DNA of 64,000 nucleotides from Myxococcota bacterium (GCA_049322475.1 JBMOQZ010000244.1:21600-85599), one strand, 5' to 3'. Shown: positions 1 to 64,000, numbered from the stretch's first letter. The notes: generated by a model from the letters alone, not told the origin. Numbers and translations: made by a program.

Positions 1-924
1 ACCGCCAGCATCGGCGTGACGCTGAACGAGCCGCAGCACCGCTCCGCCGAGGACGTGCTGCGCGACGCCGACACGTCGATGTACCGCGCGAAGGCGATGG
101 GCCGGGCGCGGCACGCGGTGTTCGACCCGACGATGCACCAGCGCGCCTTCGCGCTTCTCCAGATGCAGAACGGGCTGCGCCGGGCGATCGAGCGGGGCGA
201 GCTCGCCGTCTTCTACCAGCCCATCATCAACATCCGCACGGGGCGCATCAAGGGCTTCGAGGCGCTGGTGCGCTGGCCCCGGTGGGGCGACCGCCCCGTG
301 CCGCCGGCCGACTTCATCCCGGTCGCCGAGGACACCGGCCTGATCGTGCCGCTGGGCCGCTGGGTGCTGCAGCAGGCCTGCCGCCAGCTGCGCGTGTGGC
401 GCACACGGTACCCCGCGCTGGGAACGCTCACCGTCAGCGTGAACCTGTCCGTCCGCCAGATCCAGCAGGACGACGTCATCGACTACGTCACCCGCTGCCT
501 GCGCGAGAGCGCGCTCCCCGGCGACGCGCTGACGCTCGAGATCACCGAGTCGGTCCTCATGGACGACGCGCCCACGATCATCGACGTCATCGGGCGGCTG
601 CGGAAGCTGCGCGTGCGCACCTGCATCGACGACTTCGGCACCGGCTACTCCTCGCTCTCGCTCCTGCACAAGCTCCCGGTCGACGCGCTGAAGATCGACA
701 AGAGCTTCGTCGACAAGATGTCGCAGGACGACAAGACCTCCATCGTCCGCACGATCGTCGAGCTCGCCCACGGCCTCGGGATGCACGTCGTCGCCGAGGG
801 CGTGGAGACGAGCGACCAGCTCGAGCTGTTGCGGGCGTTGCAGTGCGAGTACGCCCAGGGCTACCTGATGTCGAGGCCCGTCGGCGCGTCCGACGCTGAG
901 GCGATGCTGGCGACGAGCGGATAG
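1..924 (+). CDS. GGDEF-EAL protein, C-terminal part (c-di-GMP phosphodiesterase); 5' end lies outside the window
   Basis: GGDEF tail (ASIGV...ADTSMYRAK), then EAL motifs [42 protein letters not shown]. Confidence 0.95.
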
Positions 925-1006
925 GCGAGGCGCTGCCGCGTCCGCGGCCCCGCCCTGAAGGTCGCGTCGCGGTCGGGCTATAGTTCACCGTCCCCCGGTC
1001 CGGGCT

Positions 1007-2839
1007 TTGATCGGCAGCATCATCGACAAGTACGAGGTCCTGCAGAAGCTCGGCGAAGGTGCGACCGCGACCGTGTACCGCGGGCGTCACCTCACGATCG
1101 GCAAGGACGTCGCGATCAAGGTGCTGCACCCGCACCTCTCCGCGTCGAGCCGCTACCGCGAGCGCTTCAACCGCGAGGCCCGCGCCGTCGGGCGGCTCTC
1201 GCACCAGAACATCGTCTCGATCCTCGACTACAGCGGCCAGGGCGCCGACGACTGCTACATCGTCACCGAGCTCGTGGACGGCGTGACGCTCCAGGAGCTG
1301 CTCCACCAGCACGGGCGGCTGCCGAGCGAGATCGCCGCCATCGTCGGGGCCGACCTCGCCGACGCCCTCGCCTTCGCGCACCGCGAGGGCATCATCCACC
1401 GCGACATCAAGCCGGAGAACGTGATGATCCGGCGCGACGGGCGCGTGAAGCTCATGGACTTCGGCGTCGCCCGCGTGATGGACGAGGGCAGCATCACGCT
1501 GGACGGCTCGCTGCTCGGCTCGCCCGCGTACATGAGCCCCCAGCAGGCGCTGGACGAGCCGCTGGACGGCCGGAGCGACCTCTTCAGCCTCGGCACGGTC
1601 TTGTTCCACGCGCTGACCGGCCACGTCCCGTTCTCGGGGGGCAACGCCTCCGTCATCCTGCGGAACATCATCGAGGGCAACCGGCCCGAGGTGCTGGAGC
1701 TGGCGCCCGACGCGTCGCCGTCGGTCGCCGCGGTCATCGACCGGCTGATGCAGCAGCGCGCGGAGGACCGGTACGCCAGCGCCGAGGACAGCTCCGCGGC
1801 GCTGCGCGCCTGCCTCGCCGAGGTGCGGATCGCCGGCGACCACCCCACCGTCAACCTGCGCAACTACGTCGTCAACCCCGAGGGCTGCACCGACGCGCTG
1901 CTTTCGCACCTGCGGCCCACGCTGATGGAGGTCGGGCGCGAGCGGCTCGCCGACGGCGACCACCTCGGCGCGCTGCAGCTGTTCAACCGGCTGCTCGCGA
2001 TGGACGAGGAGAACGGCGAGGTCATCTCGCTCATCCAGTCGCTGCACTCGGGGCCGGACGCGAAGCGGCGCCCGCGCTGGATCGCGTTCGTCGCCGCGGC
2101 GGCCCTCCTGGTGGTGGGGGGCACGGCGTGGTGGACGTGGGGGCAGCGGGAGGACGCCAAGCCGCCGCCGGCGGCCGCGCACGTCGAGGCCGCGAAGGTG
2201 GAGCCCGCGCCCGCCCCGGCCACGCCGGCGCCCGCCGCGCCCGCCCCCACGGGCCCGCGAGAGGACCCCGCGCCGCCCGAGCCCGTGCGCGAGCCGGTCG
2301 CCAAGTCGGTTCGCGCCGTCGCGTCGTCGTCGCCCGCGCCCGCCGCGGCGCCCGCGCCGGCCGCGCTGCCCGCGCGCGTGATCCTCGAGATGAAGACCTG
2401 GGCCGACATCTACCTCGACGGCAAGAAGCTCGGCAGCCGCGGGCGCGGCAACTCCGCGGCGTGGGTGGGCACGCAGGTCAACCCCATCCTCGTCGAGCAC
2501 CCCGGCGAGCACGTGCTCGAGGCCCGCAACGACTACGCGGAGTCCGCCCCCATCAAGCTCGCGCTCACGTCGGGAGAGGAGCGGACGATCGAGGTCGAGC
2601 TCACGCCGAAGCCCGTGCCGGTGATGGTCCACCCCACGCTGCCGCTCGAGTGCCGCACCACCATCGGCCCCTACGCCTACGGCGGCGAGCGCGAGATCCC
2701 GCTCCGCGACCGCGACCCCGCCTGGAAGGTCGTCATCTCCTGCCCCGGCAAGGGCGACCTCGTCGAGACGCTCGGCCCCACCCAGCCGGGTGTCACGAAG
2801 GTGGTCGGGATGCCGGTCGAGGCGCGAGCGGAGCCGTGA
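1007..2839 (+). CDS. Membrane Ser/Thr (Hanks) protein kinase with Pro/Ala linker and PEGA-like C-terminal region
   Basis: LGEGATATVY, VAIK, HRDIKPEN, DFG, GSPAYMSP; TM helix WIAFVAAAALLVVGG; TTG start. Confidence 0.93.
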   Translation: MIGSIIDKYEVLQKLGEGATATVYRGRHLTIGKDVAIKVLHPHLSASSRYRERFNREARAVGRLSHQNIVSILDYSGQGADDCYIVTELVDGVTLQELLHQHGRLPSEIAAIVGADLADALAFAHREGIIHRDIKPENVMIRRDGRVKLMDFGVARVMDEGSITLDGSLLGSPAYMSPQQALDEPLDGRSDLFSLGTVLFHALTGHVPFSGGNASVILRNIIEGNRPEVLELAPDASPSVAAVIDRLMQQRAEDRYASAEDSSAALRACLAEVRIAGDHPTVNLRNYVVNPEGCTDALLSHLRPTLMEVGRERLADGDHLGALQLFNRLLAMDEENGEVISLIQSLHSGPDAKRRPRWIAFVAAAALLVVGGTAWWTWGQREDAKPPPAAAHVEAAKVEPAPAPATPAPAAPAPTGPREDPAPPEPVREPVAKSVRAVASSSPAPAAAPAPAALPARVILEMKTWADIYLDGKKLGSRGRGNSAAWVGTQVNPILVEHPGEHVLEARNDYAESAPIKLALTSGEERTIEVELTPKPVPVMVHPTLPLECRTTIGPYAYGGEREIPLRDRDPAWKVVISCPGKGDLVETLGPTQPGVTKVVGMPVEARAEP

Positions 2840-2901
2840 CGGCCCTGTCGCGACCCCCGACCGCTCCCCCGCGCCGAGCGCGGTCCCGCCGTGCTCTCCG
2901 C

Positions 2902-3270
2902 GTGTGGCACGTCGCTTGCTTCCTCCCTGGGTTGTCCGGGTGCATCGACTTCGGACCCATTCCACCACTCGGGGAGGGCAACGTGCCGCCGGAGATCAAG
3001 GCTCGCTCGTTCGAAAACGGCGAGACCATCGAGATCGGCCCCAACGGACAGCAGGTCTACGTGGTGGCCATCGACCCGGACGGCGACCCCGTCGAGTTCG
3101 TGTGGTCGTTCGGCCGCGGCGATCTCATCTCCGACGCCCAGCCCTTCGACGACGGCAGCCTCGTGAACCTCGCGTACGACGCGGAGCTCGACGGCGAGAC
3201 GCTCGAGTGCGAGATCTTCGACGAGTTCAACGAGACCCTCACGTTGTCCTGGCCGCTGGAGGTGCTGTGA
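2902..3270 (+). CDS. Small lipoprotein, Ig/PKD-like
   Basis: Lipobox LSGC; DPDGDP motif; start uncertain (alternative 2836). Confidence 0.65.
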   Translation: MWHVACFLPGLSGCIDFGPIPPLGEGNVPPEIKARSFENGETIEIGPNGQQVYVVAIDPDGDPVEFVWSFGRGDLISDAQPFDDGSLVNLAYDAELDGETLECEIFDEFNETLTLSWPLEVL

Positions 3271-4757
3271 AACGCGCGATCCTCTGGCTCGTCGTGCTCG
3301 CCGGCTGCTCCGGCGCCGCGGACTCCGCGAAGGCGCCCAACGCCGAGGAGACCGACGGCGCGGCCGACACCGCCCTCGACGTCGGCGCGCTGCGCGTGGA
3401 CGTCTTCCCGCCCGACGGCCTCGGTCTGTTGCCGCAGAGCCACGAGCTGCGCGGCGGCGCGGTCGAGGGCGCCACGTTCGAGCTCTTCCCCACCGTCACC
3501 TGGTCGGGCACGCTGGAAGGGCAGGTCACCCGCGGCTGGTCCGGCGCCGCCGAGGTGCCGTACACGGTCGAGCCGCTCGCGGCCACGTTCACCGCGTCGG
3601 TGAACGGGACCCGCCTGGGCGGCAGCGTCCAGAGCGACGCCGCGGGCCGCTTCGAGCTGCCGCTGCCCGCGTACGACGAGCCCTACGACCTGTCGATCGT
3701 CCCGCTCGACGCCGACCTCGCCCCCTTCCACGAGGAGGAGCGCCTCTTCGAGGACGACACGCGGGAGGACATCCTGCTCCCCGTCGGCCTCCCCGTGTAC
3801 GGGCGGGTCGCCGATTCGTCGGGGCGCGGCATCTCGCACGTCCCGATGCGGATCGTGCGCACCGACCTCGACGTCGAGGTCGCCAGCGCGACGTTCGAGA
3901 CCGACGAGAGCGGCTGGTACGTGACCCGCGTGGAGGGCACGGGCGCCTACGCCGTCGAGGTGCTCGGCGGCCTCACCGAGCGCGACGACCCCGAGGTGGT
4001 CCCGGCCCTGCGGACCGAGGTCCTCGTCGAGGACCCCGAGAACGGCGCCGCGCTGAACATCGACCTCGGCACGCTCGAGTCCGCCTCCGCGCGCGGCTAC
4101 GTCTACGACGCCGACGGCGAGGAGGTCCGCGACGCCGTCGTGCGCTTCACCGCCGAGGCGCTCGACGGCGCGACGGGCGAGCTCGTGATCGAGACCCAGG
4201 CCAACAGCGACGGCTACTTCGGGCTCGATCTGCTCCCGGGCACCTACACGATCGAGGTCATCCCGCCGTACTCGCCGGTCTCGACGCCGCGGGTGTACGT
4301 CGACGAGGTCATCGAGGCCGGCAGCAACGACCTCGGCACGCGCCGGGTCGACGGGTCCGCGACCCTCGCCGGCACCGTCGTCGACGCGCCGGAAGGCTCG
4401 CTCGTCGTGGCGACGCAGGTCGGCTACGGCAACGTGTACTCGGCGAAGACCAGCGGCGACGGGCGCTTCTCGATGGAGGTCCCGGCCGGCGAGTACGTCG
4501 TCCGCGTCACGCCGGCCGACGGCGACGCGGGCGCCATGACGTACCGGCAGCTCGCGACGGGCGACGACGCGCGGTTCGAGCTCGACCCCGGCGAGCCGCT
4601 GAGCGGGGCGGTCACGTTCGAGGGCGAGGCCGTCGCCTACGCGTTGTACGAGGTCTACGACGTCGCCTCGGGCGTGCTCGTGGCGCAGGGACGCACCGAC
4701 GAGTCCGGCGGCTTCGCGGTCCTCGTCCCCCAGGTGGAAGCCGACACCGGCGAGTAG
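3267..4757 (+). CDS. Lipoprotein with repeated carboxypeptidase-regulatory-like beta-sandwich domains
   Basis: GTGA overlap with the previous gene; lipobox LAGC; repeated G-x-V...(T/S)DxxGxF/Y...LPGTYTI motifs. Confidence 0.8.
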   Translation: MKRAILWLVVLAGCSGAADSAKAPNAEETDGAADTALDVGALRVDVFPPDGLGLLPQSHELRGGAVEGATFELFPTVTWSGTLEGQVTRGWSGAAEVPYTVEPLAATFTASVNGTRLGGSVQSDAAGRFELPLPAYDEPYDLSIVPLDADLAPFHEEERLFEDDTREDILLPVGLPVYGRVADSSGRGISHVPMRIVRTDLDVEVASATFETDESGWYVTRVEGTGAYAVEVLGGLTERDDPEVVPALRTEVLVEDPENGAALNIDLGTLESASARGYVYDADGEEVRDAVVRFTAEALDGATGELVIETQANSDGYFGLDLLPGTYTIEVIPPYSPVSTPRVYVDEVIEAGSNDLGTRRVDGSATLAGTVVDAPEGSLVVATQVGYGNVYSAKTSGDGRFSMEVPAGEYVVRVTPADGDAGAMTYRQLATGDDARFELDPGEPLSGAVTFEGEAVAYALYEVYDVASGVLVAQGRTDESGGFAVLVPQVEADTGE

Positions 4758-4779
4758 GGCGCGTGCTACCTTTCGCGCC

Positions 4780-5514
4780 ATGCTGACGGCGCTGCTCGCG
4801 GCTGTCCCCGTCGTGTTCGCCGAGGTGGCGGACGCGCGCGGGCGCCTCGCGGAGGCCATCCAACTCTACCTCGCCGGCGACAGCGCGGGCGCGCGCGCCG
4901 GCCTCACGGATCTGCTCGCCGCGGGGCCCACGCTGCCGCCGGACGTCCGCCAGGAGGCCCTCGCCTACCTCGGCGACCTCTACTACACCCAGGAGGACGC
5001 CAGCAAGGCCCGCCCCATCTTCGAGTCGCTGCTCGCCGAGGCCCCCGACTTCCCGATGGACCCGTTCAAGCACCCCCCCGAGGTGTGCGGGTACTTCGAG
5101 GACCTCCGCGAGGCGCGCCGCGCGGCGCTGCGACCGCCGGTCCTGCCCCCGCCGCCGGTGAAGGTCCCCTACCCCTGGCTCGCGCTCGCGCCCGGCGGCG
5201 TCCACTGGTTCGCCGACGGCAAGCCCCTCGTCGGGACGATCGTGCTCGTCACGCAGGCGGGCACCGCGGCGGCCTCGATCGTGACGTACGGCGAGGTCCA
5301 GGCCCAGCGCAAGCGCCACGACCCCGACTTCTACGGCGACGAGGAGGCGCGCACGGAGTTCGCGCAGCTCCTCTGGCTCAACCGCGCGGCTGGGGCAGCG
5401 TTCTGGGTGGCGTGGGCGACGCCCGCCATCGTCGAGACCACGAGCTGGGGCCGCGCGCAGAAGGTCTCGTTGCAGGTGGGCCCCACGAGCGTGGCGGTCA
5501 CGGGCTCCTTCTGA
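4780..5514 (+). CDS. TPR-like protein with C-terminal hydrophobic segments
   Basis: Signal-like N-terminus; EALAYLGDLYY...ARPIFESLL helical repeat. Confidence 0.7.
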   Translation: MLTALLAAVPVVFAEVADARGRLAEAIQLYLAGDSAGARAGLTDLLAAGPTLPPDVRQEALAYLGDLYYTQEDASKARPIFESLLAEAPDFPMDPFKHPPEVCGYFEDLREARRAALRPPVLPPPPVKVPYPWLALAPGGVHWFADGKPLVGTIVLVTQAGTAAASIVTYGEVQAQRKRHDPDFYGDEEARTEFAQLLWLNRAAGAAFWVAWATPAIVETTSWGRAQKVSLQVGPTSVAVTGSF

Positions 5515-5532
5515 TGCGTTAGAACGCGCGTC

Positions 5533-7317
<1,785 letters not shown>

Positions 7318-7395
7318 GGCCGAAGTATCGGTCCCATCAGCGTCCTGTCCCCACACGGCGCGTTATGTTACCCGATCCTTACACGCGGAGGCGTC

Positions 7396-8622
7396 GTGGC
7401 GAGCGTCAGCGTCCAGGAGATCGAGCCGGGGAAGTGGCGCCTGCGGTGGCGCGAATTCCCCGTCGTGGACGGCGTCCGTCGGGAGAAGACCCGCTCGTAC
7501 ACCGTCGGCGACCAGCGCACGGCCGAGAAGATCAAGGTGCAGATCCGCGACGCGCTGGACCTGCAGGGCACGTGGGACCCGCCCGTGGTCGTGGTCCGGA
7601 GCCCGTGCAACCTCGAGGCGAAGTCGGTCGACTGGCTCGTCGCGAAGCGCGCGCGCGGCCTGGAGGACTCCACGATCGGGACCGCGACGTCGGCGATCAC
7701 CGGTTTCTTCGCCGGCGTCCGCACGGTCAGGAAGATCGCGCCCGACGCCGCCATTCCCGGGACCGTCCTGAGCCGGAAGCTGTTCACGGACCTCCTCAAC
7801 CACTGGCGCGACACCGAGATGTCGGAGGGGAGGCGATATGACATCACCCGCTACGCGGCCGACTTCTGGGGCTGGCTCTCCGACGAGGACGAGGCCGACC
7901 GGGTCGGTGTCGAGCCCGCGCCCCGCGACCTGAAGTCCATCCTCCCGCGGAAGCCGACGCGCGGCGACCCGCCGCCCGCCCCCACGATCGCCGAGATGGA
8001 CGCCACCCTCCGCGAGGCCGGGCGCCGGCGCTCGCCGGAGCTGAAGGACGTCCTCACGGTCCTCCGCTTCACCGGCCTGCGCGAGGGCCAGGGCATGGCC
8101 ATCCGCGTGAAGGACGTCGAACTGCAGCCCGAACCGCGCCTGTGGGTCGACACCGGCAAGAGCCGCGCGGAGAAGCGGGGGCGCTGGGTGCCGATCTCCC
8201 CTCACCTCGCCGCGGTGTTCGCCCGCCTCGTCACCGGCAAGGCGCCGGAGGACCTGATCTTCGCGTGCGGGAACCGGAAGGACCGGACGATCCCGTCCTC
8301 GACCATGAAGGCGCTCCTCGAGGCGTGCGAAGAGCGCGGGGAGATCCGCGCCGACGTCTGGCGGCCGAAGTCGCGCGACAACTTCCGCACGACGCACATG
8401 TACCGGGCGGGGCTCCAGGCCTTCTGGGAGCGGCCGCCGCGCGGGAAGCGGCCGATCTCGCGGAAGGCGATCGACGCGCTCGTCGGGCACGCGCATGCCG
8501 GGGAGACCGTGCGCGACCTGCACTACTCGCCGGCGATCTGGGAGGAGATGAGGAGGGCCGTGGGCATGGTGCCGGAGGTGGACGGGAAGGGGGCGGCGAC
8601 GAAGGCGAGCGCTGCGTCGTAG
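7396..8622 (+). CDS. Tyrosine recombinase/integrase, catalytic residues present
   Basis: R (FTGLR), K (TGKS), HxxR (HMYR), H (LVGH), Y (LHYS); arm-binding-like N-terminus (KWRLRWR); GGAGG RBS. Confidence 0.85.
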   Translation: MASVSVQEIEPGKWRLRWREFPVVDGVRREKTRSYTVGDQRTAEKIKVQIRDALDLQGTWDPPVVVVRSPCNLEAKSVDWLVAKRARGLEDSTIGTATSAITGFFAGVRTVRKIAPDAAIPGTVLSRKLFTDLLNHWRDTEMSEGRRYDITRYAADFWGWLSDEDEADRVGVEPAPRDLKSILPRKPTRGDPPPAPTIAEMDATLREAGRRRSPELKDVLTVLRFTGLREGQGMAIRVKDVELQPEPRLWVDTGKSRAEKRGRWVPISPHLAAVFARLVTGKAPEDLIFACGNRKDRTIPSSTMKALLEACEERGEIRADVWRPKSRDNFRTTHMYRAGLQAFWERPPRGKRPISRKAIDALVGHAHAGETVRDLHYSPAIWEEMRRAVGMVPEVDGKGAATKASAAS

Positions 8623-8886
8623 AGTCGGGTCGTCTACTTGCGACGCTTCCGCGCGGTCTTCCGCCGCGCCCAGCGCCGGGCGGCGAGCGTTCGCCCGGCC
8701 TCGGACGCCACCTCCTCCTCGTCTCTGGAGCGCCGGCGGCGACGGGACGGAGCGCGCGGGCGCGACGGGGGCGGCTTGAACGGGCGCATGGACGACCTCG
8801 GGTGTGCCTCGTTCTACGCGGACCCCATCGGCCGCCACAGCCATGAACAAGGCGCCGTGCTTGTTCACGGGAGTACGATCGCGTCG

Positions 8887-9534
8887 ATGTCCGTGCGCGA
8901 GGTGCTTCGAGACGGGGACGCGGCCGAAGCCGCGCGCGACCTGGTGCGCCGCGGCCTGACCGACCCCCGCGAGGATCCGATCGTCCTCGACGCCGTGACC
9001 GGCTTCGTGGCTCTCCAGCGCCGGCTACGCGAGGCGGACGAGTGGATCCGGTGGCTCGCGGAGGCGCGCCGCGGTCTGGAGCGCCTCGTGTTCGAGTGTC
9101 CCGTCGGCGCGCTGCTGCAGCCGTCGTGGTTCGAGGAGACCGTCGCGGTGGGCGCCGACGCCGCGTTGCTGGTGCGGCGTCTCGACGGGGTTCACGCGGC
9201 CTTCGCCGAGGCCGTCCCCTCCGACCAGACCGGCGGGCGGCCGAGACGGCTGGTCCGCAACTTCGTCTACACCCTCGACACGCTGTGGGACCGAGACGGG
9301 CGGCCGCGCCTGACGCCCGCCGTGCTCGCGTTGATCGCGAAGGCCGTCGATCCGCTCGTCGAGGGCGCGATCTGGAGCGAGGCCATGGCGAACGTCGGCA
9401 GGCTCACGAACCCGACGCAGCCCTGGGCGGACCTCCTGCGCGCGGTTCGGTCGGTGGATCCGGGCTCGGTGTGCATCGAGACGTTCACCGTCAGGATGAT
9501 CGACCCGCGACCGGGCGGCGAGCCTGGAACGTGA
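8887..9534 (+). CDS. Hypothetical protein
   Basis: ATG after a GGGAG; protein-like composition; no recognisable motif. Confidence 0.55.
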   Translation: MSVREVLRDGDAAEAARDLVRRGLTDPREDPIVLDAVTGFVALQRRLREADEWIRWLAEARRGLERLVFECPVGALLQPSWFEETVAVGADAALLVRRLDGVHAAFAEAVPSDQTGGRPRRLVRNFVYTLDTLWDRDGRPRLTPAVLALIAKAVDPLVEGAIWSEAMANVGRLTNPTQPWADLLRAVRSVDPGSVCIETFTVRMIDPRPGGEPGT

Positions 9535-9910
9535 CCACGCTCACGACGGCCCGAAAGCACACTCGAACCAGCCAAAATGCCTGACTCTGGCAGAAGGCTC
9601 GAGCCCTCTGCCGGCACGCTGCAAGGGGCAAGTGCCATTCCTACCGGCCCTCGCGCCCACGAAGCGGCCGCGCTCGTGAGGGCGGGGAACACCCGGTCGG
9701 CTTGACAATTCCTTGACAAGCAGCCCCCTGATCACGCCGGCCGACGGGCGAACGCAGGGAATTCTGGGAGCATTCCACTGTGGGTAGCAAGATCGTCGGC
9801 ACCGATGAAGCACACGCCGCCACCTTGGGGTAGCACTTCCCGGCAGATCGCCTAGACGAGGAGCATGTCCAGCTTCTCCCGCGCGCTCGGGGGTCGCCGG
9901 ATCGCCGGGT

Positions 9911-10957
9911 ATGTGCGAGCTCTGGCGCCCCTCGTGGGCGCGGTGCTCGAGGTGCGCCCGCGTTCCCACGAACTCCGCGACCCGAGACGTGATGGCCGTC
10001 AACCGAGCCAGCCGCACCATGCACCGCCGCGCTGAAGTGAAGTGCGATCTGGCCGCCCTTGCCGTGCGGGCGCTCGCCGTGCACTACGGGCACGAGGCCG
10101 GCCGCCGGAACGCGGAGCGCATCGTCGAGAAGCACCTCCTCCCGAAATTCGGCGATCGCGATGCACGCGACCTCACGGCGTCCGACATCGCCGGCTGGAG
10201 GGACCGCATGGCCCGGTCGGGCTGCCAGCCGAAGACCTGCAACAACCGTCACACCGTCCTCGCCGCCGTTCTCGCCCAGGGCGTGCGCGAGGGCGCCCTG
10301 GAGCGCAACGTGGCCGCGGAGGTGCCGTATCTGCCCCTCCGCCGCGCGCCCCCGCCGCGCTGGGACCGCGGGCAGGTCGCCCGTTTCCTCGCCGTGACGA
10401 AGCAGCGGCGCCCCGAGCTCTACGTGCCCCTCCTCCTCGTGGTTCGGTGTGGCCTGCGCGTGAGCCGCGTACTGAGGCTGCGCGAGCGCGACATCGACTT
10501 CGAACGACGCGAGGTGCTCGGCGTGCACCTGCCCGAAGACGTCGCGCTGCTTCTCGCGGGGCGGGTCGCATCCACCGATCGTCCCCTCACGAAGACCTCC
10601 CCGAGCGCCCTTCGGAACCACGTCCGGCGCATTGCCCGGACCTTGGGTCTCCCGATGGTCTCCCTGCGGGGCCTCCTCGCGTCCGCGCTCCCCAACGCGC
10701 CTTCCGCGGCCCAGGTCCCGGACTCGCCCGGTTGGCTCGCGGGCATCCCGGACTCCGGCGCACGGGCCGTGTTCCAGCACCTCCACGACTTCGGCAGCGT
10801 CTCCGAGGACGAGGCCGCCCATCTACTCGGCGGACCGCGGGCGCTCCGCGCGTTCGCGCTACGCGTCGACGACTGGTCCGAGCTCACGCCGTTCACCGTG
10901 TTCGTCGAGCAGGGCGCATCGGGCAAACGCTACGTGCGTGGCGGAGCGTCACCGTGA
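9911..10957 (+). CDS. Degenerate integrase-like protein fused to a C-terminal domain resembling the tail of BREX type 6 PglZ
   Basis: Integrase core-binding region (HLLPKFG...LTASDI...PKTCNN), CGLR box I, no HxxR/Y; tail WLAGIPDSGARAVFQHLHDFGSVSEDEAAHLLGGPRALRAF...GKRYVRG; start uncertain. Confidence 0.7.
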   Translation: MCELWRPSWARCSRCARVPTNSATRDVMAVNRASRTMHRRAEVKCDLAALAVRALAVHYGHEAGRRNAERIVEKHLLPKFGDRDARDLTASDIAGWRDRMARSGCQPKTCNNRHTVLAAVLAQGVREGALERNVAAEVPYLPLRRAPPPRWDRGQVARFLAVTKQRRPELYVPLLLVVRCGLRVSRVLRLRERDIDFERREVLGVHLPEDVALLLAGRVASTDRPLTKTSPSALRNHVRRIARTLGLPMVSLRGLLASALPNAPSAAQVPDSPGWLAGIPDSGARAVFQHLHDFGSVSEDEAAHLLGGPRALRAFALRVDDWSELTPFTVFVEQGASGKRYVRGGASP

Positions 10958-12153
10958 AGCTCCCCCGCGACGTCGCGCTCCACGTGTTCGAGCGTCTGCG
11001 CGTGGGCGCGGTGCCAGATCGAGGCCTTGAGGCCTTCGCCGTGGGCGTGGGACCGCCCCGCCAGGAGATCGAGCGCCAGCTCACGATGGTGGCGGCCGGC
11101 GAGGGCCTCGTGAAATTCCTGAGCGGGCCCACCGGCGTCGGCAAGACCTTCCTCGCACGCCTCGCCTGTGTCGACGCGCGGCGACTCGGCTTCGCGACGA
11201 GCTGCATCGAGGTCGGTGAACGAAACCTGGGCGCTCACGCCGGTCTCCTCCACGACGTCTGCGCCAGCCTCTCGACGGCCACGGCGCTCTCGTCGGCGCT
11301 GGGCGACATCCTGGACCGGTGGTTCGCGCGCCAGGAACAGGCCGTTCAGAGCGCGGGCGCCGATCCCGACGCGCCGGACTTCGACCGCCGCGTGCGCAGG
11401 CGCATCGAGGACGAGCTGGGGTCCGGCCGCCTCGCGGAGGCGCCGAGGGACTTCACGCGATGTGTGCTCGCCATCTTCGACAGCAAGCAGGCGGGCCGGT
11501 ACGCGGAGGCGAGCGCGCTTCTCGCCTGGCTCGGCGGGAGCGCCAACGTCGCCGGCGCGTTCAAGCGAGCGGCGGGCCTGAAGGGCGAGATCGCGAGCGA
11601 AGACGCGCTCGCGTACCTGCGTGGCATGCTCCACATCGCCCGGTCTGCACGGTACCGCGGGATCGTCGTCGTGATCGACGAGCTCCAGCGGCTCCTCCAC
11701 GCGCGCGCGAACGCCCGGCGAGCGGCCCTGGACGGCCTTCGCCTGCTGGTCGACGAAGCGCCCTCGTTTCCGGGTCTATACTGGATCTTCGCGGGTACCG
11801 ACGAGTTCTTCGACTCCCACCGCGGGGTCGCGGGTCACCCCTCCCTCCACAGCCGCATCCGCCTCGTCGGCCATGACGGCGACGCCAGCCTCCGGCAACC
11901 GCGCATCGAGCTCCAGCCCTTCGATGCCGAGCGTCTCCGAAGCGTAGGTCTCGCCCTCCGCGACCTGTACCCCACCGACGACCGCCCCTGGCTCGAAAAC
12001 CGCGTGAGCGCGGACCGGATCGACACGCTCATCGCCGACCTGTCGAGCGCAACCTGGAGCGACATGGGTGTCGTTCCACGCGAGTTCCTTCGCCGCCTGG
12101 TCGAGCTCATGGACCGTGCCGAAGCGGCGCACCGTCCGCTGGCGCTCCCGTGA
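10954..12153 (+). CDS. brxD: BrxD-like (DUF2791) P-loop ATPase
   Basis: FERLRxGxVPxRGLEAFAVG N-terminus, Walker A GPTGVGKT, Walker B VVVIDE, GVVPREFLR; GTGA overlap. Confidence 0.85.
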   Translation: MKLPRDVALHVFERLRVGAVPDRGLEAFAVGVGPPRQEIERQLTMVAAGEGLVKFLSGPTGVGKTFLARLACVDARRLGFATSCIEVGERNLGAHAGLLHDVCASLSTATALSSALGDILDRWFARQEQAVQSAGADPDAPDFDRRVRRRIEDELGSGRLAEAPRDFTRCVLAIFDSKQAGRYAEASALLAWLGGSANVAGAFKRAAGLKGEIASEDALAYLRGMLHIARSARYRGIVVVIDELQRLLHARANARRAALDGLRLLVDEAPSFPGLYWIFAGTDEFFDSHRGVAGHPSLHSRIRLVGHDGDASLRQPRIELQPFDAERLRSVGLALRDLYPTDDRPWLENRVSADRIDTLIADLSSATWSDMGVVPREFLRRLVELMDRAEAAHRPLALP

Positions 12154-14285
12154 CCGCGTTTCATCGGTTCGCCGGTCCGCTGAAGAAGGCGATCGCGCAC
12201 CGCCTCCGGTGGACCACCCTCAGGCCGGTGCAGGAGCAGGCCGCGGGGGCCATCCTCGACGGGAACGACGTGGTCATCGTCGCCTCGACGGCGTCCGGGA
12301 AGTCCGAGGCCGCCACGTTTCCGGCGCTGTCCCTGCTGCTCGACCGCCCCCCGCGCGGAGTAGGCATCCTCTACGTCGCCCCGCTCAGGGCGCTGCTCAA
12401 CGATCAGTCGGTTCGCATGACCGCGTACGCCGAGATGGTGGGGATGCGGGCCTTCGTGTGGCACGGCGAGACACCCGCGGCCGAGCGGGAGCGGTTCCTC
12501 GCCGAGCCCGCGGACATCCTGCTGACGACGCCGGAGGCGATCGAGGCGATGTTCCTCTCTCGCCGAGTCGCCCCCGAGGTGGTGTTCGCCGACCTGCGCG
12601 TGGTGGTCGTTGACGAGGTGCATGCATTCGCGGGTACCGACCGTGGGGCGCACCTCACGAGTCTGCTCGAGCGGCTCGTGTCCGCGTCCGGGAGCATGCC
12701 CCAGAGAGTCGGGCTTTCGGCGACCGTCGCCGAGCCGGAGGCCCTGTTGGCCTGGCTCGCGGGGACGTCACCGAGGCGAAGGGTGGTCGTCGCACCCGAG
12801 CTGGAACCCCCACGCATCGACGTCGCCGTCGTTTGCCGCGCAGACGCGGGCGCGCTCGCCTCCGAGGCCGCCGCAATGACCTCCGGGAAGAAGACCCTGG
12901 TCTTCTGCCAGAGCCGCATGGGAGCCGAGGACATGGCGCGGGGCCTGCGACAAGCAGGTGCGCGAGCGTTCGTCCATCACGGGTCCGTGTCGCGCGAAGG
13001 CCGGTCCGCGGCCGAGGCGCGATTCCGCCACGACGGCCCCGCAGCGATCGTGTGCACGTCCACGCTCGAGCTGGGACTGGACATCGGGGACCTCGACCAC
13101 GTCGCGCACGAGGACGCCCCCGCGACCGTGTCGTCGTTCTGGCAGCGCGGAGGCCGGGCTGGCCGGCGCCCCGGGCACCGGCCGAACATGACGTTCCTCT
13201 GCCACGGCGGACTCTCGGTCCTTCGGGCGACGGCGCTCGTGGAGCTCGCCCGCGAAGGGTGGATCGAGCCCATCCGCCCCGACACGCGGTGCTGGCCCGT
13301 GCTCGCGCACCAGGTCGTGGCGATGGCCGTCCACCACGGCACCGTCGACCCCAACACCGCGTGGCAACGGCTCCGCGGCGTCCACGCCTTCCGGGATGTT
13401 TCCTGCGACGAGTTCGCCGCCCTCCTCCGCGATCTCGTGGCCAAGGGCTACCTCTTCCACTCGGCGGGAAAGCTCTCGGTGGGTGACGCGGCGGAGCGGA
13501 CGTGGGGACGGCGCTCGTTCCGCGACTTCTGCTCCGTGTTCCTGACGCGAGTGCCCTGGCGTGTCGTGTCCACCACCGGGGACGAGGTCGGAACCCTCGA
13601 CGGAAGCTACGCGCTTTCGCTCGAATGCGACCACACGTTCCTCCTCGGGGGGCGGGCGTGGGTCGTGCGCTCGGTCGACGAGCACGCGCACGTGGTGACG
13701 GTCGCCCGCACGACGCGGGCAGGGCCACCGAGCTGGCGCGCGGACTCCCCGATGCTCCTCGGGTTCGAGTTGTGCGACCAGATGAAGTCGATCCTCCTCG
13801 GCTCGGCCCAGTTCGCCTACCATGACGCACGGGCCGCCGAGTCGCTGGAGGAGCTACGCGCGGCCGAGGGACCGCTGCTCCGCTCCGGGGGCCTTGCCTT
13901 CGGGCCGGACGACGTGGTGTGGGTCAACTACGCGGGCGGGCGGGTGAACCAGACGCTCAAGTACGCCCTAAGTCACATGTGCGGTTGGAGGGTGTGGGCG
14001 ACCAACCTCGCGATCCGGATCGAGCGGGTCAGACCGGAAATGGCTGTGGCCGGGCTGATCGAGCTGGCGCGCCCGGGGTTCTGGGAGCGCCTCGGAGGAT
14101 CCGTCGCGGGCTCGCTCCCGATCGTGCGCGTGAGCCGGTTCCTCCAGCTGCTTCCACCCGCGGCGGCGCGCGAGGTAGTCGCGAGCCACCTCCTGGACAT
14201 CGAGCGCACGAGTGCGGTGATGACCGCGTGGGCGGCGGGCTCTTCGTTCGTCAGCCCCCCTCGAGCACCTTCAGCACGCGCCTGA
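12150..14285 (+). CDS. brxHI: Lhr-like SF2 DEAD/DEAH helicase (BrxHI-like)
   Basis: LRPVQ, STASGKS, APLRALLNDQ, TTPE, DEVH, GLSAT, TSTLELGLDIG, QRGGRAGRR; follows the BrxD-like gene with GTGA overlap. Confidence 0.88.
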   Translation: MTAFHRFAGPLKKAIAHRLRWTTLRPVQEQAAGAILDGNDVVIVASTASGKSEAATFPALSLLLDRPPRGVGILYVAPLRALLNDQSVRMTAYAEMVGMRAFVWHGETPAAERERFLAEPADILLTTPEAIEAMFLSRRVAPEVVFADLRVVVVDEVHAFAGTDRGAHLTSLLERLVSASGSMPQRVGLSATVAEPEALLAWLAGTSPRRRVVVAPELEPPRIDVAVVCRADAGALASEAAAMTSGKKTLVFCQSRMGAEDMARGLRQAGARAFVHHGSVSREGRSAAEARFRHDGPAAIVCTSTLELGLDIGDLDHVAHEDAPATVSSFWQRGGRAGRRPGHRPNMTFLCHGGLSVLRATALVELAREGWIEPIRPDTRCWPVLAHQVVAMAVHHGTVDPNTAWQRLRGVHAFRDVSCDEFAALLRDLVAKGYLFHSAGKLSVGDAAERTWGRRSFRDFCSVFLTRVPWRVVSTTGDEVGTLDGSYALSLECDHTFLLGGRAWVVRSVDEHAHVVTVARTTRAGPPSWRADSPMLLGFELCDQMKSILLGSAQFAYHDARAAESLEELRAAEGPLLRSGGLAFGPDDVVWVNYAGGRVNQTLKYALSHMCGWRVWATNLAIRIERVRPEMAVAGLIELARPGFWERLGGSVAGSLPIVRVSRFLQLLPPAAAREVVASHLLDIERTSAVMTAWAAGSSFVSPPRAPSARA

Positions 14286-14580
14286 GCGTCTCCTCGTCGG
14301 CGCGCCTCGTCGCCTCGACGACCTGCTCGCGAAGGCCCTGATCCGGGAACACGAGGAGGTCGAACGTGGGGAGCCCGAGCCGCCGCGCCAGCGCGTCCAC
14401 GACCTGGAGCGAGGGCACCTTCTTCCCCGCCTCGATGTCGGACACGTATCCCTTCGAGAGCGCGTGTCCTGCGGACTCGTACGCGAGCTTCTCCAACGTG
14501 ATGCCGGCCTCCGTACGGAGCTGCTTCAGGCGACGTCCGATGGGAAGCAGCCTCGGTGACGTGCGACGCACGCGGTCCAC
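14251..14580 (-). CDS. XRE-family HTH transcriptional regulator
   Basis: IGRRLKQLRTEAGITLEKLA...YVSDIEAGKKVPSL. Confidence 0.88.
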   Translation of the reverse strand: MDRVRRTSPRLLPIGRRLKQLRTEAGITLEKLAYESAGHALSKGYVSDIEAGKKVPSLQVVDALARRLGLPTFDLLVFPDQGLREQVVEATRRADEETLRRVLKVLEGG

Positions 14581-14583
14581 CCC

Positions 14584-14612
14584 TTGACCGTACGTGTGTG
14601 CCTCAGCAGAAT
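14584..14612 (+). promoter_or_regulatory. Putative sigma70 promoter divergent from the XRE gene
   Basis: TTGACC-N17-CAGAAT. Confidence 0.45.
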
Positions 14613-14634
14613 GGTTCGCTCGGAGAGAACATCA

Positions 14635-15009
14635 GTGTACCTGCGCCCGATCGTCTGCGTCGTCGTCGTCCACGTGGGCATGTCGTTCCTGGCGGCCTGC
14701 GGCACCCATCGCGCCGCGGTCGCGCTCTCGGACGCGCGCACGGCGAGCAAGCGCGCGTGCGAGTCCGCGAGGTCGTCCCGGTCCGAGGCGACCAGCAACG
14801 TGCAGGAGGCCGACGGCGCGCTCGTCGCCGCCCAGCAGGCGCTCACAGCCGCGTCCGTGAAGGGTGGGCGCCCGAAGGCCGCCGCGAAGGCGGCCCTCTA
14901 CGACCAGGCAGACGAGGCCGTGCGCGCGGCGACCGAGCGCCTACGCCTCGCCAAGGACCAGTTGGAGTCCGCGTCGAGGGCGGAGGAGTCCGCTTGCCTG
15001 GGCATGTAG
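14635..15009 (+). CDS. Putative helical lipoprotein
   Basis: GGAGAG RBS, hydrophobic stretch plus LAAC lipobox, Ala-rich coiled body. Confidence 0.55.
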   Translation: MYLRPIVCVVVVHVGMSFLAACGTHRAAVALSDARTASKRACESARSSRSEATSNVQEADGALVAAQQALTAASVKGGRPKAAAKAALYDQADEAVRAATERLRLAKDQLESASRAEESACLGM

Positions 15010-15026
15010 GCCCGGCCGTCGTCGTC

Positions 15027-15716
15027 ATGGGGGAGGAGGCCGAGGTGCTCGCGGACCGGCTTCCAGACCGCGTACACCCGTTCGTGGTTCGACCGCCGAG
15101 TGGCGTGGGGACGGCCTGGGAAGAGGTGCGTCGCATGGAGGAGACCATCGCCCGACGCCTGCGGGGGTATCGTCGGGTGCTCCTCCTCGCGGCCCACCCC
15201 GGGGCGCGAGAGGTGGCCCGCATCGCGTCCCAGCGAGCCCACGTGGTCACGATGCTGTTTCGACCGGAGGGGCGGCAGGTCTTCGACCTTCGGGCGCGGT
15301 CCGCTGGCGTCTGGGCGGCGTCTGACCCCGATCCCGGCAAGCGCGACGCCGCGCTCAGCATCGCGAGCGTGCTTTGCGACGCGCTGGCCGATGGGCAGGA
15401 GCCCTACGGCGTCCTGGAGGGGGTCACCGAGGAGCACGAGGACCCCTTGCTCGCCCTCCGCGTCGCCTGGGGTTCACACGCCTGGAGCCCCTGGCCCCTC
15501 CGGAATGCACGAGAGCTGCGGGTCCGGGTGGAGTGCTCGGAAGGGAACAGGAACGGGATCTCCGGGAGGCTCGAGAGCGCCGTCCTCGGAGGTCTCCGCG
15601 TACGGGCCGACTTCGTGCCCATCGGCGGAGCCGTTGCAACGGTGACCGTGGTGGCGTGGGGGTTCCGCGATCGGCCGCGGCGACAGGACAGCGGGAGAGC
15701 GATCGGCCCAGCGTGA
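15027..15716 (+). CDS. Hypothetical protein
   Basis: Open frame with plausible composition; no motif. Confidence 0.45.
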   Translation: MGEEAEVLADRLPDRVHPFVVRPPSGVGTAWEEVRRMEETIARRLRGYRRVLLLAAHPGAREVARIASQRAHVVTMLFRPEGRQVFDLRARSAGVWAASDPDPGKRDAALSIASVLCDALADGQEPYGVLEGVTEEHEDPLLALRVAWGSHAWSPWPLRNARELRVRVECSEGNRNGISGRLESAVLGGLRVRADFVPIGGAVATVTVVAWGFRDRPRRQDSGRAIGPA

Positions 15717-15911
15717 AGCGCGACACGGAGGCCGAATCCACGGCGGGACTGCGTACGTCCTTTGCGACCGGGCGACGCCTACTACGCGGACTTCGCGAGC
15801 CCGCTCGTGTACGTGATCTCGCTCCCTCACCCGCACTGGTGGATCGGCACGCGCGCGTTCATCGTGCAGCACTGAGACAGCGCGCGGCGGATCCTCGTCT
15901 GGGCCCGGCAG

Positions 15912-16049
15912 CGCGGTGACTGCGACGGCGACGGATGGTTCGAGTACCTCACGCCCTCGACCGCCGGGACGAAGAACAAGGGCTGGAAGGGCAGCAATGG
16001 AGCCGCCCTGCTCGCTGACCAGGTCGCCGCGCAGCGCGCACGGACGTAG
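15912..16049 (+). pseudogene. Remnant of an amylo-alpha-1,6-glucosidase/glycogen-debranching gene
   Basis: Frame reads GDCDGDGWFEYLTPSTAGTKNKGWKGS, matching the family motif DGDGFxEY...NQGWKDS; no start, short. Confidence 0.5.
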
Positions 16050-16070
16050 CGGCCCGCCCGCGCCCGCGTC

Positions 16071-16831
16071 CTACCAGCTCCACCCCGGCAGCGGCTCCTC
16101 CAATGGCAGGATCCACATGGCCGGCGCGAGCGTGCGCGGCTGCGCCGCGAGGTCCACGTCCGGGTCGACGAGCCGCCGCTCCGGGCGCCCGTTCAGGCTG
16201 ACGAACACGTCGGCGAAGACTTGCACGCGCCGCCCCTCCGCCGCCGCCTGCGCGGCCAGCTCGTGCGCGTACTGCAGGACCATGTCCGGGTTCTCGGGCA
16301 GCTCCCGAGCGATGCGCTTCGGCAGGGTGCGCTTCGGGAATACCTCCCGAATCTCGTCCGTGTCGGCGTCCACCACGCGGAATCGGGCGCGGCCCTCCTT
16401 GCCGCGCAGCTTCGTGCGCCACGAGAAGTAGTGCCCTCCTCGGTCCAGGCGACATCGCCGGGGAAGAGCCAGTGCCGAAGGGGCAGCGCCGCGTGCAGCC
16501 CCAGCCACGCGACGAGCGCCGTCGCAAGCCCCGCGCGCGCCTCGGGCGGGCAGGGGCGCCGTCGTACCGGCCGCCGCCGGCAGGAGGCCGACCGCCCGCG
16601 GCCACGACGGTGGCAGGAACAGCAGCGTGGACGCCATCATCAGCCACGGGAAGATGCCGATCTCGAACAGGAAGGCGTTCGTGCAGTGGAAGCCGAACGC
16701 GGCGACCATCGCGAACGGGCGGGAGCGTCTCCAGCACAGCGCAGGCCCGACGAGCAGATCGAACGCGAGGCCGCCGTAGCTCATGACCCACGCGGTGGTG
16801 TCGCGCGCGAGGAGCGGACCGACGACAGGGT
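16071..16831 (-). pseudogene. HTTM / vitamin K-dependent gamma-carboxylase-like gene, 3' part
   Basis: FHCTNAFLFEIGIFPWLM, FSWRTKLR, VSLNGRP...VDPDVDLA; LRHWLFPGDVAWTEEG lies in a shifted frame. Confidence 0.88.
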
Positions 16832-16946
16832 TGTGGGATCCGGAAACTCTGGCGGGTCGAGATCCGGAAACTTTGGCGGGTTCTGACCCGCCGGCTGATC
16901 TTCGGGGTCTCCGGTAGCAGGCGGGTGCCCTCCGGAGACCCGCCCG

Positions 16947-18365
16947 GTGATCGACGTCATGACCCGCCTGAAGATCCACAACATGGCCGAGGGGGCCACG
17001 CCCCAGGCCTCCATCGCCGAAATCTGCGGCACCAGCCTGCGCTCGGTCGAGCGCATTCTCGCCGAGAACGCGCCGACTCGGGACGAGGTGATCGCCGACG
17101 AGCGCCTCGGCGCGAAGCGGCAGGGCCGCCCGCCAAAGGCCGACGCGGCGATGATCGAGCGGATCCGCCTGCTGCTCGAGACGCCCGGCAACGACCGGCT
17201 GCCTGCCACCGAGGTGCTCCGCCGCGCCGCCGAGTGGGGCTACACCGGCGGCCGGAGCCAGATGACCGAGCTCGTGAAGCGGCTCCGTCCGAAGCCGCGG
17301 CAGGAGCCGATCGTCCGCTTCGAAGGGCTGCCCGGCGAGTACACGCAGTTCGACTTCGGCGAGTGCGAGGTCGAGTTCACCGCGACGGGGAAGCAGCGCG
17401 TCCAGTTCTTCGCCGCGCGCCTGAAGTACTCGCGGTTCATGCACGCGGTCCTCGTGCCCGACCAGACCGCCGAGACGCTGGTCCGCTCGCTGATCGCGTG
17501 CCTCGTCGCCTTCGGCGGCTCGACGAAGGAGTGGGTGTTCGACAACCCGCGTACCGTGCGGATCTCGCCCATCGGCGTGAAGCCCGTGGTGCTGCACCGG
17601 TTCCTCCGGCAGCTCGTCGCCGAATACAACGTCATCGCGACGCTGTGCGCGCCGCGCTCCGGCAACCAGAAGGGCAGCGTCGAGCGCGTCGTCGGCTACG
17701 TGAAGAACAGCTTCCTGCGCGTTCGGAAGTTCCGCGACCTCGCGGACCTCGAGGCGCAGCTCGCCGAGTGGCTCCAGGACGTCAACCACGTGCGCCCCTC
17801 CGACGCGACCGGCGAGATTCCCGCCGTCGCGCGCGAGGAGGAGGTCCGCTGGCTCGCCGAGCGGCCCGTGCAGGTCGGCCCCGAGGCGTGGGCGATCGAG
17901 GACTCGGCGACGGTGACGCCGATGGGCACGATCTCGTACCTGGGCACCGCGTACTCGGCGACGGCGAGGCACCTCGGGGCGCCGGCGACGCTGCTGGTAC
18001 GCCAGCGGACGATCGAGATCGTCGTCGCCGGCCATCGCTGCACCCACGTCCGTGAGGACCACACGGGCGAGGTCCGGCGCCTCCCCGAGCACCGGCTCGA
18101 CGTGCTCGCGGCCCTGCACGGGGCCCGGAAGCTCGCGACGTTCCGCCGCCAGTGCCTCCTGGAGCTGGGCCAGCCCGCCTGGCAGTTCATGGGGCCGCTC
18201 GTCCACCGGTGCCCGCAGGGTCGCTGGGAGAAGCCCTGCCACGAGCTCTTCGACCTGATGATGGAGCACGGGGACGGGGCCATGCGCGACGCCTTCACAC
18301 GCTGCGTCGCCCGCGAGACGTTCACTGTCGCCGCCGTGCGCGCCGTCCTCCGGGAGGCCGCATGA
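16947..18365 (+). CDS. istA: IS21 transposase IstA
   Basis: RFEGLPGEYTQFDFG, LKYSR, FDNP, QKGSVERVVGYVK (DDE). Confidence 0.95.
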   Translation: MIDVMTRLKIHNMAEGATPQASIAEICGTSLRSVERILAENAPTRDEVIADERLGAKRQGRPPKADAAMIERIRLLLETPGNDRLPATEVLRRAAEWGYTGGRSQMTELVKRLRPKPRQEPIVRFEGLPGEYTQFDFGECEVEFTATGKQRVQFFAARLKYSRFMHAVLVPDQTAETLVRSLIACLVAFGGSTKEWVFDNPRTVRISPIGVKPVVLHRFLRQLVAEYNVIATLCAPRSGNQKGSVERVVGYVKNSFLRVRKFRDLADLEAQLAEWLQDVNHVRPSDATGEIPAVAREEEVRWLAERPVQVGPEAWAIEDSATVTPMGTISYLGTAYSATARHLGAPATLLVRQRTIEIVVAGHRCTHVREDHTGEVRRLPEHRLDVLAALHGARKLATFRRQCLLELGQPAWQFMGPLVHRCPQGRWEKPCHELFDLMMEHGDGAMRDAFTRCVARETFTVAAVRAVLREAA

Positions 18366-19162
18366 ACCCCGGCGACATCGATCTCGACAAGCTTCTCAAG
18401 CGCCTGCACCTCCCGACGGTTCGCCGCCTCTACCCGGGCTACGCGACGCGCGCGGCCGCAGAGGGCTGGTCTCACCGCGACTACCTCGCGCTGCTGATCG
18501 CGGAGGAGGTCGCGCACCGCAACGACACGCGCATCCAGAAGGCGGCCCGCCACGCCCACTTCCCGTTCACGAAGACGATCGAGAACTTCGATTTCGTCTT
18601 CCAGTCCAGCCTGCGTCGTCAGCAGCTCGGCCCCTACCTCGGGCCGGAGCTGGTCTCCGAGGGGAGGAACCTCATCCTGTCGGGCAAGCCGGGCCGCGGG
18701 AAGACCCACCTCGCCGTCGCGATCGCCTACCGCGCCATCCAGAACGGCTTCACCGCCCGCTTCGTCGGCGCCAGCGCGCTGATCGACGAGCTCGGCCTCG
18801 CGTCCCGCGCCGGGAAGCTCCGCGAGGCGACCACCGCGTGGGTCGAGCCGCACGTGCTCGTCATCGACGAGGTCGGGTACCTCAACCACGCCGAGGACGC
18901 CGCCAACGTGCTCTTCGGCGTCGTCGACCAGCGCTACCTCGCGCGCAAGCCGATGGTCTTCACGACCAACAAGAAGCTGCGCGAGTGGGGGCAGGTCCTC
19001 CACGACCGAGACCTCGCCGAGGTCATCCTCGACCGCGTGCTCGAGCGCGGCGAGCACATCGCGCTCGGCGGGCCTTCGTGGCGCACGAAGCACCTCGATC
19101 CGGAAATGCTCCCGGACCCGGACGGCGCCGATCCGGAAAGTCGCCCGAAACCGCCTCCTTGA
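18362..19162 (+). CDS. istB: IS21 helper ATPase IstB
   Basis: KTIENFDF, GKPGRGKTHLA, VIDEVGY, TTN, ILDR; ATGA overlap with istA. Confidence 0.95.
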   Translation: MNPGDIDLDKLLKRLHLPTVRRLYPGYATRAAAEGWSHRDYLALLIAEEVAHRNDTRIQKAARHAHFPFTKTIENFDFVFQSSLRRQQLGPYLGPELVSEGRNLILSGKPGRGKTHLAVAIAYRAIQNGFTARFVGASALIDELGLASRAGKLREATTAWVEPHVLVIDEVGYLNHAEDAANVLFGVVDQRYLARKPMVFTTNKKLREWGQVLHDRDLAEVILDRVLERGEHIALGGPSWRTKHLDPEMLPDPDGADPESRPKPPP

Positions 19163-19372
19163 CCCACCGCTCGCCTGGCCTCGGAGGGGCGGCGGGCCGG
19201 GCGGGGGGTTCACAAGCGAAGCGCCCCCCGTCCGGGTCGCCGACCCGGCGGTCGAGCCCGCCTCCAACCTCGTCTTCTGCAACCCCACCTTGCGGCGTCT
19301 GAACCGCCGCGTCACGATCAACCACCCGCCAGACTTTCCGGATCAAAACCGCCAGACTTTCCGGACTCCACA

Positions 19373-19981
19373 AGGGTAATCCCCCCGCTGCTCGAGCCAG
19401 AGGAGCAGCGGCTGCGCCCGAAGCGAGTCGGGGTTCAGCTTGGCGATGCCGGCGAAGGTGTAGACCTGCACGAACATCGCGCGGAGCAGGAACAGCGCCC
19501 AGCCGCTCACCCGGTCGGCTCGGATACCGGGCGTCAAGCGCGCGTCGAGCGAGTACGCGCGGTGCGCGGGTAGGAACGGCGCGAGGAAGGCCAGCAGGCA
19601 CACGAGGTAGAGGTGGTTCAGGTAGTAGGCCTGCTCCAGGAGGAACATCCACGCGAAACCGACGAAGTAGAGCGCGGCGGCGAGCCGGTAGCAGAACCCG
19701 ATCGTGACGCAGGCGCCGAGGACGCCCAGCACGACGAAGACCTGCGTGGACCACGCCCCGGGATGCGGGAGCCAGTCGAAGCCGTAGAACGGGAAGTGGA
19801 TCTCCGGCCGGATGAACTTGCGCTCCACCCATCCCTTCGCGAGGTAGCGGACGGCCTCTACGGTCAGGAGGGCGCCGAAAGCGATCCGGAACACGACGAG
19901 GCTCGCGACGTCCACGGGCTCGAGGACGATCCAGGACAGGCGCGCCCAGCGTCCCTCCGGTGGCGGCGTGTCAGGGGACAT
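19373..19981 (-). pseudogene. HTTM / gamma-carboxylase-like gene, 5' part
   Basis: SLVVFRIAFG, YYLNHLYL, YTFAGIAKLNPD; removing the IS restores ...RGDYP-VVGPLL... Confidence 0.9.
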
Positions 19982-21812
19982 GGACGTCGGCGGACCGCCC
20001 GGGAGTCCGCAGGCCGGTGAGACGCTCGTCGATCCGCTCGAGCAACCGCTCGTCTCCTGTGAGCGCCCGCGCCCGGAGGTACGCCTCGCGGGCCTCCTCC
20101 TCGCGGCCGAGACGCTCGCGGACGGTGCCGACGTTGAACCAGGTGCCCGCGTGCCGCGGGCTCACCGCGGCGGCGTGCTCGTAGGCTTCCAACGCATCCT
20201 CGTTCCGCCCGAGCGCCAGCCGCGCGGCCCCGAGGTTGCGGTAGATGCGGCGGTCCCGGTATCCGAGCGCGATGCCCTTCTCGAAGGCGTCCACTGCGGA
20301 GGCGGCCCGGTCCGCGCGGAGGTACGCGAGCCCGAGGTTGTTGTAGAAGCGGGCGCGCTCCGGGTATAGCCGTACCGCGTCCTCGAAGTACCGCTGCGCC
20401 TCGGCGGGCCGGCCCGTCTCGAGGGCGACGTTCCCGAGGTTGAAGTACTGGAACGCGAGCCCCATCTCCACGCGATCGGCAGGGATGGGCGTGTGCGCGA
20501 AGGCGGCACCGCCGAGCACGACCACGCTGGCGACGGCGAGCCGCCGCCACGCCCGTGCGGCGGCGAGCTCGACCATCGCGCGGACCGCGAACCCCGCGAA
20601 GGGCAGGAGCGCGATCACGACGGGGAGGCGGTACCGCATGGAGACGAAGTACGCGACGACCGACGCGCTGTAGATCCCGGCGAACGTGAACGGCACGGCG
20701 AGCTCGCGGAGCCTGCCGGCGGCGAGCACCATGCCCGCGAGCGCGAGGGGACAGACCAGGTTGTAGCCGACCGTGCCCCAGCGCAGCGTCGCGAACTCGT
20801 CGAGCGCCCAGGCGTAGTTGCTCTCCAGCGGGGGCTCGTAGGCGTTCAGGAAGTACCCGACCTTCCGTAGCGTGAGCGCGAGCCATTCGGCTGGCTCGTC
20901 CAGCGCGAAGGCGATGGCGCGGTCCCGCCACCACCGGCTCGCCTCTCCCGCGGTGAGCGTCCGCCCCAGGTCCTCCTCGGCGATCGCGACGGAGCTCGCG
21001 ACGAGCGACTCCTGCCCGCCGCCGAGCTCCGAGCCCGGCGGGGTCTTGAAGAACCCGTCGGCGTCGGGGTTGTTGCCGATCCAGAGGTTGACGCCCCCAT
21101 GCGCGGTCACGATCACCGCCTCGCCGCCCCGCTCGATGTTCCGGACGAGGACCGGCCCGAGGACCAGGGCGGCCCCGAGGAACCAGGCGGCGACGCGGCG
21201 CGTCTTCCCGGTGGCCGTCGCCCACTCCGCAGCGACTGGAAGCACCCCCACGAGCAGGAGGAGGTTCGGCCTCCCCATCGAGGCGAGCGCGAGCAGCGCC
21301 CCCGCGAGCAGACGCCCCCACGCGCTCGGCCTGGGCGCCGTCAGCAGCGCCAGCGACGCGGACGCGAACAGCAGGCACCACACCTCCGCGACGAGCGTGG
21401 CGCCCACGAAGATCGCGGGTCCGTAGAACGCGGCGAGCGCGAGCGCGACCACCGCGGACCTGCGATCGAACAGGTTCGACGCGAGCCGGTACACGAAGAA
21501 GCACGTCGCCGTGCCCGCGAGCGCCTGCACGACACGCACCACGAGGAGATCGCGCCCGAAGAGCGCGTACAGCGCGCCGAGCACGTAGGGCTCGAGCGGG
21601 TTCGCGGTGAAGGTCCCGTCGCCGAGCACGTCGCCGGCGGCGATGCGCTGCGCCCAGGCGTCGTAGTTCGCCTCGTCCATTCCGGGCACGAGGTGGTCGA
21701 AGAGCGGAGACCCGCGGAACTCCCACATGTAGGCGAGACGCACCGCGAGCGCGGCCGCGAGGAGCACGAGCACGGGCAGCGCCCGCTCGACCCGTTCGCG
21801 CACGTCGATCAC
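19971..21812 (-). CDS. GT-C (PMT/ArnT, family 39-like) glycosyltransferase with C-terminal TPRs
   Basis: DEANYDAWA, many TM helices, GGVNLWIGNNP, RYRLP, TPR repeats (YFNLG, YNNLG, YRNLG, WFNVG). Confidence 0.88.
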   Translation of the reverse strand: MIDVRERVERALPVLVLLAAALAVRLAYMWEFRGSPLFDHLVPGMDEANYDAWAQRIAAGDVLGDGTFTANPLEPYVLGALYALFGRDLLVVRVVQALAGTATCFFVYRLASNLFDRRSAVVALALAAFYGPAIFVGATLVAEVWCLLFASASLALLTAPRPSAWGRLLAGALLALASMGRPNLLLLVGVLPVAAEWATATGKTRRVAAWFLGAALVLGPVLVRNIERGGEAVIVTAHGGVNLWIGNNPDADGFFKTPPGSELGGGQESLVASSVAIAEEDLGRTLTAGEASRWWRDRAIAFALDEPAEWLALTLRKVGYFLNAYEPPLESNYAWALDEFATLRWGTVGYNLVCPLALAGMVLAAGRLRELAVPFTFAGIYSASVVAYFVSMRYRLPVVIALLPFAGFAVRAMVELAAARAWRRLAVASVVVLGGAAFAHTPIPADRVEMGLAFQYFNLGNVALETGRPAEAQRYFEDAVRLYPERARFYNNLGLAYLRADRAASAVDAFEKGIALGYRDRRIYRNLGAARLALGRNEDALEAYEHAAAVSPRHAGTWFNVGTVRERLGREEEAREAYLRARALTGDERLLERIDERLTGLRTPGRSADVHVP

Positions 21813-22360
21813 CCGCCGTTCGAGTCCCCGGGCGTCGGCGCCACGCCCGTCTCCCAGTTCCGGGCGCCGTCGGGCACCCGCGCGTTCGACCGGTCGGTCG
21901 CGGTGTTCCCGTACTGGACCTTGTTCACCCACGCGCCCTCGCCGTCCGCGGCGTAGTACAGGCCGATCTCCTCCCCGTTCTTCTCGAGCTGGAAGGAGGT
22001 GTGCAGGTCGCCCTGCTCGGGCTCGCCGTCGCACCAGACGACCAGGAACTCGCCGGGGCCGATGCCCTGACCGGTCGGCATCGCCCACTTCGTGGGCTCC
22101 GCGAAGTCGTCCGTGAGGTACAGCCCCTCGAGCTGCACGAGGGTGTCCCCCGCGTTGAAGAGCTCGACCCAGTCGTCGAACTCGCCGGGGTCGGCGCTGT
22201 CGACCGGGTCGCCGTCGGGGTCGGCGTAGCTCGTGTTGTCCGCGAGGAACTCGTTGATGACGATGTCCGGCAGCGAGGACGCGCCGTCGCTGTCCTTCGT
22301 CGTGCCGTCGTCGCGCGTCTCAGCGCAGGCCGCGAGGAGGCCGACCAACCCGCTGTACAT
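21809..22360 (-). CDS. Lamin-tail-domain lipoprotein
   Basis: LAAC lipobox; VINEFLADN, DDWVELFN, PTPGDSN. Confidence 0.88.
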   Translation of the reverse strand: MYSGLVGLLAACAETRDDGTTKDSDGASSLPDIVINEFLADNTSYADPDGDPVDSADPGEFDDWVELFNAGDTLVQLEGLYLTDDFAEPTKWAMPTGQGIGPGEFLVVWCDGEPEQGDLHTSFQLEKNGEEIGLYYAADGEGAWVNKVQYGNTATDRSNARVPDGARNWETGVAPTPGDSNGG

Positions 22361-22415
22361 TTCTACCCCCGGTTCGGGTTTCCGCGTCCCGAGGCTGCAG
22401 GACGCGTGCCACCCC

Positions 22416-23855
22416 TCACCGGCCGGTGGTGAACCAGAAGGTGGCCCCCTCGCCGGGCGCGCTCGACGCCCAGAGGCGCCCGCCCATGCGCGCGATGGCT
22501 TTCTCCGCGAGCGCCAGCCCGAGACCGCGTCCCTCGAGCTCGGGGACCACGTTCAGCCGCTGGAAGGGCCGGAACAGCTCCCCCGCGTGCTCCATCGAGA
22601 AGCCCGGCCCGTTGTCCTTCACGTAGACGGCGTCCCGCCCGCCGATACGCTGGCGGCCCACTTCGATGCGCGCGCCTGCCGTGTCGCGCGTGAACTTCCA
22701 GGCGTTGTCGACGAGCTGGTGCACGGCGATGGCCAGGAGCCCGACGTCTCCTTCGACCTCCATCCCGTCGGCGACCGCGACCTCGACGGGGCGCTCGGGC
22801 TCCGCCTCACGCAGCCGCCCCAGTGCCTCGCGCGCAACCGACGAGACGTCGACGCGCGCGATCCGGACGTCCGCGCGCGCGATCTTTGCGAGCTCGAGGA
22901 TGCCGTCCACCAGCGCGCCGATCTGCCGGGCGTTGGTGGAGATGCGGGTCGCGTACCCCGCCAACGCCCCTTCGCCGTGCGTGTGCTCCTCGAGGATGAT
23001 GCGGCTGTAGGCGTCCAGCGCGCGGATCGGCGAGCGGAAGTCGTGGGCGACCGCGTAGGCGAAGCCGCCCAGCTCGCGAAGCGCGTACTCGGCCTCCGCC
23101 GCGCGCACGCGGGCGAGGTGCTCGAGGCGGAGGAGCCGGCCGAGGAGGAGCGAGAGCGTCACACCGGCGGCGAGCACGACCTCCGGGAGCGGCGTGCGCA
23201 GCACGGCCGCGTGCGCTCGGGTGGGACAGACGAAGATCTCCCAGACCAGACCCGCGTACGTCAGGGTGCTCGTGCCGCAGCGTTCCTCCCGCTCCCTCTC
23301 TCGGACCCGATGAATCGGTCCGCCCGCTTCGCGGACCTCGAGGTCGAAGTCTTCGGAGACGCCCACCAGGTCGACGAGCGCGGGCACGTCGAGGAGCATC
23401 GCGGCCGCGCCGCCGCCGTGCAGGGGGCGCCGGGCGAGGACACCCGCCGCGCCGTCGATGCGGACCGTCCGCAGCGGGGTCGCGCCGAGCGGCTCGCTCG
23501 CCGCGAGACCCGCCACGGCACCTCCCGGCACCTCCCACACGACGTGGTCGTCCTCGTCCAGACGCGCCATCGCATGGATGTCGGGGTGGTCCGCGACGGT
23601 CTCCGCCGCGTCCGACTCCCACTCCTCCCGTGCGGTGGCGCCTTCGATGTCCTTTCCGAAGCGATCCAGGATCCGGAGGCGCTCGCGCAACCGGGCGAGA
23701 ACCGCTTCGACGGCGACGGATGCGTGCGCCTCGGCGTCCTCCACCAGCTCGGCCTCCTCGTCGCGCGCGAGACCCCACCAGAGCGCGAAGGACACCCCGA
23801 TGCCCACGAGCGGGGCAAACCATTCTACGGTTGCGACGGCAACTCCTCGGGGCAT
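22416..23855 (-). CDS. Sensor histidine kinase
   Basis: Two TM helices, FAYAVAHDFRSP H-box, LVDNAWKF, DNGPGF, GLGLA. Confidence 0.9.
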   Translation of the reverse strand: MPRGVAVATVEWFAPLVGIGVSFALWWGLARDEEAELVEDAEAHASVAVEAVLARLRERLRILDRFGKDIEGATAREEWESDAAETVADHPDIHAMARLDEDDHVVWEVPGGAVAGLAASEPLGATPLRTVRIDGAAGVLARRPLHGGGAAAMLLDVPALVDLVGVSEDFDLEVREAGGPIHRVREREREERCGTSTLTYAGLVWEIFVCPTRAHAAVLRTPLPEVVLAAGVTLSLLLGRLLRLEHLARVRAAEAEYALRELGGFAYAVAHDFRSPIRALDAYSRIILEEHTHGEGALAGYATRISTNARQIGALVDGILELAKIARADVRIARVDVSSVAREALGRLREAEPERPVEVAVADGMEVEGDVGLLAIAVHQLVDNAWKFTRDTAGARIEVGRQRIGGRDAVYVKDNGPGFSMEHAGELFRPFQRLNVVPELEGRGLGLALAEKAIARMGGRLWASSAPGEGATFWFTTGR

Positions 23856-23885
23856 CCTGCATGGGTAGTCCCCGAACCCCCCGTT

Positions 23886-25241
23886 TCAGTCCCCCGCCTC
23901 CCCCATCCGCCGGTACAGCGTCCGCCGGTCGATCCCGAGCCGCCGGGCCGCCTCGGACATGTTCCCCCCGCAGGCGTCGACGACCTTGCGCATGTAGGAG
24001 ACTTCGACCTCCTCGAGCGGCATCCCGGCCGTCGCGGCCTCGTCGAGCGTGCGCCACGCCGCCGCGGGCGCCACCGCGTGCGCGCCGGCGACGTCGTCGA
24101 GCGTGATCGTGTCGTGCTCACCGAGGGCGACGGCGCGTTCGAGCACGTTCTGCAGCTCGCGCACGTTCCCGGGCCATGGCTGCGCACGCAGCCACGCGAC
24201 CGCCTCCTCCGCGATGCCGATCACCGGCCGGCCGAAACGCGCGCCGAGCCGGTCGAGGAACACGTCGACGAGCGCGTCCACGTCCTCGGGCCGCTCGCGC
24301 AGGGGCGGCACCTCGATGCGGATGACGTCGAGCCGGAAGAGCAGGTCCGCGCGGAAAGCGCGCTCCCGCACGGCCTCCGCGAGGTCGCGGTTGGTCGCGG
24401 CGACGATGCGCACGTCGACGGTCCGTTCGGCCGCGCCCCCGAGGGGCCGGATGCGGCCGGTCTCGAGCGCGTGCAGGAGCTTCGGCTGGGCGTCGAGCGG
24501 CAGCTCACCGATCTCGTCGAGGAACAGCGTGCCGGCGTTCGCGCGGACGAAGAGGCCGTCGCGGTCCTCGCGCGCGTCGGTGAACGCGCCGCGTCGCACC
24601 CCGAACAGCTCGCTCTCGACGAGGTTCGTCGGGAGGGCGGCGCAGTTGACCTGCTGGAAGGGCGCCTGCGCGCGGCCGCTGCGCGCGTGCAGGTAGCGCG
24701 CGAGGGTGCCCTTTCCCACGCCCGTCTCGCCCGTGAGGAGCACCGCCGAGTCCGCGCGCGCGGCCCGATCGGCGCGGTCGAGCACCCGCTTCATCGCGGC
24801 GGAGCGCGCGACGAGGCCGTCCGGCGCCTCTCCCCCGAGGGGCCGACGGACGCGCACGATCTCGCGACGCATCCGGCGCTCGCGGAGCGCGCGCTCGATC
24901 GCGAGCACGAGCACCTCGATGGCGAACGGCTTCGTCACGAAGTCGCACGCGCCCGCGCGTACGGCCTGGACGGCGAGCTCCACGCTGCCGAAGGCGGTGA
25001 TCAGCACGACGAGCTGGCCGGGCTTGCGGCGGTGCACCTCGGTCATCAGGTCCACGCCCCGCAAGCCGGGCATCTCCACGTCCGTGACGACGAGATCGAA
25101 GTCCTCGTCGAGGATGCGGCCGAGCGCCTCGGTGGCCACGGTGTTGCCCTCGACCGCGTACCCCTCGTCGGCGAGCTCCTCGACGAGCCACGCGACGATC
25201 TCGGCGTGGTCGTCGACCACGAGCAGGCGCGCGGGCGTCAC
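23886..25241 (-). CDS. Sigma54-dependent response regulator (NtrC family)
   Basis: REC (VVDD, TDVEMPG), GETGVGK, GAFTDA, WPGNVRELQN, HTH. Confidence 0.95.
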   Translation of the reverse strand: MTPARLLVVDDHAEIVAWLVEELADEGYAVEGNTVATEALGRILDEDFDLVVTDVEMPGLRGVDLMTEVHRRKPGQLVVLITAFGSVELAVQAVRAGACDFVTKPFAIEVLVLAIERALRERRMRREIVRVRRPLGGEAPDGLVARSAAMKRVLDRADRAARADSAVLLTGETGVGKGTLARYLHARSGRAQAPFQQVNCAALPTNLVESELFGVRRGAFTDAREDRDGLFVRANAGTLFLDEIGELPLDAQPKLLHALETGRIRPLGGAAERTVDVRIVAATNRDLAEAVRERAFRADLLFRLDVIRIEVPPLRERPEDVDALVDVFLDRLGARFGRPVIGIAEEAVAWLRAQPWPGNVRELQNVLERAVALGEHDTITLDDVAGAHAVAPAAAWRTLDEAATAGMPLEEVEVSYMRKVVDACGGNMSEAARRLGIDRRTLYRRMGEAGD

Positions 25242-26686
25242 GACGGGCTCCGCGGCAGCTCGACGGTGAACCGCGCCCCCTCGCCCGGCGTCGACGTGCA
25301 CGAGACGCGCCCCCCGTGCTCGTGCACGATGCCGCGCACGACCGCGAGCCCGAGCCCCGTGCCCCCCTGGTCCTCCCGCGTCGTGAATAGCGGCTCGAAC
25401 ACGCGCGCCCGCACCTCCTCGGTCATCCCCACTCCGTCGTCCTCCACCACGATGCGTACGCCCCCGTCGCCGCCCTCGACCCGCACGAGCACGCTCCCGT
25501 CGGGCCGCGCGGCGGCGAGCGCGTTCGTCGCGAGGTTGAGCAGCACCTGCTGGATCTGGTCAGGGTCGGCCTCGATGTGGACGGCCCCGAAGGACTCGAC
25601 CTCCACGCGCACGCCGCGGCGACGGGCCTCGATCTCGAGCAGCCCGAGCACGTCGCGCGCGGCGCCCGCCACGTCGACCTCCTCGCGACGCGGCGCGCGG
25701 CGACGGGTCAGCGCGAGGAGCTGCGCCACGATGCGCGTGATTCGCTCGGACTCGCGGACCAGAACCTCCGCGTGGCGCCGCGTCCGCTCCGCGTCCTCGG
25801 GACGCTCGGCGAGCGCACGCGCGCGGCCGTGGAGGACCTGCAGCGGCGAGCCGATCTCGTGCGCGACCGCAGCGGAGAGCTGCCCGACCGTGACGAGCCG
25901 GTTGGCGGCCTGAAGAGAGTGCGTCGCCTCGCGCCGGGCCTCGGCCTCATCGGCGGCGGCCCTCCGGGCCGACCGCAGCTCCGCGAGCATCCGGTTGAAC
26001 TCCGCGGCCAGCCCGGCGACCTCGTCGTCACCCTGCTCCGGGAGCGACGGCGCGAAGTCGCCCTCGCGGACCTTCCGCATCGCCCCGGCGAGCCGGTCGA
26101 GCGGCCGCCCGAGCCAGGTGCGCCCCACGAAGAGCCCCAGCGCGGAGGCGAGCAGCACGAAGGCGCCCACGGTCACGGCGATCGAGCCGGAGGTCTCCAG
26201 CAGGTCCTCGTTCACGTCGTCGATCGGGCGGACGAGCGCGAGCACGCCGAGCGCGTCGCCGTCGTCGGAGAGGAGCGGGGTCGCGTAGAGGATGGCGCGG
26301 GGGGCCTCCGCGGGGCGCCACGACATGCGCGGCTCCCCGGCGCGCGCGGCCTCGCCCACGACGGCCAGCAGGTCCGCGCGCAGGTCCCCCTGCGGCATCC
26401 CCGACGGCGCGGCCACCGGAGCCCCGTTCGGGTCGAACACGAGCACGTCGACGTCCGTGTCGACGCCCTCGACGCGGAGCGTGGTCTCCTGCACGTCCGC
26501 GAGCTGCCGGTCTCGGATCGCGTTCTCGACACCGACCCGGAGGCTCGACCCGAGGAACGTCACCTCGCGCGACACCGCAGCGCGCAGGTCCTCGCGCTCC
26601 TCTCGCACGAGCAGCGCCCCGGCGACCCCGAAGACGACGAGGCCGGCGAGGGCCGTGGTGGCGGTCAGCCGGGTGACGAGGCGCAT
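25238..26686 (-). CDS. HAMP-domain sensor histidine kinase
   Basis: TM-HAMP (DDEVAGLAAEFNRM), AHEIGSPL, NLATNA, DDGVGM, FTT, GTGLGL. Confidence 0.93.
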   Translation of the reverse strand: MRLVTRLTATTALAGLVVFGVAGALLVREEREDLRAAVSREVTFLGSSLRVGVENAIRDRQLADVQETTLRVEGVDTDVDVLVFDPNGAPVAAPSGMPQGDLRADLLAVVGEAARAGEPRMSWRPAEAPRAILYATPLLSDDGDALGVLALVRPIDDVNEDLLETSGSIAVTVGAFVLLASALGLFVGRTWLGRPLDRLAGAMRKVREGDFAPSLPEQGDDEVAGLAAEFNRMLAELRSARRAAADEAEARREATHSLQAANRLVTVGQLSAAVAHEIGSPLQVLHGRARALAERPEDAERTRRHAEVLVRESERITRIVAQLLALTRRRAPRREEVDVAGAARDVLGLLEIEARRRGVRVEVESFGAVHIEADPDQIQQVLLNLATNALAAARPDGSVLVRVEGGDGGVRIVVEDDGVGMTEEVRARVFEPLFTTREDQGGTGLGLAVVRGIVHEHGGRVSCTSTPGEGARFTVELPRSPS

Positions 26687-26788
26687 CTGGGGCGGAAGTG
26701 CTCAGGCGTGGGGCAGGAATGTACAGGGCTCCGAAGGGTCGTGCACGCCCGGCGGACGGGAGAACGCCGGAAACGTCGCGTTCGGCCT

Positions 26789-26804
26789 CGGCACGCGTCT
26801 TGCC
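26789..26804 (+). promoter_or_regulatory. Sigma54 (-24/-12) promoter for the thiol-redox operon
   Basis: CGGCACG-CGTC-TTGCC with exact GG-N10-GC spacing, about 30 bp before the ATG at 26834 and divergent from the sigma54 regulator operon. Confidence 0.7.
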
Positions 26805-26833
26805 CAAAGGCCCGGCCGGAGACCCGTCCCGTG

Positions 26834-27325
26834 ATGTTGCTCCCCCTGGTCGCGGCCGCCCTCGCCGCCCCCGAGATGATCCCGCTGGAGGTGTTCCAGC
26901 AGCTGACCGCCGAGGTCGACGTCGCCCCCGACATCGAGATCGAGCTACGCGACGGCGGTACCTTCCGCCTCGCCGAGCACCGCGGCAAGCGCGTGCTGCT
27001 CTCGTTCTGGGCGAGCTGGTGCGCGCCTTGCCGCAAGGAGCTGCCCGCGCTCTCCGAGTTCGCGAAGCAGCACCCGGACGTCGTGATCCTCGCCGTGAAC
27101 GTGGACCGCGACCGGAAGGACGCCCAGGGCTTCCTCGACAAGGTGCACTTCGACCTTCCCGTCGCCTTCGACCCCGACGCGAAGAACCTCGGCAGGTACG
27201 GCGTGGTGTCGATGCCGACGATGTTCCTCTTCGACAGGAAGGGTGCGCTCGCGTGGCGACACACCGGCTTCAGCGAGGAGAAGGGCTTCACGGAGCTCGA
27301 GGCGGCGCTCGGGGGTGCGAAGTGA
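26834..27325 (+). CDS. TlpA/ResA-like thiol-disulfide oxidoreductase
   Basis: FWASWCAPCRKELP, cis-Pro MPT; signal peptide. Confidence 0.92.
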   Translation: MLLPLVAAALAAPEMIPLEVFQQLTAEVDVAPDIEIELRDGGTFRLAEHRGKRVLLSFWASWCAPCRKELPALSEFAKQHPDVVILAVNVDRDRKDAQGFLDKVHFDLPVAFDPDAKNLGRYGVVSMPTMFLFDRKGALAWRHTGFSEEKGFTELEAALGGAK

Positions 27326-29157
27326 ACATCTTCGTGTTCCGCCGCATCGGGCTCTGGCTGCTCGTCCCGCTGATGCTCTTCGGCATCTTCGTGGGCGGGC
27401 TGATGACCTGGCACCACGACACCCAGCTCTACGGCGGCGAGGAGCAGAAGGGCGAGCTGATCGGCTGCACCGAGTCGGCCGAGGTCAACTGCGACATCGT
27501 CAACACCAGCGAGTACAGCGAGATCGCCGGCGTACCCATCGCGACGCTCGCCATCCCGTTCTACGCGACGGTGCTCGCGCTGGCCGTCTTCGGCATCCGC
27601 GGTCGCGAAGGCGCGCGCGCGCTCGTCGTGGCTGCCGGCGTCGTCGCGCTCGGGTACTCGGGTTTCCTCTTCTACATCTCGAAGACACAGCTGCACTACG
27701 TGTGCGCGTGGTGCATCCGGCTGTACTTCGTGAACGCGGGCATCCTCGTGCTCGGGCTACTCGGTGGAAAGCCGCGCTTGCCCGACAAGAACCTGCTCGT
27801 GGGGGTGGGCAGCCTGTACGTCGGGCTCCTGCTGCTGGCGGCGGGTGGGGAGCGCCTCTTCCGCGCCTCCCTCACGGGCGACGCGCCCACCGACATCGCG
27901 AAGGCGGGCACTAGCCATGCGCGTGACCCCGAGGGGCCAGCGCCCGGGTTCTCGTTCACCGTGAAAACCGAAGACGACAACGAGCGGACATTGACCCTGG
28001 ACCCGGACGACGCCTGGGTCGGCGACCGGGACGCGCAAGTGGCCGTCGTCATGTTCGGCGACCTCGAGTGCGGCTACTGCAAGCGCTCGTCAGCCGAGCT
28101 CGCGCGCCTCGAAGCGACCTACGGCGACCGCGTGCTCTTCGTCTTCAAGCACTTCCCGATGGACCCGGCCTGCAACCCCGGCGTGAAGAACAAGAAGCAC
28201 CGGGACGCCTGTCTGGCCGCGAAGGCGTCGGTGTGCGCGCAGGAGCAGGGCGTCTTCTGGACGTTCCACGACCTCGCCTACAAGAACCAGCACCAGCTCG
28301 GGCCGGAGTACCTGCGGACCTACGCGACGCAAGCGGGCGCGGACAGCGCGAAGTACGACGCCTGCATGGCCTCGGACGCCGCGATGCAGGTCGTCCGGCA
28401 CGACGCCGAGGTGGGCCAGAGCCTCGACGTCCACGGCACGCCGCGCATCTTCATCAACGGGAAGCTCTACCGCTCGGGCTCCTCCGCGGAGGTGATGGCG
28501 CGCGCGATCGAGGTCGCGTTGGGCGCCGACGCCCAGGTGGCGGCGAAGAACGCGGCGGCGCTCAAGGGTGCGGCCGCGGCGGTCGAAGCCGTCCCCGCGG
28601 ACGTGCCCGAGATGCGCGACGTCTCGGTGGGTGGCCTCTCCTTCCGCATGGACAGCTTCGAGGCCGCGATCGAGGAAGAGAAGGCGGTCTCCGCGAAGCA
28701 CGAGGTCCCCGCGCTGAAAGTCACGTGGTACCAGGCGAAGGAGGCCTGCGACAACGCCGGCAAGCGGCTCTGCACCGAGGAGGAGTGGGTCACCGCGTGC
28801 CAGAACGCACGCGCCGTCGACGACAACGGCAACGGCGAGCTCGCGGACGACATGATCGAGGGGACCGCCTACCCCTACGGCGACTTCCACGACGACGGCC
28901 GTTGCTGGGACGACAGAGCGGGCGACGACTTCCGGCCCGTCTACACCGGCGAGATGCCCGGCTGCGCGACCCCCACCGGGGTCTACGACCTCACGGGCAA
29001 CGTGGAGGAGTGGGTGGGCGAGTCCCCCGAGAAGGCGGTGCTGCTCGGCGGGGCGTGGGACACGAAGGACGACCACGCGCGCTGCTACCGCCGCAACGAC
29101 TCCTTCGGCGCCGGGTACGCGAACGCCCGGACGGGGTTCCGATGCTGCGCGAACTGA
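27322..29157 (+). CDS. VKOR - DsbA/Trx - FGE-sulfatase-like three-domain fusion
   Basis: VKOR loop Cys pair (C...NCDIVNTSEYS) and CAWC; DsbA CGYC, FKHFP, GTP; FGE-like RLCTEEEW, YPYG, GVYDLTGNVEEW, GFRCC. Confidence 0.88.
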   Translation: MNIFVFRRIGLWLLVPLMLFGIFVGGLMTWHHDTQLYGGEEQKGELIGCTESAEVNCDIVNTSEYSEIAGVPIATLAIPFYATVLALAVFGIRGREGARALVVAAGVVALGYSGFLFYISKTQLHYVCAWCIRLYFVNAGILVLGLLGGKPRLPDKNLLVGVGSLYVGLLLLAAGGERLFRASLTGDAPTDIAKAGTSHARDPEGPAPGFSFTVKTEDDNERTLTLDPDDAWVGDRDAQVAVVMFGDLECGYCKRSSAELARLEATYGDRVLFVFKHFPMDPACNPGVKNKKHRDACLAAKASVCAQEQGVFWTFHDLAYKNQHQLGPEYLRTYATQAGADSAKYDACMASDAAMQVVRHDAEVGQSLDVHGTPRIFINGKLYRSGSSAEVMARAIEVALGADAQVAAKNAAALKGAAAAVEAVPADVPEMRDVSVGGLSFRMDSFEAAIEEEKAVSAKHEVPALKVTWYQAKEACDNAGKRLCTEEEWVTACQNARAVDDNGNGELADDMIEGTAYPYGDFHDDGRCWDDRAGDDFRPVYTGEMPGCATPTGVYDLTGNVEEWVGESPEKAVLLGGAWDTKDDHARCYRRNDSFGAGYANARTGFRCCAN

Positions 29158-29807
29158 TGCGTGTCAGGATGTTTGCGGTCCTCGTCGGTCCCGTCCTCGT
29201 GGCGGCTTGCGGTGAGAAAATGTCCTCTCATGCCGACGAGGACCGCCTTCCCTCGGACGGCGGCGCGCCGGTGGAGGCCGCGGACGCGCAGCCTGCCGTC
29301 GAGGTCGTCGGCGAGGAGACGGACGAGCCCCCGACCACGGGCGCGATCTCGGGGAGGCCGGCTCCGCCGCTCGACCTGCCGTCCCTCGACGGCGACGCCG
29401 CGTGGGACCTCCACGCGACGCTCGATCCGACCGGGGCGTCCTGCCCGCAAGGGGTCCTGCTCGCGTTCATGGCGTCCTGGTGCGGCTACTGCCACCAGAG
29501 CCTCGCGACCCTGAAGGAGCTTCAGGACACCTTCCCGGAGCTCGCGGTCGTGGTCGTGGACGTGGACGACCGGGCCGAGGGCCAGCAGGCCGAGCTGACG
29601 AAGGTGCGAGACGCCGGCCTCACCGGTCCGGTCCTGCTCGCGGACGCGGCCACGCGCTCCGCGTGGCTCGGGCCCGGCGGCACCGTGCCGCGGTACGCCT
29701 TCGTGAACCGGATGGGCACGGTGGTGGCGCAAGACCGGGGCTTCGGCGACAAGGTGAAGCCGATGATGCCGGGCCAGGCCCGCCGCGCGCTGCTCGCGGG
29801 GCCGTAG
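29157..29807 (+). CDS. Second TlpA-like lipoprotein
   Basis: VAAC lipobox, APPLDLPSLDG, FMASWCGYC, VP. Confidence 0.85.
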   Translation: MRVRMFAVLVGPVLVAACGEKMSSHADEDRLPSDGGAPVEAADAQPAVEVVGEETDEPPTTGAISGRPAPPLDLPSLDGDAAWDLHATLDPTGASCPQGVLLAFMASWCGYCHQSLATLKELQDTFPELAVVVVDVDDRAEGQQAELTKVRDAGLTGPVLLADAATRSAWLGPGGTVPRYAFVNRMGTVVAQDRGFGDKVKPMMPGQARRALLAGP

Positions 29808-29848
29808 GGCGCCGCCGCGGTAGGCTGCTCCTCCCGGAGGCGGGCTCC

Positions 29849-31144
29849 TTGACCGAGATCTTCGTCATCCTCGCGCTGGTGCTGCTCAACGGAGTCTTCG
29901 CCGGCGCGGAGATCGCGATCCTGTCGCTCCGAAAGACGCGCCTCGCCGAGCTCGTCGAGGACGGGAGCAGCGCGGCGCGCGCCGTGGTCCGCCTGCGGGA
30001 GGACCCGGAGGCGTTCCTCGCCACCGTGCAGATCGGCATCACGGTGGTGGGCGCCACGGCGGCGGCGTTCGGCGGCGCCTCGCTCACCGCCGAGCTGGCC
30101 CCCCTGATCGCCGCGGTGCCGGGGCTCGCCCGCTTCGCGGACGACGTCGCCTTCGGCCTGGTCGTCGGCACCGTCTCCTTCCTGTCGCTCGTGCTCGGCG
30201 AGCTCGTGCCGAAGTCGCTCGCGCTGCGCGCGGGCGAGACCTACGCGCTCCTGATCGGACGGCCGCTGGCCGGGCTGGCCTGGTTCGGGCAGCCGGTCAT
30301 CGCGCTCCTGACCGGCACGTCGAACCTGGTGCTGCGCCTGTTCGGCGACCGAACGACCTTCAGCGAGACGCGCCTGTCGCGAGAGGAGGTCCAGCAGGTG
30401 GTCGAGGAGGCCGCGACTGCCGGCGCCGTCGACCCCCACGCGGGCGAGATCGCGTCGCGCGCGCTCGAGTTCAGCGCGCTCGACGCCTACACCGTGATGG
30501 TCCCGCGCGCCGACATCGTGATGGTGCCGAAAGACGCGGACGCCGCGGCCCTCGCGCGGGCGGCGCGGTCGAGCGGGCACGCGCGCCTGCCGGTCTACGA
30601 GGGCACGGTCGACAACGTCGTCGGCTTCGTCAACGCGCGGGAGGCGCTCGCCGAGGCCATTCTCGGTCCGTCGTGGAGCCTCGACGCCTTCCTGCACCCG
30701 GTCGTGTACGTGCCCGACGTGATGACGGCCCCGGTCGTGCTCCGGAAGCTGCAGTCCGAGCGCGCCCACCTCGCGCTCGTCATCGACGAGCAGGGCACGA
30801 TCAGCGGGCTCATCTCGATGGAGGACCTGCTCGAGGAGTTGGTAGGCGAGATCCTCAGCGAGAATGACAAGCCTCGGGCGAAGCTCGCCCGCGAGACCGA
30901 CGGGAGCTGGGTCATCGCCGGGAACGTGCCCCTGCACGAGGTCTCACGCGAGCTGGGCATCGAGCTGCCGGAGGGCGACTACTCGACGGTCGCGGGGCTG
31001 GTCATCGCGCTCGGGGGGCGCATCCCCGCGCCGGGCGAGCGGGTGACCACCGAGGAGGGCATCACGCTCGAGGTCGTCGAGTCCACGCCGAGGCGCGTGC
31101 GGACCGTGCGCATCCGGAGGTCGGCGCCGACCGAGCGCGTCTAG
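29849..31144 (+). CDS. CNNM/hemolysin-family protein (DUF21-CBS-CorC_HlyC)
   Basis: NGVFAGAEIA, TVQIGIT, GELVPKS, MVPR, EDLLEELVGEI, YSTVAG. Confidence 0.92.
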   Translation: MTEIFVILALVLLNGVFAGAEIAILSLRKTRLAELVEDGSSAARAVVRLREDPEAFLATVQIGITVVGATAAAFGGASLTAELAPLIAAVPGLARFADDVAFGLVVGTVSFLSLVLGELVPKSLALRAGETYALLIGRPLAGLAWFGQPVIALLTGTSNLVLRLFGDRTTFSETRLSREEVQQVVEEAATAGAVDPHAGEIASRALEFSALDAYTVMVPRADIVMVPKDADAAALARAARSSGHARLPVYEGTVDNVVGFVNAREALAEAILGPSWSLDAFLHPVVYVPDVMTAPVVLRKLQSERAHLALVIDEQGTISGLISMEDLLEELVGEILSENDKPRAKLARETDGSWVIAGNVPLHEVSRELGIELPEGDYSTVAGLVIALGGRIPAPGERVTTEEGITLEVVESTPRRVRTVRIRRSAPTERV

Positions 31145-31383
31145 GAGCGCGCCTACGGCTCGGTCCCGAGCGGCGAGTAGACCTCCGCGGTCCGCTTCCG
31201 GATGTACGCGAACAGGTCCTCCCGCCCCTGCACGCATGCCTCCGCGCCGCCTTCGCTGGGGGGGTCCGCGAGGCAGTCGGCCTCCGTGCGCTCGGCCTCG
31301 GCCTCGTGCCATGCGCGCCACGTCTCGGACTCCAGAACTGCGACACCTTCTGCGTTCTCGGGCGCCGGACGGCATCCCGGAGG

Positions 31384-31740
31384 TCAGACGAGGAGCGCCC
31401 GCACTGCGGCCATGAGCTCGCCCGTCGAGTAGGGCTTCGCGAGGAAGCGCTGGGCGGGACCGAGCGGCGAGGGCGCGGTCGCCCGCGCAGAGACGTAGAG
31501 GACCCGCTGCACGCCGTGGGCGTTCTCGATCTCCCGCACGAGCTGCGCGCCGCGCAGGCCCGGCAGGAGGAGGTCGACGACGAGGAGATCGAACGGGCCG
31601 TTTCGGGCGACGGATGCCAGCGCGGCTTCGGCGTCCCCTGAGGCGTACGCGCGGAAGCCATGACGCGTGAGGGTGTCCGCGACGAACTGGCGGCTGACCG
31701 GATCGTCGTCCACGACGAGCGCGCGTCGTTCCTCGGGCAT
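31384..31740 (-). CDS. Single-domain response regulator
   Basis: ALVVDDD, DLLLPG, LAKPY. Confidence 0.8.
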   Translation of the reverse strand: MPEERRALVVDDDPVSRQFVADTLTRHGFRAYASGDAEAALASVARNGPFDLLVVDLLLPGLRGAQLVREIENAHGVQRVLYVSARATAPSPLGPAQRFLAKPYSTGELMAAVRALLV

Positions 31741-31843
31741 TGCAGGATCTCTCCTCGCACCCTCGCAGTGCTGCGATCGGTTCGAATCACTCAGCGCACA
31801 TCTCCCGGAAAATCGGGTCCTCCACTGCCTGTCCGACGCCGCG

Positions 31844-32038
31844 ATGGCCCTCCTCGAGGTCGCCGAGGCGCAGGCGTACGACCACGGATGCGTCTGGTCC
31901 GCCGAGGAGGCCGAGAGCCTGCTCGCCGCGTCACGGAAGGCCGCCGCGGCCGTACGGGATCTCAACGGGTTCGCCGCGCGCGCCCGGGAAATCGAGAATG
32001 CGAGCGAGGCCATGCAGCGCGACGGCACGCACGTCTGA
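31844..32038 (+). CDS. Small hypothetical protein
   Basis: Short helical ORF; start uncertain. Confidence 0.3.
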   Translation: MALLEVAEAQAYDHGCVWSAEEAESLLAASRKAAAAVRDLNGFAARAREIENASEAMQRDGTHV

Positions 32039-32538
32039 GGTCCGGTCACCAACACTCGACGTGGACGTTCCCCGCCTCGTACGTGCGGTAGCCGGCGAAG
32101 CGTGGCGGGAGGCCCGCGCGCTCGAGCCGCTCCCGCACCCGTGCAACCACGTCAGCCGGCACGATGAGCCAGAGCGTTCCGGCATCGACGTCCCGTTCCT
32201 CGAGGATCGCGATCACGGGGTCGAGTACCGCCGTAGAGTCGGGGAAGACCACGTACATGACGTGCGCCGCCCGCACGCCGGTCGTGATCCACACGACACA
32301 CAGGCCCCCGAGCGGAGCTGGGGCGAGCACCGCCGGAAGACACCGGCCGTCTCGCGCTCCGCCACGATCGCCCGTCCCACCATCCACACATCCGGGCTTC
32401 GGGTCGGCGAGCGTCGAGTCGGCGGCGCGCATCGCCGCATCATCGCCAGTGAGAGCGCAGGGACGCAGGAGCCGGCCGTATGGACGATCGCCCGAAAACA
32501 CTCTGATCGCTGGACGCGGGCGGCGGCACGGCGTGCGC

Positions 32539-32898
32539 ATGGTGCCCGTCCGTTCTCGCGCGCTCGTCGTCGACGACGACCCGGTCTGTCGCACCTTCGC
32601 CGCCGAGGTGCTCGCCGCGGCCGGATTCGAGGTGCAGACCGCCCCCGACGGCCGTACCGCCCTCGAAGTCCACGTTGCCGGCGGTCCCTTCGGGCTCGTC
32701 GTCACCGACCTCGACATGCCTGGCCTGCACGGCGTCGAGGTGGCCGACGCCATCATCCGCGCCTGCGCGGACGTGTGCGTCCTCTTCGTGAGCGCCGACG
32801 AGGTGACGCCGATCCTCGCGCGCCGGAGTGGCTTCCTGCCCAAGCCGTTCACCCGGGCGGAGCTCCTGTCCGAGATCGAGCGGCTGCTGGCCCGGTAG
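32539..32898 (+). CDS. Single-domain response regulator
   Basis: ALVVDDD, TDLDMPG, LPKPF. Confidence 0.85.
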   Translation: MVPVRSRALVVDDDPVCRTFAAEVLAAAGFEVQTAPDGRTALEVHVAGGPFGLVVTDLDMPGLHGVEVADAIIRACADVCVLFVSADEVTPILARRSGFLPKPFTRAELLSEIERLLAR

Positions 32899-33021
32899 CA
32901 CGCGCCGCGCTCTTTGCCCTCCGGCTGGGCGCACGTTCCCGACGCTGTCGACTTCCGTCGCCCCGGGCGGCCGGCACCGCTCGGCGCTCGAGTGTCGCGG
33001 GGGGCCGCCCCTCGCCGGTTC

Positions 33022-33492
33022 CTACGCCGTCACCGGATGCAGGTGGCCGAGCAAGAACAGCGCTGATCGGTCGTTGAGCGCGATGTGACCACGCGATCCG
33101 TGTCGCGCTCGTGCACGGCGGACGGCAACCACCCGCCCGCCGCACTCCTCCCGGACATAGCCCCCGTCGAGGAGCGGGTCGAGGTGGAGCGTGTAGGCCC
33201 CGAGCGGGATGGACGCACCGTGCTTCGTACGCCGCCAGCTCAGGTGGACCGTCAACCGAGCGCGTCCCGGTGAACGCCTGACCCGCGTCCGGTAGTGCCG
33301 GCCGGGGTTGTGCTCGACGCAGCCACTCCACCGGAGGTCCGTCTCGTCGGCATCCAGGAGGCAACGGTGGACGGGCGCACCGGAGTCTAGGAAAGCGGCG
33401 TGGAGCATCACGCGGGCCGGGGAGGACCATCCTGACGCGCTGACGATGCATCCTCGGTCTATCGCCCGCCGTCGGCTCGCCAGGGACTCCAT
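33022..33492 (-). CDS. Hypothetical protein
   Basis: Open frame only. Confidence 0.35.
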   Translation of the reverse strand: MESLASRRRAIDRGCIVSASGWSSPARVMLHAAFLDSGAPVHRCLLDADETDLRWSGCVEHNPGRHYRTRVRRSPGRARLTVHLSWRRTKHGASIPLGAYTLHLDPLLDGGYVREECGGRVVAVRRARARHGSRGHIALNDRSALFLLGHLHPVTA

Positions 33493-33766
33493 GGGGACCC
33501 CGGAGATTCACGTCTTCGGCGAGGAGGTGTCCAGCGCGTGAGGCGGGCGCGCGCTCACGCCACCACACAGAGCAAACGGTGTGCCCGGATGAGGGTGAAC
33601 GCCGGTGCCGGCGGGGCCCGTCGCCAACGGTTCCACTCCTCGGTGGCGGTGCGCCAACAATGCTCCTCGCCGGCGTCCCAGGGGCGCAACGTCCCGGGGG
33701 GCACTCGAAGTTCGAGCCGAGCCGGAATACTCCACGCCCTCGCCGAGGGCGGGGTCGAGGGAGACG

Positions 33767-34759
33767 ATGGGAAGCAACCGGTTCGAACGCTACGAGCGGC
33801 TCCGAGAGGTGCAGACCCTGCTCGAGCAGGGCGAGGAGGTCGACCGCGAGCTCCTGGGCCTGAAGTACGAGCTATCTCCCAGCGCGATCACCGACTACGT
33901 CACCTACCTCGGCAAGGAGTACGGCGCGCGCCTGATCGCGCGGAAGGAGGGGAGGCGAAAGTTCTGGCGGCTCGTGCAGGAGGCCGACATCCGCACCACG
34001 GACCTCACGCGCGCAGCGTCGCTCAAATTCGGGGAGATCACGCTCGACGTGTTCCGTGGCACCAAGTACCACCGCGAGGTCCAGCGCCTGTCGCGCTCCG
34101 AACGGTCCCGCCTCGCGCTCGAGCCGGCCCATCGGCTCGACCGGCTCGCGCGGGGCCTCTTCCGACGGACCCGAGGTTCGCCCGACTACTCGCACCGTAA
34201 GGAGGCGCTCGAGGCCTGGCTCGACGCGATCCTCACCAACCGTGTGCTCTGGATGCGCTACCAGCGCGCGGACGGGCGGATCAACGAGTACACGATCGAG
34301 CCGTTGATCCTCGTGCTCTACCATGAGCGGCTGCACCTCCTGAGCCGCCTCGCCGAGAGCAAGGACGCCCGGACGTTCGACCTGGACGGCGTTCTGGAAG
34401 CAATCCTGACGGAGTCGGAGTTCGTGCCGCCGCCGCCGGAGGACTTCGACCCTCGGGAGATCTACCGCCACAGCTTCGGGATCTTCTCCAACACGGGTGA
34501 CGATCCGCAGTCGGTCCGGCTTGCCGTGCGCAACGTGCCGCGGGTCCAACTGGAGCTGCGGCCCGCCCACCCATCTCAAGTCCTCGGCGACTCCGACGAG
34601 CACGGCTGGCGTGACGTCACGTTCACGCTCTGCGTGTGCCCCGAGTTCCGCTCCTGGGTGTTGAGCCTTCTACCGGACGTACGTGTCCTGGAGCCGCCCG
34701 CCCTGGTACGCAGGATCCGTGATGCCATCGCGGCCGGGCAGGCGAACAACAGTTCTTGA
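33767..34759 (+). CDS. HTH-WYL-WCX transcriptional regulator
   Basis: N-terminal wHTH, IEPLILVLYHERLHL, RTFDLDGV, SFGIF, HPSQ, WVLS; GGGAG RBS. Confidence 0.9.
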   Translation: MGSNRFERYERLREVQTLLEQGEEVDRELLGLKYELSPSAITDYVTYLGKEYGARLIARKEGRRKFWRLVQEADIRTTDLTRAASLKFGEITLDVFRGTKYHREVQRLSRSERSRLALEPAHRLDRLARGLFRRTRGSPDYSHRKEALEAWLDAILTNRVLWMRYQRADGRINEYTIEPLILVLYHERLHLLSRLAESKDARTFDLDGVLEAILTESEFVPPPPEDFDPREIYRHSFGIFSNTGDDPQSVRLAVRNVPRVQLELRPAHPSQVLGDSDEHGWRDVTFTLCVCPEFRSWVLSLLPDVRVLEPPALVRRIRDAIAAGQANNSS

Positions 34760-34898
34760 CTCCCGATGCTCCGCAACGGAGCACCTTCCAGATTGTGACA
34801 CATCGCGGAGCACAACGTCGTTTGTCTCGGCGAGCACACAAGAAGTCAGGCATCTTGGAGGGCGCCCTGTAGGGAATCCGCTCGGGGCCGGGAAAAGG

Positions 34899-35144
34899 AT
34901 GCGCGACTGCTACAACTACACGCTCAAGGACGGCCGCAGGCACGTCTACAAGGGCATCACCAACGACCCCGAGGCACGGCTCGTCGAACACGTGTTGGAC
35001 GGCAAGCGTTTCACCCACATGGTGATCGACGGGACCGCCAGGACGCGCCCCTCCGCGAAGCGTCGCGAGGCCCAGGCGCTTGCGACGTACCGCGAGAATC
35101 ATGGCGGCCGGAACCCGAAGTACAACCGCACGCGGGACGGGTAG
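34899..35144 (+). CDS. Minimal GIY-YIG nuclease (81 aa)
   Basis: YNY...VYKGITNDPEARLVEH...A.RRE...PKYN. Confidence 0.8.
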   Translation: MRDCYNYTLKDGRRHVYKGITNDPEARLVEHVLDGKRFTHMVIDGTARTRPSAKRREAQALATYRENHGGRNPKYNRTRDG

Positions 35145-35150
35145 CCGGTC

Positions 35151-35975
35151 ATGGTCCTCGCGCTGCGTCCCAATCAGTTCCGCATCCAGCACGTCCGCGA
35201 GATCGGGCAGGGCGGCCTCGGCCGCGTCGACGAGGTCGAGGTCGTCGCGACGACGTGCGAGAAGACCGTCGGCTCCCGCTGGGCCCGGAAACGCATGAAC
35301 GAGAGCTGGACGTCCGAGCACCTCCAGCGGTTCGAGCGTGAGATCGCCGCCCTCAAGGCGATGCGACACGCCCACATCGTCTCGTTCGAAGGCGAGAACG
35401 TGCCGGAGAACCGGGAGCGCTTCTACGTAATGCCGCTGTACCCGGACACGCTGCGGCACCGCCTCTCCCGCCACGGGGCTTATGCGTGGCACGAGATCGC
35501 GCACTTCGGTGCCACGATCGCCCATGGACTGGCGTACGCGCACGGGAAGGGGCTCGTCCACCGGGACCTGAAGCCCGAGAACGTCCTGCTCACCGAGAAC
35601 GGGGAGCCCGTGATCGCCGACTGGGGGCTTGGATACTTCGTTCACCAGCACTCGAAGGTGCTGCGCGGTCTCACGCGAGGCGGAATGGGGACGGAGTACT
35701 ACTGCTCCTCCGAGCAGTGGAGCACCGGAAAATGCGGGCCCGAGGGGGACGTGTACTCGCTGGGGATGGTCCTCGCCGAGATCGTGGAGGGGCGGCAGCG
35801 GGACCTCCTCGCGGTTGGCTGGGGGGTCGACTCGGACGTGACCGCGCCGACCTCCGCTGGCGCGCGCCACTTCAACGCGCTCGTGCGCTCGATGACCGCC
35901 GCGACCGCCACACGCCGCCTCTCGTCGATGACCGCGGTGGCCTCCAACCTGATGGAGTGCGTGCGACTCGGCTGA
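35151..35975 (+). CDS. Stand-alone cytoplasmic Ser/Thr kinase
   Basis: IGQGGLGRV, ARK, RFEREI, HRDLKPEN, DWG, GTEYY..EQ, DVYSLG; no TM or sensor domain. Confidence 0.9.
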   Translation: MVLALRPNQFRIQHVREIGQGGLGRVDEVEVVATTCEKTVGSRWARKRMNESWTSEHLQRFEREIAALKAMRHAHIVSFEGENVPENRERFYVMPLYPDTLRHRLSRHGAYAWHEIAHFGATIAHGLAYAHGKGLVHRDLKPENVLLTENGEPVIADWGLGYFVHQHSKVLRGLTRGGMGTEYYCSSEQWSTGKCGPEGDVYSLGMVLAEIVEGRQRDLLAVGWGVDSDVTAPTSAGARHFNALVRSMTAATATRRLSSMTAVASNLMECVRLG

Positions 35976-35985
35976 CGGCGACTGC

Positions 35986-36669
35986 CTATCCGCCCTCGTC
36001 GCCGTCGGGCTCCTCGCCCTCGGCAAACGACCACGCGTCGAACGTCCGCCCCCCGCGCTCGCGGGGCGCCTCAGCGGATGGGGCGCGCGCCGTTGCGTCC
36101 GGCTCCACCCGCACGCCCATGACGCGGCCCATGAGCTCCTTCGCCATCTCCACGAGCGCGTCCTCCCTCGCCCGGTTGCGCTTCTTCTTCGCCGAGGGAG
36201 GCGGCACGTTCATCTCCCTCGCCTCCTTCAGCAGCGCTGCGGCAGCGAAGACGACCTCGGGCGTGCTGCGGTGCATGTCGAGCATCTGCCGTGTCTTCTC
36301 GGCGTCGGCGAGCCGCGCCTCCCGCAGTGCGCGCGCCTGCGCGGTCCGCACGCTGGCGGGTATCGACGCCCGGGACACCCGCACGCGCTCACGGGCGAGC
36401 TCGTCTGCGCCGGCGAGGACCGTGATCGTCCCTTCGAAGGGGTACCCCGCGCGCGGGAGCAGCCGCGCCAGGGCCGCGCGCAGTGCGCGCTGGCCCTGCT
36501 CGGGGCCGGCAGGGTCCACGATCGCCTCCCACCTCCCGACGGTGTGCCCGCCGAAGGCGGCCTCCACCGCGATGCTGACGCGCCCGCCCTCCACACGGCC
36601 GCTCCATTGGTCCGCGACGGCGGGCCAGACGAGGTCGAGAAAGGCCGGCCAGTCGGGGAACGAGCGCAC
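35986..36669 (-). CDS. Hypothetical protein
   Basis: 3' portion of a long frame with protein-like composition; start uncertain. Confidence 0.5.
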   Translation of the reverse strand: MRSFPDWPAFLDLVWPAVADQWSGRVEGGRVSIAVEAAFGGHTVGRWEAIVDPAGPEQGQRALRAALARLLPRAGYPFEGTITVLAGADELARERVRVSRASIPASVRTAQARALREARLADAEKTRQMLDMHRSTPEVVFAAAALLKEAREMNVPPPSAKKKRNRAREDALVEMAKELMGRVMGVRVEPDATARAPSAEAPRERGGRTFDAWSFAEGEEPDGDEGG

Positions 36670-36735
36670 GAAGACCTCCTCGAACGTCCATCCTACAGGT
36701 AGACGAACAAAGGATCGACATAACTTGCTACAATC

Positions 36736-37812
36736 ATGCTCATGTCGACTCTGGCATGCGCCCTCGCGAACGAGCCCGATGGTGGCGTCGTCCCGGACGA
36801 GCCGCAGCTCGAGGGACTCGAGCCGCGACCCACAATCGCCCGAGTGGCCGGCGGGTACCACATCTCCCCGACGGCGAGCCCCTGCCTCGCGCGGGACGGG
36901 ACCGCCTGGGTCTTGCGGGCCGGCGCGCCCGTCGCGGCGACGCCCGAGGAGCGCGCCCTGCTGGACGACGCCTGCGGCCGCGGTCCTTTCGAGCTCCCCT
37001 GGCTCGACGGCGCGACGAACGGCTGGCGGGGCGACCCCCTGCCCGCCTGCATGACGGTCGAGTACGCGTGGTTCGACACCGGCGCCGCCGAGGCCGAGGC
37101 CCACGCCATCGCGCCGGTGCACGCCCGCTCGCTCGCCGCGCCCTTCGCGAGCGCGGTGTCCGCGGTGGTCAGCGACGTGCTCGTCCGGCACGGCCGCGCG
37201 CCCGACCTCCTCGAGCGCGTGCTGATCGAGCTGATCGCCAACGGTGTTGGCCACCGCAGCTACGCGCCGCCATACGTCGAGCGCGCCGTCGTCGTCGAGG
37301 AGTTCACCGACCTCGTTCGCGTGCGGAGTCCGGGCTTGCCTCCCCGCCCGGTGCTGCTCCCGGACGGGACCATCCGCGGGCGCTGGTCGCGCAACCCGCG
37401 CCTGATGGCGCACCTCGGGATGGAGGGGCTCGTCCACCAGCAGGGACGCGGTCTGGCGATCGCGCCCCGGCTCGCGCGCGACGCCGGGTACGAGATGCGC
37501 GTCCGCGCGGGCGCCGACGAAGTGATCGCGGAGCTCGCACCCGTGCCTTCCCGGTGGGAGCGCGCGCCCGACCGGCTGCGCCAGCGCCAGCCCGAGGCGG
37601 TCCGCGCCGACCGCATCGTCGACCACCTCTCGCGATGCTCGGAGGCGAGCGTGGCGAGCGTCGCGACCGCGCTGAGCATGCCCTCGTCCACCGTGCGCGC
37701 GTCGATCCGGCGCCTGGTCGCCGCCGGGCGGGTCGAGCCCACGTGCGAGGCCTCGCGGTCGCCGCTGCAGACCTACCGCCTGGCCACCGTCGAAGCGGCT
37801 CGCAGGGGGTAG
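36736..37812 (+). CDS. HATPase_c_4 (RecG C-terminal-like) + wHTH protein
   Basis: ELIANGVGHRSY, VRSPG, RNPRL, GRG, C-terminal HTH. Confidence 0.72.
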   Translation: MLMSTLACALANEPDGGVVPDEPQLEGLEPRPTIARVAGGYHISPTASPCLARDGTAWVLRAGAPVAATPEERALLDDACGRGPFELPWLDGATNGWRGDPLPACMTVEYAWFDTGAAEAEAHAIAPVHARSLAAPFASAVSAVVSDVLVRHGRAPDLLERVLIELIANGVGHRSYAPPYVERAVVVEEFTDLVRVRSPGLPPRPVLLPDGTIRGRWSRNPRLMAHLGMEGLVHQQGRGLAIAPRLARDAGYEMRVRAGADEVIAELAPVPSRWERAPDRLRQRQPEAVRADRIVDHLSRCSEASVASVATALSMPSSTVRASIRRLVAAGRVEPTCEASRSPLQTYRLATVEAARRG

Positions 37813-37815
37813 GAC

Positions 37816-38142
37816 ATGGACCCGCGCCGTCGCTGTGCCTCGTGGCTCGTCCTCTTCGAGGAGGCGCGACGCCCGATCGGGCGGGCGTTCCGGGGGGCGC
37901 GCTGCCCGGAGAAGATCGCGCGTGTCGAGGTCCACGTACCCGGTGGGCATCGGCTCGTGAAGGCGGCCGTCGGCCTCGTGGACACGCGCCTCGAGGACCG
38001 CGGCGAGGCCGAGCTCCACGCGTGGCTCACGTCGATCGCGCCGCTCTTGCCCGTCCCCGCACACGGATCCGTCCGCATCGACTTCATCGCCGGCGGCGTG
38101 CGCTTCGGCCGCTGGTCCTGCCGCGTCGCCGTCGACCCGTGA
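37816..38142 (+). CDS. Hypothetical protein
   Basis: AGGA RBS directly after the previous stop. Confidence 0.5.
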   Translation: MDPRRRCASWLVLFEEARRPIGRAFRGARCPEKIARVEVHVPGGHRLVKAAVGLVDTRLEDRGEAELHAWLTSIAPLLPVPAHGSVRIDFIAGGVRFGRWSCRVAVDP

Positions 38143-38202
38143 ACAAGCCCGACGGCTTCCTCGGGACTTCCGCGCCCGGCGCGGCTCGCCTACGACGAAG
38201 GC

Positions 38203-38688
38203 ATGGTGTCCTGGCGCGCCGCCCTCAGCGCCCACGCCGTCCTCACGGAGGACGAGGCGGTCGCCGCGCTGCCGGTGAACCAGGAGGCCGCCCGGGGGTG
38301 GTTGCATTCGCACGTCCGCCCGCGCACCGCGCTCGCGGGCATCGCGCTGTACGTGTGGGCCGACGTCGTGGAGGCCCTCGGCGGGTCCCCCCGGGACCCG
38401 CCCGTCGTCGGCGCCGAGGCGGCCGCCTCCGTGCTCGGCGTGTCTCGCTCGGCCGTCGACCGCCGCATCCGCGGCCTCCCCCCGTGGGAACGCCCTGTCT
38501 CCGTTGGCTCTGGCCGCAACAGCCGCTGGTGGTGGCCGAGCCGCGAGGCGGTGCTCGCCTGGTGGGCGAAGCCGCCTCCGCCCGCGGCGGCGCCGACCGC
38601 TCGATCCGGTCGCTCCCCTCGCCCCAGCGGCCCAGCCGTGGACGTGCGCTCCGCCCTCCGGGCCGCTCTCGGCAAGAAGCCTCGTTGA
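38203..38688 (+). CDS. Excisionase-like HTH protein
   Basis: Two HTH-like units (LTEDEAVAAL; GAEAAASVLGVSRSAVDRRI...RWWW...VLAWW). Confidence 0.5.
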   Translation: MVSWRAALSAHAVLTEDEAVAALPVNQEAARGWLHSHVRPRTALAGIALYVWADVVEALGGSPRDPPVVGAEAAASVLGVSRSAVDRRIRGLPPWERPVSVGSGRNSRWWWPSREAVLAWWAKPPPPAAAPTARSGRSPRPSGPAVDVRSALRAALGKKPR

Positions 38689-38712
38689 AGCGTTGCCTCG
38701 GAGAGCGTCGAC

Positions 38713-38729
38713 GTGACGCGGACCGCCAC
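38713..38729. promoter_or_regulatory. GTGAC-N7-GTCAC-type palindrome upstream of the DUF305 gene
   Basis: GTGAC-gcggacc-GCCAC. Confidence 0.45.
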
Positions 38730-38775
38730 AGGTGACCTCCGGTTGGCGGTGCGCACCCTACGATCGGGAGGCGAG

Positions 38776-39333
38776 ATGCGACGGACCCTCTGTCTTTGCG
38801 CCCTCGTGGGCACCATGACTGCGAGCGCCTGCATGCCCCGGACCTCGTCCGGGGGCGCGGCCGTTCTTCCTGCGCCCTGGACACCCGCCGACGCCGTCGA
38901 GTTCATCGACGCGATGGTCGCCCACCACCAGATGGCGACCGAGATGGCGGAGGAGGAGCTGGCACGCGGCGCGGACGGCGAGGTGGTCGCGATGGCGGCG
39001 CAGATGCAGGAGACGCAGGCGGCCGAGGTCGAGCGCCTCCTCGCGCGTCGGGACGCGCTGACCACGGAGCCGGTCCACGCCCTCGAGGAGGACCCGCACG
39101 CGGAGGAAGCGCTCGCCGAGCTTGCCTCGCGCTCCGGCGAGTCGCTCGACCGCGCCTTCCTCGTCGAGATGATCGTCCATCATGCGGACGCCGTGAGCAT
39201 CGCCCACCGCGCCGGCCCGAACCTCGACGACTCCGAGGTCGCCGCGATCGCGGAGACCATCGAGGACGCGCAGGCCTGGGAGATTGGCCAGATGCGGCAG
39301 CGGCTCGACGTCCTCGAGGGGCTCGTTCCGTGA
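38776..39333 (+). CDS. DUF305 (ferritin-like, CopM-type) metal-binding lipoprotein
   Basis: FIDAMVAHHQMATEMA and FLVEMIVHHADAVSIA...AQAWEI; lipobox ASAC. Confidence 0.9.
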   Translation: MRRTLCLCALVGTMTASACMPRTSSGGAAVLPAPWTPADAVEFIDAMVAHHQMATEMAEEELARGADGEVVAMAAQMQETQAAEVERLLARRDALTTEPVHALEEDPHAEEALAELASRSGESLDRAFLVEMIVHHADAVSIAHRAGPNLDDSEVAAIAETIEDAQAWEIGQMRQRLDVLEGLVP

Positions 39334-39562
39334 CGACGTGACCGGCGCCGTCACGCCCGGGGCGTCGACGCGCAGGCGCGCGCCGCCTTGAGGTCCCCCT
39401 CCACCGCCGCCCCGCTCACGCTGCCCGCGAGGTCGGCGACGAGCGCGTGGCCCCCCGCAGAGCACGTGACGTCGACGTCCATCAGAACGCCGCGCGGATG
39501 TCCCCCGGCTGTGACCCCCGAAGACACATCCCCTTCCCTGCCTCCTCCGCTAATCTCTCGGC

Positions 39563-40219
39563 ATGCTCTTCCTCCTGTCCGCCTGCTCCTCCGGCAAGAT
39601 CACGCTCGACGACGAGCCCGCCGGCGGATCCTCGACCTCTACCCGTACCGACGACACGGCCGAGCGCGTGGAGGATCCGCAGGATCCCGCCTGCGAGATC
39701 ACCTCCCCGGCGAGCGAGCTCTCTCAGCCGTGGGACGAACCCTTCACCTTCGCGGCCACGGCGTCCGATCCACAAGACGGCGACCTCGACGGCGCCGGCA
39801 TCGTGTGGCGGACGAGCGCCGACGCCGTCCCCCTCGGGGACGGGGCCTCGATCACCGTGGTCCTCCCGGCGAGCGGCGCCCAGAACGTCTCGTGCAACGT
39901 CGTGGACTCGGACGGCAACACCGGGACCGCCGAGGTGCGGGTGACCGCGCTGTCACCGCTCGCCGAGATCTGGCACCCCGGCGACGGCGAGACGCGGGAG
40001 GCCGGCGCGGACATCCCGTGGGTCGGCGCCGCGGAGGACCGCGAGGACGGGGCGCTCCCGGGCGACGCCCTCGAGTGGAGCAGCGACCTCGACGGCACGT
40101 TCGGCACGGGCGATCGCTTCTCCGCGCCCCTCTCCGCAGGTCAGCACCGCATCACGCTCACGGCTACGGACAGCGACGGGAACACGGGGACCACGAGCAT
40201 CTCCCTCACGATCGAGTAG
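39563..40219 (+). CDS. Lipoprotein with two Ig/PKD-like domains
   Basis: LSAC; repeated ATASDPQDGDL / AEDREDGAL...WSSDLDG. Confidence 0.8.
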   Translation: MLFLLSACSSGKITLDDEPAGGSSTSTRTDDTAERVEDPQDPACEITSPASELSQPWDEPFTFAATASDPQDGDLDGAGIVWRTSADAVPLGDGASITVVLPASGAQNVSCNVVDSDGNTGTAEVRVTALSPLAEIWHPGDGETREAGADIPWVGAAEDREDGALPGDALEWSSDLDGTFGTGDRFSAPLSAGQHRITLTATDSDGNTGTTSISLTIE

Positions 40220-40307
40220 GCATCCCGCTTGCAGGATCTCTGCTCGCCTCCCTCCGGGAGGCCCGCCGGCGTGTGAATTCCCACCCAAAGGTGCGCGCGC
40301 TGGCACA

Positions 40308-40324
40308 GTAACCAAATCTGTCAC
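40308..40324. promoter_or_regulatory. GTGAC-N7-GTCAC-type palindrome
   Basis: GTAAC-caaatct-GTCAC upstream of 40340. Confidence 0.5.
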
Positions 40325-40339
40325 ACGCGGAGCGTCCCC

Positions 40340-40825
40340 ATGATCACCCTGGTCTTCCTCTTCCCCGCCTGCTCCTCGGGCGCGGCCGACCGCACGGAGC
40401 AGCACATCGCCGACTACGAAGCCGCCGTGGCCGCGGCCGAGACCGTCGTGGCGGACCACGCCGCCGCGGTCGCCACCGCCGCCACCATCGAGGACGTCGA
40501 CGCCCTCGAGGACGCGTTCGCGATGGACTGGGAGGCGGCGCACGCGCAGGTGGATGAGCAGATGGACATGCTCGAGGGGTGCGAGATGGACGACGAGGAC
40601 ATGGGCATGATGGACGAGGCCGCCATGGCGATGGGCGACGCGGACGCCTCGGCGATGGACCACGTGGCCGAGCACGACGCGCACACCGCCCTCTCCGAGT
40701 GCCTCACCGCCGAGGACGCCCACGAGACGTCGATGATGGAGCACCTCGACGCGATGATGGAGCACGGCGACCACTGGCGCGACAGCACCCACTGCGAGGA
40801 GATGGGTGACATGGGCGAGATGTAG
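40340..40825 (+). CDS. Met/His/Asp/Glu-rich helical lipoprotein, putative metal sponge
   Basis: PAC lipobox-like; about 18 Met and 11 His in 161 aa, no Lys. Confidence 0.8.
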   Translation: MITLVFLFPACSSGAADRTEQHIADYEAAVAAAETVVADHAAAVATAATIEDVDALEDAFAMDWEAAHAQVDEQMDMLEGCEMDDEDMGMMDEAAMAMGDADASAMDHVAEHDAHTALSECLTAEDAHETSMMEHLDAMMEHGDHWRDSTHCEEMGDMGEM

Positions 40826-40842
40826 GCCCCCGGGGGCGCGCG

Positions 40843-42696
40843 CTACTCGGTGGCGGGCGCCCCCAACGTCGTGATCCACGCGGCGACCGCCCGTGCGGTG
40901 TCCTCCGGCTGGGTCTCCGGGGGGTGTCGGCCGCCGGGCACGACCGAGGGTCCGAGGGTCAGCATGGCGACGACGTAGTCGGGATCGAGGCGGTCGCGGG
41001 CGCCGTCGAGCACGGGCCCCTTCATCTCGCCCACGCCCTCGGCCACGTGGCAGGCCGGGCACCCCAGGCTCTGGTACTCGGCGCGTCCGCGCGCGATCGT
41101 CGCCTCGTCGACCGCCCACCCGGTCTCGGCGATGCGGTCGTCGCCCAGGGTCGTCTCGATCCACGCGGCGAGCCTCCGGGACTCCTCTTCGGAGATCCCG
41201 AGCACGGGCATCCGCTCCGCCTGGTCCATGCGGATGGTCACGGGCTCCACGAGGAAGCGCTCGAGCCACTCCCGACGGACGCGCGCCCCCACGCCGTCGA
41301 GGGGCACGCGCGAGATGTCCCCTCCTTCGCCGCCGATCCGGTGGCACACGAGACAGCGGTAACGCTGGATGATCCGGCGAGTCTCGCCGGACGGCAACGA
41401 GGAGCGGGCACCTTCGGGCTGGACGACGTAGTCGGCGGGCGGCGCCTCCTTCCGGAGCGAGGCCAGCGCCACGCCGATCGCGACGGCCTCCTCCTCGCCG
41501 AGGCTCGTGAACGCGGGCATCCGGGCGGGACTGCCGCCCGGGCTGTCGAAGGCGTGCGGATCGCGCGCCTTGCGGGCGATCCACGCGGGCAGGTCCGGCA
41601 GCGCTCCTTCGGCGGCGCGCGGGAGGTCGTCCCGGCGGCGGCTCCCGAGAGACGTGAGTGCCACGCCGATCCGCTGGCGCGCCACGTCGCCGGCGGCGTG
41701 GCAGCCCGCGCAGCCGAGCTCCGCGTACCGGGCGCGCCCCTTTGCGGCGAGGGCGGGGTCGACCGGCGCCTCGAGCGTCGCCCACGGCAGGCCCGCCGTG
41801 TCGGGAACCCACTGCTCGCGTGCGTAGGCCACGACGTCGGCGGCGTCCTGCTCGGAGAGGCGGAACCCGGGCATCCGCGTGTCGGCACGGAGGCGGTGCG
41901 TGTCCATCAGATAGGCGGCCAGCCACCCGGGCGCGAGCTTGGCGCCGGCCGTGGAGAGGTCGGGCGCATGGCCGCCCCCGCGTTCCTCGATGCGGTGGCA
42001 CGTCGCGCAGCGGCGATACGACACCACCCTCCGGCCACGCTCCGCATCGCCCTCGACCCCGAGCGCCTGGACCTCGGGTCCCGGGAGCGAGAACAGGAAC
42101 GCGAGAAGCGCGTCGCGATCGTCCTCGGTGAGCGTGAACACCGGCATGCGGTGGTCCGGGTTGAGCGCGCCCGGGTCGAGCAGCCACGCGCGAACCCAGC
42201 CTGGCGTCACCTTGTCGCGGAGGCCGTCGAGGCGCGGCGCGAAGTCGGGCAACCCGTAGCCGGGGACGTCGTGACAGCCGGCGCACCCGCGCTCGTCCAG
42301 CGCCACCCGCCCGCGGGAGAGGACCGGCGCCCCCTCCACCGAGCTCCCGAGGTGACACCCGCCGCACGCGGCCTCCCGCTCGGCGGCCGAACGGAGCGGC
42401 CACTCCCAGTCCAACGCCGCCTCGTGCGCGCCCTCTTTCGTCGTGGCGAGCCCCTGCCCGCCGTGGCACGGGGTGCAACCGAAGCGCTCGACCGGGTGCT
42501 CGTCCACCCAGTTTCCCGGATGGTCCGCCGCGTCGTGGCACGTCTCGCAGCGGTCCACGACGTCGAGCGCCGCGACGATGCGCTGCTCGACCTCGATCGG
42601 CCGCCGGACCTCGCGGGCGATCGCGGCGCCGACGAAGGCCACGGTGGCGCCGAGCGAACCGACGAAGAGGACGTCCAGCCAGCGAGGGTGTGTCAT
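40843..42696 (-). CDS. Membrane-anchored octaheme cytochrome c
   Basis: N-terminal TM; 8 CxxCH motifs (CETCH, CTPCH, CGGCH, CAGCH, CATCH, CAGCH, CLVCH, CPACH). Confidence 0.92.
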   Translation of the reverse strand: MTHPRWLDVLFVGSLGATVAFVGAAIAREVRRPIEVEQRIVAALDVVDRCETCHDAADHPGNWVDEHPVERFGCTPCHGGQGLATTKEGAHEAALDWEWPLRSAAEREAACGGCHLGSSVEGAPVLSRGRVALDERGCAGCHDVPGYGLPDFAPRLDGLRDKVTPGWVRAWLLDPGALNPDHRMPVFTLTEDDRDALLAFLFSLPGPEVQALGVEGDAERGRRVVSYRRCATCHRIEERGGGHAPDLSTAGAKLAPGWLAAYLMDTHRLRADTRMPGFRLSEQDAADVVAYAREQWVPDTAGLPWATLEAPVDPALAAKGRARYAELGCAGCHAAGDVARQRIGVALTSLGSRRRDDLPRAAEGALPDLPAWIARKARDPHAFDSPGGSPARMPAFTSLGEEEAVAIGVALASLRKEAPPADYVVQPEGARSSLPSGETRRIIQRYRCLVCHRIGGEGGDISRVPLDGVGARVRREWLERFLVEPVTIRMDQAERMPVLGISEEESRRLAAWIETTLGDDRIAETGWAVDEATIARGRAEYQSLGCPACHVAEGVGEMKGPVLDGARDRLDPDYVVAMLTLGPSVVPGGRHPPETQPEDTARAVAAWITTLGAPATE

Positions 42697-43838
42697 GGCG
42701 GCCACCACATCAGCGCCCAGGCCGGGCCGCGGAAGAAGGTCCCGAGGATGGTCACGGCGACGAAGAAGAGCCCGATGGCCACGAAGACGGCGCACGCGAC
42801 GCGTCGTTCGCGGGGCCAGTAGCGGCCGAGCCCGCCCGCGTGGCGGTCGAAGTACGGCAGCGCGCAGAGGACCGCGACGGTCGCGCCGGGCACGAACACG
42901 CCGCCCCAGAACGCATGGTAGTGCGCGAGCTCCTGGATGCCGAGGAAGTACCAGGGCGCCTTCGCCGGGTTGGGCGTTCGTGTCGGATCGGCCTCCGGCT
43001 CGAGGGGAGCGTCGAAGGCGAAGGAGATCGCGAGCAGCGCGGCGACGACGAAGAACGCGACTGCGAGCTCGCGGTAGACGAGGTGCGGCCACGCGGGGAC
43101 GAGCCTCCCTTCGCCCGTGGGCTGGTTGGGAGCGTGCTCTGAGGTCACGAGCCCCCCGTCCCTGCGCACCCGGTACACGTGAAAGCACAGCAGCGCGCCC
43201 AGGACGCCCGGCAGCACGACGCAATGGAGCACGTAGAAGCGCAAGAGCGCCGCTTCGCCCACGACGTGATCGCCGAGCAGCAGCAGCGCGGCCGGCTCGC
43301 CGAGCACCGGCACCGACGCGACCATCTTCGAGCCCACGGTCACGGCCCAGAAGGCGAGCTGGTCCCACGGCAGGAGGTACCCCGTGAACGACAGCGCGAG
43401 CGTGAGCACCCAGAGCCCGACGCCTGCGACCCAGTTGGCCTCGCGCGGCGCCTTGTAGCCGGCAGACAGGTACACGCGGACCATGTGCAGCGTGACGAGC
43501 GCGACCATCCCGTGCGCCGCCCAGCGGTGGAGGTTTCGCGTCAGCATGCCGAACGGCACGACGAAGGCGAGATCCTTCATCGACCGATAGGCCGCGTCCG
43601 GGTGCGGCACGTAGTAGAACATCAGGTAGAAGCCGGTGACGACGAGCTCGCCGACCAGCACGAGCGAGACGAAGCCGAGCGCCCACGTGGCCATGAACGT
43701 CAGCGAGGAAGGACGTACCTTCGGCGCATGCAGGTGGAGCACGAACGAGGAGCGCATGGCGAGGAGCGCCTTCCGGTCGTCCCCCGGCCACCCGACGCGG
43801 AAGATCGAGTCGCGCACGCGAGTCCAGAGGGTCCGCAC
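42693..43838 (-). CDS. Cytochrome b (b6 + subunit IV type, single chain)
   Basis: LHRWAAH...LH, FTGYLLPWDQ, RFYVLH...FH, AKAPWYF. Confidence 0.95.
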   Translation of the reverse strand: MRTLWTRVRDSIFRVGWPGDDRKALLAMRSSFVLHLHAPKVRPSSLTFMATWALGFVSLVLVGELVVTGFYLMFYYVPHPDAAYRSMKDLAFVVPFGMLTRNLHRWAAHGMVALVTLHMVRVYLSAGYKAPREANWVAGVGLWVLTLALSFTGYLLPWDQLAFWAVTVGSKMVASVPVLGEPAALLLLGDHVVGEAALLRFYVLHCVVLPGVLGALLCFHVYRVRRDGGLVTSEHAPNQPTGEGRLVPAWPHLVYRELAVAFFVVAALLAISFAFDAPLEPEADPTRTPNPAKAPWYFLGIQELAHYHAFWGGVFVPGATVAVLCALPYFDRHAGGLGRYWPRERRVACAVFVAIGLFFVAVTILGTFFRGPAWALMWWPP

Positions 43839-43841
43839 GGC

Positions 43842-44291
43842 CTACGCCTCCTCCAGGCGATCGTCCTCGTCGACCTCCCGGGCGAGGTCGACGACGAGGC
43901 GTCCGCGCTTGTCCACCTCGAGCGCGTGGAACGCGAGTGAATTGGGCGCGGGCCCGGCAATCACGCGACCTTCGCGGTCGTACCGGCTGCCGTGACAGGG
44001 GCAGGTGAACCCGTCTTTCTCCGGGTTCTCGCGCACCGTGCACCCGAGGTGGGTGCACGTCGCGGAGAGCGCGCGGAGGCCCTTCCCGTCGCGCATCACG
44101 AACACCTTGGCGTCGTCCACGAACTCCGTCGCGCCGGGTGCGAAGCGGTCCGGCTCGCCCAGCACCCGCCTGGCAGGAGGGCCGTAGGACACGGGCGCCC
44201 GGGCGAACCGGACCGAGGACCACAGGGCCTCCAGCGCGAGGACGGCGAACCCGCCGGCGCCGAACCGACGCACGAAGTTGCGCCGGTTCAT
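43842..44291 (-). CDS. Rieske 2Fe-2S protein
   Basis: Tat NRRNF; CTHLGC and CPCHGS. Confidence 0.96.
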
Positions 44292-44347
44292 CGGGTCGCT
44301 CCGGCGTATGGGGGTGTGATCAGGACGTGCATGGGACCCTCCTCGAG

Positions 44348-45664
44348 TCAGAACGCGACGGCGTACTCAATCGCGGCGAAGCGGAACCCCGCCGCCTCGC
44401 CGGGCTCGGCCCCGAGCCCGGCCATCGCCCGGACGAGGACGTTGGGGCGCACGACCGCGTTCGCCACGGCGAGGCCGAGCCAGTCGGCGCCCCCTTCGTC
44501 GATCCGCCGCACCTCGAGGCGCGCCGTAGGGAACACCACCGGCGTGGCCACCCACGACACCTCGGCGTAGAGCTGGTCCGCATCGACCGGGAGACCGTCG
44601 TCCGCCGCGGTGTGGCTCTCGCGGGCGACGACCACGTCGACGAGCAGGTCGCCGAGCGCCGCGTGGGCGTCGACGCCGAGGCGCAGGATCTCATCGTCCG
44701 CGAATTGGACGACCTCTCGCCCGCTCCACGCCGACGCGCCGACCGTGAGGCTCACCTCGCGCCAGGCGGCCGTGCCGGCGACACCGCCGGAGCCGTCCAG
44801 CGGCATCCCGCCGATCTTGACCTCCGCACGCCCCCACGCGTCCTTCGCGAGGAAGGTCGCCGGGGTCGTGTTCTCCACGACCCCCGCCGTCCATCCGATC
44901 CGCCTGGCGGCGACGCCCGACAGCTCGAGCCCGTTCCGGTACGGCTCGACCGCGAACGTCGCGTCGCCGACGGGCTGGGTCGTGAGCCTCAGCAGGTGCC
45001 CGGTGAGCCCGCGGTGGATGGTGACCCCATGGACGTCGGGCTCGAAGCGTCCGACGCGGACGAGGAGCGTCGAGGGCCGGGCGAGCGGCGTGAACACGAC
45101 GTTCGCGCGCTCGGCCTCGATCGCCTCGTGTCCGCCGACGTTGACGGCGGCGAAGAAGGACACGTGGTCGCCCAGCACGCCACCGGCGCGCAGGCCGAGG
45201 GACTCCACCGCCTGCGAGAGGTCGAGCTCCGCCTCGGCGACGTCCTCCATGTCCTCGTGCGCACCCCCGGACGACTCCGTGGAAGAGACCTCCTCGTCGC
45301 CGTGCGACATCGCCTCGAAGGCGCTCCCGTACTGTACCTTCCCGGCGATCGTGACCGAGAGTGGCAGCCTCCCGGGGATCTGCCCGGGCCAGACGGCCGC
45401 CGGCCACCGCTCCGCCTGCGCATCGTTCCCGAGCGGGACGGGCTCCTCCTTCTCCGAGACGGCGTCGCCATCCTCCGGGAAGTGGTATGCGTTGCGCCGG
45501 AACGCCTCGCCGAAAGGGGTGAGCTTGGGGTATGCGAGGTGACAGGTCTGGCAACTGGTCTCGTAGCGGCGCGCGAACGCAGGGATCGCCCACGCGCGTT
45601 CCGGCGCCACGAAAATCGCCAACGTCACGAGGCACAGACCCCATCGGCCGATCGCGCGGATCAC
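44348..45664 (-). CDS. Cyc2-like outer-membrane cytochrome-porin fusion
   Basis: Signal peptide AWA|[34 protein letters not shown]; beta-strand-rich body ending in F; GGGAG RBS before GTG. Confidence 0.75.
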
Positions 45665-45734
45665 GGTGGTCTCCCTTGTTTGGTCGGCGACGGTATCCGG
45701 GACCCGGCGGCGCACACGTCAGCCGAACTGCGCT

Positions 45735-45782
45735 GTGGCCCACAACGTCACGACGGGACCGGCACGTGACGAAGACAGTCAC
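45735..45782. promoter_or_regulatory. Tandem GTGAC-N7-GTCAC-type palindromes upstream of the cyc2-like operon
   Basis: GTGGC-ccacaac-GTCAC (45735) and GTGAC-gaagaca-GTCAC (45766), 31 bp apart. Confidence 0.55.
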
Positions 45783-45868
45783 AGGCCTTCCGGCCGAATC
45801 CGTGACACATTCTCGACGCGCGGCTCCGCCGAGTGGCTGCTACCTTGCCGCGCGACCGGGAGGCCGAC

Positions 45869-46354
45869 GTGAGAATCCTTCTATGGGCCCTCGCCGCGGG
45901 ATGCGCCGCGCGCGAGGCCGACACGAAGACGGACGAGGGCGCCGAAGCAGGCGCGCCCGCTTTCGAGGCGGAGGTCGGCGACACCCTCGCCGGGCCCGGG
46001 TGGTTTCACACCGAGTCCGACGCTCGCTGGGGCGCCGAGGGCGCGTGGGCCCGGCGGGAGCGGCCGGCCGGGGCGTCCGAGGACGTCCTCGCCGTGTCGA
46101 TCGGTGGGCGGACGAGCGCGGGGGACGTGCTCGTCCTCCAGCTCGTCGCGGCGGCGTCCGCCTGGCGCGAGGGCGGCGTCGCGCTGGACGGCGAGGCGGC
46201 CGCCGGAGTCCTCGGCCGGGTCGAGGACGCCGGGGTGGTCCCGCTCGCGTACCTCGTGGGCGGGGAGATCGAGGTGGACGCCGACGGCGCCGAAGACGGT
46301 GACACCGTCCGCGGCGAGCTCTCGGACGTCGCGCTCGCGGAGGTGACGCCATGA
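45869..46354 (+). CDS. Hypothetical lipoprotein
   Basis: GGGAGG RBS, AAGC lipobox. Confidence 0.7.
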   Translation: MRILLWALAAGCAAREADTKTDEGAEAGAPAFEAEVGDTLAGPGWFHTESDARWGAEGAWARRERPAGASEDVLAVSIGGRTSAGDVLVLQLVAAASAWREGGVALDGEAAAGVLGRVEDAGVVPLAYLVGGEIEVDADGAEDGDTVRGELSDVALAEVTP

Positions 46355-47487
46355 CGGGCCTCCTCCTCCTCCTCGGAGCGGCGCCCTGGCCGCCCCCGAC
46401 GGACACCCCCCTCTGCGGCCACGGGCTCGAGGCCTCGGTGTGGCTCCGCGAGCGCACGCTGCGCCCGCCGGCACCGCCCCCGAGCAGCTCCCGGGGCCTC
46501 CCGAGCGCTTTCTCCGTCGAGCGCCGCGGCGATCTCGTGGTGATGCGCGACATGGCCGGCGACGCGTTCGGCCGGGACGGGCTCGGCTACGAGGGGATGT
46601 ACGACGCGCTCGTGTACTTCTACGAGCTCTTCCCCGACGAGTTCGACTTCGTCACCGTGATCACGAACCAGGACTCGACGTACGGGATGGGCGCGTTCGC
46701 GTTCTACAGCCCGCTCGCGAACGACGCGCGCGGCATCGGCGACCGGATCTACGACTCGGGGATGACGGTCCAGGGGCTGCTCTTCATGAACGCGTGGCAG
46801 TACTGGTCCGGCCAGAGCGACACGTTCACCTCCGCGGTGTTCGGGCAGGAGCTGGGCCACCGGTGGGGCTCCTACGTCCACTACGACCTCGGCGACGGCG
46901 ATCGCGACGACATTCTCGGCCGCGACGACGGCCACTGGTCTTACTGGCTCGAGACGTCCAACTCGCCGATGGAGGGCAACACGTGGACGGACAACGGCGA
47001 CGGCACGTTCACGCTGGACGCCGGCGAGGAGGTCGCCTACTCGGACCTCGACCTCTACCTCATGGGCCTGATCGGGCCCGAGGACGTCGCTCCTTTCTAC
47101 CTGATCGCGGATCCCTCGGGCCTCGCCCGCAACGCGTCGTCGTCGCCCGAATACTACGCCTCCGGGCGCGACCAGACGGCGAGCGGGACGCGCGTGGACA
47201 TCACCATCGACGACGTGATCCGCGCCGAGGGCGCGCGCGACCCGGCGGCCGGTGAGGCGCAGACCGCGTTCCGCATGGCGGTCGTGCTCGTGCTGGCGGA
47301 CGACGAGCAGCCGGACGACGAGGCGGTCGAAGGCGCCGACGAGGCGCGCGCGCGCTTCGTGGAGGTGTGGGAGGAGGACACGCTCGGCCTCGCCACGCTG
47401 GACACGAGCCTCGGCGACACGGTCGTCGATCCGCTCGCGCCCGACCTGTTCGCGGGGCCGCTGGTGGTGCCGAAGGCGGCCTGGTAG
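46351..47487 (+). CDS. Secreted zincin-like protein with a QExxH variant motif
   Basis: GQELGHRWG...GHWS...SPMEG...YSDLDLYLMG. Confidence 0.7.
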   Translation: MTGLLLLLGAAPWPPPTDTPLCGHGLEASVWLRERTLRPPAPPPSSSRGLPSAFSVERRGDLVVMRDMAGDAFGRDGLGYEGMYDALVYFYELFPDEFDFVTVITNQDSTYGMGAFAFYSPLANDARGIGDRIYDSGMTVQGLLFMNAWQYWSGQSDTFTSAVFGQELGHRWGSYVHYDLGDGDRDDILGRDDGHWSYWLETSNSPMEGNTWTDNGDGTFTLDAGEEVAYSDLDLYLMGLIGPEDVAPFYLIADPSGLARNASSSPEYYASGRDQTASGTRVDITIDDVIRAEGARDPAAGEAQTAFRMAVVLVLADDEQPDDEAVEGADEARARFVEVWEEDTLGLATLDTSLGDTVVDPLAPDLFAGPLVVPKAAW

Positions 47488-47519
47488 GCGCCCGCGCGAT
47501 AGCAGGCCGCCCGCCGGAG

Positions 47520-47717
47520 GTGCCCGTGCTCCTCGTCTTCCTCTCGGAGGGCGGGACCGACGACGAGCCCGGCCTGAAGGACACGGTGCTCGTCCCCGGA
47601 GGCGGCGGGGCGACGCTCTACACGGAGCTCGACAACCCGGGCCGCTGGATGGCCCACTGCCACATCCTCGAGCACGCCGAGCTGGGGATGATGACGGAGC
47701 TCGACGTCGCCGAGTGA
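47520..47717 (+). pseudogene. Multicopper oxidase C-terminal remnant
   Basis: KDTVLV...DNPGRWMAHCHILEHAELGMM only; rest of the gene absent. Confidence 0.8.
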
Positions 47718-49490
47718 CTACCGCGTCCCGATCAGCCCGAGCACGTCCTGGAACTTCAGGTCGGGTGCCGGGAGGACCGGGCGCCCCCTCCCTTCCCGGG
47801 CGATCCTCGCCTGCAGCGCGGTCGCCAGCATCGCGTCCGCCCCCGCGTACGTCCCTTCTGCCTCGAGGCTGGCGAGCGCGCGCTCGAAGGCAGCGAGGGC
47901 GGCCGGCGGGTCGCGACGCGCCCTGGCGAGCTCGCCCGCGAGCACCTCAGCGAGCGTGACGTGGTGGTACGCGAGCGGGCGTGACCTCGCCGCGGCGAGG
48001 TCCTCCGTCGCCGCCCCGGTGTCGCCGATCGACGCCCCCAGCCATGCGCGCATGAGCAACACTCCCCCGTCCTGCGTGTCGAGCGCGCGGAGACGCTCCC
48101 ACGCCCCGCGCGCGTCGTCCGCGTCGATCAGCGCGGACATCGCGGCGACGTACCCCGCCGCGACCGGCTCCAGCGCGGGATCAGGGGCGAAGGCCACGGA
48201 CCCGAGCGTGACCCCTCCGGGAGTGAAGCCGTCGCGGAAGCGGATCCCGAAGAACGGCGCCAGCGGCGCGGGCGTGCGGCCGTCGAGGTGGGGCTCGGCG
48301 ATCCACAGGTCATGGTCGCCGCCGGGTCGGGTCACGACGACCACGCTCTGCGACGTGTCCGGTGAGACGATCGTGTTCGGGCTGACCGCCCGGTCCTCCC
48401 CGAGCGCGGTGTCGAAGCGGTCCCGCAAGATCGCGACCGCCTCGGCGAGGCCGAGCCGTCCGCCGAGGCCTTCGAGCAGGGTCCGCGCGCGGTCGTACCG
48501 GCGGTGCGCGCCCTCCACGGGGCCGCGGACGGGCGCGAACTCGCGCGCCCGCATCGCCTCGTCGAGGTAGAAGTTCGTCGCCACGGACTCGCCCCGCAGC
48601 GCCCGGACCTCGCGCTGGGTGATGCCCACGACCGCTCGCTCGCCGCTCGGGTCGGAGAGCACGAGCGTCCACGCCCCGAGCGTGCGGGTCCCTTCGAGGA
48701 GGTCGACGGCGCGGGCGACGTCCGGGGCGTGCCGCAGGAGGCGCTCCACCACGGCGTAGATCGACGTGCCGACCTGCCGCCGCGGGCCCAGCCAGGCGCT
48801 CGACAAGAGCGTGAGCATGCTCATGCGCGAACGGCCGTCGAGGATCGCCACGTCGCGCGACGCGTTGAGGTGCGTGGTCACCACGAGCCCGGGCTCGTTC
48901 ACCGACGTCGAGCCCCCGAAGAGCTCGCCGACCGTCCCGAGGCTGGCGTAGCGGAAGCCCGACGATCGCCCCTCCGCGTCGCGCGGATCGACGAAGACGA
49001 CGGTGGCGTTCGGCTGCCAGTAGTCCATGCCCCAGTAGTCGAAGTTGCGCGCGTGTACGGTCGCGTCGCCCTCCCGTCCCACGACGGACGTACATCGCGA
49101 CGCCGTCGCGATCAGCAGGCCCGGGCCCACCGAGGAGAGCTCCGTGATCCAGGCCCAGTCCTCCCATGTCCCCGGCGCCAGGCCGAGCGTCGCCTCGAAG
49201 GAGGCCGCACGCGCACGGGTCGGCTGATCGAAAGCCTCGGGGTAGCGGCGCGCGTGTGCACGGAGGATCCCGCCGAACACCCCCGGCAGCTCGTCCCACA
49301 TGCGACGCATCATCGGTACGTACCGGGTGGACAGCTCGGGCCGGAGCAGCTCCGCGTACAGGCGCCCGACGTCGGCGTCGTCGCCGTGCAGGTCGAGGAG
49401 GACGTGGCCGTGTTGCTCCTCGCGGCAGCCCCACCCGTCGGGGCCTTCGGCCTCTCCGATACAGACGGCGGGGGGCAGGTCGGGTGACAA
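47718..49490 (-). CDS. C45-family (Ntn-hydrolase) peptidase/acyltransferase with TPR-like tail
   Basis: Autocleavage site RCTSVV, HARNFDY, VNEPGL, ATN. Confidence 0.8.
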   Translation of the reverse strand: MSPDLPPAVCIGEAEGPDGWGCREEQHGHVLLDLHGDDADVGRLYAELLRPELSTRYVPMMRRMWDELPGVFGGILRAHARRYPEAFDQPTRARAASFEATLGLAPGTWEDWAWITELSSVGPGLLIATASRCTSVVGREGDATVHARNFDYWGMDYWQPNATVVFVDPRDAEGRSSGFRYASLGTVGELFGGSTSVNEPGLVVTTHLNASRDVAILDGRSRMSMLTLLSSAWLGPRRQVGTSIYAVVERLLRHAPDVARAVDLLEGTRTLGAWTLVLSDPSGERAVVGITQREVRALRGESVATNFYLDEAMRAREFAPVRGPVEGAHRRYDRARTLLEGLGGRLGLAEAVAILRDRFDTALGEDRAVSPNTIVSPDTSQSVVVVTRPGGDHDLWIAEPHLDGRTPAPLAPFFGIRFRDGFTPGGVTLGSVAFAPDPALEPVAAGYVAAMSALIDADDARGAWERLRALDTQDGGVLLMRAWLGASIGDTGAATEDLAAARSRPLAYHHVTLAEVLAGELARARRDPPAALAAFERALASLEAEGTYAGADAMLATALQARIAREGRGRPVLPAPDLKFQDVLGLIGTR

Positions 49491-49566
49491 GGGAGGTGTC
49501 TACCTCGCGGGCGCGGATGGCGCCCGGGAATGGGAGCACACAGAGGCCTCGCGGTAGGATGCCGCC

Positions 49567-50844
49567 ATGCAACCCGACGCCCTCCGCAGCCTGCTCGCCC
49601 GTTGGCGCGACGACCCCGGCTCGACCTATCGCACCTGGTTCCTCTGGGAGGAGCGGCTCAAGAACTTCCGGTCCATCCGGCGCGGCGTGCAGCTCGTCGT
49701 CGAGGAGATCGGCGCCGGACGCTTCGGCACCGCCTACCGCGGATCCTCCCTGGAGATCGTGGTGGGGTCCATCGCGGAGCAGCGCCAGATGTTCAAGGGG
49801 GCGGACCACGCCTTCCTGTGGAAGCCGAAGCTCCGCATCCCGGACATCTACGAGTCCGCGGACAATCAGCGCGCCTTCGGCCGCTTCCTCGACGCCTGCG
49901 TCTGCTGCGACGGCGAAGCGGGGCTCCTGGCGGCGATCCGCGCGCTCGACACGCGCCGGATCAAGGGCCTCGGACCGGCGGCGTCGAACCTGCTGTACTT
50001 CCTCCACCCGACCCACGTCCCGCCCTTCAACACCGCGATCGTGAACGGTTACAACGCGCTCACCGGCGCGCGGGTGAAGCTCGGGTCCTGGGAGGAGTAC
50101 CTCGCGATGCGGGCGGGGATGCTCCGCATGAACACGGAGCACCGAGGGCTCCTGTCGAACGACCTCGGCGCCGTCGCGGGCTTCTGCTTCGACGTCGGGA
50201 GCGGGCGTTACCCGGCCCCCCCGCACGACGACGACGCGGGCGCGCGGGCGGCGTGGGAGCGCGACCTCGCGTGTGTCCGGGAGGAGGGGGACCGCGAACG
50301 AAAGCGTGCCCTCGCCGAGCGTGAGAGTGACCGGACTCACACCGAGGTGCAGGCCTGGCTCCGGGATCTCGGGCACGCGCTCGGGTTCGACGTGTGGGTC
50401 GCCGCGAACGACCGGAGCCGCCCCTGGGCGGACGGCAAGCTCGGGGACGGCTGCGTCGCGGAGCTGCCCGCCGCGCTCGCGCGCATGCCCGGCGCCGACG
50501 CGGTGCGCCTCATCGACGTCCTCTGGCTCGAGCGGGGCGCCGACCGCGTGGCCGCCGCGTTCGAGGTCGAGCACACCACCTCGATCTACTCGGGCATCGT
50601 GCGGCTCCTCGACCTCGCGCTCGGCGCCCCGGAGCAGGCCGTACGGGGCCTTTTCCTCGTCGCCCCGGACGCACGGGAGGAGGAGGTGCGCGCCCAAATC
50701 TCACGACCCGCGTTCCGCGCCGTCGGGCACCTCCACGTCCGGTACCTGCCCTACGGCGAGCTCGACAGGAACCGCGCGGCGATGGCCCGCTTCGGGAGCG
50801 GGCTCAAGCCGATCGAGGCGCTGGCGAGGACGCTCGTGGGCTGA
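49567..50844 (+). CDS. Putative restriction endonuclease-like protein (C-terminal PD-(D/E)xK-type domain)
   Basis: IKGLGPA HhH-like motif; HTEVQ...IDVLW...FEVEHTTSIYSG. Confidence 0.7.
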   Translation: MQPDALRSLLARWRDDPGSTYRTWFLWEERLKNFRSIRRGVQLVVEEIGAGRFGTAYRGSSLEIVVGSIAEQRQMFKGADHAFLWKPKLRIPDIYESADNQRAFGRFLDACVCCDGEAGLLAAIRALDTRRIKGLGPAASNLLYFLHPTHVPPFNTAIVNGYNALTGARVKLGSWEEYLAMRAGMLRMNTEHRGLLSNDLGAVAGFCFDVGSGRYPAPPHDDDAGARAAWERDLACVREEGDRERKRALAERESDRTHTEVQAWLRDLGHALGFDVWVAANDRSRPWADGKLGDGCVAELPAALARMPGADAVRLIDVLWLERGADRVAAAFEVEHTTSIYSGIVRLLDLALGAPEQAVRGLFLVAPDAREEEVRAQISRPAFRAVGHLHVRYLPYGELDRNRAAMARFGSGLKPIEALARTLVG

Positions 50845-50855
50845 CGGCCGCCCGG

Positions 50856-51044
50856 TCAGGGCCTCCCGGAGGTCGCGCCCGCCTTCGCGGCGTACCTCGG
50901 GGGGTCCCGATCGAAGGCCTGGATGCAGCCATTCGAACAGAACTGGAACGTCCGGCCGGCGTGCTCGCGCGTGCCCACCGCCCGGTCGGGGTCGATGTCC
51001 ATCCCGCAGACCGGGTCCTTCACCTTCGACTTCACGTCCGCCAT
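50856..51044 (-). CDS. YHS-domain protein
   Basis: DPVCGM...FCSNGC...F..DP.RY; AGGAGG RBS. Confidence 0.92.
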   Translation of the reverse strand: MADVKSKVKDPVCGMDIDPDRAVGTREHAGRTFQFCSNGCIQAFDRDPPRYAAKAGATSGRP

Positions 51045-51127
51045 GTCACCTCCTGTCACGGCTCGGGCATGCCCGAGGCCGACAACATGGCCACCCTCGC
51101 CGAGGAGGCCAGTCCGCCCTTCGGGCT

Positions 51128-51144
51128 GTGACAGCCGGGATCAC
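51128..51144. promoter_or_regulatory. GTGAC-N7-GTCAC-type palindrome between the divergent YHS and multicopper oxidase genes
   Basis: tGTGAC-agccggg-ATCACa. Confidence 0.5.
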
Positions 51145-51177
51145 AGACGTTCCTGTCCCCATCGGGTACAGGAGCGC

Positions 51178-52617
51178 ATGCGCCTCCCCGTCCTCGTCCT
51201 CCTCCTCGCCTGCAATCCGGCCGCTCCGTCGAAGGACGAGCCCGGCGGGACCGACGCGGGTGACACCGGCACGCTCCCCGCCCCGGAGGCCTGCGGCTAC
51301 ACCGCTGCCGAAGACCTCGACCCGGCCGACGACGTCGTGGAGGTCGATCTCCGCGCCTCCTCGTACGCCTGGGACCCCGGCACGGGCGTGCCGCTGGAGG
51401 CGGGCCTCGCCTTCGACGAGCAGGTCCCCGGGCCACTGCTGGAGGCGACCCGCGGCGACACGTTGCGGGTCAACTTCACGAACGACACGGATCTCGAGCT
51501 CACGATCCACTGGCACGGCCTGCGGGTCTCGCCCGAGATGGACGGCGTGATGCAGATGATGGACCCGGTCCAGCCCGGCGAGACCTTCACCTACGAGCTC
51601 GCGCTCCAGGACAGCGGCTACTACTGGTACCACCCGCACATGTCCGGCGACACCGTGTTGGAGCGCGGGCTGTACGGGAACATCATCGTCCGCGAGCCGG
51701 GCGAGGGCCGCGCGGACTGCGAGCTCCCCCTCGTGCTGGACGACGTGCTGCTCGACGAGGACACGTGGCAGATCGAGCCGCCCGACACCGACATGATGCA
51801 GCTCATGGGCCGTCTCGGGAACAAGCTTCTCGCCAACGGGAGGACCGACCGGCGTATCGCGGTGACGAAGGGGCAGACCCTGCTCCTGCGCCTCGTCAAC
51901 AGCGCGAACGCGCGCTTCTGGGACCTCCGCCTCGAGGGACACACGATGAAAGTCGTCGCGACGGACGGCGGCTTCGTCGCCGAGCCCTGGGAGGTCGACC
52001 ACCTCCTGCTGGTCCCGGGCGAGCGCTACGTCGTGGCCGTGGAGGCGACCGGCGAGCCGGGCGAGGAGTACCGGCTCCTCAACGCGCGGTTCCAGCTCCA
52101 CGACGAACATGAGTCCGACATGGTGGAGGTCGACCCGATGGGTGACGGCGAGAACCCCGTGTTGTCGCTCGTGTACGGCGACGGCAGCGTGGAGGGGACG
52201 CCGTGGGTCCAGCCCACGCCGGACGTGCCCGCGTGGGACCGCGCCGCGGACGCCTTCGGCCACCAGTGGGTGCTGCAGGAGGACATGATGGGTGGCACCG
52301 TGACGCTGGACGGGGAGACCTGGCCGGACGTGCCGATGGTCTCCGTCGCGGGCAACACCGACACCACGTTCGAGGTCTTCAACGACTCGGAGATGCACCA
52401 CCCCTTCCACATCCACGGCAACCGGTTCCAGATCGTCGCCATCGACGGCGTCGCGCCGACCACGCCGGTCGGCTGGAAGGACACCTGGGACGTGGCGCCC
52501 CAGAGCACGGTCACCGTGGTGAGCGCGCTGGACAACCCAGGCGAGTGGATGGTGCATTGCCACATCCTCGAGCACGCCGAGGACGGCATGGCCGGGCTCA
52601 TGACGGTGGAGCCGTAG
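51178..52617 (+). CDS. Multicopper oxidase lipoprotein (three-domain)
   Basis: IHWHG, WYHPH, HHPFHIHG, HCHILEHAEDGM; LLAC lipobox. Confidence 0.96.
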   Translation: MRLPVLVLLLACNPAAPSKDEPGGTDAGDTGTLPAPEACGYTAAEDLDPADDVVEVDLRASSYAWDPGTGVPLEAGLAFDEQVPGPLLEATRGDTLRVNFTNDTDLELTIHWHGLRVSPEMDGVMQMMDPVQPGETFTYELALQDSGYYWYHPHMSGDTVLERGLYGNIIVREPGEGRADCELPLVLDDVLLDEDTWQIEPPDTDMMQLMGRLGNKLLANGRTDRRIAVTKGQTLLLRLVNSANARFWDLRLEGHTMKVVATDGGFVAEPWEVDHLLLVPGERYVVAVEATGEPGEEYRLLNARFQLHDEHESDMVEVDPMGDGENPVLSLVYGDGSVEGTPWVQPTPDVPAWDRAADAFGHQWVLQEDMMGGTVTLDGETWPDVPMVSVAGNTDTTFEVFNDSEMHHPFHIHGNRFQIVAIDGVAPTTPVGWKDTWDVAPQSTVTVVSALDNPGEWMVHCHILEHAEDGMAGLMTVEP

Positions 52618-52690
52618 CAGCCCCGCTGTGGCGGCCGCTGCCACAGTTTCCAACGTCGGGCGCGGCCGTACCTTCGCGGTGGAGGCGCTC

Positions 52691-52891
52691 ATGAACGGCT
52701 GGATCACCGTCGGTCGAATTGCCGCGTTCCTCGGCGTGCTCGCCCTGCTCGGAGCGTGGGCCACCCAGATCGCGGGGGGGACGATCCTCGGCATGGACCA
52801 GACCCACCTCTTCTACGATGCCATCGGGCTCTTCCTCCTCGCGATCTTCTGCCTGATGGACGCCTGGTGGCACGGGAGGCGGCCGGCCTGA
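52691..52891 (+). CDS. Small two-TM membrane protein
   Basis: GGAGG RBS; two hydrophobic helices flanking GMDQTHLFYDA. Confidence 0.75.
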   Translation: MNGWITVGRIAAFLGVLALLGAWATQIAGGTILGMDQTHLFYDAIGLFLLAIFCLMDAWWHGRRPA

Positions 52892-52892
52892 T

Positions 52893-53582
52893 CTAGGTCT
52901 CCGAGAAGTACGCGATCGCCCGCTCGCCAACGCCCTGCGCGCTGCGCCACCCGAGGATGGCCAGCACCGGCACGCCGAGCCACGCCGTGGCGCGCACGTA
53001 CCAGGGGGCCCCGGCGCCCGACGTCGCGATCGCGCGGCCCATCATCACGTGGCTCGTCGTCGTCGCCACTGCGCGGGCGAGCCCCACCGCGACGAGCTTC
53101 TCGACGAGCTTGCGCACGGTGATGCGAACGCCCATCGTGAGCGCCATCGACTGCAGGTCGTCGTAGTTGGACAGGCGCACGAGCCAGAAGGACACCATGC
53201 GCAGCTTCGGCGACGGCAGGTTCACGCGGTAGGCCGCCGCGACGGCGTAGCAGAGCTCGACCTCGTTCGCGATCTGCCAGAGGGCACCCCCGAACACCGC
53301 GAGGGCGAAGCTGACCCAGGGGCCCAGCAACGGCAGGGAGAGGGGCGCCGCGGTGCCACCCCCGATCGCCGCGGACGTCAGCGCGTAGTCGTCGACCAGA
53401 TCGCGGGCCAGCGCGTCGGCGAGGGCGCGGCCTCCCAGCCCGGTCTCCTCGGCGAGCTCGGCGCGGCGCGCCTCGACGCGCGCGACGATCCGGCCCTCGT
53501 GCTCCCGGACCCCGTCGATCACCCGGAGCAGCGGGAAGTCGCGCTCGTCGCTCCGCACGGCGGGGTCGGCGACGCTCTCCAT
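52893..53582 (-). CDS. EcsC-like protein
   Basis: SAAIGGGTAAP..LPLLG...AVAAAY...VPVL pattern; GGAGG RBS. Confidence 0.6.
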   Translation of the reverse strand: MESVADPAVRSDERDFPLLRVIDGVREHEGRIVARVEARRAELAEETGLGGRALADALARDLVDDYALTSAAIGGGTAAPLSLPLLGPWVSFALAVFGGALWQIANEVELCYAVAAAYRVNLPSPKLRMVSFWLVRLSNYDDLQSMALTMGVRITVRKLVEKLVAVGLARAVATTTSHVMMGRAIATSGAGAPWYVRATAWLGVPVLAILGWRSAQGVGERAIAYFSET

Positions 53583-54412
53583 GTGTCCTCCAAAGGCACG
53601 AGCCCGGGGTGGGCGTGGGCAACCTCGGCGATGAACGCGTCCCAGCCGCGCTCACCGGGGGCGACCAGCTCCTCGGCCACCCAACAACGAACTCGCGGCG
53701 CGGCGGCGGCGCCGATCAGCCAGTCCTGCTGACCGCCGACGCGCCCACCGCGCAGCTGGGCGACGGCGAAGGCCCCCGCGCGCAGCTTCACGTCGATCCA
53801 CGGATCGTCGGCGAGCGAGTAGACGGCCACGTGCGCGGACCAGCCCGCCTGGAACACGGCGCGCTTGAGCCCCGCGAAGACCAGCGGGCAGAGCGGGGTC
53901 GCGCCCCGCGCGAGCACGGCCCCGCGCGTGTCGTCGCCCCACTCGAGCGACGCGTCGGAGACGAGGTGGGTGGCGCCGTCCCCTCCGACGAAGAGCGCCC
54001 ACCCCTGGCGCGCGTAGGACTCGTGCGGGTCCCGCGTCCGCGCCGCGTCGAGCAGGCGCCGCTTCCCCTGGTTGCGCGCGTAGGCCTCGCCCCAGACCAC
54101 GACGTCCGCCTCCGCGAGGCCCGCGTCGGCGAGCACGGCGCGGTAGCTCGGCGGCACCGCCCACGCGCCACCGGGATGTCGCGACGTCAGCGCGAGGTCC
54201 CCGACCATGAGCCCGATGCCGGCGCGCTCCCCCCGCGCGCGCGCCGCGAGGGCCGCGTCGACCGCTGTCGCGAAACAGCAGCGTGTCGTGTCCGTGGTGA
54301 GGGCGCACGCGGCACCGCCGTCCGGCAGCGACACCGGTTCCCCGACGCCCGCACGCGCAGCGAGCGTGAAGTGCCCGCCTTCGAACAACGTCCCGGAAGG
54401 GGTCCCGGCCAT
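53519..54412 (-). CDS. Hypothetical protein, possibly a nucleotidyltransferase-like alpha/beta fold
   Basis: FEGGHF, GLMVGD, WGEAYARNQG; divergent from csoR; fold guess is weak. Confidence 0.55.
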   Translation of the reverse strand: MAGTPSGTLFEGGHFTLAARAGVGEPVSLPDGGAACALTTDTTRCCFATAVDAALAARARGERAGIGLMVGDLALTSRHPGGAWAVPPSYRAVLADAGLAEADVVVWGEAYARNQGKRRLLDAARTRDPHESYARQGWALFVGGDGATHLVSDASLEWGDDTRGAVLARGATPLCPLVFAGLKRAVFQAGWSAHVAVYSLADDPWIDVKLRAGAFAVAQLRGGRVGGQQDWLIGAAAAPRVRCWVAEELVAPGERGWDAFIAEVAHAHPGLVPLEDTWRASPTPPCGATSATSRCSG

Positions 54413-54444
54413 CGGTTGCTACCCTACCCCGGGGCGGGTATATT
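54411..54444 (+). promoter_or_regulatory. Sigma70 promoter with CsoR-type operator
   Basis: TTGCTA-N17-TATATT with TACCCC-GGGG-CGGGTA overlapping the spacer and -10. Confidence 0.8.
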
Positions 54445-54472
54445 CGTCCACGTCAGGCAGGAGCCCCGCCGC

Positions 54473-54769
54473 ATGCCCAAGCGCCCCATCCCCCGCCACG
54501 ACGCCGAGCTGGAATCGCTCTCGCGCATCGAGGGGCAGATCCGCGGCATCAAGGGCATGGTGACGGAGGGCCGCTACTGCGTGGACATCCTCACGCAGAC
54601 CCGCGCCGTTCACGCGGCGCTCCGCCGCGTCGAGCGCAACATCCTGCAGGCCTACCTCGAGACCTGCGTGCAGGACACCTTCTGTGGCGGGAGCGCGGAA
54701 GAGCGCGAGGAGAAGGTACGCGAGGTCCTGACGCTGTTCGACTGGGAGACCACGAAGGGCACGCGATAG
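54473..54769 (+). CDS. csoR: CsoR copper-sensing repressor
   Basis: LSRIEGQIRGIKGMV..GRYCVDILTQ...YLETCV (the usual His ligand is Tyr here). Confidence 0.9.
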   Translation: MPKRPIPRHDAELESLSRIEGQIRGIKGMVTEGRYCVDILTQTRAVHAALRRVERNILQAYLETCVQDTFCGGSAEEREEKVREVLTLFDWETTKGTR

Positions 54770-54796
54770 CGGGCCGCGACCACCGGAGCCGTCCGT

Positions 54797-55075
54797 ATGA
54801 ACCTCAGCCGCTTCCTCGTCCCCTTCGCGCTCGGCGTGGCCGCCGGGGTGCTCATCCACAAGAACTGGCCGAAGATCAAGGAGGTCGGCGCGCCGCTGCT
54901 CAAGGGGGCCGTGCGCCAGGGCAGCAACATCGCGCAGAAGACGCGCGACATGTACTGGGAGAAGAGCGAGAAGTTCTCCGACCTCATCGCCGAGATCCGC
55001 GAGGAGGAGGAGGCGAGGGCGAAGGCCGGCCCCCCCACGCCGCCGGCGCCGCCCCCCGAACCCAAGCCGGCGTAG
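54797..55075 (+). CDS. Small GxxxG membrane protein, DUF5132/FezA-like
   Basis: FALGVAAGVL...PLLKGAVRQG...EKFSDLIAEIREE. Confidence 0.7.
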   Translation: MNLSRFLVPFALGVAAGVLIHKNWPKIKEVGAPLLKGAVRQGSNIAQKTRDMYWEKSEKFSDLIAEIREEEEARAKAGPPTPPAPPPEPKPA

Positions 55076-55083
55076 GAGGTCCC

Positions 55084-55368
55084 ATGCGGTACGCCCTCGG
55101 AAGCCTGCTCCTCGGCACCGCCGCCGTGCTCGGCGGCGCCTGGCTCTACGCGAAGTACGGCCCCCGCAAGCACCGCGCAGCGATCGGCCTGTCCGCGGGC
55201 ATGCTGGTCGGGCAGCAGGTCGGCGCCGCGACTGGCTTCGCGATCGCGGGGCCCGCCGGCCTCGTGCCCGCCGCCCTCGCGGGCGGGATCGCGGGCGCGG
55301 TGATCGGCGAGAGCCTCGCCGAACCCTCGGCCGAGCCCGTCACGCCCCTCTCCCCGGCGCCCGCATGA
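55084..55368 (+). CDS. Glycine-zipper membrane protein
   Basis: GLSAGMLVGQQVGAATG...AGGIAGAVIG; AGGAGG RBS. Confidence 0.75.
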   Translation: MRYALGSLLLGTAAVLGGAWLYAKYGPRKHRAAIGLSAGMLVGQQVGAATGFAIAGPAGLVPAALAGGIAGAVIGESLAEPSAEPVTPLSPAPA

Positions 55369-55586
55369 CGACCCTCCTCGTCCTCATCCTCGCCTGCGGC
55401 GGGGGCGGCAACCCGGCGCGCGAGGCCATCGACAAGGCGGCCGCCGACCCGATGGATCCCAACGGCCCCTCCGGCGCGAACGTGCCCGCCGGGAAGTACT
55501 TCTGCCCGATGCACCCCGAGATCGTGCAGGACACGCCGGGGAAGTGCCCGACGTGCAACATGGACCTCGTCCAGAAGGGGAGCTGA
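55365..55586 (+). CDS. Heavy-metal-binding-domain (HMBD) lipoprotein
   Basis: ILAC; YFCPMHPEI....PGKCPTCNMDL. Confidence 0.9.
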   Translation: MTTLLVLILACGGGGNPAREAIDKAAADPMDPNGPSGANVPAGKYFCPMHPEIVQDTPGKCPTCNMDLVQKGS

Positions 55587-55871
55587 GTGCCCCGGGTGAC
55601 GTTCCAGCCCTCGGGGACGACCCTCGACGTCGACGAGGGCACGTCGATCCTGCAGGCCGCCATCGCGGCGCACGAGACGGACGTGTCGTGCTGCGGCATG
55701 GCCCCGCCGTGCGGGCTCTGCAAGGTGGCGGTGCTCGATGGCGAAGGCGGGCTCACGCCGCCGGACGCCGTAGAGGTGAAGGAGCGGGCGCGCCGCAGAT
55801 TCCTGCCGTTCGAGCGGCTCGGGTGCTTCGCCCAGGTGACCGGCGACGTCGAGGTGGAGGTCGAGCGATGA
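55587..55871 (+). CDS. 2Fe-2S ferredoxin
   Basis: CCGMAPPCGLCKV...RLGC. Confidence 0.85.
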   Translation: MPRVTFQPSGTTLDVDEGTSILQAAIAAHETDVSCCGMAPPCGLCKVAVLDGEGGLTPPDAVEVKERARRRFLPFERLGCFAQVTGDVEVEVER

Positions 55872-56107
55872 ACTGGAAGTGGGCCGTGGGCATCACCGCC
55901 GGGCTGTTCGGCGCCGGCGTGGCGGTCGGGTACGTCGCCCACAAGCGCGGCATCCCGCAGGACGAGATCGGACGCTGGCTCGTCAAGGGCGCGACACGCC
56001 GTGCCCTGCGGCTCTACGACAGCGTCCGCGACGTGCTCCCCGACGAGGCGCCCGTGCCGCTCGCCCGCGCCATCGAGGAAGCGCCGCCGCGCCCGGAGGG
56101 CCTGTGA
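55868..56107 (+). CDS. Small GxxxG membrane protein
   Basis: ATGA overlap; AVGITAGLFGAGVAVG. Confidence 0.7.
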   Translation: MNWKWAVGITAGLFGAGVAVGYVAHKRGIPQDEIGRWLVKGATRRALRLYDSVRDVLPDEAPVPLARAIEEAPPRPEGL

Positions 56108-56607
56108 CCGCCATGACCGAGGCGGGGACGTGGCCCCGCGAGATCCTCGTGCTGAAGCGCGCGTCCGGGTACCTGCGGCTGCACCTGCCGCCGCTGCTCT
56201 ACGCGCCCGCGCTCGCGACGAAGCTGGAGAAGGCGCTCCTCGCGCTCCGCGGTATCCGGCGCGTGGTGATCGACCGCGCGCGGGCCCGCCTCGCCGTGTT
56301 CTACGACCCCTGGCTCACCGATGACCGCCCGGCGCTCCTCGAGATCGACCGGCAGGCTACGCCGCAGCTCGCGCGGATGGAGCCGGAGGCCTTCACAGCG
56401 GCGCTGGTCGAGCAGCGCGAGGCGCGCCGCGATCGCATCGTCGGCAAGATCGTGCAGGCCGTTTACCTCGGTGCGCTCGTGTGGGCGCACTGGTGGGCGC
56501 TGAACCACTGGCTGATGGACCCGTTCCGGTACTGGTGGGCGTGGCTCCTCATCGGCTTCGGCATCTGGACCCACCGACGACAGATCCGGGCCATCCCCCA
56601 GGTGTGA
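56104..56607 (+). CDS. HMA2-like domain protein with two C-terminal TM helices (FezC-like architecture)
   Basis: GYLRLHLP...LRGIRRV.....RLAVFYDP; Trp-rich TM pair. Confidence 0.65.
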
Positions 56608-56615
56608 GGTCCACC

Positions 56616-59354
56616 ATGTTCACCGTCGAGCACGCCCTCTCCACCCGCCTCCGCGTACACGTCCCGCGGCTCAAGGGCTCCGCGGATGCCTGCCGTGCGC
56701 TCGTCGAGGCCCTCGTCGACGAGCCCGGTGTGCTCGCGGCCGCCGCGCAGGAGGCCACGGGCTCGCTGGTCGTGCGCTTCGACCCGCTGGTGCGCCCGCT
56801 GACCACGCTGCTCGACCGGCTCGCGCGCATCGTGAGCGGTCTCTCCGGCCTCGTCGCGCGGGCCCGGCGGCTCGTCGACTGGCTGGAGACCACGCCCGCG
56901 CTCGACGAGCGCATCCCCGGCAAGGCGACGTTCCCGGTCGAGGGGATGACGTGCGCGTCGTGCGCGCAGCGCATCGAGAAGGTGCTCGCGCGCACCCCGG
57001 GGGTGCGCTCCGCGACGGTCAACCTCGCGACGGCGAAGGCGACCGTCGAGGGCGAAGCCACCTGGGGCGCGCTCTTCTCCGCCGTGGAGAAGGCCGGGTA
57101 CAAGGCACATGATCCACGTCCCTCCGCCAGCCACCACCGCACGTTCCGCGTCGAGGGCATGACGTGCGCCTCCTGTGCCGGGCGCATCGAGAAGGCGCTC
57201 GCCAGGGTTCCCGGCGTCGAGCAGGCGACGGTCAACCTCGCGTCCCACAAGGCTGTCGTGCACGGGAAGGCGCTCGACGCCGCGCTGATCATGGCGGTCG
57301 AGGCCGCTGGGTACGAGCTCGTACCCATCGCGACGGTCGAACGTCCCGACGAGGTCCGCGCCCGCGAGCAGGCGCACCTCGAGTCCCTGCGACGAAGGCT
57401 GATCGGCGCGGCCGTCCTCACCGTGCCGGTCCTCGGCATCGCGATGTTCGACCTCATGTTCCCCGGCGCGGGGATCGTGCAGCTCGTCCTCACGACTCCG
57501 GTGGTGTTCTGGGCCGGCCGCGAGTTCTTCGTCGTCGCGTGGAAGCTCGCGCGCGGGCGGACGGCGAACATGGACACGCTCATCGCCATCGGCACCGGCG
57601 CCGCGTACGCCTACAGCGTCTACTCGCTGGTGACCGGCGGGATGATGTACTACTTCGAGGTCGCCGGGACGATCGTCTCGCTCATCCTCCTCGGGAAGTA
57701 CCTCGAGGACCGCGCGAAGACACAGGCGAACGACGCCATCCGCAAGCTCGGCGGCCTCCAGCCGCGGACCGCCCACGTGCTGCGCGGCGACGAGGAGCTC
57801 GAGATCCCGATCGAGGAGGTCCTCGTCGGCGATCGGCTCGTCGTCCGGCCCGGCGAGCGCGTGCCCGTCGACGGCCGCGTGGTCGAGGGGCACTCCGCGG
57901 TCGACGAGTCGATGATCACCGGCGAGAGCCTCGCCGTCTCGCGCGGCCCCGGCGATCCGGTCATCGGGGCGACCGTCAACCGCAACGGCCGCCTCGTGAT
58001 GGAGGCCACGCGGGTCGGCGAGGACACCGCGCTGGCGCACATCATCCGCATGGTCGAGGAGGCGCAGGGCAGCAAGGCGCCGATCCAGCGCATGGCGGAC
58101 GAGGTCAGCGCCCGTTTCGTGCCCGGCGTGCTCGCCGTGGCGGGCGTCACCGTGGTGGGCTGGGCGCTCGCCGGCGCCGGCGTGGCCGGGACGCTGCTGC
58201 CGACGGTGGCCGTGCTCGTCATCGCGTGCCCGTGCGCGCTGGGCCTGGCGACGCCGACCGCCATCATGGTCGGCACCGGCAAGGCGGCCGAGAACGGCAT
58301 ACTCGTGCGCAACGCCGAGGCGTTGGAGCGCGCGCAGAAGATCGACGTGCTCGTGTTCGACAAGACCGGCACGCTCACGAAGGGCGAGCCGGCCGTCACC
58401 GACGTCGAGGTGCTCGTCCCCAGCCGTGCCGGGGAAGAGGTGCTCGCGCTGGTCGCCGCGGCAGAGCGCTACTCCGAGCACCCGCTCGGCGAGGCGATCG
58501 TCGCGCACGCGCGCGGCCTGGGCCTGCACGTGCCCGAGGCGCACGACTTCGAGTCCGTCACGGGCCAGGGCGTGGTCGCGAAGATCCACCACACCCACGA
58601 GGTCCACCACCAGCTCGTCGTGGGCAACCGGAAGCTGATGGAGGCGCAGGGCATCGACGTCGCCGCCTTCGAGCTCGCCGCCCGCGTCGTCGAGGGCTCC
58701 GGCCGTACCGCCATCCTCGCCGCCGCGGACGGGGCTCCGCTCGCGGTCATCGGCGTCGCCGACACGCTCAAGGAGACCTCCGCCGACGCGGTCCGGCGCC
58801 TGCACCAGATGGGCGTGAAGCTGATCATGGCGACGGGCGACAACCCGCGCACCGGCGAGGCGATCGCGCGGGCCGTCGGAATCGACCACGTGCTCGCCGA
58901 GGCGTCGCCGGCCGAGAAGGTCGCGCTGATCAAGAAGCTCCAGGCCCAAGGCGCCGTGGTCGGCATGGTCGGCGACGGCATCAACGACGCGCCCGCCCTC
59001 GCCGCGGCGGACGTCTCGTTCGCGATCGGCACCGGCACGGACATCGCGATGGAGGCCGCCTCGCTGACCCTCATCAAGGGCGACATCGCAAAGGTGGCGA
59101 CCGCCATCGAGCTGTCGACGGCGACCATCCGCATCATCAAGCAGAACCTCTTCTGGGCGTTCGCCTACAACACCGTCGGCATCCCGGTCGCCGCGCTGGG
59201 GCTCCTCTCGCCGATGATCGCGTCGGGGGCGATGGCGCTCTCCTCGGTGTCGGTCGTCACGAACGCGCTGCGCCTGCGCGGGTTCGAACCGGGCGCCGAG
59301 ACCGGGACCGAGCCCGTCGCGCCGACCCCCACCCCGGTGCCGGTGGCGGGCTGA
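56616..59354 (+). CDS. copA: Cu(I)-exporting P1B-1 ATPase with N-terminal HMA2-like domain plus two CxxC HMA domains
   Basis: [12 protein letters not shown]...[10 protein letters not shown]; 2x GMTCASC; [31 protein letters not shown]. Confidence 0.95.
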
Positions 59355-60508
59355 TGCTGCAGCACCGGACACGCCGTGTGGCGCGCGACACCTTCTTCGT
59401 CGCGTCCGCGCTCTCGCTCGCGGGCGCGGGGGTCGCGGGCTTCGCCTTCGAGCACGTGCCGATGGACATGGTGCTCCTGCAGCTCGTGTTCTACGGCGCC
59501 TGGAGCTGCCTGCTGGGCGCGCGCGTCGGCGGGTACATCGGCGCAGCGATGGAAGAGGAGGCTTGCGGCGAGCTCGACATGGGCGTCACCTCGTCGATGG
59601 GCTCCATCCTCGGCACGCTCTCCGCGGGCCTCGTCGGCACGGCCGTGCCGGGGCTCGCACTACAGATGGACTGGCGCCTGATCTTCGGCCTCTGCGTCGG
59701 CGTCGCGCTCGTCCACGCCGTCCTCGGCAAGGTGCTGCCGCTGTCCCTCGTGCGCGCGCCACACCTCGACGCGCGCGGGGCCCTCGTCGGCGAGCCGCCC
59801 GAGCGCCAGCCGCTGCGCATGCGCGATCGCCTCGGCGTGCTCCTCACCGTCGCGTTCGGGCTCCTGCTCGCGCTCACGCTGATCATGGCGCTGATGATGG
59901 GCCGCGACCTCGGCCACCCCGTGATGATGGCGCCGATGATGTACGGCATGTTCGGCACCATGCTTGGCGGGCTCCTCGGCGGCTGGATCGCCGGGCTGCT
60001 CGACGAGCACCGGGGCCACCCCGACCACGACAACCCGGTGATGGTCGCCGCGATGGCGCTCATGGCCGGGATGATGGGCGGCATGCCCTCGGGGATGATC
60101 GGGGCGATGATGGCCGTCATGGGCCGCACGGCGGTCGGGGTGACCGTGGCCACGGGGGTCATCCTCCCGGTGGTGTGCTGGGCCGTCGTGGTGCGCGGGC
60201 GCTACCGCCTCGTGCGCGCGCGGGTCGGCGAGGCGCCGCGCCCGCCGATGCCCGCGTCGGTGCCGATCGCGCGGGAGGTCCTGCCGGTGGAGAGCGTCGG
60301 CGAGGCGATCCTGCGCGTTCGTGGCATGACCTGCGACGCGTGTGTCGGGAAGGTCCGCCGGAAGGTCGGCGAGCTCGCCGGCGTGCAGGAGGTCGACGTG
60401 GACCTCGCCAACGGGCGCGTGCAGGTGCGCTGGGGCGAGGGGTTCGGCGGGCTCGAGGTCGTGCGCGAGCGCATCGTGCGGCTCGGGTACGAAGTCGTGG
60501 AGGCGTGA
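59354..60508 (+). CDS. Met/Gly-rich polytopic membrane protein with C-terminal HMA domain
   Basis: MMAPMMYGMFGTMLGG, MALMAGMMGGMPSGMIGAMM; GMTCDAC. Confidence 0.85.
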   Translation: MLQHRTRRVARDTFFVASALSLAGAGVAGFAFEHVPMDMVLLQLVFYGAWSCLLGARVGGYIGAAMEEEACGELDMGVTSSMGSILGTLSAGLVGTAVPGLALQMDWRLIFGLCVGVALVHAVLGKVLPLSLVRAPHLDARGALVGEPPERQPLRMRDRLGVLLTVAFGLLLALTLIMALMMGRDLGHPVMMAPMMYGMFGTMLGGLLGGWIAGLLDEHRGHPDHDNPVMVAAMALMAGMMGGMPSGMIGAMMAVMGRTAVGVTVATGVILPVVCWAVVVRGRYRLVRARVGEAPRPPMPASVPIAREVLPVESVGEAILRVRGMTCDACVGKVRRKVGELAGVQEVDVDLANGRVQVRWGEGFGGLEVVRERIVRLGYEVVEA

Positions 60509-60723
60509 TGGCCGAGCACACGATCGTCGTGAAGGGGATGACCTGCGAGGCGTGCGTGCGGAGCGTCCGGAAGGCGGTCGGCGTCGTCCCCGGCGTGAAG
60601 GAGGTCGTCGTGGACCTCGGGTCGGGCCGGGTGGAGGTGCGGGTGGACGAGGCGTTCCCCGGCCTCGGCGCGCTCCGCGGGGCCGTGGAGGACGCCGGCT
60701 ACGACGTCGCGGAGGTCCGGTGA
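60508..60723 (+). CDS. copZ: CopZ-like copper chaperone
   Basis: GMTCEACV...AVEDAGY. Confidence 0.92.
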   Translation: MAEHTIVVKGMTCEACVRSVRKAVGVVPGVKEVVVDLGSGRVEVRVDEAFPGLGALRGAVEDAGYDVAEVR

Positions 60724-60908
60724 CGGGCCGCGTCGCCGTCAAGGTGTTCGGCGGCCTCGCGACGCTCGTGGCCGCGCTCGGCGCCTGGTCGCTCGGGAAG
60801 CGTGCGGGACGGTCGGTGGCGCGGGCGACCACGCCGCCCCCCGCGCCGCCGCGGGACCCCGAGACCGGCGAGTTGATCGCCGACGCCGAGGAAGTCCCCG
60901 CCCGGTAG
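60720..60908 (+). CDS. Small single-TM protein
   Basis: GTGA overlap; FGGLATLVAALGAWSLG. Confidence 0.6.
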   Translation: MTGRVAVKVFGGLATLVAALGAWSLGKRAGRSVARATTPPPAPPRDPETGELIADAEEVPAR

Positions 60909-60910
60909 CC

Positions 60911-61822
60911 TCAGAACGCGACGACGTTCACACCCGTCGTCATCGACACATTCTCCGCGTACATCGGGTCCCCGACCACCTGCCACACCGGCACCTGGAC
61001 ACGCGCGACGAGGGTGACGGAGCGGTCGCCCTTGCCCCACACGTTCCACCCCGCGCCGAGCGAGGCGTCGATCGCGGTGGACCCCGTGTTCCTGTAGACC
61101 AGCGCGTCCTGGCGGTCGGTCCCCTGCACCTGGAGGAGCCCGAGGCCGGTGAACGACACGCGCCCGTTCTCCCTGGGGGACCAGCGCGCGCCGATCGCGA
61201 TGTTGCCGCCCGAACCGACGACGTAGCCGTCCGGGGGCACGAACAACGTCGGGGTCGCCCCCGCCGCGGCGAGCAGGGCCGTGCGCGCGCTGACCTTCCG
61301 CGAGGCCTGGAGCCCGAGCAGGCCGCCGACGGCGCCCTTGCCCGCGCGCACCGGCGTGTCCTCGACGACCTTGCCGGTCGGCAGCGTGGCGCCGACCTGC
61401 GCGCCGACGAAGGTGCGCTTGTCCTTGCCGACCCAGCCCCACCGGACGCCCACGCTCGCGTCCGCGAGCGAGCTGGAGTCGACGTCGCCGGGCATCTCCG
61501 ACGGTGCGGCGTGGCGGATGTCGATCCACGGCAAGGCGCCCGTGATGGAGAACCCGGCAGGGAGGCCCACGCTCGCGTTCAGCGTGGCCGAGTTCACGAC
61601 GTGCGGTGGCATGTACATGCCCGCCATGCTGTCGCCGTGGAGATCGGTGACCGAGAAGCCGCGCCACCCGGTGGTGTCTCCGGACAGGCCGATCCCATAG
61701 TCGAGGCTGAACACCCCCTCGCCCGGCCGCGTGACGGCGCCGGTGGGGAGCGCCACGTTCCGGGCGCACACGCAGGCCTGTGCCGCGGCCTCGCCCGAGA
61801 GCGCCAACGTCAGCGCGATCAA
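60911..61822 (-). CDS. Putative outer-membrane beta-barrel transporter with N-terminal CxC
   Basis: Signal ...AAAQA-CVC, LPTG turns, alternating beta strands, terminal F; HGDSMAGMYM loop. Confidence 0.7.
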   Translation of the reverse strand: MIALTLALSGEAAAQACVCARNVALPTGAVTRPGEGVFSLDYGIGLSGDTTGWRGFSVTDLHGDSMAGMYMPPHVVNSATLNASVGLPAGFSITGALPWIDIRHAAPSEMPGDVDSSSLADASVGVRWGWVGKDKRTFVGAQVGATLPTGKVVEDTPVRAGKGAVGGLLGLQASRKVSARTALLAAAGATPTLFVPPDGYVVGSGGNIAIGARWSPRENGRVSFTGLGLLQVQGTDRQDALVYRNTGSTAIDASLGAGWNVWGKGDRSVTLVARVQVPVWQVVGDPMYAENVSMTTGVNVVAF

Positions 61823-62142
61823 GCGAGCACCCCGGCCGCGAACGCGTTCGCTCCGTCCTCGTCGAGCCCCGCGGCGTGGGCAAGCTCGTGCAGCGAGGTC
61901 CAGGCGAGCGTGAGCGGGTCGGCGAAGGCGGCCGGGAAGAGGGTCACCAACCCGGCCACGTGTCGCCCGCGGGCCCCGGGGCGCGCGCGCGACCCCCGTG
62001 GGGCCTCCACCACCTCGCACACCACGCCGAGGCGCTCCCGCGCCAGCGCGATCGCGCGGGCGACGATCGCGTCGGCGTCGTCGGGCGTCACGCCGAGGCG
62101 CGCGACGCGCTCGGCGCCACGGGTCCCGCGGAGGCGCGTCAC
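61819..62142 (-). CDS. Small HExxH protein
   Basis: LHELAHAAG...ANAFA; overlaps both neighbours. Confidence 0.55.
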   Translation of the reverse strand: MTRLRGTRGAERVARLGVTPDDADAIVARAIALARERLGVVCEVVEAPRGSRARPGARGRHVAGLVTLFPAAFADPLTLAWTSLHELAHAAGLDEDGANAFAAGVLA

Positions 62143-62621
62143 TTCGGTGTCGCGGCCTTCACGGCCGCCTTCATGGAGGTCCCCTCCCCGCACTCGGGCA
62201 TCGACCGGCCCATGTACGGGTTGCCGATGCCGGTCGCGCTCTGGATCCAGTAGGCGTAGCCGGTCGTGATCATCGGGCAGTGGTACGCGTACACCTTCGG
62301 GCCCCCGGCGGCGGAGATTCGCAGCACGAGCGCGCGGGACAGCTCTCCGAACGCGGCGCGGCGAGCGGCCTCGTCCGTCGCGCCGGCGACCTTGCCCGCG
62401 AGGAGGGCGATCTCCGGGTCGGCAAGACCGGCGAGCAGGCGCGCGCTGGCCGCAGCGTCGGCGTGACGGTCCTCGACGAGCGCCTCGCGGGTAGCGTCGT
62501 ACGCGTCGAGCCAAGCCGCGGGGACCGGAGCGTTCGCCACCGCGCTGGCGCCCGGGGTGCCGTCGGCGGCGACCGCCCGGGACGGCGCGAGCGCGAACAG
62601 GAGCAGGACCAGCATGGACAC
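62139..62621 (-). CDS. DUF3347 periplasmic metal-binding protein
   Basis: RAAFGELS, YHCPM, W, IGNPYMGRSMPECG. Confidence 0.85.
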   Translation of the reverse strand: MSMLVLLLFALAPSRAVAADGTPGASAVANAPVPAAWLDAYDATREALVEDRHADAAASARLLAGLADPEIALLAGKVAGATDEAARRAAFGELSRALVLRISAAGGPKVYAYHCPMITTGYAYWIQSATGIGNPYMGRSMPECGEGTSMKAAVKAATPK

Positions 62622-62637
62622 GACCCCGTGGGGCGTG

Positions 62638-62671
62638 ACGATACCCCTACCGGGTTACGGTAGCAACCGAT
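62638..62671 (-). promoter_or_regulatory. Second CsoR-type operator/promoter driving the DUF3347 operon
   Basis: Minus strand ATCGG-TTGCTA-ccgTAACCCggtaGGG-TATCGT, a near copy of 54411-54444. Confidence 0.75.
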
Positions 62672-62687
62672 CGTCCGGAGGTCAGCC

Positions 62688-63065
62688 ATGTCGCGTTTCA
62701 CGCTCCTCGCGCTGCTCGCCGCCTGCCCCGGCGGGACCGCGGACTCCGAGCCGCTGAAGGGTGGTGAGACGTGCACCGCGCTGACGACCGGGACCTGGAC
62801 CTTCACCGGTCCGGCCTGGGGCATGGGGGACAACCCGATGGACGGAGACGTCGCGATGGACGCGGAGTCGTGCACCTTCACGCTGGGCGAGTGGGACATG
62901 GTGATGGACGACCTACCCGCGGGCGGCGCGGTCGACGGCGACCAGGTCACGCTGGACGGTCTCAATTCCTACTGGCGGAGCTGCCTGGGGACGGCGACGG
63001 AGACCACCGTCTCGGGCGTGTGCGAGGACGACGGGCTGGCGTTCGAGATGGCGTTCGCGGAGTAG
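62688..63065 (+). CDS. Small Cys/Met-containing beta-rich lipoprotein
   Basis: GGAGG RBS; LAAC; GDQV...SCLGT....VSGVC. Confidence 0.75.
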   Translation: MSRFTLLALLAACPGGTADSEPLKGGETCTALTTGTWTFTGPAWGMGDNPMDGDVAMDAESCTFTLGEWDMVMDDLPAGGAVDGDQVTLDGLNSYWRSCLGTATETTVSGVCEDDGLAFEMAFAE

Positions 63066-63163
63066 CGATGGCGTCCTCCTCGCCCACGGTCAGCTCCGCT
63101 GCCGGCGATGGCCGCGATCGCGGCCCTTTGCGAGCGGGAGCTCCGGCGGAGGTCGGCGGCGTA

Positions 63164-63180
63164 GTGACATGGGTGGTCAC
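63164..63180. promoter_or_regulatory. GTGAC-N7-GTCAC palindrome
   Basis: GTGAC-atgggtg-GTCAC upstream of 63234. Confidence 0.5.
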
Positions 63181-63233
63181 ACTGGCGTCGAAGTCCCGCC
63201 AATCGTAGTGTTGGCTCGCTCCCGAGGCCGCCT

Positions 63234-63644
63234 TTGTTCACTCTCCTGCTCCTCGTCGCCTGTGGCACGCCCGGCGACGACGGTTCGACCAAAGATTCTG
63301 CCGACACCGACACCGACGCCGACACCGACACCGACACCGAGGCCGACACCGACACTACCGGCTCGGCCTGCGACCCGATGTCCTCCGGCGAGGACTGGGC
63401 GTGGCAGGGCGAGTGCCCCCAGATGACGACGCCGTGCGAGATCGTGGTCGATGGGTGCAACGTCACCATCGACTACAGCTCGGGCATGACCATGGGCATG
63501 CCCTACGCGGCGACGATCTCCGGCGACCAGGTGGTCTTCGAGAACGGCGACTCGGTCCGGAGCTGCGTCGGGACCCTCGAGGATCCCGATACGATCAGCG
63601 GCACCTGCCGCGACGGCGGGTGCAGCTTCACGCTGACGCGGTAG
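63234..63644 (+). CDS. Lipoprotein with Asp-Thr linker, similar to 62688-63065
   Basis: LVAC; DTDTDADTDTD; GMTMGM; GDQV...SCVGT....ISGTC. Confidence 0.75.
   Translation: MFTLLLLVACGTPGDDGSTKDSADTDTDADTDTDTEADTDTTGSACDPMSSGEDWAWQGECPQMTTPCEIVVDGCNVTIDYSSGMTMGMPYAATISGDQVVFENGDSVRSCVGTLEDPDTISGTCRDGGCSFTLTR
63301..63358 (+). repeat. 6-bp tandem repeat (CCGACA) encoding the Asp-Thr linker
   Basis: ccgaca ccgaca ccgacg ccgaca ccgaca ccgaca... Confidence 0.85.
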
Positions 63645-63656
63645 CGAGGGCGGTCG

Positions 63657-64000
63657 CTATTTCGCGATCGCCGGCGCGCGCGAGAAGGCCTGGCACGCGC
63701 GCTCGGCGGCGCGACAGGACTGGGCGCACAGCTTGCAGTGCTCCATCGTCGCGTGTCTCTCACACTCGGTCGCGCACGCCGCGCAGGCGGCTTCACAGGC
63801 GCGGACGAGCGCCTCCACGACCTTCCAGTCCGTAGCCGTCGCGCGGGAGAGGACGGCCGCCGTGGCCGCGCAAACGTCGGCGCAGTCCTGGTTCAGGCGG
63901 ATGCAACGGGTGAGGACCTCCCCCTTGTTCTCCGCCAGGCAGGCGTCCGCGCACGTGACACACGCCTGGGCACAGTCGAGACAGGCGTTGATGCAATCGA
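63657..64000 (-). CDS. Cys-rich four-helix-bundle copper storage protein (Csp3/DUF326-like); 5' end lies outside the window
   Basis: Hand translation: DCINACLDCAQACVTCADAC...CIRLNQDCADVC...CEAACAACATEC..H..MEHCKLCAQSCRAAERAC; not in the ORF track. Confidence 0.9.
   Translation of the reverse strand, partial: DCINACLDCAQACVTCADACLAENKGEVLTRCIRLNQDCADVCAATAAVLSRATATDWKVVEALVRACEAACAACATECERHATMEHCKLCAQSCRAAERACQAFSRAPAIAK

Follow-up and report, generated by a model that had tools for sequence, protein, structure and literature searches.

A rare, conserved csoR-type operon of Myxococcota that may encode a scaffolded copper efflux platform

A canonical csoR-copZ-copA operon, for example the one in Bacillus subtilis, has a CsoR operator over the promoter and encodes CopZ and a CopA pump with two CxxC HMA domains. 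For the locus described here, the closest characterised analogue in terms of its parts is the mycobacterial csoR-pacL3-ctpV operon, together with the PacL-Ctp effluxosomes. PacL proteins are small, with an N-terminal transmembrane (TM) helix that carries a GxxG motif needed for clustering, and they bind the pumps, at the metal-binding domains, through cytosolic Ala/Glu repeats (PMC13043812, PMC13460109). According to the same sources, CtpC and CtpG have metal-binding domains without a CxxC motif, and PacL3 is encoded with the P1B-1 pump CtpV in a CsoR-controlled operon of Mycobacterium tuberculosis. PacL is reported there from Actinobacteria only. As reviewed in these sources, M. smegmatis expressing CtpV was no more tolerant of copper, which leaves the efflux role of this analogue in doubt.

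Similar parts occur beside two storage compartments. In ferrosome (fez) operons, as described in the ferrosome preprint (bioRxiv 10.1101/2020.01.10.902569), an R-rich motif (RxR or RxRxR) lies at the N-terminus of the pump, and FezB is a P1B-6 ATPase with D[Y/F]SCA and HNxxT motifs. FezC consists of an N-terminal HMA domain and two TM helices, and FezA, FezE, and FezG are small proteins with a hydrophobic region and GxxxG. The preprint also describes an R-rich motif in CtpC and places CopA among the clades without this motif. The ccyA neighbourhood of Microcystis aeruginosa PCC 7806 encodes a CoBaHMA domain with a C-terminal helical hairpin, GlyZip proteins, two DUF5132 proteins (a TM helix followed by a long helix in each), and a Ca2+/H+ exchanger; the mineral formed is intracellular amorphous CaCO3, and in iACC-forming Microcystis, ccyA and one DUF5132 gene are co-expressed (bioRxiv 10.1101/2024.07.07.602159, PMC8890360). 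The defining features of CoBaHMA are an additional strand (beta0) that contains a conserved His, a basic beta1, and the lack of CxxC (PMC8890360).

We analysed a stretch of 64,000 nucleotides from a Myxococcota bacterium (GCA_049322475.1 JBMOQZ010000244.1:21600-85599), hereafter the window, from the first letter of which positions are counted. ORF calling on the window placed 11 ORFs, all on the plus strand, within 54416-60908. These ORFs and the adjacent features are as follows.

50923-52617: multicopper oxidase, 2 kb upstream of the operon
52893-53582, minus strand: u229, divergent from csoR
53519-54412, minus strand: u297, divergent from csoR (the u297/u229 pair spans 52893..54412)
54416..54444, plus strand: predicted promoter and repressor box (-35 TTGCTA at 54416, 17-nt spacer, -10 TATATT ending at 54444)
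54473..54769, plus strand: csoR-family repressor, 98 aa (PF02583, E 2.1e-24)
54797..55075, plus strand: g2, DUF5132-type single-pass membrane protein, 92 aa (PF17195, 17.6 bits, cut-off 25)
55084..55368, plus strand: g3, glycine-zipper membrane protein, 94 aa, a variable accessory gene
55365..55586, plus strand: g4, lipoprotein (lipobox ILAC) ending in a heavy-metal-binding domain (HMBD; PF19335, E 1.5e-14)
55587..55871, plus strand: g5, small acidic 2Fe-2S-type ferredoxin, 94 aa, pI 4.6 (PF00111, Fer2, E 1.5e-9)
55868..56107, plus strand: g6, DUF5132-like single-pass protein, 79 aa, a paralogue of g2
56104..56607, plus strand: g7, Cys-less basic HMA_2/CoBaHMA-type domain plus a long helical hairpin, 167 aa (AF2, hhalign)
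56616..59354, plus strand: CopA-type Cu(I) P1B-1 ATPase (the pump), 912 aa (motifs, TIGR01511, PDB relatives, tree)
59354..60508, plus strand: g9, polytopic membrane protein rich in Met and His, without a known family, 384 aa, a core gene
60508..60723, plus strand: copZ, CopZ-type Cu(I) chaperone, 71 aa (PF00403, E 6.8e-15)
60720..60908, plus strand: g11, small single-pass protein, 62 aa, TM at residues 5-23

Neighbouring genes in the operon overlap by 1-4 nt, abut directly, or are separated by gaps of 8 to 27 nt, with the widest (27 nt) lying between csoR and g2. A single sigma-70-like site was found in 54300-61100 against a shuffle mean of 0.1. A CsoR-type palindrome, TACCC-N11-GGGTA (inner TACCCC-N4-..GGGTA), lies at 54420-54440, between the -35 and -10 hexamers, and matches published CsoR-type boxes. 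Such a box was detected upstream of csoR in 6/7 loci examined; the exception was locus L022, of which 140 nt of upstream sequence were inspected. One promoter, overlapped by the operator, is thus predicted to drive 11 coupled genes. The first-pass annotation had proposed a 10-gene operon under a CsoR operator; the tight coupling and the operator stand, and the gene count becomes eleven. All eleven ORFs that it listed are present on the plus strand in their places, and the start of the ATPase gene was corrected to the ATG at 56616. Its identification of the HMBD lipoprotein, the 2Fe-2S ferredoxin, and CopZ agrees with the Pfam matches above. Its Met-rich membrane protein (g9) is likewise retained, with the addition of a C-terminal CxxC HMA domain (PF00403, E 8e-13), the sole recognised domain of this protein.

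The module was found in 10 loci of 9 genomes, which belong to uncultured myxobacteria (Myxococcota MAGs). Its recurrent core consists of the csoR-like repressor, 2Fe-2S ferredoxin, DUF5132 protein, g7, pump, and g9. The ferredoxin, DUF5132, g7, and pump genes are present in 10/10 loci, with a DUF5132 gene always upstream of the pump; the repressor is present in 9/10, the tenth contig being cut, and g9 in all six loci in which the DNA continues far enough. The GC content of the loci ranges from 41 to 75%, protein identity falls to 30-56% in the low-GC loci, and g2, g5, g7, and g9 are kept with the pump in loci of 41-49% GC. The linkage of the small genes to the pump, for which a synteny check had been suggested, therefore persists across deep divergence. 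The genes g3, copZ, and g11 vary across loci. The parts are uncommon: g7 was found in 4/60 relatives, the g2/g6 profile in 0/300 other sampled genomes, and HMA_2 in 3/301 and 5/301 sampled genomes. We found no description of the module in the published literature. From its sequence, the module is a rare but conserved predicted copper-export cluster, in which an ordinary copper pump is accompanied by small membrane proteins.

By sequence, the pump core is a true CopA-type P1B-1 Cu(I) exporter. The protein consists of a predicted HMA_2/CoBaHMA domain (approximately residues 1-60), a long helix, two CxxC HMA domains, and an 8-TM core. Its motifs C538-P539-C540, Y851-N852, M873/S876/S877, and D582-K-T-G-T are invariant in 5 orthologues, and it scored 593.3 bits against TIGR01511 (cut-off 397). 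Among solved ATPases, it matched CopA of A. fulgidus (3j09, E 2.4e-175) and of L. pneumophila (E 1.3e-162) and, more weakly, ZntA (4umv, E 1.7e-87). In a tree of 23 ATPase cores, 7 pumps of the module formed one clade (100/99), nested within the CPC CopA group (95/98, 14 rows), and four other HMA_2-bearing pumps formed a separate clade (95/91). The motifs, TIGR01511, and the phylogeny that had been suggested as a check all agree with the Cu(I) P1B-1 signatures noted earlier (CPC, YN, MxxSS, and two CxxC domains). A P1B-6 identity was considered and rejected because CPC, YN, and MxxSS are present, D[Y/F]SCA and HNxxT are absent, and the pump falls in the CopA clade.

At its N-terminus, the pump bears a domain without CxxC, in which H6, R11, R13, and P17 are invariant in 8 orthologues; RxRxR occurs in several of them. 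PF19991 (HMA_2) matched the N-termini of 8/8 orthologues at E <= 0.1 (best E 6.4e-9), and two pump orthologue clusters carry a precomputed hit; the N-terminus of the window's own pump scored 25.5-26.4 bits, below the cut-off of 30. The AF2 model of residues 1-110 (pLDDT 79) has strands at 3-7 and 11-15, followed by a helix at 23-34, in the same strand order as g7. The domain thus has the beta0 His, basic beta1, and lack of CxxC that define CoBaHMA, and the Cys-less 'H..sRlR' HMA2-like start ascribed to the pump is borne out.

The g7 product is predicted to be a two-helix membrane protein bearing a second Cys-less HMA_2/CoBaHMA-type domain, in agreement with its earlier description as an HMA2-like plus TM protein. 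The domain (pI 10.8) has a beta-beta-alpha-beta-beta-alpha fold (AF2 mean pLDDT 90.6), the best PDB folds for the model are HMA domains (E >= 1.8e-3), and hhalign paired g7 with the pump N-terminus at a probability of 82% (E 1.1e-5). Against PF19991, with a cut-off of 30, g7 orthologues scored 31.2 bits in L022, 23.1 in L033, and 27.7 in L035, and HMA_2 made up 9/40 of the remote profile hits of g7 (best E 3.1e-17). The window g7 itself had no PF19991 match; its close family gave 0/25 HMA_2 and 8/25 weak HMA matches. The invariant residues R19, G22, Y23, L24, and R25 lie in the beta0 strand region. The strict beta0 His of CoBaHMA is absent from g7, with none before R19-R25; H27 follows in beta1, and R-L-H or R-x-H follows the invariant Arg.

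The small proteins g2 and g6 are related to each other (BLASTP E 1e-7, 37% over 43 aa). In g2, the N-terminal TM helix (predicted at residues 3-21) has small-xxx-small/GxxxG; a cytosolic helix comes next, then a conserved acidic stretch rich in Glu and Ala, and finally a tail rich in Pro. The TM helix of g6 is predicted at residues 6-24, and g6 is without the acidic Glu/Ala-rich stretch common to the g2 orthologues. Both proteins have Pro-rich tails, no Cys, and one His each, and F10, G13, and G17 are invariant in their alignment. In a profile search of the small GxxxG proteins against DUF5132, which the first-pass annotation had suggested, 11/18 members of the g2/g6 family matched PF17195 (best E 5.3e-8), and 5/12 orthologue clusters have a precomputed hit. 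The window g6 had no PF17195 hit. The g6 gene is present in 7 high-GC loci and missing from 3 low-GC loci.

The repressor belongs to the CsoR/RcnR family (PF02583), as annotated; the canonical Cu-ligand His expected of a CsoR was not found in any of the 9 orthologues. Its fingerprint is a non-canonical H-C-x-C, with H9, C36, and C65 conserved. The position of the canonical ligand His, which precedes the second Cys by four residues, is occupied by Tyr (Y61) in the window and by Y, F, or T in 9/9 orthologues; the N-terminal His is invariant. In the best solved relatives, CsoR 4m1p (E 3.4e-15), InrS, and CsoR 4adz, the His aligns with Y61, and Ala aligns at this position in 7mq1/7mq3. The repressor therefore departs from the x-C-H-C Cu(I)-ligand fingerprint of CsoR, with both Cys kept and the His gone, and it has the CsoR family fold and a GC-rich palindromic promoter operator. 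Relatives of CsoR with x-C-x-C sense persulfide. Since the canonical ligand His is lacking in all 9 orthologues, we infer copper sensing from the context. H9 with C36 and C65 could still form an S2N Cu(I) site.

Compared with the canonical operon of the B. subtilis type, the module shares the promoter-overlapping CsoR operator, CopZ, and CopA with two CxxC HMA domains; however, it has at least five more conserved genes, a Cys-less pump N-terminus, and a repressor without the ligand His. Like the mycobacterial cso operon as described, the module encodes a P1B-1 pump together with a small single-pass membrane protein and a CsoR-family repressor. The N-terminal TM helix of g2 with its Gly-xx(x)-Gly groove and the cytosolic Glu/Ala-rich segment resemble the described features of PacL, which also has more than one small paralogue (here g2 and g6), and the Cys-less N-terminal domain of the pump has counterparts in CtpC and CtpG. 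In contrast to PacL, the small proteins are DUF5132-like rather than DUF1490 (PF07371 matched 0/18 g2/g6 members at E <= 1), and g2 and g6 are without the C-terminal His or Cys metal-binding motif of PacL1. The conserved g7, ferredoxin, g9, and u229 are additions to the cso operon. Moreover, the hosts are Myxococcota MAGs rather than the Actinobacteria reported for PacL.

Judged by description, the likeness to fez operons lies in the R-rich N-terminus of the pump, an HMA plus two-TM protein (g7), and small GxxxG proteins, and the RxR/RxRxR motif of fez pumps is found in the invariant R11-x-R13. However, the pump is a CopA without P1B-6 motifs, both the regulation and the neighbouring genes have to do with copper and not with iron, and no Fur/DtxR or Feo context was seen. 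The module also differs in its ferredoxin, g9, and CxxC domains, and ferrosome-named NCBIfam models gave no match at E <= 0.1 among the ten operon proteins scanned (copZ excluded). The first-pass annotation had proposed fez-like parts recruited to a copper pump. The domain kinds (HMA_2, HMA plus two TM, and GxxxG) hold, and the P1B-6 pump and the iron context do not; as for DUF5132 in fez operons, which it implied, the word has 0 mentions in the ferrosome preprint. As far as the ccyA neighbourhood is described, the resemblance includes a CoBaHMA-type domain (CoBaHMA is equivalent to Pfam HMA_2) with a hairpin, two DUF5132-like proteins, and glycine-zipper proteins, clustered with a cation transporter; unlike the module, it has no P-type ATPase, repressor, ferredoxin, or g9. 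The strict beta0 His of calcyanin-type CoBaHMA is present in the domain of the module pump and missing from g7. The parts of the module therefore resemble those beside iron- and calcium-storing compartments as well as mycobacterial efflux platforms, a resemblance that does not prove an organelle.

We favour, with about even confidence, the interpretation that the module is a scaffolded Cu(I) efflux platform, in which an ordinary CopA-type pump operates in a membrane assembly. A rise in cytosolic Cu(I) would release the repressor from its operator, possibly when Cu(I) is bound by the invariant N-terminal His together with C36 and C65. The pump would receive Cu(I) from CopZ and the CxxC domains for transfer to the periplasm, where copper may be taken over by the HMBD lipoprotein and the neighbouring multicopper oxidase; that the former is encoded in the operon and the latter adjacent to it points to periplasmic delivery. 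By analogy with PacL, the GxxxG-type TM helices of the DUF5132 proteins may self-associate. The acidic Glu/Ala-rich helix of g2 may bind the basic Cys-less domain of the pump, that of g7, or both, and this binding would stabilise the pump and cluster it in membrane nanodomains. Possible roles of the acidic ferredoxin are to maintain copper in its reduced state or to dock on the basic domains, and g9 may bind or conduct Cu(I) within the membrane.

Instead of leaving the cell, Cu(I) may be pumped into a lumen. The pump, g7, and the GxxxG/GlyZip proteins would then lie in an internal or invaginated membrane and form a copper-sequestering compartment, comparable to FezB, FezC, and FezA. The kinds of parts fit the fez description (R-rich pump, HMA plus two-TM protein, and small GxxxG proteins), ccyA of iACC-forming Microcystis is likewise described as flanked by genes for GlyZip proteins, two DUF5132 proteins, and a CoBaHMA domain with a TM hairpin, and a P1B pump placed in the membrane of a vesicle would load the lumen by an unchanged mechanism. 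In addition, the module pump may be specialised because the organism already has at least 7 CPC CopA-like pumps. Nevertheless, we consider a compartment improbable: the pump does not belong to P1B-6, regulation follows the CsoR type and neither an iron nor a Fur context is present, the multicopper oxidase and the exported HMBD lipoprotein suit periplasmic handling, and the genes seen include none for a counter-ion or mineral of the lumen. Our literature search found no membrane-bound bacterial copper compartment, the known storage being by Csp proteins. The first-pass annotation had proposed a copper organelle or membrane microdomain, and the PacL effluxosome analogue, which it had not named, fits the microdomain better. 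An assignment to copper supply rather than detoxification, in which Cu(I) would reach periplasmic or membrane cuproenzymes such as the multicopper oxidase, with redox or insertion steps carried out by the ferredoxin and g9, also appears rather unlikely. The CsoR-family repressor and the overlap of its operator with the promoter suggest induction by excess, none of the operon proteins was recognised (Pfam/NCBIfam) as an assembly factor for a known cuproenzyme, and the multicopper oxidase, which lies 2 kb upstream in the window, was not beside the other loci examined. The supply reading draws on the conserved redox protein g5, on the many other CopA-like pumps in the genome, which could perform bulk efflux, and on a proposal for CtpV, the P1B-1 pump paired with PacL3, made in a review because the copper tolerance of M. 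smegmatis was not raised (PMC13043812, PMC13460109).

The replacement of the canonical ligand His by Y, F, or T in all 9 orthologues, at a position occupied by His in solved CsoR and InrS and by Ala in 7mq1/7mq3, raises the question of whether the regulator senses a signal other than Cu(I). Persulfide or thiol-reactive stress, as for x-C-x-C regulators of the CstR type, is an example; in that case the operon, with its conserved ferredoxin, would respond to copper stress combined with sulfur or redox stress. However, the invariant H9, C36, and C65 could give an S2N Cu(I) site, the operator conforms to published CsoR-type boxes, and every identifiable structural gene of the operon is related to copper; we give this possibility little weight. 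The least credible reading, in our opinion, is that of an ordinary csoR-copZA operon with unrelated passengers or mis-called genes as its small ORFs. At the high GC content of about 72%, many spurious ORFs arise, and g3, copZ, and g11 are variable. Nevertheless, g2, g5, g7, and g9 remain with the pump at 30-56% identity in the loci of 41-49% GC, start and stop codons overlap, the g7 model is confidently predicted, and the g2/g6 profile was found nowhere else in the 300 sampled genomes. The conserved linkage across 10 loci of 9 genomes contradicts an ordinary csoR-copZA operon.

The other two settings described in which CoBaHMA or R-rich domains occur with GxxxG or GlyZip proteins are mineral compartments (ferrosomes and iACC), which counts against a scaffolded platform. 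The same may be said of the position of the multicopper oxidase (found beside the module in the window only) and the HMBD lipoprotein (g4, an accessory gene in 5/10 loci and presumably periplasmic) outside the conserved core. Among the remaining genes, the glycine-zipper hits of g3 are sub-threshold (YiaD_Gzip, E 0.0046; Gly-zipper_Omp, E 0.33); its relatives occur among the loci in L022 only, as two copies at 38% identity, and it is absent from the C133 copy. No family match was obtained for g11, and a genome search with it returned a single hit, its own locus, with no relatives outside it. A separate copZ gene was seen only in the operon copy of the window; elsewhere, the CopZ query hits HMA domains in the pump or g9. 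The cysteines of the ferredoxin, CC-x5-C-x2-C...C, are invariant in 10/10 orthologues. Orthologues of g9 (41-93% identity) have acidic, Met, and His motifs in common, and the HMA domain is missing in two low-GC ones. The divergent pair u297/u229, neither of which belongs to a Pfam family, shares with csoR the intergenic region holding the operator. The former is beside 5/9 and the latter beside 7/9 of the other operon loci (L013 counted through L018), and u229 matched its orthologue in L022 at E 2e-33.

The copper operon comprises 11 genes on the + strand, from 54473 to 60908, whose junctions are overlaps of 1-4 nt, abutments, or gaps of 8-27 nt (27 nt between the repressor gene and g2). Since the region is approximately 72% GC and yields many spurious open reading frames, we accepted genes only when a family match or orthologues supported them. 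The gene list in the first-pass annotation was correct, with 11 genes in place of its count of 10. In order, the genes are as follows.

54473-54769, +: repressor, CsoR/RcnR family
g2, +: DUF5132 (PF17195) match, sub-threshold
g3, +: glycine-zipper look, without a family
g4, +: lipoprotein with an HMBD domain
g5, +: 2Fe-2S-type ferredoxin
g6, +: without a direct family match
g7, +: without a direct family match; putative Cys-less HMA_2-type domain with a helical hairpin
56616-59354, +: heavy-metal P-type ATPase (the pump)
g9, +: a C-terminal HMA domain is the only recognised part
copZ, +: CopZ
g11, +: without a family match

A sigma-70-like promoter (-35 at 54416, -10 ending at 54444) was the sole such site in 54300-61100 (shuffle mean 0.1). 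The palindrome TACCC-N11-GGGTA lies between the two hexamers (54420-54440), and this box was present 5' of the repressor gene at 6 of the 7 loci examined. The repressor carries Tyr at the position of the metal-ligand His of CsoR and InrS, 4 residues before the second Cys; the 9 orthologues all have Y, F, or T there. Its N-terminal His (H9) is invariant, which gives an H-C-x-C fingerprint within the CsoR family that differs from the canonical copper site. A tblastn search of the genome bin (G000) found no further CsoR-family gene besides that of a second operon copy on contig C133. Judging from its context, the repressor is likely to sense copper.

The pump carries the motifs CPC, YN, MxxSS, and DKTGT and two CxxC HMA domains. 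It scored above the cut-off of a curated Cu-ATPase model, and it matched solved CopA exporters at E-values approximately 90 orders of magnitude below that for ZntA. We constructed a tree of 23 ATPase cores, consisting of the pump and 6 orthologues, 10 other P-type ATPases of the bin, 4 other HMA_2-bearing pumps, and 2 CPC pumps from the profile search. The 7 module pumps formed one clade (100/99) within the CPC CopA group (95/98), while the other HMA_2-bearing pumps formed a separate clade (95/91). Since branches are long for several rows and the rooting is by midpoint only, we read this tree as placing the core among the CopA pumps and date no domain gain from it. The claim of a Cu(I) P1B-1 pump was thus borne out by both motifs and phylogeny, and by sequence the pump core is a CopA. 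The bin contains at least 7 CPC CopA-like loci. Those on contigs C38, C381, C7, C91, and C274 are five further pumps (45-52% identity), and 3 of these have an HMBD-like stretch in the N-terminus or directly upstream.

The N-terminus of the pump, ahead of the CxxC domains, is a Cys-less domain. Residues ~1-60 of the window copy scored 25.5-26.4 bits against Pfam HMA_2 (PF19991), below the cut-off of 30; the same model matched the N-termini of orthologous pumps in 8 of 8 cases (best E 6.4e-9), as anticipated for the first ~100 residues in the first-pass annotation. H6, R11, R13, and P17 are invariant in this domain. Its AF2 model (pLDDT 79) has the order strand-strand-helix-strand-strand-long helix, and its weak PDB neighbours were HMA domains, a KipI-like protein, and the N-terminal extension of CzcP. 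A word-based search with residues 1-100 matched 3 proteins among 3112 candidates. A preprint on Microcystis equates PF19991 with the CoBaHMA family (bioRxiv 10.1101/2024.07.07.602159), the defining features of which (same preprint; PMC8890360) are basic residues and an additional strand, beta0, that carries a conserved His.

The g7 protein was modelled with higher confidence (pLDDT 90.6). The strand order is that of the pump N-terminus and is followed by a long helical hairpin; the best PDB folds were HMA domains (E >= 1.8e-3). The relation between g7 and the pump N-terminus is visible only with profiles (hhalign probability 82%, E 1.1e-5) and was not significant by BLASTP (E 0.8). Among 25 close members of the g7 family, Pfam HMA_2 matched none and HMA matched 8 weakly. 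When 1.84 billion representatives were searched exhaustively with the g7 profile, only 80 proteins reached E <= 1e-3 and 11 reached E <= 1e-10, which indicates that the g7 family is small. Among the 40 of these 80 that were scanned, 9 matched HMA_2 (best E 3.1e-17) and 8 matched HMA. The g7 orthologue at L022, a low-GC locus in a relative (35% identity), exceeded the HMA_2 cut-off with 31.2 bits. The beta0 His is absent from g7. Based on the predicted fold, the profile alignment, the remote profile matches, the L022 score, and the missing His, g7 is best described as a divergent HMA_2-type domain with a hairpin, in agreement with its first-pass description as an HMA2-like protein with transmembrane (TM) segments.

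The best PDB sequence match of the g7 profile was the rice Cu-ATPase HMA4 (8q73, E 3.5e-6), and the alignment spans the last HMA domain, the linker, and the beginning of the first membrane helix. Because of this span, the N-terminal region of a P1B pump may be the origin of g7-type proteins.

The products of g2 and g6 are paralogous single-pass proteins (E 1e-7). DUF5132 matched 11 of 18 members of their family (best E 5.3e-8), which supports the suspected DUF5132 relationship, and DUF1490 matched none of the 18. A precomputed DUF5132 match was present in 5 of 12 clusters of g2 orthologues. F10, G13, and G17 are invariant, and all are located in the TM helix. A Glu/Ala-rich stretch is common to g2 orthologues and is not found in g6. 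A complex prediction of pump residues 255-905 and g7 with g2 as the partner (score 0.05, mark 0.32) spoke neither for nor against binding. The ferredoxin retains 5 Cys in 10 of 10 orthologues. It has a pI of 4.6, against 10.8 for the soluble part of g7, so that docking between the two is conceivable. The strongly conserved motifs of g9 are two stretches (acidic-Cys and QPxxM), helices rich in Met, and a DEH..P.HDNP loop; low-GC orthologues, at 41-45% identity and lacking the HMA domain, have them too. Searches with g9 yielded no family beyond the HMA domain and no usable look-alike in the ESM Atlas. We rejected g3 as a core part; its relatives were seen only in L022.

The module was found at 10 loci in 9 genomes. 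Among 60 relatives, 4 carried g7, and a pattern scan of 185,579 species genomes returned 6 loci, 4 of which were those same 4 relatives. A 301-genome sample around the genome of L022 added 2 module-carrying genomes. The occurrence of each part is given below.

Occurrence of operon parts and upstream neighbours at the module loci
Ferredoxin: 10/10
A DUF5132 gene: 10/10
g7: 10/10
Pump: 10/10
Repressor: 9/10 (the tenth contig is cut)
g9: 6/6 loci whose DNA continues
u229: 8/10
g6: 7/10
u297: 6/10
HMBD lipoprotein: 5/10
g3 relatives: 2/10

At the three low-GC loci (41-49% GC), proteins share 30-56% identity with those of the window, and the linkage of the ferredoxin, DUF5132, and g7 genes to the pump persists at this distance; the expected synteny was therefore observed. 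HMA_2 occurred in 3/301 and 5/301 genomes of two samples, and the g2/g6 profile occurred in none of the remaining 300 genomes in the first of these samples (only 17 candidates scored per genome). The module is conserved and rare. We do not claim its presence in two phyla: L022 is labelled Myxococcota in the tree, although the "phylum" samples around our bin and around genome G336 share no listed member. A description of the module was not found in the literature searched, which covered a minority of subscription journals.

The second copy in the bin, on C133 (L006 6118-11648), shares 79-96% protein identity with the operon and includes the upstream u297/u229 pair. It is without g3, one CxxC HMA domain, copZ, and g11. 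Since contamination of the bin is 6.17%, this copy may belong to a related strain that was binned together with ours, or the operon may be truly duplicated.

The operon has kinds of parts in common with three described systems. The ferrosome preprint (bioRxiv 10.1101/2020.01.10.902569) describes FezB as a P1B-6 ATPase with an R-rich N-terminal motif that is missing from CopA clades, FezC as an HMA domain joined to a pair of TM helices, and FezA, FezE, and FezG as small proteins with GxxxG. The architecture of g7 is that given there for FezC, by description and not by sequence. It is also that of the "CoBaHMA_DUF454-Cter" protein in the Microcystis preprint (bioRxiv 10.1101/2024.07.07.602159), in which iACC genes around ccyA include a Ca2+/H+ exchanger, a CoBaHMA-hairpin protein, two DUF5132 proteins, and glycine-zipper proteins. 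In the PacL papers (PMC13043812, PMC13460109), PacL proteins are small, belong to DUF1490, and cluster by means of a GxxG motif that they require in the N-terminal TM helix. Through Ala/Glu repeats they bind the N-terminal domains of pumps, those of CtpC and CtpG being without CxxC; CsoR controls PacL3 and the P1B-1 pump CtpV; and PacL is reported solely from Actinobacteria. In gene order, regulator, and pump class, csoR-pacL3-ctpV is the closest to our operon. The first-pass observation held, and its ferrosome-centred interpretation was supported in part. The operon adds a case to a known kind of system, a P1B pump with small scaffold-like partners.

Our preferred reading is that the operon encodes a copper-induced Cu(I) export system with the pump held in a scaffolded membrane assembly. 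By analogy with these systems, the TM helices of g2 and g6 may self-associate, and the acidic helix of g2 may bind a basic domain without Cys, either in the pump or in g7, which would stabilise and cluster the pump. The HMBD lipoprotein and multicopper oxidase, both accessory, suggest the periplasm as the destination. The ferredoxin may dock on the basic soluble part of g7 or keep copper reduced. An alternative is that the pump, the FezC-like g7, and the DUF5132/glycine-zipper proteins shape and fill a membrane compartment or invagination that is loaded with copper, which could be called a bacterial "cuprosome". We retained it since ferrosomes and iACC, two of the three settings in which such parts are known, are mineral bodies inside the cell; we consider it improbable, and a bacterial membrane-bound copper compartment was not found in the literature searched. 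If it were true, bacteria would have their first example of a copper store bounded by a membrane, and one toolkit of CoBaHMA domains and small GxxxG/glycine-zipper proteins would serve iron in ferrosomes, calcium in iACC, zinc and cadmium in effluxosomes, and copper here.

Ferrosomes, cyanobacterial intracellular carbonate, and mycobacterial effluxosomes are recent lines that have been pursued separately, each with a cation transporter, a Cys-less basic HMA-like domain, and small GxxxG/glycine-zipper membrane proteins. The present operon places the same kinds of parts around CopA, the best-understood metal pump, outside Actinobacteria, and provides a test bed linking the three; CoBaHMA and DUF5132 parts on a CopA would surprise specialists. 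Its repressor-operator switch is clear-cut and its conserved core is compact. Therefore, a simple system becomes available for asking, as general questions, whether P1B pumps are organised in the membrane by CoBaHMA domains and DUF5132-type proteins, and whether the acidic tail binds the basic domain. The operon also adds three unexplained conserved partners: the ferredoxin, the g9 membrane protein, and u229.

Related arrangements surround other pumps in genomes from the "phylum" samples around G000 and G336. The locus L025 (1623-5604) encodes a 95-aa TM protein, a full-length HMA_2 protein with TM segments (56 bits), and a non-CPC ATPase with HMA_2, arranged in the order seen in our operon; an EcsC-family gene follows the pump on the opposite strand. 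At L034 (3999-6655, -), a 104-aa single-pass protein whose C-terminal end is rich in Glu and His comes after an HMA_2-bearing pump, as does a CDF transporter. Both arrangements are PacL-like, and the pairing of an HMA_2 pump with a small single-pass protein is therefore not tied to one metal. The likeness of the 104-aa protein to g2/g6 is confined to 20 columns over the TM helix (hhalign probability 70%), and we claim no homology.

The genes flanking the operon in the window are as follows.

50923-52617, +: multicopper oxidase with three Cu-oxidase domains, 2 kb upstream
52893-54412, -: u297 and u229, no Pfam family, divergent from the operator region
62139-62621, -: 160-aa open reading frame, no Pfam family
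63657-63998, -: Cys-rich helical open reading frame, running off the window end

The multicopper oxidase was beside none of the other module loci examined. Among the other 9 operon loci, u297 adjoins 5 and u229 adjoins 7; u229 alone is kept at low-GC L022 and L035, where it lies beyond or on the other side of the pump. An assignment of u229 to the EcsC family was rejected, as BLASTP to the L025 EcsC protein was not significant and PF12787 matched 1 of 8 proteins, that L025 protein alone. The 160-aa frame has a relative at the end of locus L033 (36% over 86 aa, E 1e-11) and may be another loosely linked neighbour. The Cys-rich frame scored 19.7 bits against DUF326 (cut-off 20.4) and presumably resembles the four-helix-bundle copper-storage (Csp) type.
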